Assembly: GCA_025603075.1 (NCBI GenBank)
Contig: MU626406.1
Span: 1-48,161, forward strand
DNA from: Neoconidiobolus thromboides FSU 785
Lineage: Eukaryota > Fungi > Entomophthoromycota
Direction of reading: 5' to 3'
Length of the DNA stretch: 48,161 nucleotides
Made by a program: the position numbers and the translations under genes. Each line of letters opens with the position of its first letter. Position 1 is the first letter of the stretch. The notes under the pieces were generated by a model. The model was not told the origin of the DNA. It searched no databases and saw only the letters and a program-made list of their open reading frames with translations. Of this stretch, positions 1 to 48,161 are shown piece by piece.

Positions 1-370
1 TTTATGTGGCTAAGATAGACTTGGATTATGAATAACAGCACGAATAGGCTACAGACTATATAAGACAAATAGAATAGACAATACTAATGTAAAATCTATG
101 TAAAATACTATTAAGAAAACTTAGTGACTTTATCAAATCTTCGAGATATCAGTGAATAATTCAGTTAAAAACCCTCGAGCTATTATGTTTTAGAATCTCT
201 TTTATACTCCGATAAGTATAAATATCGAAACGACGGGAGAATATTCTTTGAGACGAAGATAGAAATTCTCATATTAAATCAAACTAAGAACCTGGGATTG
301 ATTTTCTCTAAAATCGAGAACACAACAGCTTACGCGATTGTTATGCTATAATTAACCATGAGACTGACAA

Positions 371-471
371 AGCGATATTTCACAGTTTCATTACTTTTTC
401 TACTTTCTAAGCACTATTTAGGTGGAAAAATTTACTAGTAAATTCTTAAACAAAAAAATACATCACCATAT
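371..471 (-). mobile_element. MITE copy 1 (decayed left end; reverse orientation relative to the 19435 copy)
   Basis: Contains the family core TTTCATTACTTTTTC..TAAGCACTATTTA..GGAAAAATTT..TAGTAAATTCTTAAACAAAAAAATACATCACC followed by ATAT. Confidence 0.8.
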
Positions 472-669
472 TATTTTACCTTAATATAATAGCGTTAAAT
501 TATAATATCTATAAAAAAAAATTTAAAATTACTATTATTAAAAACATTTTAAAAATTTTATTTATATTTACTATAAATGATATTTTTTTATAAAATCTTA
601 AGTTTTAAAAGCTAAACTTTTAAATATTTGTGAGCAAAAAAATATAGACTCAGCCTCGGATTAAACTAT

Positions 670-775
670 ATAAGGGGAGATGTATTTTGTATTTAAGGAT
701 TTTACTAACAATTTTTCCACTTAAATAGCGCCTAAAAAACGGAAAAAGTAATGAAACCAAAAAACACCCCCATAA
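670..775 (+). mobile_element. MITE copy 2, 98-bp body 674-771 flanked by ATAA direct repeats
   Basis: ATAA|GGGGAGATGTATTTT...AAAAAACACCCCC|ATAA; the termini are imperfect inverted repeats. Confidence 0.9.
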
Positions 776-863
776 GGTGTTTCTTTATCGCTTTTTCTAC
801 TTTTAACTTATTTGAGTAAAAAATTTCTAATGAAATTCTTAAACAAAAAACATATTTCCATAT
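772..863 (-). mobile_element. MITE copy 3 (internally deleted, ~84 bp), abutting copy 2 in inverted orientation
   Basis: GGTGTTT..CTTTTTCTACTTTTAA..TATTTGAGT..AAATTCTTAAACAAAAAACATATTTCC|ATAT; shares the ATAA at 772-775 with copy 2. Confidence 0.7.
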
Positions 864-1165
864 TACTTTCTAATTTCAAACATTTATATGTTATAATTTT
901 ATCGATCAAAACTTATTATTAAATATACATCACAAAATTTTAGATTAACATTTTATTTCAAATCTATTAATTTTAAACATTATATCATCATATAGATTAC
1001 TATTTTTAATTGCCAAGTTTATAAAATTATTTGTAAAAATCAAATATCTTTATTAATTAGTATTAATAACTTGTTTATTTAGAGTAATAAATCTTTAATT
1101 AAAAGATTTAAGCTAGATATATCAATATGCTTAATGGTTATGTATACTATAGGGGGTAAGTAAGC

Positions 1166-2202
1166 TTATTCAAATTTAAGATTTGCGTTATTAGTTATTG
1201 TATCTTTGATAGTTAGCTTCCTTTTGGGTTTTCTTAATACTCTCATTAAATAATTATTGACTATGACTACTGACCATACTGTATTTAAAAGCCCAAGTAC
1301 AAAGATAAAGAACGAAGATAAAGCGGTGATTATAAATGGTATCTTTGATAAATTTGAGCGTAAAATAAAATACTTCTCTTCCCAATTAAGTGAATTGAGG
1401 ATTATATTACTTGGTAAACTTGCATCATAATTTGCTAACAACGTCGAATAAGGCGAAATATCTCCTGGATTATTTAGGGCGTAATAAAATAAAAATGGGG
1501 TAATAAACGATCTAAAAACTAAGAAAAATATTGCTCTAAAGAACAGCCCATAAGAATACAATGGGGAATCTTTCATCTCTATACGTTGTAAAACCCATAC
1601 AAGATTAGTTGGAATAACTGTAATTTCAGTTATAGTAAAAATCAATGGGAAAAAAGCTCCCTTTCTATACATCTATTCAAAAATAAATAAACAAATTCAA
1701 ATGAAGTCAAATAAATTTACTGGCATAAGAATTGAGCCTATTAGCCCAACTAAATGGTGTACCCACATTGAAACCTCTTCTTTTGGTTTTGTAAGCATTA
1801 CTCCCATATCGTATATAGTATAACCAACATATGAAGAGAACAAGAGGTCAATTATTTGTGGGTATGGGTCAATTATGTTCCCTTGAAATACTTTTTCCAA
1901 GAAAATGATGTAAATTCCTAAAACACCAACAATTAAGCCATTTACTGCAGAAGGAAACCTAAAAAAACAAGACAATTAATGTTTATTACTTACAAAAAAA
2001 TTGTTGATTATAATATATCCATTATACAAAAATATCTAGCTAATAAAATGAATGCTTACTTTTCGGGTAGATCAATTCGATCTTCAATGCTTAGTTTTAC
2101 TAATATCTTTTCATCTATTTTAGAAACAAAATATCGTTCTGATAATAAATGAAGAAGTAAATAAAATAAAGTAAAATATAAAACAGTAAAAAATGACAAC
2201 AT
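1166..2202 (-). CDS. TLC (TRAM/LAG1/CLN8) domain membrane protein, TMEM56/TLCD-like; 3 exons
   Basis: ATG at 2202 (MLSFFTVLY..LPEK), GTAAG intron from 2059, then FPSAVNGL..YTIYDM..WVHHLVG, a second intron, and ITEITVIPTNLVW. The GY..YD, HH and E..P.N..W motifs are typical of TLC domains. Confidence 0.75.
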
Positions 2203-2611
2203 TTTAAAAAATAATTTTTGGTTTACTTTATTTATTTGTTTATATAGTTTTTGAAGTATAATAATAATCCCCCCTTATTCGATTTACATTCCATTTTTCC
2301 TTCCATGATCCCCATATAATATAATTCAAATCACATTTTCTCGATCTCTGTTGGACATTACATCATAATTGTAAAAGTTATGTTTAGAAAGTATAATTTA
2401 AAGACAAATTATATTAAATTAAGAAATAAATTTGTCAATAAACGGAATTAAGGTTGAATGCACTTATTTAAATTAAAGGGAATTGCATAATTAAAATGCT
2501 AATAAAAATACTAGATTAAACTATTAACTATAAGTGAATAACAACACCAGTAACAATAATAACAACAACACTTTTATTTTTGTTTTTCAGTAATTAAATA
2601 GGATACAACGT

Positions 2612-4321
2612 CTATTGATCTTCGAATAAATCATAAGTCTCCTTTGTCGGTATGAGCTTCAGATCATGTAGCATACTATGAAGATGTTTATATGCATTTT
2701 GTATCTTACTTTTTTCCTTATAGGATCTAATAATATAATAATATAACTCTGGAGTTGGAATAAAACCATGAGTGTTAACCATTTCATCAAGGGTAGTCTC
2801 AAGCTCATAAAATAAATGTTTGGTAGCATACTCTCTAATAAGCATAGTATAGGTATGCTCAGAGTAAAATATAGGTCTACCATTAACCATCATTTTACGT
2901 AATAGCTCTTGTGTTAGACTTAAATTTCGAATACTTAAACTGTATTTTAAAAAGGAATTGAGATAGCTGATTTTTAAATTATTGGGTAAACTTGATAGTA
3001 CATCATCAAAATCTCCAGCTGATAAACTATTCTTTAATTCATCATTGATTTTCTCTACTAAAGGTAAGGTCACGTTGGTGCCCTCTTTAGACTCGCTTAA
3101 AACATTTAATACTGATATGTATACCCGGGGATCAAGTTTACGATTAATAGCAGATACTTTGGAAAACAATCTATAGGAAAGTCCATAATCTCCTTTCTGT
3201 CGCAAGAAACATATTGCTCTATTAACAAATAAAGAAGTCGGCATTGTTTTAAACTTTGCCAAATGGAATAACCAAGGCTCTATTTCATCTTGATAATTAT
3301 TATATATTAAATAATGTAAAAGCAAATCACATAGCTCGGTATCAGGCCTAATATTTTGTAAATGCACTTGTTTGGCTAACATCTCTTCAATTAAAAAACT
3401 GATATGATTTAAATTATATTTATCAAAAGTAATATTATTATTGTCATTCTTATTATTATTATTTTGTTCAAAATAAATTGATAATAATAAATTTAACTCA
3501 TTCAAAGAAGACTTGGGAAACCATCTATCATAAATAGTATTAATAAACATTAAATCATTAAAGCAAATCCTTTTGAAAAAATATTCTCTTATTTTGAATG
3601 GAATCAAGTCAAAACTTTGGATACCTAATATTGTTAATACTTTGTTTTCTATAGTATATATCCAACTTTTATTAATAATTCGCCTTTTGATCAATACTTG
3701 TAAAATAATCAATATTAAAAGCTTATCTATATCATAAGTTCTATTTTTTTCCATTAGCATTGATCTTTTTCTACTAAATTGCTTATGTTTTAGTAACCAA
3801 AAAATTGAAGGGTTCATGGATAATTTAGGTGAAATAAGAGACACTATACTAAATAATTGGTCAACTTCCTCTCTATCTAATTCATATTGAAGTCTAATCA
3901 GTATACTAAACATTTTGCTGTTGTTTAATTCATCTTCCAATATTAAATTATAGATAAAATCGTTTATTTCCGAAGCTTTGCAATATCCCAGCTCTTCTTT
4001 TGATACCCGCCCTTGGTTCCTTAAAATATACCTATTGTCATTTTCTATATCTATTTTCTTTGTATTATTTGGCCCGCTCCCACTCAAAAACTTGACAAAG
4101 TCTTCTCTACTTTCAACTAATGATTTAAACTTATCCTCTTCACTATTTATATCCTTTTCTGTATTATTATATAAAGTAATGCCTACTTCCGCATTGGCTG
4201 TTGTATAGTTCCTAATCAAAATCGTTCTCCTCTTTCTATAAACTTTAGCTAAGGGTGAAAATAATTTATCTCTTGTGTTCCTCAAATTAATTATACAAAT
4301 ATTACAATTTAAATAAAGCAT
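2612..4321 (-). CDS. Pentatricopeptide-repeat (PPR) protein, probably mitochondrial; 569 aa, intronless
   Basis: C-terminal 35-aa PPR-like units (HTYTMLIREY..DEMV..GFIPT; ELYYYIIRSY..HSML..LIPT) and a basic N-terminal presequence-like segment. Confidence 0.8.
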   Translation of the reverse strand: MLYLNCNICIINLRNTRDKLFSPLAKVYRKRRTILIRNYTTANAEVGITLYNNTEKDINSEEDKFKSLVESREDFVKFLSGSGPNNTKKIDIENDNRYILRNQGRVSKEELGYCKASEINDFIYNLILEDELNNSKMFSILIRLQYELDREEVDQLFSIVSLISPKLSMNPSIFWLLKHKQFSRKRSMLMEKNRTYDIDKLLILIILQVLIKRRIINKSWIYTIENKVLTILGIQSFDLIPFKIREYFFKRICFNDLMFINTIYDRWFPKSSLNELNLLLSIYFEQNNNNKNDNNNITFDKYNLNHISFLIEEMLAKQVHLQNIRPDTELCDLLLHYLIYNNYQDEIEPWLFHLAKFKTMPTSLFVNRAICFLRQKGDYGLSYRLFSKVSAINRKLDPRVYISVLNVLSESKEGTNVTLPLVEKINDELKNSLSAGDFDDVLSSLPNNLKISYLNSFLKYSLSIRNLSLTQELLRKMMVNGRPIFYSEHTYTMLIREYATKHLFYELETTLDEMVNTHGFIPTPELYYYIIRSYKEKSKIQNAYKHLHSMLHDLKLIPTKETYDLFEDQ

Positions 4322-4400
4322 TTAAAAAAATTATGGATTGAAATCCAAAATTGATTTGAATAATTATTCTTTTTAAATTCATTTTTTCTAAAATTTTAAA

Positions 4401-7074
4401 ATGGGTAGAAGGAATCGAGCAGTACTTCTTGGGAATAACCTTCCACAATTACAAAATCTTATTAAAAGAGATCCGGAAAGTTATAAAGAAGAATTCCTTC
4501 AACAGTACAGACATTTTGAAAGTAGTTTAAGTTTGTTTGAGCTTAAGCCAGATGCCGAAAACAAAGAACTCGGGGACTTAATCATGTTTCTTTCACAAGT
4601 TGTAAAACTTTACCAAGAACAAGCAAAAGTTTTTCCTAATCAGTTGATTGAACTATTGACAAAGTTTCATATGGTATTATGCCCAGATCTTCGTAAATCA
4701 ATTGTACAATCTTTAATTTTACTTAAGAACAAAGGAGTAATTGAAAGCATGGAGTAAGGTTTTACTTAGTTAATTTTTTGTCATACATTAATATGTTTCT
4801 TAGTTTACTTTCATTGTTTTTTACACTTTTTCGTTGCAAAGATAAGCTTTTAAGAGAGATCCTTTACACCTTTATTATTAATGATATAAAAGATGCCAAT
4901 TCAAAGCATAAGGATAATAGACTTAATAAGACTTTACAGAACTTTCTCTATTCAATATTTCAAAAAGCTCAAGGCTTGAGCAATAATAGTAATGCACCTG
5001 ATGGCAGTGAAAATGTCATAGCTGCTAAAAAATCTTTACAAGTATGTATTGAACTTTATAGGAAAAATATTTGGTAAGTAAATAGAAAAAAGTTTACTAG
5101 AAACTAACTTAATTTAGGAATGACAAAAAGACGGTTAATGTTATTGCTGAGGCTTGTTTATCCCCTATAGGAACCCTTGTATTTCCTGCTGCTCATTTTT
5201 TCCTTGGAAATAATGAAACAGAAGACTCCGATGATGAAGACGAAGTAACTTAATTAAAACATGACTAACTTAATATTTATTGCTATTTGACCCTTAGATT
5301 GATATTAGACAATTAGATCATCAGTCGCAAATTAATAAAAAAACGAAAGCAAGAGCTAGAAAAAGAGAAAAGGCAGTTGCTTCCTTAAGAAGGGTACATT
5401 TTAATTTAATTTGAATTGATTTATAAATTTGACAACCATTTTAGAGAGAAAGGAAAGGAAAGAAAGCAGAAGTATTCAATTTCTCTGCATTACATCTTAT
5501 TAATGACCCACAAGGTTTATTTTTTCCTTTAAAAATTGTTTTTTACTAAAGTAAATTATATAGGTTTTGCAGAAAAGCTTTTTGCTCGTTTAAATAAGGC
5601 TGGAAATGAAGGTTTTGAATTAAAATTGATCCTCATGAAACTCATAGCAAGAGTGATCGGCATACATAAGTTGATTTTATTAGGGTTCTATCCTTACCTT
5701 ATTAAATATATACAACCTCATCAAAGAGATGTCACTCAAATATTAGCTTTAACTGCACAGTCATGTCATGAAATTGTCCCACCGGAAACGTTAGAGCCTT
5801 TGCTTTCAGCAATTACTAAAAATTTTGTTTCAGAAAATATGTCTAATGAAGTCATTTCTGCAGGGTAAATTTATTTGCTAGGCATTAAGCTTATTTAAAT
5901 TAACCTTTGATTTTAGTATCAATTCAATTAGAGAAATTTGTGCTCGTGCACCATTGATTATGAATGAAGATTTATTACAAGATCTTACTGAATATAAAAA
6001 GATCAAAGACAAATCAGTTGTTATGGCATCTCGTTCTCTTATACAATTATTCCGAGAAATAAACCCATCTTTACTTAAAAAGAAGGACCGTGGGCGTGAT
6101 GCTACTGTTGCTAAAATTTCTGGAAATGAGACTAAAGTGCTTAAGTATGGTGAGATTCAAACAGCTGAAGGAATATCTGGTATAGAATACCTTGAGTCAA
6201 GTGGTTCAGAAAATGATGATGATGATGAAGAGAAAGAAGATGTGGAAAACGATGAAGAGGAAGATGACGAAGAAGATGAAGAGGAACTAGAAGATGATGA
6301 AGAGGAACTAGAAGATGATGAAGAGGAACTAGAAGATGATGAAGAGGAACTAGAAGAAGGTATAGATAACGTAGTTGACAATGCAGAAGGTACGAAAGAT
6401 GTTAGTTTTTATAAACAATTTTTTAACATTAAATAGACTCCAAAGAAGAAGAAAAAGTACAAAAGAAAGTGAGAGTAGATGCCCTTAGAGTAAATGATTT
6501 ATAAATCAGTTCAATAGTAATTTAATCATTTTTAGATTTTGACGGATGAAGATTTTAAACTTATTAAAAAGAAGCAAAGAAATGTATCAATGAATTTAGA
6601 TAAAAATCATGGGATAAAAAGAAAGTCCAAGGCTGAAAGGTAATCAATAAATAGTTTAATTTTAACAACTCCAACCTATTTTATAGTGATTCTGAAGATG
6701 ACTCTCAAGCTTCTGATGATGATAAAAATGATGAAGTTGTTGATGAATCTGCTATCACTAGGTTCCACAAAAAAGCTAAGCAAGATTACCAGCAGAGAAT
6801 GGAATCTATTCAAGCCGGTAGAGAAGGTCGTGCAAAATTTGGCTCAAATTTTTCTAAAAAAACTGATAAGCACAGTACAACAAATCGTCAAAAGAAGCGT
6901 GGTAAAAATTTCTTAATGGTTGCCCATAAAAAGGGAGTTTTACAAAAGTCTAAAATGTCTTTAAGAGATAAACAAGTAACTATTTTTATTTTTATAGTTT
7001 ATTTTTATTCATCTTAATTTTTTTAGACTCAACTACGTACTCGTATTGAAAAACAAAAGAAAAGAAAACATTAA
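4401..7074 (+). CDS. SDA1: SDA1, 60S ribosomal subunit maturation/export factor; multi-exon
   Basis: [25 protein letters not shown]-terminus, [19 protein letters not shown], acidic linker, [16 protein letters not shown]-terminus; last exon ends with TAA at 7072-7074. Confidence 0.95.
6275..6358 (+). repeat. 21-bp coding minisatellite x4 (GATGAAGAGGAACTAGAAGAT; DEEELED) in the SDA1 acidic linker
   Basis: Direct tandem copies at 6275, 6296, 6317 and 6338. Confidence 0.95.
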
Positions 7075-7243
7075 GAAAAAAATCAAGTTAGTTTTGATTT
7101 CGATGCTATCAATTGCTCTAAAATTTAGGATAGGATAGTTTATAGAGTCCTATTCTCTTTTATAGTTATACAATCTTATTAAACTTTTAATAGACCTTTA
7201 ATAGTAATAAAAATTATTATTATATTTAAGATATAAATTATAA

Positions 7244-7350
7244 ATATGGGAGTGTTTTTTTTGGCTTCATTACTTTTTCCGTCTTTTAAGCACTATTTAA
7301 GCAGAAAGATTGTTAGTAAAATTCTTAAACACAAAAATACATCCCCATAT
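7244..7350 (-). mobile_element. MITE copy 4, between the convergent SDA1 and CENP-T 3' ends
   Basis: ATAT|GGGAGTGTTTTT...AAAAATACATCCCC|ATAT; the 73-aa ORF at 7246 is a by-product of the element. Confidence 0.92.
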
Positions 7351-7410
7351 ATTCATTCTATTTCTTCAAAATCAAAAATGATGACCAAAATTTTAATAAT
7401 TAAATATTTA

Positions 7411-10400
7411 TTATTCATTAATATAATTAATAGCTGGTTTCATTTCTTCTTCAATTGGCTCGATTAATTCTCTTGGCAAAGTCCGATGTAAAATTGAAGT
7501 TAAAGTTTGGCTTTTTGATAAATACCCTTGTCTAAAATAATGTTGAATATAAAATCGAAAATAATAAATAGTGTGCTGATATTTTACCTTTTTAATAAAA
7601 TTTCCAAATCCGAATTTTCAATTGTCTTCCTTCCTGCATGTTTAGAATAATAGGTTAAATGTTGAGCTGTTTGTTCAAAATACAAATAGGTTGCTCTATT
7701 TAATGCAGTAACGCTATCTCTAGATAAACGAAGTCTATTTATACCACTGCTTAGACTATGTTCTGCAATATTCTTTAAGAGCTTTCCTGGGAGATTTGGG
7801 ACTTCCATACCACTAGCAGATCTTGAAACTAATTTAGTCTTTAAGGATTGTTTTCATTTAAGATTTACCTATATGTAGTCATTCCTTTACTACTGGAAGG
7901 GTTGGTTGATGATTTAAACCTAATGTCTTTCATATCAAGCAACGAGGTGGGAGGTTCGTTCTCTTTATCTTCATATTTCTCAAACGTTCTTTTTGGCATT
8001 TTTAAACTTGGTTCTACTAAAAGGTTCATATCAACATCTTTATCAGAGAGCAAATTATTAATATCTTGAATTAGAGATTCTATCTTTGATAGTGAATTAA
8101 GATCGCTGTTATCATCAGGTGGCGTTAATGGGTATATATTATCATCATTTCTCTGGAGCCCCAAATTTAACTTAGAATAATTAAATTCAATATCATCAAA
8201 ATAATGCGCTTCTACATCAGTTCTATTCATATTTTGTGTATCTAAAATATTGTCGATTTCTTTAACAACCTGACTATTTATATCAAGTGCTGTTTCTTTC
8301 AACCTTTTTTCAATATTATTATTACTTATTTGAATTATGCTATCATCGATTTGTTCTGAAATCATGTCTTCAACCTGAGCTTCATTTCCAGCCTCTATGC
8401 TATATATATTATCCTCAATCTGTATAGAAGCCTCCTGCTTTTTCTCTAGACTTAAATTGTGAACTATAGATGATATTTTACTTTCCTCTTCTTGGAATGA
8501 TATAGCTACTTCCTCATTAGCCAAATAACTGAATTGATTTATGCTCTCTTGATTTTCCTTAACCATCCCATCAATTTTATTTGATCCCTCAACACTGTTT
8601 ATATTACTAAATGTTAATTCATCTATATCTTCTTCTTGGCTTCCAGTATCTGTTAAGGATTTTTCATTTTCTTCATGTATGCTACTGAAATCCGATTTTT
8701 CGTCAACTTCTGTTTCAATGCTAGAAAAGACTTCTTGATTTTCAATTTCCCCCATTCTCTCGCTTACTTCACCTTCAGTTGTATATGCTGAATCCACTAA
8801 TACATTACCATTACTACTGTTATTGGTTGAAGGTTCCACTTCGGGTAAAAACACTTCTTTGTGTGAAGCTTCAGTAGTATAAGAAGCCATATTGTTATTA
8901 ACTTCATCTACTACCTGTTTGCTTATACTAATTTCATTACTCATGACTGGAGTTATTGTGTTTTTTGGGTAAACATTTGATTGGGAATTTTTGTTACTGT
9001 CTTTGTTTACAAATGACACTTGATGTAAATTCGGGCTATCGCCAGGATTCAAATCAAAAGCATTGTTACTATTTATAGGACTCTTGGAGGATATACTATT
9101 TGTCTTACTATTATCATTTTGTATAGATTCTTGGATAAGATTATAACTCAAAGAGTTGTATTGTGAGTTTGGATCAATATATATATTGTCATTATTTTTA
9201 AATTCTTTATTTATATTTTTACTTAGATTATAATTTGCTGTTGATGGATCTTTAATTGTTTCATAGTTAAGTTGATCTTCCATTAAACCCGCTTTATCAA
9301 CCACATTAATTTCTTCCCCTAAATAATAATCATCGTTATGTAATGGTGAAATATGACCTTGGTTGTTGAGGCCTTGTTCACTTGGTTTTATACTGTGATT
9401 AGAATAATAATTCTCACTTTTATGTATTGATGACATATAACTTAAGTCATTGACACCATACTCACTTTCCCTTATGCTTTGAGTAGAATACAGTCTTGAT
9501 ATATTACTTGGTGTAGATACATCTGATATTGGAGGTGCAGTTGATGGTGTTCTCTCACCAAACCCAAAAACATTGTGCAATTCATTATCGATTTTGAGTG
9601 AATCTTCATTAAATGAAACATCAGACACCAAGCTGTTAATAAACGACTTTTCTGTGGATATATTGAAATCCTTTAATATTTTACTTACATCAACAAACGA
9701 ATCATCAAAAATCTGTTCATCTGGCGTGCCTGTTATTGGAATACTCTCTTGAAGTACGGATTCCGGAAGCTTGCTTAAATAGTTGCCGTTTTTTTCGACC
9801 TCTTTAAGCTTCGCTTTATCAGTTGCCGATTCCTTATAGTCACTGTCCATTTTAGTTACTGGGGCGTTTTTTTTCTTACTTGTTTCCAATATACCTTGGG
9901 GATTTAATTTGGGCGAGGCTTTACGCTTATATGTTTTTTTGTCACTTGTTTCCATAGCTATAATATAAATATTATTTCAAAATAGTAAAATAATAATACC
10001 TTTAACCAATAACCCTAACAATCCATGAGGAGGCTCCTCCGAATCAAGGACATCAGAATTTGTATCAAAATCTTCAATTAGAGTATTTGATATTTGTATA
10101 TTGTCTTCTGGAGTTGGTGAAATATTCAATCTAGTATTTATATATGATGATTTATCATATTTGGTACCCTGAGCTTTGCTGACAACATTACCTTTGTTAA
10201 TAGCTTTATTACTTGATTCGAGAAATGAGCTTCTTTTTATTCTATTGTAAGTCTAAAAGTAAAACAAGTTAATACTTAAATGACAAATAAAAATTACTAC
10301 ATTTATAGTTGGGCTTAAATCCAAGCTAACACTTTTCTCGCTTATTGAACTATTGGAACTTCTTCTTTGATTTCTCACTGGGGTAGCTCCAAATATTCGT

Positions 10401-10744
10401 GTTTGAGTATTAAAAGCATCATTCTGTTCTATACCATTACCAATCATACTGAATTCTGTAATATTTTCGCCATTTCGAGTTTTTAGATCAAAATCACTTA
10501 TACCTCTCTCATTTCTTTTGCTTGAGTCTTTATTAAAGGTAGTTGAAGATCCCAAATTCAAGTTTATTTTGCTTCTTTCATAATTTTTAAACCTATTTTG
10601 TTTTGTTTGCTTATTATCTACTTCCTTTGTTAGATTTGTCGTATTAATGTTTTTTATAGTCAATCTGCGCCGTAACGGCCTTTTTCTCCTATATCTTAAT
10701 GAAGTCCCACTGCTAGGGCTTGAGTCTTTGTCACTCTCATCCAT
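7411..10744 (-). CDS. CENPT: CENP-T/Cnp20-like kinetochore protein (C-terminal H4-like histone fold, long acidic disordered N-terminus); ~5 exons, ~1050 aa estimated
   Basis: Last exons give LPGKLLKNIAEHSL..LSRDSVTALNRATYLYFEQTAQHLTYYSKHAGRKTIENSDLEILLKRQGYLSKSQTLTSILHRTLPRELIEPI, matching the CENP-T_C pattern; upstream ORFs join through GT-AG introns. Confidence 0.85.
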
Positions 10745-10833
10745 TTTTATTAAAAAAAGCGTATTTGAATTTGTAAAGGATAATTTTCATAAATAGAATT
10801 TGGGCATATAGTTTTTATTGCCCAGAATCTCTT

Positions 10834-10941
10834 GGATGGAAAGTGTTTTTTTTGACTTCATTATTTTTTCCATTTTTTAAGCACTATTTAAGCGGAAAAT
10901 TTGTCAGTAAAATTCTTAAACGCAAAAATGCATCCCCATAT
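10834..10941 (-). mobile_element. MITE copy 5, in the CENP-T / DUF4269 divergent promoter
   Basis: GGAAAGTGTTTTTTTTGACTTCATTATTTTTTCC...AAAAATGCATCCCC|ATAT. Confidence 0.9.
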
Positions 10942-10993
10942 TTGATTTTAGAATTGTAAATTCCAAAATAACATCAAAATAAAGTTAGTAGTT

Positions 10994-11485
10994 ATGTCAG
11001 AAGAAATAACAAGTATTTTTAATAAGATTAAAAGCATCTATAAAGAGTATGATTTAAATTTAGTATCAGGTGGCTTAGTTGATTCAAAAGGTAAATCTGA
11101 TGTTGATATTTCTCTCTATTGTGAAGCTTACAATACCTTACATCATGTCTTTAAAAATAGTACTGCAACTACATATCCTGATGAAAAAGCAACAATATAT
11201 TCTATAAGCGGGTATGATAGAGAGGTAAATATATTTGCTACAAGTGATATTAATAGAGTAAATATAGCTATTAAGCATAGAAATAACGAGTTGAAGTTGA
11301 ATAAATATCCATTATTGGTTTCTGCAGCTATAACGTTAAAAAGATTAGGAGAAAGTACAGAAAGTGCATGGATGAAAGTACTGGAACTAAATGGTGATCC
11401 ATATCAAATAATGGCTAGAGATGATATAGAAGATATCGCCAAAATCCAAGAAGAAAGATTAAAAATGATTATGAATAAACTATGA
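10994..11485 (+). CDS. DUF4269-like protein (putative nucleotidyltransferase fold), intronless, 163 aa
   Basis: SG..SDVDI (NTase-like), EVNIF, AIKH and LKRLGESTESAWMKVLELNGDPY resemble the bacterial DUF4269 pattern SDLDI..EIEIF..AYRH..LK..G.KTEPAFA.LLGL.GDPY (from memory). Confidence 0.65.
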   Translation: MSEEITSIFNKIKSIYKEYDLNLVSGGLVDSKGKSDVDISLYCEAYNTLHHVFKNSTATTYPDEKATIYSISGYDREVNIFATSDINRVNIAIKHRNNELKLNKYPLLVSAAITLKRLGESTESAWMKVLELNGDPYQIMARDDIEDIAKIQEERLKMIMNKL

Positions 11486-12050
11486 ACGATATCTTAAATT
11501 TCTAGTGTGGAGATTCCAGGATTTTGATTATCTTTAATTTACTATAAGAATACGTTTATCAGCTCCCTAGATATTTATATTATTACTTAATGCGGTAAAA
11601 AATGAATCTTGGATACGATCTTGATCAAGCTGTAAAGTTCATTAATAAAATAAGCATAACCTCTTATTTAACATTAAATCAATTAATATATATACTTAAC
11701 CTTTAATTTTGTTAAATAAGACGATTACTATTTACATTAATATCCTTGTATAAAATTCAAGATAACATTTCAGTTAAATAAAGTGGATAAATTCACTATT
11801 ACTGTTACTTTAATATTTACTAATTTAAACTGTGATTTAAAACAACTAAAATACATTTAATAAATACCGACATTGTTATATTTATTTATTGTTAGTATAA
11901 GAACCGTGGATTTACCCTTGCCTATTTATTGACAACATATTTACTAGCTCAATCCTAAAAGCGAAAATTCAATACTTAGTTTAAATAAATAACTTTGACT
12001 TAAGATCAGGTGTACTATTACAGTATCCAGACCAAGCTTGTTGTATTATA

Positions 12051-12912
12051 TCACAAATTCTCTGAAATTTTTAACAAGTTCCTCAACGAGCTATTTTCGC
12101 TTTCTAGACGAGATAATTCTTCTTGATAAATCATTTCATCTTCTTCTAAGTGATCCAAAATACCCGACTTGACCGAGTCAGTTAGTTTTTGTAACAAACT
12201 TCGAAGTTTAAAGTTCTCTTGAGCTAACTGTGAATTTAAAAGCTTGAAAGTAGATATCAACAAATAGTAATAATAAAAATATGATAATGTTTACTTTTTC
12301 TTCAGCCAAATTTGCTTCATACTTCTTTCTAAGAAGATGTGATTCTTCTAATAAAGCAGCACAACGGGAACGAAAAGAACTCATAAGTGTTTGAGTTGAT
12401 TTTTCGTGTTCTTGAATGAGGTCATCTTGATCAAGTAATTGAGCTTCTAATTCATCAACTCTTGTTTGATATTTTTCAATAATTGAATTTATCTTGCTTG
12501 AATTTGGGACTTGAATATCCTCATTTTTAATTTCATTGTCTATCTTTATTAATAAAATTTAATAAGATTCCTCAAATAAAAAATTACCATTGAAACTAAC
12601 ATCACCTGTTTGAAGTGGTAAATCATTTAAAAGGCTTTCTTCTATTTCTTCATTTTTGCTAATTAGGATCTAAAATAGGATAAAAGTATGTTTCATTACT
12701 TCTAATTAAAATACCTTGAATTCATTCAAATCGGCTTTCAAATTTTTTAAAATGGATCTGTTCTCTTTTAAACTTGTAAAGAGCTTAGAATTTAAAACTT
12801 CATTGCTTTTTAACTGCTCCGGATTTTCGTTTTGAGTAAATGTTTGTTGGTTAAAATTTTGCGAGACATCTACGTATCCTTGATTATCTCCATTAACCCC
12901 ATTATCAATCAT
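12051..12912 (-). CDS. FGFR1OP2/SIKE-family coiled-coil protein (STRIPAK subunit-like); multi-exon
   Basis: QEHEKSTQTLMSSFRSR and LSRLESENSSLRNLLKIS resemble FGFR1OP2 EEHQSALELIMSKYR and IFQLEQENKGLREILQI; the ORF-track start at 12921 is TTG, and the first ATG is at 12912. Confidence 0.65.
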
Positions 12913-13266
12913 ATTTGGCAATTATGCTGTTGAAAGAAATTTGATATAGCTTAAGAAAAAACTTTTAAACTGCAAAATTAAAAATATGAAATTTATACAA
13001 AATTCAATCAAAAAATATCTAATAAATAGAACATAACGTAATTTACTATTAGTTGGATAAGGATGAAAGTCGCTTAATACATATTTTTTATACTAAACTA
13101 TTTCTGTGCTATTATTATATTATTGTGTTATCCTTAGTACTATCATTAATACTTTTATTTAATGTTCATATTTAACATTTTCTATATAGCTTCATCTCAA
13201 CCAATCAATCGTAAGTTGGTACTTTTGGTCATCATCTACAAAATTCATTTAACGTTTTAATTCAAA

Positions 13267-14943
13267 ATGTCTTCAGAAAATAAAGAGAATAAGGATAGTA
13301 AGGATGGAAATAATATTCAGCCCACTTCTGAAGTTGATGAAGATGGCGAAAAGCAGGTTACCGATCCAGAAAAAATAGCTAAAGTTATCAAACTTTTGGA
13401 AAACTTAAACAGACAAACTGGTGAGGGAATACCAAGCGCTTATTTGGATAAAATAAAGAGAAATGCTGGTATACTTGATGAACCAAATCATGCTTTTTGG
13501 AAAACTCAGCCCGTACCACAAAAAGGTTTATACATATATATTAACAAATTTACTCTAATTATATATAGAGCTTCCTGTGGATGCTACGCCCGGAGCCATC
13601 CATGAAGACATTCCAATTGAAAAAATCAGTAGTAAATCCATTGGTTTACCTAAAGAGTTTGAGTGGGTAGAAATAGATCTCGATGATTCTGAAGACGTAA
13701 ATTGATTAACTTATTTACAACCTTATATTTAATTTAATTTATTTAGCTTGATCAACTATATAACTTGTTAAAATTTAACTATAATGAAGACACGGATGGA
13801 ATGTTTCGTTTTGATTATTCAAGTGACTTTTTAAAATGGTAATTAATGTTGAAGTTGATAATGCATTTATTTTACATGTGTAGGGCCCTTAAACCTCCAA
13901 GTTATAAGAAAGAGTGGCATATAGGAGTACGAGTAGCTGCCACAAAAAAATTAGTTGCTTTTATTTCCGGTGTACCAATCGAGATGAAAGTATTGGAAAA
14001 GTATGTTTACTTTTAACTTTCATTAAAAATCTTAATTTCATTTATAGTGAAAAGGCTATGGTTGAAATTAACTTTTTATGTGTTCATAAAAAATTGCGCT
14101 CAAAACGTCTAGCACCTGTTCTAATTAAAGAGGTCACCCGCCGTGTTCATTTGACTGGTGTATTCCAGGCTGTTTACACTGCAGGTGTTAAGATTCCTAC
14201 TCCAGTTGCAGTTTGCCCGTAATTTTTTTAGAATTAATAATACATATACTTATTCATTTAGATATTTTCATCGCACCATAAATCCAAAAAAGTTGATAGA
14301 AGTAGGATTTAGTGGACTTGGAAATATGACTATGGAGAAAAGAATAGCTAGAGATGCACTTCCATCAAAAACTCCTTTATCATTAAGGTTGATGGAGCCT
14401 AAAGATGTTAATAAAGTTCAAGGACTTTTCAATGAGTTTCAAAAAAAGAACACAAAGCTCACCCCTATTTTGAAAGATGAGGACACTGCTAAACATAGTT
14501 TACTACCTGTTTCTAATGTTCTTTGGACTTATGTTATTGAAAATAAGGAGGAGGAAATTACAGATTTTATCTCGTTTTATAGATTAGATTCATCTGTGTT
14601 ACATACTACTCAACACGAAAAGATTGAAGCAGCATATCTTTATTATTATGGCACTACTGTATCTAATGAAGATGACTCTGAAATTTATAAGAAACGCCTT
14701 CAAGACCTTGTTCAATCTGCCTTAGTTAAAGCAAAAGAAGTAATTTTATCATTTTAGTTTTAGGAATATTTCATTTATTTTTAGATTGGATTTGATGTGT
14801 TTAATGGTTTAGAAAGTAATCAAGGCCATTTGTTTTACAAAGAACTAGGATTTTCTAAAGGAGATGGCTCATTACATTATTATCTTTTTAATTGGCAATG
14901 TCCTTCGCTTGAATGCAAAGACATTGGGCTTATTATGGTTTAG
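13267..14943 (+). CDS. NMT1: Glycylpeptide N-myristoyltransferase; multi-exon
   Basis: [67 protein letters not shown]. Confidence 0.98.
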
Positions 14944-15531
14944 AAATAAACAAATATAGATAATAGGATTAAAACATGTCAACCTAATTTGAATTTATTA
15001 TGTATTATCAATGCTTAAATTTGATTCTATAGACCATAGTAATGGCTCAATTCTATTTTATTGATAGTTAATTGTAAGCTTATATTTTACTATTTGTTTT
15101 TTTAGATTTTTATATCATACTATTTATTTGAAAAGCCCTAAAAATATTTATTACTTTATCAGACGGAACAATGTTAATAGAATAGTATTTAGTATCCAAC
15201 ATAGATGAAATATATAGTAAATTTATTAGATTTAAATTTTAAAAACTAAAAATTGAGATATACAACCAAATTTTACTATAACTATTTTATATACTTGCTT
15301 TTTCAGATCATTTCATAATAAGTTTTAATAAATATTATTTAATTTTATTTACTCTCTATGTTTACAGTAATTTTAATACTAATAATCATGAGACAGTAAA
15401 AATTTTAGATCCCTTAATTTATATTTATCCAATAATGCTCGAAGTTAAACTTGTATTAGCAAATTAAACTAATTTACATTAGATGACACTCCGTTTAAAG
15501 CAAATTCAACAATTTAAGCTGTTCACTTCTT

Positions 15532-17102
15532 ATGTTAAAGATGAAAGCATTTAATTATATTACTAGAAATATCAAATATAGCTCATTTATTAATAAATTT
15601 GAATTAAGATGTAATTCTACTCTCTCAAAAGTTTTACAGCAAGAACTTGAATCAATAAAACAAGCTGGTACTTTTAAAAATGAGAGAGTAATAGCCTCTC
15701 CACAAGGGTCAGCAATTAAAGTTGACAGTGAAGGTCAAAAATTAGACGAATTATGCCTATGCGCAAATAACTACCTTGGTCTTTCTAATCACCCTGAAGT
15801 AGTCGCTGAAGCAAAAAAATATTTAGATTCCCATGGCGCAGGACTTTCTTCAGTTAGGTTTATTTGTGGTACTCAAGTAATTTTTGATATATCGATTTAT
15901 TATGATTTGATTAAAATTTTAACAGGATATTCATAAAAATTTAGAAAATCAAATTTCAAAATTTCATGGAACTCAAGATACTATATTATATATCTCATGC
16001 TTTGATGCTAATGCAGGAATTTTCGAAACTTTATTAAAAGAACAAGATGCTGTAATCTCTGATTCTCTTAATCATGCCTCAATAATTGATGGTATTCGAC
16101 TTTCTAAAGCTGCTAGGTACAGATACAAGAATGCTGATATGAATGGTAACTAGTTTGTAATAATTATGAACAAAATCTAAATAATAAATAGATCTTGAAG
16201 CACAATTAATTGCTGCTACTGAAAAAGGTGCTAGACTTAAAGTAATCGCAACTGGTAACTCTAAATAATTTGAAGTTTTTCAGTAGCTTATTTATTTTTA
16301 AGATGGTGTTTTCTCTATGGATGGAAAGATTGCCCCCCTTGACAAAATTTGTGATTTAGCTGATAAATATGATGCTTTGGTATTTGTTGACGATTGCCAT
16401 GCTACCGGTTTTGTAGGAAAAACTGGAAGGTAAATTTATTTTTATGCAAAAAAAAATATATTTAAGTATACAGAGGTACTCCTGAGCTTTTCGGTGTACA
16501 AGATCGTGTACATATCTTAAACTCTACCCTTGGAAAAGCTCTTGGAGGAGCATCTGGTGGGTATACTACTGGGCATGCTGATATTATTGCTCTTTTAAGA
16601 CAAAGATCTCGTCCATATTTGTTCTCCAACTCAATTCCACCTCCAGTGGCTGGTGCTGCTTCAGCTGCAATTAAATTAATAGACACTGAACCTCAATTAT
16701 TAGAAAAGCTTTGGAAGAATACTGATGTATTCCGTAAAGCACTAACAGAAGCCGGTTTTAAAATCAAGGTAAATTCACTACTTATTTTTGTTCATTTATT
16801 GATATATATTTAATTAGGGAGATCGTCACCCTATTACACCTATTATGTTAGGAGATGCTAGATTAGCTGCTGATTTTGCACATGATATGTCTAAACTTGG
16901 AATTTATGTTGTTGGTTTCTCCTATCCAGTAGTACCAAAGGGTAAATATAACCATAGTACTTTATTGTTAGTAATATTAATTCAAATTATAGATCAAGCA
17001 AGAATAAGAGTTCAAATATCTGCTGACTTATCTGATGAACAATTAAGTAAAGCTATTGATGCTTTTATTAAAGTAGGAAAAGAGCGTGGTATTATTGTTT
17101 AA
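15532..17102 (+). CDS. GCAT: 2-amino-3-ketobutyrate CoA ligase (glycine C-acetyltransferase), mitochondrial; multi-exon
   Basis: [88 protein letters not shown]. Confidence 0.96.
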
Positions 17103-17300
17103 ATAAAATTTTATTTAGACTAATTAGTTTCATATTTTAAATGTTACATATTTGTTAAACAATCATTTTTTATTATATTTGATGTACGAATCATGTGCAA
17201 CTGATTTTTGTAATTTAATAAAAATTTTGAATTTTGGTTTAGAAAATTTAAAAATAATCAAAATTAAACTTTCTTTTATAATTCACTTTTGATTTTAAAT

Positions 17301-18003
17301 ATGGCAAAACTCAATACAATCAGTACATTGAATTTACCATCATTTGAAGAAGGATGTGACCAAGAAATAATTGGAACTAAAGAATATACGAATGTATTCT
17401 TATTTGAAGACGATAAAGTATATAACAATTCTTATTATCATTTATAAAATCATAGCTAGAAAGATACTTTTAGGACTAAAGAAGCGTGGTTTTGGTAAAG
17501 GTAAATGGAATGGTTTTGGTGGGAAAATTGAGGTTGGCGAAACAATAATTGAAGGGGCTAAAAGAGAGATGAAAGTAAGCATTTTTTCAAAATGTAAACT
17601 AAACACATAATAGTTAAAAAGGAAGAAGCATGTATTTTAATAAAGTCGATGGAAAAAATTGGTGAGTTAAAATTTGTTTTCTCACAAAGGAATATTGCTT
17701 TAATAGTACATATATTCAAAGCTAGTGGATACGAAGGAACAGTTTCTGAGTAATTCATTATAACATTTATTTACATTTCTTATTTACGATTTCTCTCATG
17801 GTAGAACTGAAGAAATGCTTCCAAAATGGTTCAAGAGTAATATTGAAAGTATACCATTTAAAGAAATGTGGTCCGATGATTGTTATTGGTTCCCATATAT
17901 CATTGAAGGAACTCCATTTAAAGGAGCGTTCTACCTTGACGGTAATGATGAAGCTACTCTTTTAGCTGCTACATTGGATACTTTAAAGACAAACTCATTT
18001 TAA
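17301..18003 (+). CDS. NUDT1: Nudix hydrolase, MTH1-like oxidised purine nucleoside triphosphatase; multi-exon
   Basis: [35 protein letters not shown] (Nudix box) and [15 protein letters not shown]. Confidence 0.9.
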
Positions 18004-18028
18004 AGAAAAAAAATAAAAAAGATAAACT

Positions 18029-19091
18029 CTATTTTAATTTAGCATTTAATCGGATACTACATATATCTGCTAAATATATTAAAACATTAGCTATAGCCCT
18101 TGAATCATCGATACCAGAATGATTTCTCCCTTTAAACTCAATTTTAAAGCTACTGCAAATTGTTACTAAGGACGGCATTCTACCTTTGAATCGGCCCCAT
18201 TCTTTAGAAGATGGGTGGTATTTTTTATAGTTATTAAGTAAAATCGAAGAGAGCTTTTGCATATCTAAATAATCTCCTTGAAATAAATCAGGAACTTCTA
18301 AACCGTTTGCTGCTAATGTAATTAATAAAAAACGTTCCAAATCTGAAGGCCCGTGAGTAGCAATAGAAACATCAACTATATAAATTAATCTATGTTTACA
18401 TTAAAAAAGATTTGAAATACTTTTTGAATCTTCTGTATTAAACACTTTGATAAACTCAAGGAATGAATTTAAAACCTCAGGAAAAGAAGGGCTTGAATCG
18501 ATAGTATGCTAAATAACGTAAACGAATACTATAAATTTAATATTGGATTACTTGTTCAATCCCAGTTAAATCTGTACAATATTTAGTTAATATTGGATTT
18601 AACTTAGGCTTAACATAAGAATGAAATTCATCAACCTAATAATTATAAATAGTTAATAACTGTGTAGATAACTTAAGTTCTTTTACTATTTTGTTCGTTT
18701 TAGTATCTATAATGACTGCAGGAAATTCAATAATCTCATGTGTGTCATCATCAAAGCCGACATTTCCTTCACATGTAGCTTCAAAATCAATACATGCAAT
18801 ATATCTAGTTGGAATCCCCCACCCTTTTTCATCAATAAAATTGCTTTTTTTATGTGTTTTACCACTTTCTATTTCTAGTCTTTTTCTTAATCTATTTTTA
18901 AGTAGATACTCGCCTCCTTTTGTACTCATTCCTCTTTTTTTAAGTTCTTGTAGAACTTGTTTTATTTTTATTTTCCCAAAATTATCTATTAAATAAGTTG
19001 CTTCGTCTTTGATGTTTGTTGTGTCTTCTTCAAACCCTAATATAACATCACCTGGATCACCATTTTGTAACAATTCATATATATTTCCCAT
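18029..19091 (-). CDS. ERI1: ERI1/3'hExo-type DEDDh 3'-5' exoribonuclease with SAP domain; multi-exon
   Basis: SAP-like LQELKKRGMSTKGGEYLLKNRL; ACIDFEATC..EIIEFPAV; FKGRNHSGIDDSRAI. Confidence 0.88.
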
Positions 19092-19434
19092 TCTCCAAAG
19101 TTGTTGATTTTTAAAAAAAACAAAAGAGGTTGAATGTAGATTAATTAAATAAAAAAGTATCTAGCATAGTTGTATAAGCAACTTAAAAAAGTCCAAACTT
19201 TTAAACTCAATTAATTTATTAAAATCGAAATTAATCACATTATTTTGAATTTAGTATATAACTTATTAAATTATACTTTTATACTATTCCACTTGCTTTA
19301 TTGATAATACCCATTATAGTTTGAGCAAAATATTTATCAATAGCTTTAATGATAAAGTTACATTGATAAAAACTATGTATATAAACTAGGCCTTTCTTTA
19401 TATTTTTAAATATTAGTTAAATTATAAAAACATG

Positions 19435-19540
19435 ATATGGGGATGTATTTTTGTGTTTAAGAACTTTACTAACAAATTTCCCCCTCAAATAATGCTTAAA
19501 AGATAGAAAAAATAATGAAGCCGAAAAAACACCCCCATAT
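19435..19540 (+). mobile_element. MITE copy 6 (reference copy), 98-bp body 19439-19536
   Basis: ATAT|GGGGATGTATTTTT...AAAAAACACCCCC|ATAT. Confidence 0.93.
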
Positions 19541-19940
19541 ATCTAATTCTATCAGCTAATTGTTATTGTACAATATTTAACTACTTTGATTTTATAGTTG
19601 ATGCTTGTAGAGTTTTCCTGCTTATTTAATACATGAATAAATAATAGGCAATTTTTTTAAAATTTTAAATAGTAACGTTCAATAATATTGATAATAGTTT
19701 ACTTTATAGAGCATACATATTAAACCTGGATATTTTTAAATACTATCGACAACTATTTTATAGAATTTGGGGGATTGATTGTGTTATTTTAACATTAAAT
19801 TATATACTATAATTATTCAAAAAAAATTCTAAATCGAAAATTTACAAGCGTTTTATTATCAAAGGTAGCGTGAAGGCGAAGTTTTAATGGAGAGTACGAA
19901 AGTCAAAATATATAGGGCGGTACAAATAAATGATAGTTAA

Positions 19941-20047
19941 ATATGTGAGGATAATTTTTTTGGTTTTATTACTTTTTCTATCTTTCAAGCGCTATTTGAG
20001 TGGAAAGGTTGTTAGTAAAATTCTCAAAAAAAACACATCCCCCATGT
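19941..20047 (-). mobile_element. MITE copy 7 (diverged)
   Basis: ATAT|GTGAGG..TTTTTTTGGTTTTATTACTTTTTC..GCGCTATTTGAGTGGAAA..AAACACATCCCCC|ATGT. Confidence 0.85.
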
Positions 20048-20620
20048 AATAAATTTAGCCTTTTTCAAAAATTTCAATGAACAAAGGTCAGTGTGAGAAA
20101 TAACTTTTTAGAAGAAATAATACGTACCAAAGAGTAACGGAGTTCATTCATAATGAGGGTATATCAGCTTGGCTAAAGGTTAGTTAAAGCGGGAAAGAAT
20201 CTAATCTTATTTAACCTTTTATTATTTTCATCACATTCACACTCCAACTTTTTTATTTATTTGTTATAATTTGTAATTTAACAATAAAACAAAAATAAAA
20301 AAATAAGAATTAGCTTTAAAATACTACACACAGTTTATTAATAATAATATCAATATTTAAATTAACCTAATTTTATATATAGGTTTTAATTGCATACTGC
20401 TAAAGCTAAAGTTGTTCAATTTTAAGATTAAAAAGTTAGAAATTGAATTAAGGAAACATTTGAATGTAACAAATATTAACTGTGATATTTAATAGTAGTT
20501 TTAATTATCAACTTTACTTTTCATAGCATACATTAAAGAACAAAAGTAAGAGGAAGATACAGTTAAAAATAACTTATTTTTTGTTAGTATTGATTTTGGG
20601 AGTATTAAAAATAGATTTAA

Positions 20621-20726
20621 ATATGGGAATGTTTTTTTAGTTTCATTACTCTCTCTATTTTTTAGGCGCTATTTAAGCGGAAAATTTGTCAGTAAAATTC
20701 TTAAACACAAAAATACATCCCTATAT
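20621..20726 (-). mobile_element. MITE copy 8
   Basis: ATAT|GGGAATGTTTTTTTAG...AAAAATACATCCCT|ATAT. Confidence 0.92.
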
Positions 20727-21372
20727 CTTCAATCTTTAATTTTTATTTTTTAATTAAGTGTGGTAGCTAAAATGATCACGTTAGGGGACATTACATTAAT
20801 TGATTTAATTAACATAATTAACATCAAGGTACTAGATAGTTTAAACTATCTAAGTAGAAAACTCTAATATCAGAAGTAGCTAAAATATTAATATTTTCTT
20901 TCAACTACATTTATAGAATATTTACAATTTTTAACACAATTTTGTATTCATTACTTTTTAAATAATTTTGTAAGGTTTAATTGCATACTTTACAATTTTA
21001 ATTTTAATTTGAAAATTATACAAAATTCAATATTACGAATTGTATTAGCTTATAAATTCAAAACAAATGATGGTTATAACAGTTAAATATTAATTTAGTT
21101 ATTTTTATATTAAATATTTATATGTATGATTATTATTTTCGAATTGATGTATAGCTAAATATTTGTTTCGATAGTGAAGTTTAAGATGTTCTCACAAATC
21201 TTTTATTTTTCAACAAATGATATTTTATGTTTTAAAGATTTTTACGGATAAAATTTATCCTCGAAAATAACAATCAAAGAATAATGCAACAGCTTTTCTA
21301 AACTTAATAATCTGTGTTATTGCTTGAAGGAAATTTTTAATTACGAAATTAAGGCACAAATATAAAAGAGTG

Positions 21373-21432
21373 TAATTATTAATTATTAATTATTAATTAT
21401 ATTATTATATTATTATATTATTATATTATATT
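21373..21432. repeat. Compound AT simple repeat (TAATTAT)x4 followed by (ATTATTAT)x~3
   Basis: Visible tandem periodicity. Confidence 0.85.
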
Positions 21433-22196
21433 GTTATAAAATAGATGAAGTTTACTAACAGTAAGACATTAAAACGACTATAGAAATATTAAGTTGAGTG
21501 GTGTAATTAAATACATAAACATGTTTCAGTTGTTAAATTTAGAATAATAAAAACTGGTTATATTTTAAACTAACATTTTCGAGAATTATAGTCACGACTT
21601 CTATTCCCATAACAAAATATAAACATTGATGGGTGTTCTAGTAAAGTAAAATCTTTCAATTGTATTGCTCAATTATATTAAATAATTTAATTTAATTGGA
21701 TATTATATTGATTAAGTTGTAACAAGCTTTAAGTTAATCTATTAGACTGAAGAAAAAAGCCAATACATTAATAGCAAAAATATTATTTATTGATTTAATA
21801 TAATGTAGTTTGTTTGATTATTATAAATTGTTAACAGTTACGTTTTTAATGATATCTTTTATTATAATTTTGCTAAAAATAAAACTACAAATTTGTATTT
21901 TGATAAAAGAATAAGATTTCCAATATAAAAACTTCCTTATCCCCAGATATTCTTAGAACAGTATTTGATTGGTTAGATCAAAAGGTAATTCTTACCACTG
22001 TTTATCAATTTTTAAAAAAACTATTTGATAAGAATAGAAAAATCCGTTGACAATTTCCAAGTAATTTTTATTGTAGGGAAATAAGAATTATGTGATTTGG
22101 TCTAAAAATAGATTGGAACTGAAAATTGAGAGCATCTGCTCCTTAAATGTAAAGAGTGGAGCCATTTTACTCAGAACAAATAATTAAAAAAATGGG

Positions 22197-22204
22197 TATA
22201 TAAA
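22197..22204 (+). promoter_or_regulatory. Candidate TATA box (TATATAAA) ~170 bp upstream of the 22370 ORF
   Basis: GGG-TATATAAA-GG context; weak evidence in such an AT-rich genome. Confidence 0.3.
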
Positions 22205-22369
22205 GGAAAAAGGACTAATTAATTTGTTTTTGATTTTAATAGTTTAATTAAAATTATAAACGTTAACTTGATTTATTAACTACCTAATATAACACTACTA
22301 ACCCCAGCCCTAATTAATATCTATATATTTAAATACAACTACTTATCAACTAATTTTTAAATTTTAATA

Positions 22370-23449
22370 ATGTCAAAAAATGCAGATGTATTATCACTAT
22401 CAAATAACAATGGTACCGAATTAACCAGCGGATGGCGTTACTATTTACCTTCAAACCTATTTGCATTTAATAACAATAATAATAATAATGACGAACAAGA
22501 TTCTAGTGATAGTGATGATGAACCATTAGACTTATCCGATGAAGAAATTGATGCTTCTGAAGCTTACGATTTAATGTTAGGCTTACCAAAAGACCTTTCT
22601 TTATCTCCACCAGTTGCATCTCCATCTAAGCCAATAGTTGCTCCCCCAACAGCCATCAAATATGAAACTGCCAAAAAAGACTTGACCCCAGTTGCTGAAT
22701 TAACACATTCTATTACACAACTTACTCCAGTTAAAACCGTTGAGCCAATTCAAGCTACTAATCGTTGGTCATTTCCATCTTTTAAGCCTTTTGAATCTAT
22801 CTCCAAGTTAAAGACTCCACCTTTATCTCCACCACTTTTTAAACAAATTGAAAAAGAAAGTTTAGAAACTATTGAATCTTCTCTTAATACCACAAAACTC
22901 CTTGAAATAAGCTATAACAAGCTAAGAAAAGGTGCACGTAAATCTTCCCGTTTACCACTTAAAGAAACACTATTAGTTCATCTTACTGTAGATCGTATTC
23001 GAGAGTTAAGGAAAATTCCAAGACGCAGTTCCTTACGTAACAAATCAAAAATTCAAAGAACCTCTGCACCTGCTTTACCACCCAAGCCAATTCAGGTTCA
23101 AACTGTTGTATCAATTGCGAATAACCCATCAACTGCTATAAAATCACAAATTGATATATCTTCAATCTCAACACGTAATATAAAATCTATTCAATGTATC
23201 CCTCCACCAATGCTAACTCAAAAGCAAAATATGTTGAATTCGATCCTTAAACCAACTCCTGCTTACTGCAAAGATAATTCATATAAACGTAATGCAAACC
23301 TTTATATTCAATTGGACAACAGTAAAACAGAAAACTTGACCTTTAAGAATGATGTAGCAGTCATTGATACTGAGAGTGATGATAGCCCACTCTTTTATTT
23401 ATTAGCCCCGCCTATTAGCCCACCACCAAAGGCTGCTTTTGCTTATTAA
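22370..23449 (+). CDS. Intronless Pro/Ser-rich protein with a central IER/SERTA-like motif; 359 aa
   Basis: Open 359-aa frame with coding-like composition; the motif LLEISYNKLRKGARKSSRLPLKETLLVHLTVDRIRE is surrounded by low-complexity sequence. The ORF is solid, the motif assignment is inference. Confidence 0.75.
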   Translation: MSKNADVLSLSNNNGTELTSGWRYYLPSNLFAFNNNNNNNDEQDSSDSDDEPLDLSDEEIDASEAYDLMLGLPKDLSLSPPVASPSKPIVAPPTAIKYETAKKDLTPVAELTHSITQLTPVKTVEPIQATNRWSFPSFKPFESISKLKTPPLSPPLFKQIEKESLETIESSLNTTKLLEISYNKLRKGARKSSRLPLKETLLVHLTVDRIRELRKIPRRSSLRNKSKIQRTSAPALPPKPIQVQTVVSIANNPSTAIKSQIDISSISTRNIKSIQCIPPPMLTQKQNMLNSILKPTPAYCKDNSYKRNANLYIQLDNSKTENLTFKNDVAVIDTESDDSPLFYLLAPPISPPPKAAFAY

Positions 23450-24041
23450 AAGAGTACTGTATATATATTTTTACAAGTATTCTGATATTGTTTGAATAAT
23501 TTTTAAAAGTTTTAATAAAAGTACTTTTACTAAATTTAGTAATTTCATTTTTATAAGTAATTTTAATGATACATTGTTGTGATGATGAACATATTAAGTT
23601 TATGTTGTGAGAAAATAATTTTATTTTAATTGGTTTAAGTCACATTCCATCAAAATTTCTGTTTTGATTATAATCGTTACCAATTAGAGCTAAAGTATTT
23701 AATCCCTTTATAATAATTTCATTTTGCATCAGTATTAATAATGTAAAAAAAGTTAAATACTGTAGTATTATAATACTCCATGCTAATAATTGAGACAGTG
23801 TTCTTTTGTTTCATAAATGCCAATACGATTTGGTAAAAAATTAATTGAATGGAGCTAATTCTTTGTACTTTAGATGAATAGCAGCTAGTGAAGGCTATCT
23901 TTAAAAATAAGTCATTATTAAACGTAAGCTGTAAAAAAAGGGTGAAGACGATTTAATTTAAATCCCTTTTTAAAAATAAGTTAACTAGAGTTAATTTTAT
24001 ATGCATTGTCTCTTTAACATTGTTTATTTAATATACGGTAC

Positions 24042-24146
24042 ATATGGGGATGTATTTTTCATTTAAGAATTTGCTAACAATTTTTCCACTCAAATAACGC
24101 TTAAAAGATGGAAAAAGTAGTGAAATCAAAAAAAACATCCCCATAT
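24042..24146 (+). mobile_element. MITE copy 9
   Basis: ATAT|GGGGATGTATTTTT...AAAAAAAACATCCCC|ATAT. Confidence 0.93.
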
Positions 24147-24841
24147 GTTAATATACTAAAATATGCGTCATATAAGGTGATAGATAGCATATTTCAATTG
24201 AATCAAAATTTCGAAAATATAGCTAGAGACATCTATTATAGTTTATATTTTAAAACATAATATTTGTATTTAAATAGCTCAAAAATTAAAAGCATGATAT
24301 CTAAATAAACCGTAATATTTGAAAACTGATATTTTCCGCTAATTATTATATAATTGTTGTTAAATCTAGCTTCTATTATTCAATTTTTTATTTGAAAATA
24401 TTAAAATAAATATTGAAATATTTTGCGTAATAGTGGCTAGTCTATGATCAAATGAGATTGCAAATTTAGTTAAATAAGATCCATCAACTGTTTACCTTCA
24501 GTAAATTTAAAATGTTAATCTACTCAATGACTTCGTTTCTAACAGTAGAGTAAATCAAGTAATGTAACAAAAATTATGAAGTTGAAAAATTGAAATTAAA
24601 GATTGCTGTAAAGCTATATATCACCTACCTAAGTAAAAGATATAATTCAAACCATCACTTTATAATAGAATGGTATTGTATACCATTACAGAAGGCTATT
24701 AAATATTTTGTTACTTTAATAAACAAACGAAGTGGAGAAGGATAACTAGTATTTAACTAAAAACTATAAATATGCTTTGAACATTAAAACAATCATTATT
24801 AAACTAGAACTGGAATTATATTATACAAATAGTATTCTAAA

Positions 24842-25141
24842 ATGAAATTATTCATTCCTTCTTTGTTATCTGTTATCTGTTATCATTGCATCTATCAGTT
24901 TAAATCAACTTATTTCTACGTCACTTCGTTCTAATAATACTAAATTAACTTCAGTATTTAATGCCAATAATAATCTAGATGTTATAAGTATGGATCAAAA
25001 TATATGTAAATCCACTAACCTTAATAGTGAATTAGAAAGAATGGGACTAATGCTCCAGTAACCGGAGAAAAACCAAAAGCAAGGCGTGCTAATGCTCCAG
25101 AAAAACCAAGGCTAGTAAACATTGAATCAGAAAGTCTTTAA
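24842..25141 (+). pseudogene. Frameshifted secreted repeat-peptide precursor, related to the gene at the window end
   Basis: Removing one copy of the 7-nt duplication GTTATCT (24865-24884) restores a signal peptide, MKLFIPSLLSVIIASISL. Downstream, after another frameshift, TNAPVTGEKPKARRANAPEKP shares DNA (CGTGCT.ATGCTCCA, CCAGAAAAACCAA) with 48117-48161. Confidence 0.55.
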
Positions 25142-26340
25142 AGTTATTGGGACTAATCTATAAAAAATCGTATTTATTATGATAAACCATCATATTCAGA
25201 AAATGGCTTTATTTTCTTTTACTGTATACTACACTGATTCAGATTAACTTAATATTTAAATAATAATTAAATGATGTCAATGTTTAAATTTAGTGGTGTA
25301 GATCTTTTCATTCATTTTGAGCTTTTAAAGTGTATATAATATTATGTTTTTTATTTTTAATTACTACTATAATATGAAACAACAAATATATACATAAAAT
25401 TTATTTAAGTATTTAGCACAACTAGAGCTCCAATAGCTTAACAAATATAAGCTCGTCATAGATGGGATTTAAGACCTGCTTTTTAAACTCTAATTATAAT
25501 AAGATAGCTGGAATAAATAGTATTTTTCAAGTTGCTTTTGTAAAAGTTACATAATTTGCCTTAATGAATTGTATTTATAAGTATTGCTAAAATATATTTG
25601 AATAACACATCATTATAAACGACTCAAATAGACGCATATTGTTAATAAATTTGATACTTTGATTAATTTTACTAACTGTAAAAAAACAGCCAATAAGTAT
25701 AGTTAAGTGGTATACAAAAAGTTTTAATTTTAGATTTTTATACTATATAATATTTGAGTTTATTTATTAAATATGGATTGAATCATAAAGGAAAGTAAAT
25801 AAAACTAATAAAAGTATATCCATTGAAAAAAGGAATTATTTACAACCTAAAAATAATATCAAACCTAGAAGGGGTTTCGAAAAACAACTATAAAAATAAA
25901 TATAACACTTAAGTTTATAAAAGTCTTTCTTAGCTAAAAACTAGCTATATTTCCTCTGTTCAATGTAGCCTACGGTTGACTCAAGCCAATTCAATACGCC
26001 AGCCTTTTGAGCTAGGAAAATAATGTTATTATTTTATGAATTGGGATCTAAGGAAAGTAGGCTAAGTGATATATTTTCATTATTTCGACTTATATATTGG
26101 ATTAGAGTATCTAATTCTTGAAAATTATGGGACCTAAAACTTAATATATTAATTGGTTGGAAATTGACCATTAATTTTTAACAAATTGAAATTTACTTAA
26201 TAAATTATTCAAGTAAGAGCTTTATTTACAAAATCCTTAATTTTAACCAATAAGTTTCAAGGTGCACAAATTGCTTTTGTGCAAATAAAATACTGTATTT
26301 TAATGCTCCAAATATTGACTTTATCCTTTATTAATTTGAA

Positions 26341-28392
26341 ATGTATATAAGAAATTTAACTAGTATAATAAGAAACCATAGTAAATTCAATAGAGATCTG
26401 TTGAAAATGTATAGTATCACCACATTGTTTAGAAAAAATCTCAACAATCCTTTAAAAGAAATAGACTTTGATGATACTTTTAAAAACCAATATGATATAG
26501 ATTTTCTAGATAATAATGATACCTTTCTCAAAAAGTGGATTGCTTTCAATAATTTAAAACACAATGAAAAGTTAAAGTTTACTATATTTACATACAATCA
26601 CTTACTCAGAGGATTAAGTTTTGATACTGGGAAATTTAAGACAGAGGCAGAAAAATTATTTAGGCATTTGGAGGCGGGTACGCTATATGGTGTAAAAGCT
26701 GATATTAATACATATAATTTAATGTTAATGTTTTATTCTCATAATAATGATTATAATAATGTAGAAAGTATATTTAACAAGATACTGAAGAATATGCATT
26801 TAAAGCCAAATATCATCACTTTTAATAGTTTATTGAAAGCATACTCAAAAAATGAAGGCAATCTAAATAAAATGGAAAAGATTTTATATAAAGTAATGCC
26901 CAAATATGATGTCGAGCCTAGCTGTATAACATACACTATTCTATTGTCAGGGTGTTGTCAAAATAGAAATTTAGAAAAAGGCTACAAATTTCGTAATCAT
27001 ATGGGAAAATTTAATATTATACCTGATACAAAGTTTTACAATTCATTGTTGAAATTGTATTCTATTTGCAATGTAGATTATGGGACTGTATTAAATCTGT
27101 ATGAGGACTTATTAAAAGGAAACGTCAAATTAGATCGTTTTAGTTATGGGCATTTATTAGAAACTCTAACTAAGCAAGGACAAAACGAAGTAGCTGTCAA
27201 GATATTTAATGAGATGCTAAAAAGTAAAATAGAACCAAATGTTTATATAATGGAGTTATTAAAATTGAGCCCATTGGAATTATTAGATAATATGAAAGAA
27301 GCAAATATGGAGCCATCACCTAAATTTTATAATACATTGCTAAATAATACAGTAAAGAGTGGAGATTATTTACTAAGTTTCAAGATAATTAATCATATGA
27401 GGGAAAATTTATTAGAGCCTACAGTACATTCATATAATATATTAATGGATACATACCTTTCGCTAAAAAAACCAGACAAATGCCTTGAGCTTTTTGATGA
27501 GATGAAAGAAAAAGGTATTAAAGGGGATTCATATATATATAGATCAATGATAGGCGCAGCAGGATTAAAAGAGGATATAGAGTTAGCGATTAAATATTTA
27601 GATGAGGCTAAACAGGAAAACATACCTCCAAACACATTTCTATACAATTCAGTTTTAAATATTTGTGCAAGGACAAGAAACAAAAGTAAATGTAAAGAAA
27701 TGTTTAATCGGATGGAAAGCGAGGGACTAAATGGGAACATTGATAGCTATAACTATTTATTACAAACACTTAATGGGCAAAATGATTTCTCACAGGGATG
27801 GAAACTGTATAAATTAATGTTAAGCAAAAAAGTAGTACCAAATAAAGTGACATATATATATTTAAATAAACTATGTTATGATAAAATGGACGTCGCAAAA
27901 TCCTTAGAGATCTATTATGCAATGCAAGCTAGTAAAGATTGTAAGCCAGATACTATAAGTTGCGATAAATTAATGAAAGTATTACATAATATGAATCAAT
28001 CGAATAAAGCATTTGAAATATTTATCAACTTTATTTCAAATAATGAAGTATTAATATTAAACAACCAAATTATTAATACATTTTTGGTGCTGTGTTTAGA
28101 CAATAATAACTATCGTACAGCAATAGCGACATTTGATAAATTAATTCATTTGATTAAAATCAACAAAATGGGAGATCTACATTTAAATCCCTCAGTCTAT
28201 TTAAATTATCTAGAGTTATTGCTTCGAAATGAGCAAAATGAAGCATTTTACAAAGCATTAAATGATAGTACTTTATATTTTAATGTTAAATTTGTAAAAA
28301 GTGAAATTGAGTCATTATCGAAATATATTGATGATAGTGATGTTCAATTTAATAATTATTTAAGTTCATTACCATCTAACTTGGATTTATAG
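26341..28392 (+). CDS. PPR protein with many tandem motifs, probably mitochondrial; 683 aa, intronless
   Basis: Repeated 35-aa units: DINTYNLMLMFY, PNIITFNSLLKAY, PSCITYTILLSGC, PTVHSYNILMDTY, PNTFLYNSVLNIC, PNKVTYIYL. Confidence 0.95.
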   Translation: MYIRNLTSIIRNHSKFNRDLLKMYSITTLFRKNLNNPLKEIDFDDTFKNQYDIDFLDNNDTFLKKWIAFNNLKHNEKLKFTIFTYNHLLRGLSFDTGKFKTEAEKLFRHLEAGTLYGVKADINTYNLMLMFYSHNNDYNNVESIFNKILKNMHLKPNIITFNSLLKAYSKNEGNLNKMEKILYKVMPKYDVEPSCITYTILLSGCCQNRNLEKGYKFRNHMGKFNIIPDTKFYNSLLKLYSICNVDYGTVLNLYEDLLKGNVKLDRFSYGHLLETLTKQGQNEVAVKIFNEMLKSKIEPNVYIMELLKLSPLELLDNMKEANMEPSPKFYNTLLNNTVKSGDYLLSFKIINHMRENLLEPTVHSYNILMDTYLSLKKPDKCLELFDEMKEKGIKGDSYIYRSMIGAAGLKEDIELAIKYLDEAKQENIPPNTFLYNSVLNICARTRNKSKCKEMFNRMESEGLNGNIDSYNYLLQTLNGQNDFSQGWKLYKLMLSKKVVPNKVTYIYLNKLCYDKMDVAKSLEIYYAMQASKDCKPDTISCDKLMKVLHNMNQSNKAFEIFINFISNNEVLILNNQIINTFLVLCLDNNNYRTAIATFDKLIHLIKINKMGDLHLNPSVYLNYLELLLRNEQNEAFYKALNDSTLYFNVKFVKSEIESLSKYIDDSDVQFNNYLSSLPSNLDL

Positions 28393-29068
28393 AGCACTAT
28401 ATTTAATAGATAGAATAAATATTTTTTCAGTTTCTTTATAATTTTGTATGATTATTATTTATCATTTTTTAAAAACGTTTAAAATTCTTTATAAAGATCA
28501 AAAATCCAACTTAATCGTAAACTCATTATAAGGTTATTATATAAATAATATAATTATAAAAATGTTATCTGAAATTTTATAACATGACTATTAAATATAC
28601 GAATATAAAATAATTATAAGCTTTATAACGTAATAAGTAATAATATGTTATATTATTGAAGAATAGCTTAATATTATTTTATAGTTTAATAAATTTTAGT
28701 ACGATTTTTATTAAACTGTATTATTCACAACATTAATTAAATTCGTTATCTTTAAAAAGAAATATGGTTTTTGCCACCTTATAAATATAATAATTTAATG
28801 ATTTTAATCATATATCAAATACTACAATTGTATATTATTTGACATTTATTTTATGCATAAACATAATTTACTAGAGAAAAGCAAATATTACGGAAATTCC
28901 ACCAATAAAACCGGTTGGTTAATGAAAAAATTTCCAAGATGTGGTAAAAAATTTTAGGCAAGGGTCAAGCTGCAAATGAAGTGATTTGCTGATAGTGTAA
29001 TTTCCCAACATCGAAATAATCCTCCTTTTTTATCTTTAATAACTTTCTCTTAAAGATATCTATTAATA

Positions 29069-29829
29069 ATGCCTCCAAAGGTCGACCCAAACGAAGTTAA
29101 AATTAGTATGTGATTCGATATATATTAAACTACAACAAATTCATGATAAGATAAAACTATTAAATAACAGTGTTTAAAAAAATATTAGTAAACAATAAAA
29201 ATTAATATAATGTATTGTTTATTACAATGAATGAAAAATAAGCATTTTGAGCAAATAACTTACATTTTTTAATAGTCTATCTCCGTGCTACCGGTGGTGA
29301 AGTAGGTGCTTCATCTGCTCTTGCACCAAAGATTGGTCCCCTTGGTCTTTCCCCAAAGAAAGTAGGTGAAGATATCGCCAAGGCTACCCAGGAATGGAAA
29401 GGTCTTCGTATCACTGTTCAGCTCACTATTCAAAATCGTCAAGCTGCTGTTTCAGTCGTTCCATCTGCTTCTTCTTTAGTTATTAAAGCTCTCAACGAAC
29501 CATACAGAGACCGTAAGAAGGAAAAGAACAGTAAGTTTATTCATCCTTAGTTTATCCTTACTAATTTTATTTAGTTAAACATACTGGTAACATTACTCTT
29601 GAACAAGTTGTTGAAATTGCTCGTGTTATGCGTTACAAATCATTAGCTAAAGAACTCAAAGGTACTGTCAAAGAAATCCTTGGTACTGCCTTCTCTGTCG
29701 GATGTACCGTCGATGGTGAAAATCCAAAGGATCTCGGCGACCGTATTGACGCCGGAGAAGTTGATGTTCCAGTAAGTTGTTTTTTTTATTGATTTCCAAA
29801 AAAACTAATCATATTTTTAGGAGGAATAA
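29069..29829 (+). CDS. RPL12: 60S ribosomal protein uL11; 4 exons
   Basis: [12 protein letters not shown]|[53 protein letters not shown]. Confidence 0.98.
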
Positions 29830-30723
29830 ATTATAAATAAAGCTAACCTTTAAAAGTTACGCGGCTCTAATTTTTCATATTAATTTAATGAAATTTTGTA
29901 ACTAATACTAATATATTTATTTCACTATTTTTTTTAAAGAACTTTTAGTATCATATTCTATTTGATTTAATTATAGGTTTTATGTTGTCGGGTAATCTAA
30001 TGAAATTAAGTCTTAAATTAAAGTTTTGTTTTGAATGTAATTTTTATTCTGCTTTTTTCATACAAGTGTTCTTAAATTTATAAATAATTTTGTTTTATTA
30101 AATATATATGTTAAGTAAGGTTACTTACTATGTTTTAAAGCTAGAGTGAATCAGTAATTTCAAATACATACAATCATAAAACGCAAATAATCTATCAGAT
30201 ACATGACTTTGAAAGCAATACCTACAAAACCAATTTAACAATATTCATTTTTAAAATATCCTCAAGCCATTTAATATCTCAAATAAAAGATAACAAAGCT
30301 ATAAACTCATAATTTTGTGTTAATAATTTTTGCAAAATTAAAATAGAAGATTAATTGAACATAAATTCCTGTAGCTGGACCAGATACTTTAGGGTTATTA
30401 AAAATCATCTTGCAAATAGAATAGAGTCCTTTGACATACTGATTACTATAAAATGGACCTTTGAAAAATTGGAATTAATTTAGCTAGAATATCAAGTATT
30501 TATAAATCCCAATTTTTTTATTTTTAAAGCAGAATATTTTTAGAATTAGTGTACCTTCAAAAATTACTTTCAAAATTGGCAACTTTGCTATTTATAACTA
30601 TTTGCTCATATCACTTTGTAGGATGTTTAATATTTTAGATTTCAATCTGTTTAAAGGTGGATAAATATTAAAACAAAGGTACTTTTATATGCCTATATGT
30701 AAATTTATGAATTGTACTTTATT

Positions 30724-31761
30724 TCAAAATTCATTAATTTCACAAGTAAAGATGATATGATGTTCGGATTCCAATTTGATAGTTACTGTTATATCATCAA
30801 TTAAATTTGATGTGCTAACCAAACCGCCAAAATAACTAGATTCACCATCTATTTTATTATAAATAATTTAAATTAAATTAATGTGACATAAATCATAGCT
30901 TATAATAAAGTACCTAAATTCCATTTTAAACCTGTAGTATATAATTTTTCTACTTTACCACCTATAGGAAGTAAACCACATGTTGGCCCAATAAATTTAT
31001 CATCAATAAATATTGTATGGTTTTGATCTTTATTTAACAAAAAAGTTAAGGTTTCTGGAGAATACAATAGCACTGTTATATCTCGTGGAAATTTATATAA
31101 ACTTTGAATTGACGCTAAACTATGATCAAATCTGCCTCCTATTCCCCCATGAATTATTATATTAAGTGGCTTTTCTTTTTTTAGTCATATTTGATTCAAT
31201 GGAATTATGTTACCTCGTTTAAGTTTAAACTGACTTGTTTGCTTTTAATCAAGTTATAGCACTTAGTCAAATCCGTAGAATACTGGTCTTCATCCTGAAT
31301 AACATTAACATCCTTTTTTTGGCTTTAAAAATCATAACATATTTATATTAAAATAAATTACCAAGTTTTCATAATATTCCTTAGTTTTAGGTAATAAGGA
31401 ATCTAAATCTCCATGGATGTAATCTGGCAAAAAACTAATCATATATTGTAATGAAATATAAATGTTCATCAACTAAAATTACTTCATTCTCTTTTCATTA
31501 TTACTTGCGAATCCATCATATAACCTATTTGCCCCTCCATCTGCACATACCCTTATTCTTGCTTTACAAAAATTATTATTTTTGTTTATGTTTGTATTTT
31601 ATTGATTTACCATTATTCCATAAATTAATAAATATTTCTGAACTTGGGTTTACAGGTTGGTTTAAAATAATTAGAGCAAACGGACAACTAGCTTCATTAG
31701 GTACTAATAATTTTTTTAAATTCCATTCTTTTAAATTATCATTACTAGTTGTAGTCGACAT
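30724..31761 (-). CDS. THI80: Thiamine pyrophosphokinase; multi-exon
   Basis: ALIILNQP, ICADGGANRLYD, PDYIHGDLDS, DQYSTDLTK, GGRFDHSLA, FGGLVSTSN. Confidence 0.92.
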
Positions 31762-32030
31762 TATAAAAGCAATCACTCCAAATATTTGACTTTTTCTTTT
31801 TATAATTTTTTATTGGTGACGTTTGGATTTTATTTGCAACTTGTAAATTGTTCATAAAAATAAGTTATGTTCTTAAATATACTAAAAGTTAAATAAAAGT
31901 TTAGGCATATAATTAAATATTTAAAATAGTATAAAACAGTGTTATTTCAAATTGTTTTAATTATTTCAAATTAATTCCAAATTAAGCTACATTTAGAACA
32001 AATTGAAATAGTTATAAATTAAAAATTAAA

Positions 32031-33238
32031 TTATTCCCTTCTAAGTACTGTATCAGACCTTGAAAGGGGTTCGAATTTAGAAGCTTGAGAAGCACCTTCC
32101 TCTTCATCAGATTCCTCTTCTGCAAATACTAAATTAGGATTCAAATTTATGTTCAAGCTGATCTTCTCCTCTACTTTTTTTGGTTTATCCTCTTTATCTA
32201 GATCAGGTATATTAATTAATGGTGGAGGTATTAACGAATACTGCTCAGATAATTTGAGAAATCGTCTATAAAGGCGATGTTGATTCTAAAAACAGGTTAA
32301 AAAACATGTTTAAAACGAAAGAATGCTTACTTCAAATATTTCAAACACCTCTTTATGATGAAAATAAGCATGGGCAAATATTCTATATAATCTTCGGGAG
32401 ATGGATAAGAAATGTTTAATCGAACCATTTGGAATGGTAATTCTATTTAATCCTTTATTAAAATTTTAAATATTCTTTGATTGTTTTACCTTGATGGAAA
32501 ATATTTTGGATTATTCAATAAAGAAATAGCACCATCTAAAGTATGAACAATATAATCGATAGCACAACACTAGATTATTAGACAAGAAAGATATTAGGTA
32601 GAAAATAATTACCCCTTGTGGACTTGGATGGCAAGCACACAAGAAAAAAAACTCGCTTGCTTTCATTTCAGGGCATGTTTTTGAGTTGCACTCATTTTGC
32701 AATTGCACTACCATATAACTTAATTCTAGGCAAACTTGTCTACAATGTAAAAACATTATTTTATAAAAAAATAAAAAATAAAAAAACCTTAAATGTTCAT
32801 ATAGCCAAATATCCGGAGATTGAGAATCAGGTATATTTAATAAAATTTCAATATTCAATGGGTCTCTTCTTATCAAATCTTGTAAATATTCTTGTAATGA
32901 GCAGGGTGATTCTAGTGTTTCAAAATCTATTTTTGACCAATTGTATGAATCCTAAATAATTGAGTTAGTTTGTTTACATGAAGTTTATTATAAAAGCAGA
33001 TTTAAATTACTTCTAATTTGTCACCTATCATTATTCTTCTAAAATTAAGTTGATCATTTTGATTATTAGTTTTTCCTTCATTATTTTTTTCTGATTTATC
33101 TTCTATTTCATTCTTTTTACTTTTTACTTCTTCGCTTTTTAAACTTATCTTTGATTTTGATTTAGACACCTTTTTATTATTGTTTTCTTTGTTACTTGCC
33201 CCCTCCTTCTTTAAATCTTCTTTGCTTTTATGCGCCAT
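32031..33238 (-). CDS. MOB4: MOB4/phocein (fungal Mob3), STRIPAK subunit; multi-exon
   Basis: WLYEHLRQVCLEL..LQNECNSKTCPEMKA..FLCACH..CCAIDY..HTLDGA..RRLYRIFAHAYFHH matches phocein. Confidence 0.92.
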
Positions 33239-34148
33239 ATTAAATTAACTAACTTTTATTAACTAAAAAAATAATTCATATGTTAATTTCCGTTAAAGTT
33301 AGTATCCTATATGACTGATTTTCATTGGTTTATTTCAAATATTAATTTGTCCCTATGCTTTTATATAATTTATTTAAAATATTGGTAATATTAAACATTT
33401 TAAATAAATTCAACTGTTTCAAATAAATTTACTTTAGCTTTTGTAAAGCTATCGAATAACATATTAGCCTAGTTAAAAAAGAATACTGTATGATATTTAA
33501 ATAATTTTAAATGAGGACCAATGACAAGAAAACAAAATAACACGAATACATTTAAAAAAACAAGTTTTATTTAATCAGACTAAAAGACTAAATTTTATAT
33601 CAAAAGAAAGGCTAAAAAGACAGAAATAAAATTCTAGTAACAAAGATTAAATAAGGGTTTATTTACAATGCTATTAGCTATCGCTTTTGATATAACTTAG
33701 ATATCAGTGGTATAGATTCAGTACAGTGCTGTAAATAATAACAATGCTATGAATAAAATTTCACTATTCCCCCAACCACTTTTAATAAACTAATACAGGT
33801 ACTTCAACTTTGATCCTTTTTATTTATATACATTACCTATAATATCCACAATTTTATAAGCGCATCGTTTGACTCTAATATAACTTGATTATTTATTTTA
33901 ATAACTATTATCTAACAGTGCAATGTGTACATATTTCTGTAATGTATAAACTTAATATTATCATTAGATTTGAGTATGACGTCCTTGTTTGATTCTAAAA
34001 AGTTTGATGTTATAAAAAATTAATAATGCAAGTCATTATAGCTTAAAATTATATTAAAAAATTGGCTCTTTTAATAATTTTTTTTGATGCCCTTTTATTA
34101 TAATCCGAAGCGATATAAATCAGGTTGCAAATTGTTTAAAAAATTAAT

Positions 34149-34601
34149 TTATGGTCCGGCAGTTGGAGCTGGGTTCATCTAAAAATAGCTTTAAGTAAAT
34201 CTAAGCACTGAATTAAAATGAAATTACTCTTCTCTTAGCACCAGCATTGCTAACGTTAACAAAACGGCGGAGATAGATAGCTCTTTTTTTAGCACGGCCT
34301 AATTATATATAAATGAAATGTAATTTATACCTTAACATTTTAATTACCAGTTAATTTCTTTGGCTTTTCTTGCTTTTCAACTTTTGGACATTGTGACTTT
34401 ACTTTACCGGCACGAGCGAGAGAACCGTGTACTTTACCCTTTGATAGAACTGATTTAGTTTTTTGTTTCAAGTCATTTTTTTTCAATTGAGCGGGATCAG
34501 GTTGATTTAGTATCCTTTTTTATTTTTTCGTTTTATTTTAATCTCAATTTATATCTCTCTATGGATATTATAATGGATGTTTTATATTTAATAGTTACCA
34601 T
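34149..34601 (-). CDS. RPS30: 40S ribosomal protein eS30; 4 exons, the first coding exon is ATG only
   Basis: M|[31 protein letters not shown]|[15 protein letters not shown]..|MNPAPTAGP*; missed by the ORF track. Confidence 0.96.
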
Positions 34602-35101
34602 GTTGTTTTATACTTTCAACTGTGAGAGTTAATGAGAGGAGGCTATCTTCAATACTTCACTTTACTTGTTATTCAAAATACTACTATATTTGAGGCACAT
34701 TTGGCTTAGTTTTGAAGATTTGGGTTATTTTATTGGATGAGTTCTTATTTCGAACCAATTATTACAATTTGATTTTTTATGTCCCTAATTTTAAATCATG
34801 AACATATAATAGATACTATGTTTATGTATTATAATATAGGCATCGTTCAATGTACAGTATATATACACATATACATAGATTTTATATAGCATCTTTATAT
34901 TGATATTTTGATAATTAAGAATATTTATGGATTCACAAGTTTAAATTCTTTGTTGGTAAGTCGTAATAATGTCTTAAGTTATGACAGTTTTTATTAATTT
35001 ATAACCTTTTAGAACTAAATATTCTAAGTTTAATATCAAAAAATGTACTATTAATTTAATATAAGCAAAAAAACAAATACAGGTTTATTAAATAATAGTA
35101 A

Positions 35102-35620
35102 TTAAATATCATAATCTGGATTTTGAGTATCAAAGCAAATTGGACTTTCAGATCTTTTTTCAGATTTATCTTTCAATACCTCTTCTTCGTAATTTGGTAT
35201 TGTTACATATATATTGTGTTTCTCTATTATAAAACATGAGTAACTTATAATATTTATAATAATAAAAAATGAATTACTGCATGTATTAACAGCATGCCTT
35301 TTGTTTGTCAAATTAGTTATTTCATAAATAAAATCGACAAAAGTTTCTAAATAATAGGGTTATCATTTGCTTTTAACTTGATAAAAAAACTTACCAGAAT
35401 CGTAGTATTCTTGTATCTTTAACTTCTTATATGATACTTCATTTGGCCCCTCAAAAAATACATTGCTATGCCTTATTGTGCTATTATCGATTGAGACTAA
35501 TGGTGGTTTATCTTTGTATTTTAATTTCCTTTTATTATTTTTGTTGATCTTTTTATCTTTACTAATGGGCTTCTCACTATTATCTATTCTGTCTTTATTC
35601 TCTTTCACTTTGCTATTCAT
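35102..35620 (-). CDS. Hypothetical lysine-rich protein, probably spliced; 3' end uncertain
   Basis: 85-aa ORF with a GTAAGT donor after EYYDS and an acceptor leading to ETFVDFIYEITNL; no family recognised. Confidence 0.4.
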
Positions 35621-35753
35621 TTAAGTTATTACTATAATCTAATCTCTGAACACTTTATCATCAAATCTACTACAAATAATAAATGTTTTAGTGAGAAAGA
35701 AGCCAATAATAATTTGTAAGAATTAATTTAAAAAAATAGCAAACAAATGAAGT

Positions 35754-35860
35754 ATATGGGGATGTATTTTTTCATTTAAGAATTTTGCTAGGAATCTTTC
35801 CGCTCAAATAGCGTTTAAAAAATAGAGAAAGTAATGAAATCAAAAAAAACATTCCTATAT
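35754..35860 (+). mobile_element. MITE copy 10, 7 bp beyond the F-box gene stop codon
   Basis: ATAT|GGGGATGTATTTTTT...AAAAAAAACATTCCT|ATAT. Confidence 0.92.
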
Positions 35861-35867
35861 TATATTT

Positions 35868-37259
35868 TTAATTAAATTTAATAGTAATCCTATTATCCTT
35901 ATTAATATTATTAAATTCTTTGCTCAATTGAGATAATTCCAAATCATCGTCCATAATATTTAAGTATAAGTACTTCAAATTTGTTAAAGATTGTATAAAG
36001 TAGTGAAATAAGGGTATGGTTGTTAAAGTTAGATCTCCATAAAGTGTATGAATTGAGTTTGAAAAATTTACATCAAATTCAACTAAACTTTTAACAAAAT
36101 TATCTATTTCCTCTTCATGGACATTATCAATTTGAGGTAAGATCCATTCCTTTAAGTGAGTTAAATGATTTAAAATGAAACATATATAATTAATTGAAAA
36201 CGAATACTCGTTTTTTGTTATAATAAATTGCTTCAAGTTACTCTCTTTATTGATAACCTTTGGTATGTTAAAATAAGATTCATTAATTGAACATTTATTT
36301 AATTGTAAATGAACTAACGTATTCATATCAAATACTAAATAATGAAATATCTTCTCAGTGATTGGTAAATAACTATCTAAGGTTAACGAAGTTAGATTAT
36401 TGAACTTATTAAATAATGAAACATCGTTTGTATTTAAATTGTTTAAACTTAATTGTGTCAAATTGGGATATTCACCATATATAGTTAGAAGCTCATTCTT
36501 TGCTTTGTAATAATTTAAATTAATATTCAACACCTTTAAATTAGGTTGGTCAATTAATAACTTTGCCTGTTCTTTTTGAAAGAGTTCGATTTCTAACTCA
36601 AATTTATTTAATTTTAAATTGAATTTAGTATTAAAGTAATATATGGCATCATTATCAATTTTGATAGCTTGTAGTGTTAATTCCTTTAATGATAAAAGGG
36701 AGGTATTAATATTATAAAATAATTCCACATTAACTTGATTTAATTGATATAAACTTAATTTGTTTAAGTTGCTGAAGTAGGGTAATAATGGATTAATACT
36801 AAATATATCATCATAATGCAATACCAACTGCTTCAAATGGAATTGCTTCAATATCAATAAATCTTGTCTATTAGATAAATCATCTAATAAAAAAACTTCA
36901 ACTTTATTTAAATGCTTTAGATGTGTCAAACTCCAGTTAAATTCCATATATTTTTTTGAGCTGCCATAAAAGAATACCTTGGTTATATTAAAACAATACT
37001 TATAAACTAAATCTAAGTGTCGATAACCTAGTCCTTCACTTATAGTTATATTATTAACCAAAGCCCCATATTTTTGAATCAATATGTTAAATTGTGTCAA
37101 ATCCATCTTTAATAATTTATAATCAGGATCATTAAATATGTACTTTGATATTAATTTATTTTGGTGTTTATTTAATAAACGATAATCTAATAACTCTTTT
37201 TCATTTTCTACATAAGTCAATATTTGATAGATAATTTCGTTTGGTAAATTACACTTCAT
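35868..37259 (-). CDS. F-box / leucine-rich (RNI-like) repeat protein, intronless, 463 aa
   Basis: N-terminal F-box LPNEIIYQILTYV..LLDYRLLNK followed by LxxLxL repeats (LTHLKHLNKV, FSNLNKLSL, YPNLTQLSL, FNNLTSLTL). Confidence 0.88.
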   Translation of the reverse strand: MKCNLPNEIIYQILTYVENEKELLDYRLLNKHQNKLISKYIFNDPDYKLLKMDLTQFNILIQKYGALVNNITISEGLGYRHLDLVYKYCFNITKVFFYGSSKKYMEFNWSLTHLKHLNKVEVFLLDDLSNRQDLLILKQFHLKQLVLHYDDIFSINPLLPYFSNLNKLSLYQLNQVNVELFYNINTSLLSLKELTLQAIKIDNDAIYYFNTKFNLKLNKFELEIELFQKEQAKLLIDQPNLKVLNINLNYYKAKNELLTIYGEYPNLTQLSLNNLNTNDVSLFNKFNNLTSLTLDSYLPITEKIFHYLVFDMNTLVHLQLNKCSINESYFNIPKVINKESNLKQFIITKNEYSFSINYICFILNHLTHLKEWILPQIDNVHEEEIDNFVKSLVEFDVNFSNSIHTLYGDLTLTTIPLFHYFIQSLTNLKYLYLNIMDDDLELSQLSKEFNNINKDNRITIKFN

Positions 37260-37464
37260 TGCCGTTTTTTAAAAATAATTAATCTAAATTAACAATTAAG
37301 TTTATATATAATATTTAATTACACACCTTCCTTTTACTATTTTTATTATTCTGATTTTCATCATTAGTTTATTTTCAGTTTAATTTAGTTTATGTCGATC
37401 GAAAAATTAAATTAAAATTAATTTCATAATAATATTAAATTTATTAATTATAAGAAGTATAATG

Positions 37465-38139
37465 TTAGTATAAATTATCAATATAAGGCTGAAGCTTATC
37501 GTCTAATCCTGTTTTGTATTGTTGTCTATTAAAATAAAGTTCTTCTCCTTTAATGCCATCATTAAATTGTTCAATAACAGGTTTATTAGGTAGATTAGCT
37601 ACTACAATTTCAGGACCAACAATAAATCCAGATTTATTCTGACTATTGATATAAATATCAGCACAATTCATATAAAATTCTCGAATTCCTGTCCTATTAA
37701 TCCATGTCCAAGCTAAGGTAGCTCTACCATTTGGTAAAGTATTTGGTAAAAAGATATCATAACTACGTCGTCCTTTAGTTAAACAATCTCCAATAATAGA
37801 ATGAATAACAATAAAATGTTTTTGGTCATAAGATATACTCCATTCACAATGACCGCCATTATGTGGTACATCACCAGCAATTAAACTAGTAAAATTATTA
37901 CCCGCTTTTAATTCGGATTTTATTTTTCCCATTGGTATACCACGGCATGGGAATGGGAAATCTAATCGATCTTTATTCCCTAATGGAAATTGATTCATAT
38001 AATCAATTTCAAACCATTGTAATTCTTTATCATATTTTGATTTCCTACATAATGGACTAGCTAATTCCATATGACATATAACATATCTGGTTAAATAAAA
38101 TGAAAATAATATAATAGTAATTAAATGATTATTATACAT
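37465..38139 (-). CDS. Secreted AA11-type lytic polysaccharide monooxygenase (chitin-active family), intronless
   Basis: ATG at 38139 gives a 22-aa signal peptide ending just before His1 (HMELASP); FPC, HNGGHC and LAWTWINRTGIREFYMNCADI supply the second His and axial Tyr. Confidence 0.85.
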   Translation of the reverse strand: MYNNHLITIILFSFYLTRYVICHMELASPLCRKSKYDKELQWFEIDYMNQFPLGNKDRLDFPFPCRGIPMGKIKSELKAGNNFTSLIAGDVPHNGGHCEWSISYDQKHFIVIHSIIGDCLTKGRRSYDIFLPNTLPNGRATLAWTWINRTGIREFYMNCADIYINSQNKSGFIVGPEIVVANLPNKPVIEQFNDGIKGEELYFNRQQYKTGLDDKLQPYIDNLY

Positions 38140-38383
38140 AATGTAATTATTAATTAAAGGTAAGCTTAAAGGTTGTTTTATTATATTAAACTTTATTCTT
38201 TTATATTTTTTATTATCTTGTACTTTTGAAACTCCCACCTTCTGTTTTATAATTTATTATTAAGTTTTGAATTTCTATTGTTTATTTTGGGCAAATATTT
38301 TATCCTTATTTTGTCATTAATTTAAATTGATTAGATTTAAATTAATAAGATCGAAAATTTATTGCCATTTCTAATACGAAAAG

Positions 38384-39126
38384 ATGCTTAAAAGATGGAT
38401 AAACTATATGAAAATAAAAGGATGGAATCCATTTAATAAAAGACAATTGATAGGCAGAGATTTAGAAGGAAATAACTATTATGAAGAAGAAAGAGGTATT
38501 TGTTTTCAAATTATAATTGGTTGAATTTATAAATCTGATTTAAGATGGTTTTCCTCGGCGTACTGTGGAGTTAGCTCAAAAACAACTTCATCTTGGTCAA
38601 ATAAGTTCAGCAGATTTAGCAGGTAAGCCTAGTTCATATAATAAATACCGTATATAAAATTTTATTAGTTCAATGGCGCTCTTGGTTAAGACATACTCGT
38701 AGAGATCCACCAAGCATTGAAGTATAAACAGTATTAGCTAACAATAATATAATATAATATAATATTTAGGAATTAGAAGCTTATGAGATACAAAAGAATA
38801 GAACTATTGAAAGAGCTAAGGTTTTAGAATTAGAATGGCAAAAAGTAATAATAGATTTTATTATTTTTAACTAATATTAATATTTTATAGAAAAAACTAT
38901 TAATAAGTAATAAAGTTGAGCAAGCTAACAAACCAAAAATCAAAGGTAATATTTAAATTATGGGGCTCTTATTCTTATTTGTTTATTTATAGATAATGAA
39001 TCTAAAGTTGTGAATCCGAATAAATCAAATGGTAGCATTATTATTGTTGTATAATCATTATATAATTAATTTGATTTAGATGGTTTCCAACCTGATTCAT
39101 GGTCTCCAGTATCTCAACGTAATTAA
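38384..39126 (+). CDS. NDUFA12/NDUFAF2-family complex I assembly factor; multi-exon
   Basis: LIGRDLEGNNYYE, QWRSWLRHTRRDPPSIEEL and C-terminal FQPDSWSP; all exons are below the ORF-track threshold. Confidence 0.85.
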
Positions 39127-39275
39127 AAGATAAACTATGTTGTAAAATAATAAATACATATTATAAAAATGTAAAAGTAATAGATGAATTTTTTATATTT
39201 TATTGAATAAAACTTTCTATTAAAAAACAAAAAAACAATAATGACTATTATTATTATTTAATATGTTATATATAC

Positions 39276-42200
39276 CTAATATCTTCTTTTACCACCACGC
39301 CCATAAGGTGGTCTTTGTGGTCTTTGATTCTGATATTGTTGTCCTTGTTGATATTGTTGTCCTTGTTGGTATTGTTGGCCTTGATATTGTTGACCCTGCT
39401 GGTAGTGCTGACCCTGTTGATAATGTTGTCCTTGTTGGCCTTGAGCATAGTATTGGGTTTGAGGACGACCATAACGTTGGGCAGCATAGCCTGGATTTTG
39501 ATAACTACTTTGGGTGCTTGTTCCATAATCATTTGTTGGTTGGTTATAGCGTTGTTTCCTTATGAATTCTTCATAAGATGGCCTTTGTGCTGGATTGTAG
39601 TTATAGTTAAAATTATTTACATAACTTGCTTCTCGAGCTGCATTAGCAGCCTCATCGCTAGCGGCACTTTGGCTGTGTCCAGCATAACTTGGATATTTAT
39701 TGAATCTATTATCTTGGTGTGATGCTTGATTATTTCCATAGTTGTTGAATGAAGGAGGTGTATTATAGGACCCTGAGGCTCCTCTTGGACGATATGGTTT
39801 ATTGTCATTTCTTTGATAATCACGGGAATCTTTGGTTGAGGGATACTGACTATAGTTGGAATAGTCCTGTTTAAAATTCCTATAACCGCCGCTAACAAAC
39901 TTATAAATAAATAGTAAAATTAATTAGCAATATTATTACTCATCCTTAGAATATTCATGTCTCTGGTAATCATTTCTATTTGATCTTCCGCCATTTAAAA
40001 CGAAAGCTATTTCATTATAAGGCAATACTTTTTTAGGCAAATCAACGTTTGGTACTAAATTGCAAGGAAATACAAAACCTTCTGGAAATTCTGGCAAGGT
40101 AAATTTAAAACTACAAAAAATATTATTTTTTTATCAAGGTATTTTAAAAAACGTACCTTAAACTTTTATCACCATGAATATCAGGCTGTCCATATTTTGA
40201 GAGTGGGGATGTATAAACTGAATTAGGATTACAGTCTGGATCAATAGCCACATTTCCTGGTACTCCTTGGCTAAGTGAAGTTGGGATTTCACATTCTGAA
40301 GTATCCTTAGTATTATATATAGAATAAAGTGGTCCATAGAGTGGGTTAATATTAGACATATAAATAAGCTCGCTTCCAGTTGAATTCCTACGAATCTCGT
40401 CGGGAGAGAGTTTAGGATAAACTTTATTGATTTCTTCTAACAAACGTTCTTCATCGATAAATGGAAGAAGGGCAACAGCTGAAATTAAAAATATTTAACA
40501 ATACTGCTTAAAATAATAATGCCTTTACCTTTCCACAATTGAGTTTCTCCATTTAAATCTAAATAAAAATCTTTCGGATAAAAGTCGATGATTGGGGAAT
40601 CTTCATCTTCCATAAGAGGGTGGAATTTTTCTGGTAGGTGTTGTTTAGAATCTGCTGGAAGAACACCCATTAATTGCTCGTATGGTTTCAATGGAGTTCC
40701 TAATTCAAAATGAAATTCTGCTTCTTTTGCTGCTTCTGCTATATCTAAAGCAAATGGTGGGTAGTGATAAGGATAAAACCATTTCCAAGAAGGACATCCT
40801 TGAAAATAATATTTTAACACCCAGCACAAACCTTCAAGATAAGCTAATCCAACTTCATATTGAAATTCTGGATCTTTGCCTTTGCTACCAAATTTTTCTT
40901 CATAATACCTCTCTCTATATCCTACTTCGCCTAATCTGATATTGTCGTTTCTTCCTTTTATATAAGCAGATGACATGATAATTTCCGAGGCATCTCTAGG
41001 TTTACTTGGCGCCTCGCTAGGTTCTAGTTTGATTTGCTTCTTTGGAAGAGCAGGTGGGGGAGTAGATTCTTTAGTTTCAGCATCTTCATCTTCATTATCA
41101 CCATTAGCTTCAGCTTCATTATCGTCATCTTCTTCTCCTTCTACATCTTCTTCATTCATATTTGAATCTTTAGCATCACTGTCTGGCGAATCTCTAGCAT
41201 GTTTTTCTCCAGCCTTAACTCCAGTATCACCTGTTGTCTGCAGTTTTATAGATAGCATAGCTAATTTGTTAGTATTATTCTATAAGAAATATAACTTAAT
41301 ATTATCAAATATAAAAGAAGTGTAACTACCTGTTGTTTAGGGGGTTCTGCTTTTGTGTGAATTCTCCTAGAATGCTTCTTTTTAGCATTAGCTAATAAAG
41401 TATCTTCTAATTCAGCAATTTGACTAATGATAATCCCTGCTTTCTTTAAATCAACATCACCATTTTTAGTAATAAAGCCTCCCATCGTATTTAAGGAAGA
41501 CTTCCACATACCAACTAATTTTTCAACAGCATTCTCTCTAATGTTTAAGCATGTCAAATGTGGTAAGAAATCATTTCCAACAAAAAAGATCAAAAAGATC
41601 CAATCATCGATAGCATTTTCAAAGTCATAATCAAAAATGAGGTTTGAAATAGCTAACTCAGCAGCTAAATATTCTCTCAATAAATCCACATGTAGAAATA
41701 CAAATGGTTTCATTGGGACTCCTTTTTTATCTTTATGTACAACTGTAGGTTGATCTAAAATTTACTTTGTTCATTAATCTTCATATCATTTATATTTAAA
41801 CTTACTTCGACAATTTTTAGCATTGTGACCAGGTTTATTGCACTTAGTACAAACTTTGTTAGATCCTGAACGGAAATTGACATCTTCACGTAAAACTTTG
41901 AATCTAGGCTCATGGGTTGCTAATGAGAGCATAATCAAATCAGCATCCTAGGACTATTAATATCATAAGTAGCTATATAAATATGCTTACCAATCCATAG
42001 ATGACATGGTACATGTTTGGGTCATACCCATCAGAATTACGTGCTTTACGAATATAATCCATAATTTTATGTTCGCCTTCACCTGGTACACTAGCATCAG
42101 ATAATATAATATTGACCTATTTTAACATTAGCGTTATATTATTAATACTATTATTAATATTACATTTTTCCATAATGGGTTATCGTTCAAACTTTTGGTA

Positions 42201-42877
42201 ATGTAATACTTTAAACTAATAGATAATTTATCCATAAATGGTGTTCCTATTATTTGTTATAAGATATATATAGGTAATAAAAGATGATTACCTGGAGTAA
42301 TGCAGTTTGAATCAAAATGCTCTTTTCCGTCATTTTCTTTAGTATTTCTTTCACTGACTAATAATGTTCAATTGTATATTTAAATAAACTTAATATGATT
42401 TTACCTGATAACTTTTCCAAATAGGCCTCCATCTCTTGCTTTTTTATACGGCTTTCCTGTCCAGCTCTGAAACGACGACTTCTTTGTTGATTCATTTTGG
42501 CTCTTGGAGCTACACCATCTTCAAAAAAATTATCAGCAAAAATAGTAAAAGTATTATTATAATATACCAATTGCTATATAAAGTAATCTTCTTGGTCTAA
42601 TCATATTCATGATTCTATCAATATATTTAAATATTTCTATCATCATTTCCTCTTCAGTTTCAGGAGCCTCTTTATCTTCTGGGTGACAGCAAGGGTGAAC
42701 AATACCATTTAAATCTAGATATAAATTATCAAATTCTACCCCGTTTGGATTTGGCAAACTGACATCAACTGGGAAAACTTCACCATCATCGGTTATCTTT
42801 TGCTGATCTTCTACAACCTGCGATACAATTCTTGGATACTTCATGCTTATCCATCGAAAAAAACCTGGTACACCCAT
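39276..42877 (-). CDS. XRN2: 5'-3' exoribonuclease 2; multi-exon
   Basis: [45 protein letters not shown] knuckle [47 protein letters not shown]. Confidence 0.97.
39300..39470 (-). repeat. Coding Q/G/Y hexapeptide repeat (QGQ[H/Q]YQ)x~6 in the XRN2 tail
   Basis: Translation ..[43 protein letters not shown].. Confidence 0.85.
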
Positions 42878-43838
42878 TTTTTAATAATGTAAAGTTTTTT
42901 TAATTTTGCAACAAAAATGAACTTTAATATTATAGAAAACTTTATATTAAGTCAAAGTTTTTTTATTGATTAAGGATTAATTTTGTTGCTTATTCTTGAT
43001 TTGTACTTATACCCAATTAAAGTTACTTTATATTTTATTAATCAAATTTTTACATATTAGACTTTTACACTATAGTTTTAATACACTTATTCCATTAGGA
43101 TGGGGTAAAACAGATGAAGAAAGTATTGATGACAGCAAAGTTCGAGATTCAGATAGTAAGGAGATGGTCATTAAACATTAAACTTTGTATTCACTTGATT
43201 ATTTATTGGGTTTTTGCATACATCCCGTCGCGAAAATTCAACCATAGAAAAAGTAGTAGTTTTGGCTAAAACAGTAACTTCAATTCTTAAGCTTTTTAAT
43301 AAAGAGTTAATTTTCATCTAAAACCGACTTTTTATAGCATAAAATTAAGCTCTATTGATAGTTTTTTCTGATTAGGATTTATTTTTTTCTGAAAAACAAC
43401 AGTAGTATTGTAAAAAGCACTTTTGCTGTTGCAACCTGTTATCCTCATGAAGGTTTTGCAAAATCCTTCATTTTTTGCAACATGATATATCCAAAAACCT
43501 AATAATTCGATTTTTAAGCTATATTTAAAAATGTTTTTTTCTGGTCTTGATTTTTGTTAAATTTAAGTTCATGTTACAAAATGAATGGATTTTGATTTGC
43601 TTTGATATTGTATACATGAAATTAGATATAAGATATATAAATTCATAGTGTTGATTTGTTTTTAATATATTTGTGTGAATTCAACAAGTTTTCAGTTGTG
43701 AAAGTCAATAGAGTTCACTCTTCTATACTAAAAAGCATAGTTCATGAACTTTACAAAAATCAAAGCTATCTTACATAACTACTATTCTTATTTTTATTAA
43801 ATTTATATTATAAATTAATATATATGATACTAACAGAT

Positions 43839-43920
43839 GTCAATTTGGCCGAGCGGTCTAAGGCGTTGCACTTAAGATGCAATCTCGAGAGAGGCGTGGG
43901 TTCGAACCCCACAGTTGACA
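43839..43920 (+). tRNA. tRNA-Leu(UAA), intronless, long variable arm
   Basis: Acceptor stem GTCAATT/AGTTGAC, D-loop TGGCCGAGCGGTCTAAGG, anticodon arm TTGCA-CTTAAGA-TGCAA, GGTTCGAACCC T-loop, and a T-run terminator just downstream. Confidence 0.97.
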
Positions 43921-44020
43921 ATGTACTTTTTCTTTCTATAAAAAAGTCAATAGTTGGCTATAAACAAAGAAACTAAATCTTTTTTTTTTCCATTTTTCAC
44001 TATTATATGTTTATTTAGAA

Positions 44021-44910
44021 ATGTCATCAAAGTTAAAACAGCCGTTTTTTAGTTATTTATTTAGTCAATTTGAAGAGATAAGAAGAGGAAATAACATGAA
44101 ATTCCGAACTTTGGAACGAGTTATACAACCAAAAATAGCTCACAAAAGAAGTAGAAAAGAAGTGGAAGCAAATATATTTAGTTCAAAAAGAATCAAGTTC
44201 AAATCAAGTTTGAATAAGGTAAAAATGATAACAATCAATTAATATGATCTTAAATGTTTTTAGAAAACAAAAATTTTTGAAGAGCAGAAAAAATATCTAA
44301 TCAAATATGATATCACAAATGAAACAACAATAAAGCAACAGCTACTAAATGAAATACCCATTAGTTATACAGCACTGCATTTAAACAGTAACAAAGTGAA
44401 TTGGAGAAAATTTTTACCATTTATGCTTTTATTAATACAAGCAGTAATATAATCTTTATTAAACACTATTTCTTTTAATATTTTAAGCTTTTAGAAATTG
44501 ATATAAATGAGCCAAACCTATTAATATACGTTCCTACTTTAATGGTAAAAATAATTAATTTTAAGTCTAAAAATAATAGAGATAAATTACCCTTAAGAAT
44601 TGAAGAGCTTATGATCGAATGGAATGTACATCTGATAAAGGTAGGTGAAGATTTCTAGTTTTAAATATTCAAATTGAGCTATTATTAGAATAGAATCATT
44701 ATTTCTTTTTTATGGGAACATTTAATAATATCAACTCAAGACAATATAGGAGTGTCATCTTATATTACAAAACTAGAAGATGATGCAAATAATGGTCTAA
44801 AGTAAGCTTTATTACCCTTGATTTATTTTTTAATAATTTTTTACAGCGCTGATTATAAACTAGCTATAGAAAAAACTAAATTCATACCAGTACCGGATTT
44901 TGATCCTTAA
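44021..44910 (+). CDS. Hypothetical multi-exon protein
   Basis: 73-aa first ORF with a GTAAAA donor at 44219, further open exons (KTKIFEEQ.., LLEIDINEPNLL.., ADYKLAIEKTKFIPVPDFDP*); I could not fully resolve splice phases. Confidence 0.5.
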
Positions 44911-45277
44911 CAAAAGCATGAGTTAGTAAATTGCAGCTTGAGCTACTATGTTATCTAGTTGTATACAGCTAACATATATTAATCTCAATCTATAGTATAT
45001 AAAGTATTCGAATTAATATTTTGGAAAATAAATACTAGCAATGCATCTTTTTTAAATTTCTAAATAGACAATAAGTATTTCATTGCTTTTTTACTGTATA
45101 GTCTTTAATAAATGCCTTAAATAAGTACTATAAACTATAGATACTTTACTAACAATTTAAAATAAAAGTTAATATCATTTAGTTAATATATTTCATAGTA
45201 TTAATTGTAAAATAATTTTATTGGATAAAATAAGTTCAAAATGAAATATTATTAAAGAATAAAATTTATTTCTTTCA

Positions 45278-46715
45278 ATGAATTTCCTAATTTTAAACAC
45301 TAGAAAATATTCCATAACATTTAAATATAACTTACAAAAAGCATCTAGTTATAATATAATCAAAGGAGGGAATCAACTTAATGCTAAAAGTTTGAATTTG
45401 ATAAGAAATAAAGTGAGTAAATCCAATCTTCCAAGTGAGACCTCAAGGCCAATAAAGGTTCCAGAAGATCCATATCATTTTTCAGAGTTAATTAAAGAGT
45501 TGATAAGTTCTCAAAGAACAGACGATGCGATAGTAGTATTACAAAAGAATTCTAGTAAATTTCATCAGCCTATTGTACCCTGGAATATACTGTTAAAAAA
45601 CGTATCGGATCAAGGTCGACTTAATTTAGCTATAACTTTATTTAATGAAGTAAGTTTTTTTAGATTATAATAGCTTTTGTTTTAACTGTTTTTAGCTCAA
45701 GCGTAAAGGTATAAAACCAAATAACCATACTTATTCTATTTTAATCGATGCCTGTGCTAAATCAAGTTCGCCTAATTCAAAACTTAAAGCACAGAAAATC
45801 ATTGATGAAATGAATTCAAAGTTCAGTAATAGTAACAGCGATGAGCAAGAAGGCTTTAATTTGAAAAAGTCAAATTCCAAGAAAGAGAGTTTTAACATAC
45901 AAACAATGAAAAAAGAAATCCAGTACATAGGAAAAAATAAAGGAATGTCAATAATAGAGGAGACCCCTATAATAAATGGGCCATCGTTATTCCATTATAA
46001 TAATATGTTAAAAGTTTATTCTCGTTCCAATGATTTGGTCAAAATGATTGAATTGTATGATAGTATGAGAGAGAACATCACTAGCAACAAAGGCATAAAT
46101 AATTATCAAAATAGTCCCAACTCAATCTCATGTGCACCAGATATTGTGTCGTATACCATTGTTGTAAATGCACTAGCAAGGATAAAATCAGATGATGCCT
46201 TTATTGAAACCATTAATATTTGGTTAGATTATAGAGAAGATGTTGAATTAAACATGGTCAAAAACAATGAAAATAGATCTTTTAAACAAAAAGAACATAA
46301 TAAAAATAAATTGGAAAGAAACTTGGAGTTTGATATAGGATTTTTACAAGCAATTTTATTAGCAAGTAGATATTGTAAAGATAGAGAATATTTATTTAAA
46401 GGGTTACAATTAATAGAGCAAGCGTTTGATATGAATTTAAATGTAGAATATCCAAAAACAATTAGCTTCCAAAAGTTACCAGATTTAACAGAAATTGAAA
46501 AGAATAATATCGTTCAGCCCAATCTGGCCATTATAGATTTAGCGATAACTACAGCCTCAATTTTAAAGTTACATAATGTTGTACCAAAAATATTCTTCTT
46601 TTTTATAGAAAATCATCCTAAGCAATTCAAACCTGATTTAAAATTATACGCTAATGTTTTATCTGCTCATTGCCATCAGGCAAGCGAACTTGTTAGAACA
46701 TTTAAAAACAAATAG
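45278..46715 (+). CDS. PPR protein, probably mitochondrial; at least one intron
   Basis: IVPWNILLKNVSDQGRLNLAITLFNE|LKRKGIKPNNHTYSILIDACAK, LFHYNNMLKVY, PDIVSYTIVVNALA. Confidence 0.85.
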
Positions 46716-48116
46716 AAATCTAGATTATTTATATAGAATTTTTAAAATAAATTAATGATATCATTTATATTTTATTATAAACTTATGATTTATTTATTAA
46801 ATTTATCCTACAAGTATTTATAAGGTAATATATTAAATAAAAGAGATTTTGGTTTCCTGTGTTTTATTCTTTAGATTTCATACTAACCTAAATTGTTGAA
46901 ACTTTGGATTGTAAATTTATATCAGTTTATAGTAATTTCACTTAACTTCTCTCTTTTATTGTGAAAGTTTTATTGAGGGATTAATACTTTATAAAAAATA
47001 TATAGTTTAACTATATTTTAAAGTAAATATTATAGACTTTAATTCTGCTTTTTATTCAGCTATTGATTGTTTTTCAAAAATATTTTAAAAATAAATTTAA
47101 GAACCTTTTTTTAAAGTCTTGATAGAGTCAAAGACCCCCCTCCCAGTGTTTTATTTTTGGGAGAAAACTGGGCTCAGATCAAATGACAAATAGCGAGAGA
47201 GATTGGGACAAGGAAAAGTGGAAAGGTATTCAACTCAAGTCAGCTAGCTTTCAAGTTTTGGGGATTGTACTTTATGTAAGTAAATTGCGATTTGTATTTA
47301 GTAACCAAGAGTGAAATATATGATAGAAAAGAAAGGAGAACCGACAAGATTTAAGAACTTTATGCTTATAAAATAACCAACTATTATGATTGATAGTTTT
47401 TTATAGTTAAAAGGTTACATTTAAATAGTGTATGACATATAACATTATAATGAACGGTGAAAAATACTACCACAGCTATTTTTTTCAAAATAATATAGTC
47501 AATATCAAATTTTATTTCATTTCTACTTTAACTTGAATTTTAAATTGTTAGCTTTATTACAAAATTTAAAATAAAAAACGAGAAACTTTAATATAGTTAA
47601 TATGAACCTGTTTCTTTGTACCTTGCATATTATAAGTCAATTTTTATTATATATACTAAATCTTTTATCTTAAATGTTCTAGACGTAAAAAGATTTGTTA
47701 TAAAACATTTTAAATTTCGAATATTTCCTTTAAGTTAAAAATTAATTAAAATCAAAATTAAAATTGTTTAAAGTATCAAATGGCATTCTCCTTATTTAGA
47801 AAATTATTGATGAAAAGGCAGATTAAATGTTCAAAACTATCAACACAACCGAAATAAATAAGGGATTAAATAAAAACCAAAAAATATTATAATAACAGAG
47901 AGCACATATTTATAATAGAACTACTAACAATAGCTAAAGCTATTAGATAAAAACATCGTACAATAAGTATTATTGATGGTAAGATGAAAATTTTCGAGAG
48001 AATATAACTTAAAGTTATACTATTTTTATGATTTTTTTCGTAAATAACAAAATGATTTCTTAAAATATTGTTTAATATAATCTAAAAACTGAACAAGTTT
48101 AAAATAATAGAATGAC

Positions 48117-48161
48117 TTAAGCCTTTGGTTTTTCTGGAGCAGCTGGAGCATCAGCACGTCT
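48117..48161 (-). CDS. 3' end of a gene truncated by the window edge (..RRADAPAAPEKPKA*)
   Basis: GC-elevated 14 codons plus TAA; similar to the 24842-25141 relic. Confidence 0.6.
   Translation of the reverse strand, partial: RRADAPAAPEKPKA

Follow-up and report, generated by a model that had tools for sequence, protein, structure and literature searches.

The gene at positions 22370–23449 of the window (the whole analysed stretch, 48,161 nucleotides of contig MU626406.1 from the fungus Neoconidiobolus thromboides FSU 785) is a genuine, expressed, intronless fungal gene. It belongs to an undescribed, expressed, order-restricted protein family with several sharply conserved short motifs, and it probably encodes a small, intrinsically disordered regulatory protein of the nucleus. 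Structure prediction depicts the 359-residue product as mostly disordered, with only three short helices, two of which form a basic helix-loop-helix (residues 166–214). We tentatively regard this hairpin as a candidate docking module for the B55 (Cdc55) subunit of PP2A, of the type found in IER and SERTA proteins, and put the likelihood of this assignment somewhat below an even chance.

Gene structure, expression and locus

The features of the gene and its product are collected in Table 1. Transcript contigs from four public runs, belonging to three studies, are restricted to 22242–23534 and contain no joints. At 23534, the contig from run X2 continues into 23 A residues that have no genomic template. 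The mRNA is therefore single-exon and polyadenylated. A sequence-only reading of this DNA had described an intronless ORF with a candidate TATA box and long flanks, and each of these descriptions is borne out: the contigs cross a 359-residue frame that opens with ATG, the TATA box is present, and neither flank of the transcript (19092–22241 and 23535–26340, ∼3 kb each) contains an ORF of at least 120 residues. The same holds when the flanks are measured from the coding sequence (19092–22369 and 23450–26340). No transcript contigs map to the 2 kb flanking the transcript on either side, and the promoter (21500–22242) contains no three-unit heat-shock element with one mismatch allowed.

Table 1. 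Positions of features of the gene, its transcript and its product, in window coordinates
Feature	Position	Strand	Basis or remark
TATA box (TATATAAA)	22197–22204	+	Read directly; ∼40 nt 5′ of the first transcript contig base
Single-exon mRNA: 5′ UTR of at least 128 nt, CDS, 3′ UTR of ∼85 nt	22242–23534	+	Transcript contigs
CDS, 359 residues plus stop codon, ATG start	22370–23449	+	ORF list
N-terminal motif S-x-W ... L-P ... F (residues 20–31)	22427–22462	+	S20, W22 and F31 invariant in the family alignment
Acidic block (residues 50–76)	22517–22597	+	Best-conserved block in the family alignment
Hairpin helix 1 (residues 166–189), contains L-L-E-I-S-Y-N-K-L	22865–22936	+	AF2 prediction for the isolated segment; S181, K184 and L185 invariant
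Basic loop (residues 190–195)	22937–22954	+	R190 and K191 kept basic; R194 invariant
Hairpin helix 2 (residues 196–214), P-L-K-E-T-L-L-V-H-L-T	22955–23011	+	P196, T200, L201, H204 and T206 invariant
Basic tract after the hairpin (residues 215–231), R-K-I-P-R-R ... K-S-K-I-Q-R	23012–23062	+	Sequence
K-P-x-P-x-x-C-[KR] motif (residues 294–301)	23249–23272	+	K294, P295 and C300 invariant in the family alignment
Pro-rich C-terminus ending [A/V]-[W/Y]-COOH	23414–23446	+	The four members end A-Y, A-W, V-W and A-W
AATAAA	23514–23519	+	Read from sequence
Poly(A) site	∼23534	+	Run X2 contig, loose end of non-templated A

The window is AT-rich (GC content 20–33%), and the intergenic flanks around the 22242–23534 transcript are unusually long for it. 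Elsewhere in the window, two pentatricopeptide-repeat proteins are encoded at 26341–28392 and 45810–46715, and a fragment of an Xrn1 helical domain lies on the minus strand at 40485–41258, where it is probably one exon of a larger gene. Within the gene itself, contigs from run X1 are apparently cut at a run of asparagines (residues 34–40, AAT/AAC repeats, 22464–22501), which may be polymorphic in length.

A second version of the gene was found in run X6, which is labelled as a different organism. This copy is ∼96% identical, with 49 differences, mostly transitions, over 1213 bases (22254–23466), and stems from a sister species or a divergent strain. In the list of 39 differences, which leaves out 11 further ones, synonymous changes affect 25 codons and non-synonymous changes 11; within residues 165–216, all ten listed changes are synonymous. 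This excess of synonymous changes, most visible in the motif region, indicates that the gene is under purifying selection.

A small family confined to one fungal order

Two short homologues of the window protein were recovered by a word-index protein search. An exhaustive HMMER search of 1.84 billion representative proteins added one further member, KAI0228529.1 from Massospora cicadina, bringing the family to four proteins in total. No bridging relatives were detected among the 1.84 billion representatives, and a profile built from the four sequences retrieved no new members when run in the word-index search. M. cicadina belongs to the Entomophthorales, the same order as N. thromboides. Since a search of this depth leaves the window protein with only three relatives, the family is apparently confined to that order; wherever the origin of a member is known, it is the Entomophthorales. 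All three genes with a readable structure (the window gene and those on contigs L001 and L002, the latter from Massospora) are intronless. The Massospora orthologue (L002, 10001–10495) is the lone called gene within 20 kb.

The acidic block and the hairpin are the two best-conserved blocks of the family alignment. The acidic block joins a P-L-D-L-S core to an acidic stretch that holds a CK2-type serine and to a short amphipathic helix (residues 62–70, A-Y-D-L-M-L-G-L), and follows the family consensus P-L-D-L-S-D-E-E-[ILV]-D ... A-x-x-L-M-L-G-[LV]-P. The P-L-D-L-S sequence (within 22523–22579, residues 52–70) is kept in three of the four members and is replaced by M-D-L-S in Massospora. It resembles the classical PxDLS motif for CtBP binding, known from adenovirus E1A. 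The S-D-E-E that follows is a putative CK2-type site, and the subsequent amphipathic A-Y-D-L-M-L-G-L helix is VP16-like. An LxxIxE motif for B56 was also sought by eye in the acidic block and does not fit.

The hairpin follows the consensus aliphatic-aliphatic-[DE]-aliphatic-S-x-x-K-L ... [RK][KR]xxR(x)P-[LI]-x-[EQ]-T-L-[LV]-[IV]-H-x-T. The IER-like motif that the sequence-only reading had singled out in this region is conserved in all three homologues, where the loop is one residue shorter. The basic tract that follows the hairpin is a possible nuclear localization signal.

Predicted structure

AF2 models the isolated segment as a helix (166–189), a loop and a second helix (196–214), with a mean pLDDT of 70.8. 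In the full-length model (mean pLDDT 48), helices are present only at 62–70, 174–183 and 197–213, and the highest pLDDT values (71–76) are found in the acidic block, not in the hairpin. A helix-loop-helix in an otherwise disordered protein, as the sequence-only reading had envisaged, is thus supported at the level of prediction.

Fold comparisons with the AF2 hairpin model did not point to a particular family. Foldseek found no match in the PDB, and VIA-align returned generic hairpins only (best Z 6.1; 4729 chains at Z≥2). A search of the ESM Atlas with the same model retrieved neither IER nor SERTA.

Similarity to IER5 and SERTA proteins

The similarity to IER5 involves a 39-residue segment (residues 175–213, nucleotides 22892–23008). 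The IER5 sequence given in the sequence-only reading proved to be exact, corresponding to residues 32–70 of PDB 8uo5_D and residues 8–46 of human IER5. The alignment is gapless at the claimed spacing, scores 34 with BLOSUM62 and contains 9/39 identities (I, S, K, L, L, L, V, L, R). When all six frames of the window are cut into 39-mers without a stop, 10,738 in number, this segment ranks best and the runner-up scores 18; the P-value in fixed-register shuffles is 1.6e-5. A P-value of this size allows dozens of equals in a proteome of ∼4 million residues, so the pairwise match taken alone lies within genome-wide chance. The homologues score 17–28 against IER5, compared to 39 for the window protein. 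These lower scores imply some selection bias, as would arise had the window protein been singled out because it resembles IER5.

Comparisons based on profiles are marginal. Neither the four proteins nor their isolated hairpins match the Pfam families IER (PF05760) or SERTA (PF06031) at E up to 10, in searches where the HMMER filters hide matches above E of ∼0.1–0.25; weak NTF2 and WSK rows obtained for one piece were dismissed as noise. Sequence searches of the PDB with family profiles, including hmmsearch with the hairpin profile, did not retrieve IER5. These searches gave just two rows, one for a dynein regulatory protein (E 0.068), the other for a designed protein (E 0.33). Scored directly against IER5, the hairpin profile reaches 2.7 bits, a value attained by 210 of 5000 shuffles (P ∼0.04). 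With hhalign, the fungal profile gives a P-value of 0.061 against IER5 alone and of 0.019 against a three-sequence IER profile, where the whole hairpin is aligned in the register of the original reading. Against a CDCA4 segment, of which the residue numbering was matched to that of Kruse et al., the P-value is 0.014 and helix 1 alone is aligned. The hhalign probabilities for these three comparisons are 1–3%. Formal support from the sequences is weak, and these statistics do not separate the IER/SERTA resemblance from chance.

The ESM Atlas gave an independent indication. Its 7.7 million clusters were queried without a hypothesis, and the scores obtained, 0.77–0.80, fall in the range that its notes call leads only. 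For residues 165–225, ranking by structure placed an IER5L cluster (PF05760) first and a SERTA cluster (PF06031) second; ranking by language-model features placed a SERTA cluster first among those with a name. When the whole protein was the query, SERTA was the annotation of the only family-bearing cluster shown (rank 4, score 0.80). Despite scores that amount to leads, IER5L and SERTA are the families that the hypothesis of a B55-binding hairpin predicts. The claimed likeness is thus upheld in part: the conserved motif, the predicted hairpin and the Atlas ranks speak for it, whereas Pfam, the profile comparisons and the fold searches with the AF2 model do not.

Correspondence with published B55-binding determinants

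The mutagenesis of IER5 by Cao et al. allows the hairpin to be compared with known binding determinants position by position. In that study, S14A, K17E and L30E abolish binding to B55; I10A, R25E, K29E, H31A, K32E, L35A and V39A weaken it; and L15R and N20A are neutral. The three essential residues are conserved in the fungal family: S14 corresponds to the invariant S181, K17 to the invariant K184, and L30 to L197 (L/I/L/L across the four members). Among the positions where substitution reduces binding, I10 corresponds to a conserved aliphatic position, L35 to L/L/V/L, and H31 to K/R/H/Q, which is mostly basic. The others are occupied differently, V39 by an invariant threonine, K29 by an invariant proline, and K32 by E/Q. 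The neutral L15 and N20 correspond to positions that vary within the family.

Cao et al. also derived a consensus for helix 1 of IER and SERTAD proteins, [I/L][aliphatic/aromatic]x(aliphatic)S(aliphatic)xK(aliphatic). The window protein agrees at 6/7 defined positions, with tyrosine in place of an aliphatic residue, and the homologues agree at 5–6/7; the serine, the lysine and the final leucine are invariant. Their helix-2 consensus, [H/K/R]xxL[L/I]x[S/N], is not fully matched: the K-E-T-L-L-V-H of the window protein agrees at 3/4 positions, the [S/N] position holds histidine throughout the family, and Massospora has glutamine at the first position. For the combined consensus, the counts are 9/11 in the window protein and 7–8/11 in the homologues, and a 9/11 match is expected by chance ∼130 times in 4 million residues.

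The rule proposed by Kruse et al. for helical B55 binders requires hydrophobic residues at i, i+4 and i+5, a lysine in the preceding helix, and a basic residue at i+2. The hydrophobic positions are represented by L197, L201 and L202, and the lysine by K184 in helix 1. In the fungal family, i+2 is occupied by E/Q/Q/Q rather than by a basic residue. An acidic i+2 is likewise present in yeast Zds1, where an arginine of the loop makes the salt bridge to D340 (Kruse et al.).

Possible function

If the hairpin (166–214) docks on the B55 (Cdc55) subunit of PP2A in the manner of the N-terminal 50 residues of IER5 (N50) and of the SERTA hairpins, the leucines at the beginning of helix 2 (L197, L201 and L202) would occupy the hydrophobic B55 pocket (patches 1 and 2). 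K184, aided by R190, K191 and R194 of the basic loop, would meet the acidic surface around the equivalent of D340, and S181 would bridge helices 1 and 2 of the hairpin. Once bound, the protein could act like IER5, which keeps substrates from reaching the phosphatase, or it could bring PP2A-B55 to the binding partner of the conserved acidic helix.

We consider it about equally likely that the hairpin is a conserved docking or dimerization module for another partner, such as a transcription or chromatin factor, with the acidic helix as an activation-type motif. The likeness to IER and SERTA would then be of the kind that any amphipathic helical hairpin carrying a basic loop can show, picked up by a reader in search of it. 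Such an explanation accommodates the marginal similarity statistics, the ease with which consensus-level matches arise by chance, the regression of the IER5 scores in the homologues, the thousands of unrelated hairpins retrieved by fold searches, and Atlas scores that count as leads only. It accounts less readily for the identity of the top Atlas families, which, among 7.7 million clusters, are exactly the two B55-binding hairpin families, or for the pattern of conservation, in which the invariant residues coincide with those that IER5 needs for binding, and variation is seen where IER5 mutations are neutral. Neither probability, that of a B55-docking hairpin or that of an unrelated docking hairpin, quite reaches one half.

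Should the hairpin bind B55, it might in addition be truly homologous to the animal IER/SERTA module, with both descending from a module in the ancestor shared by animals and fungi. This PP2A-B55 regulatory device would then have been present in that ancestor and have survived in the Entomophthorales, while being lost or having diverged beyond recognition elsewhere, including in yeasts. The gapless register common to the fungal hairpin and IER5 would fit this history, as would the similar architecture, a disordered protein with one hairpin and an acidic amphipathic helix; SERTAD proteins carry activation domains (Cao et al.). The C-termini are also alike at their very end. A vertebrate IER5 on contig L003 (26–550) ends in A-I-V-A-F-COOH, and its final V-A-F may be compared with the A-W, A-Y or V-W of the fungal proteins. 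A wider similarity of the C-terminal regions was rejected (hhalign P 0.8), with only the terminal [A/V]-aromatic pair being shared, and this lack of profile similarity counts against common descent, as do the lack of Pfam matches and the internal, rather than N-terminal, location of the hairpin. The family has four members only, all from one fungal order where their origin is known, with no intermediates among 1.84 billion representatives, and convergence is a ready alternative since helices that bind B55 have emerged separately in proteins without relation to one another, Zds1, E4ORF4 and FAM122A among them (Kruse et al.). The restriction to a single order, the lack of intermediates and the propensity of B55-binding helices to evolve independently lead us to view shared ancestry as unlikely. 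The origin before the animal-fungal split that the sequence-only reading had proposed does not follow from a family found in one fungal order without bridging relatives.

That the frame is a chance opening or non-functional remnant, and its motif without function, might be suggested by low-complexity, AT-rich sequence without a known domain, but is contradicted by a polyadenylated transcript confined to the gene, by intact, conserved orthologues in Massospora and two environmental assemblies, and by the predominance of synonymous over non-synonymous changes between strains, which leaves this explanation with hardly any probability.

Implications

Cao et al. and Kruse et al. discuss IER and SERTA proteins as regulators of PP2A-B55 in animals, and the yeast hairpin binder that they cite is Zds1. 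In a literature search, we found no paper describing a fungal relative of IER or SERTA; one mushroom study contains a gene labelled SERTAD3 by automatic annotation. If the hairpin binds B55, either this regulatory device extends beyond animals or it represents a clean convergence on the conserved B55 pocket, and it would provide a point of entry to the control of PP2A-B55 in insect-pathogenic fungi. Should the B55 idea fail, an undescribed family with sharply conserved short motifs, restricted to one order, would still remain.

Comparison with known systems

A close parallel is found in IER5, IER2 and IER5L (PF05760; PDB 8UO5 for the PP2A/B55-alpha–IER5 structure), which are disordered apart from a helix-loop-helix of ∼45 residues. 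Helix 1 with its S-x-x-K-aliphatic core and helix 2 with its L-x-x-x-L-L start show the same spacing in the fungal protein, and the basic loop and the intronless gene are further points of likeness. The fungal hairpin differs in its location, being at residues 166–214 of 359 and thus outside the first 50 residues, with the helix-1 serine of the homologues at residues 69–137. It also differs in having histidine for the consensus S/N, proline for K29, and glutamate or glutamine for K32. Beyond the hairpin and the terminal residues, no similarity to IER5 was detected. On contig L003, which carries the vertebrate IER5, the hairpin and the C-terminal part do not share one continuous frame (108–550): two overlapping ORFs both match PF05760. 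The interruption could stem from misassembly, from an internal deletion or from a variant.

The SERTA proteins (SERTAD1–4, CDCA4 and Drosophila Taranis; PF06031) share the type of hairpin and the presence of a separate acidic amphipathic helix. The CDCA4 segment of residues 37–72 resembles both the fungal aliphatic-aliphatic-acidic-aliphatic-S-x-x-K-L of helix 1 and the L-I-x-x-T of helix 2. Differences lie in the i+2 position, which is not basic in the fungal family, in the acidic helix, which is N-terminal and not C-terminal of the hairpin, and in the fungal host. Kruse et al. number the corresponding CDCA4 residues K44, L56, R58, V60 and L61, and the SERTA hairpin is considered a B55-binding relative of that of IER (Cao et al., Kruse et al.).

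No sequence relation was detected to Zds1 or to the other helical B55 binders (FAM122A, ARPP19, E4ORF4, Eya3 and p107), and there is no match to Pfam Zds_C. Yeast Zds1 is a large protein of different architecture. Zds1 shows that a fungal protein can bind B55/Cdc55 through a helix-loop-helix, and its combination of an acidic i+2 residue with a loop arginine parallels E199 and the invariant R194 of the window protein.
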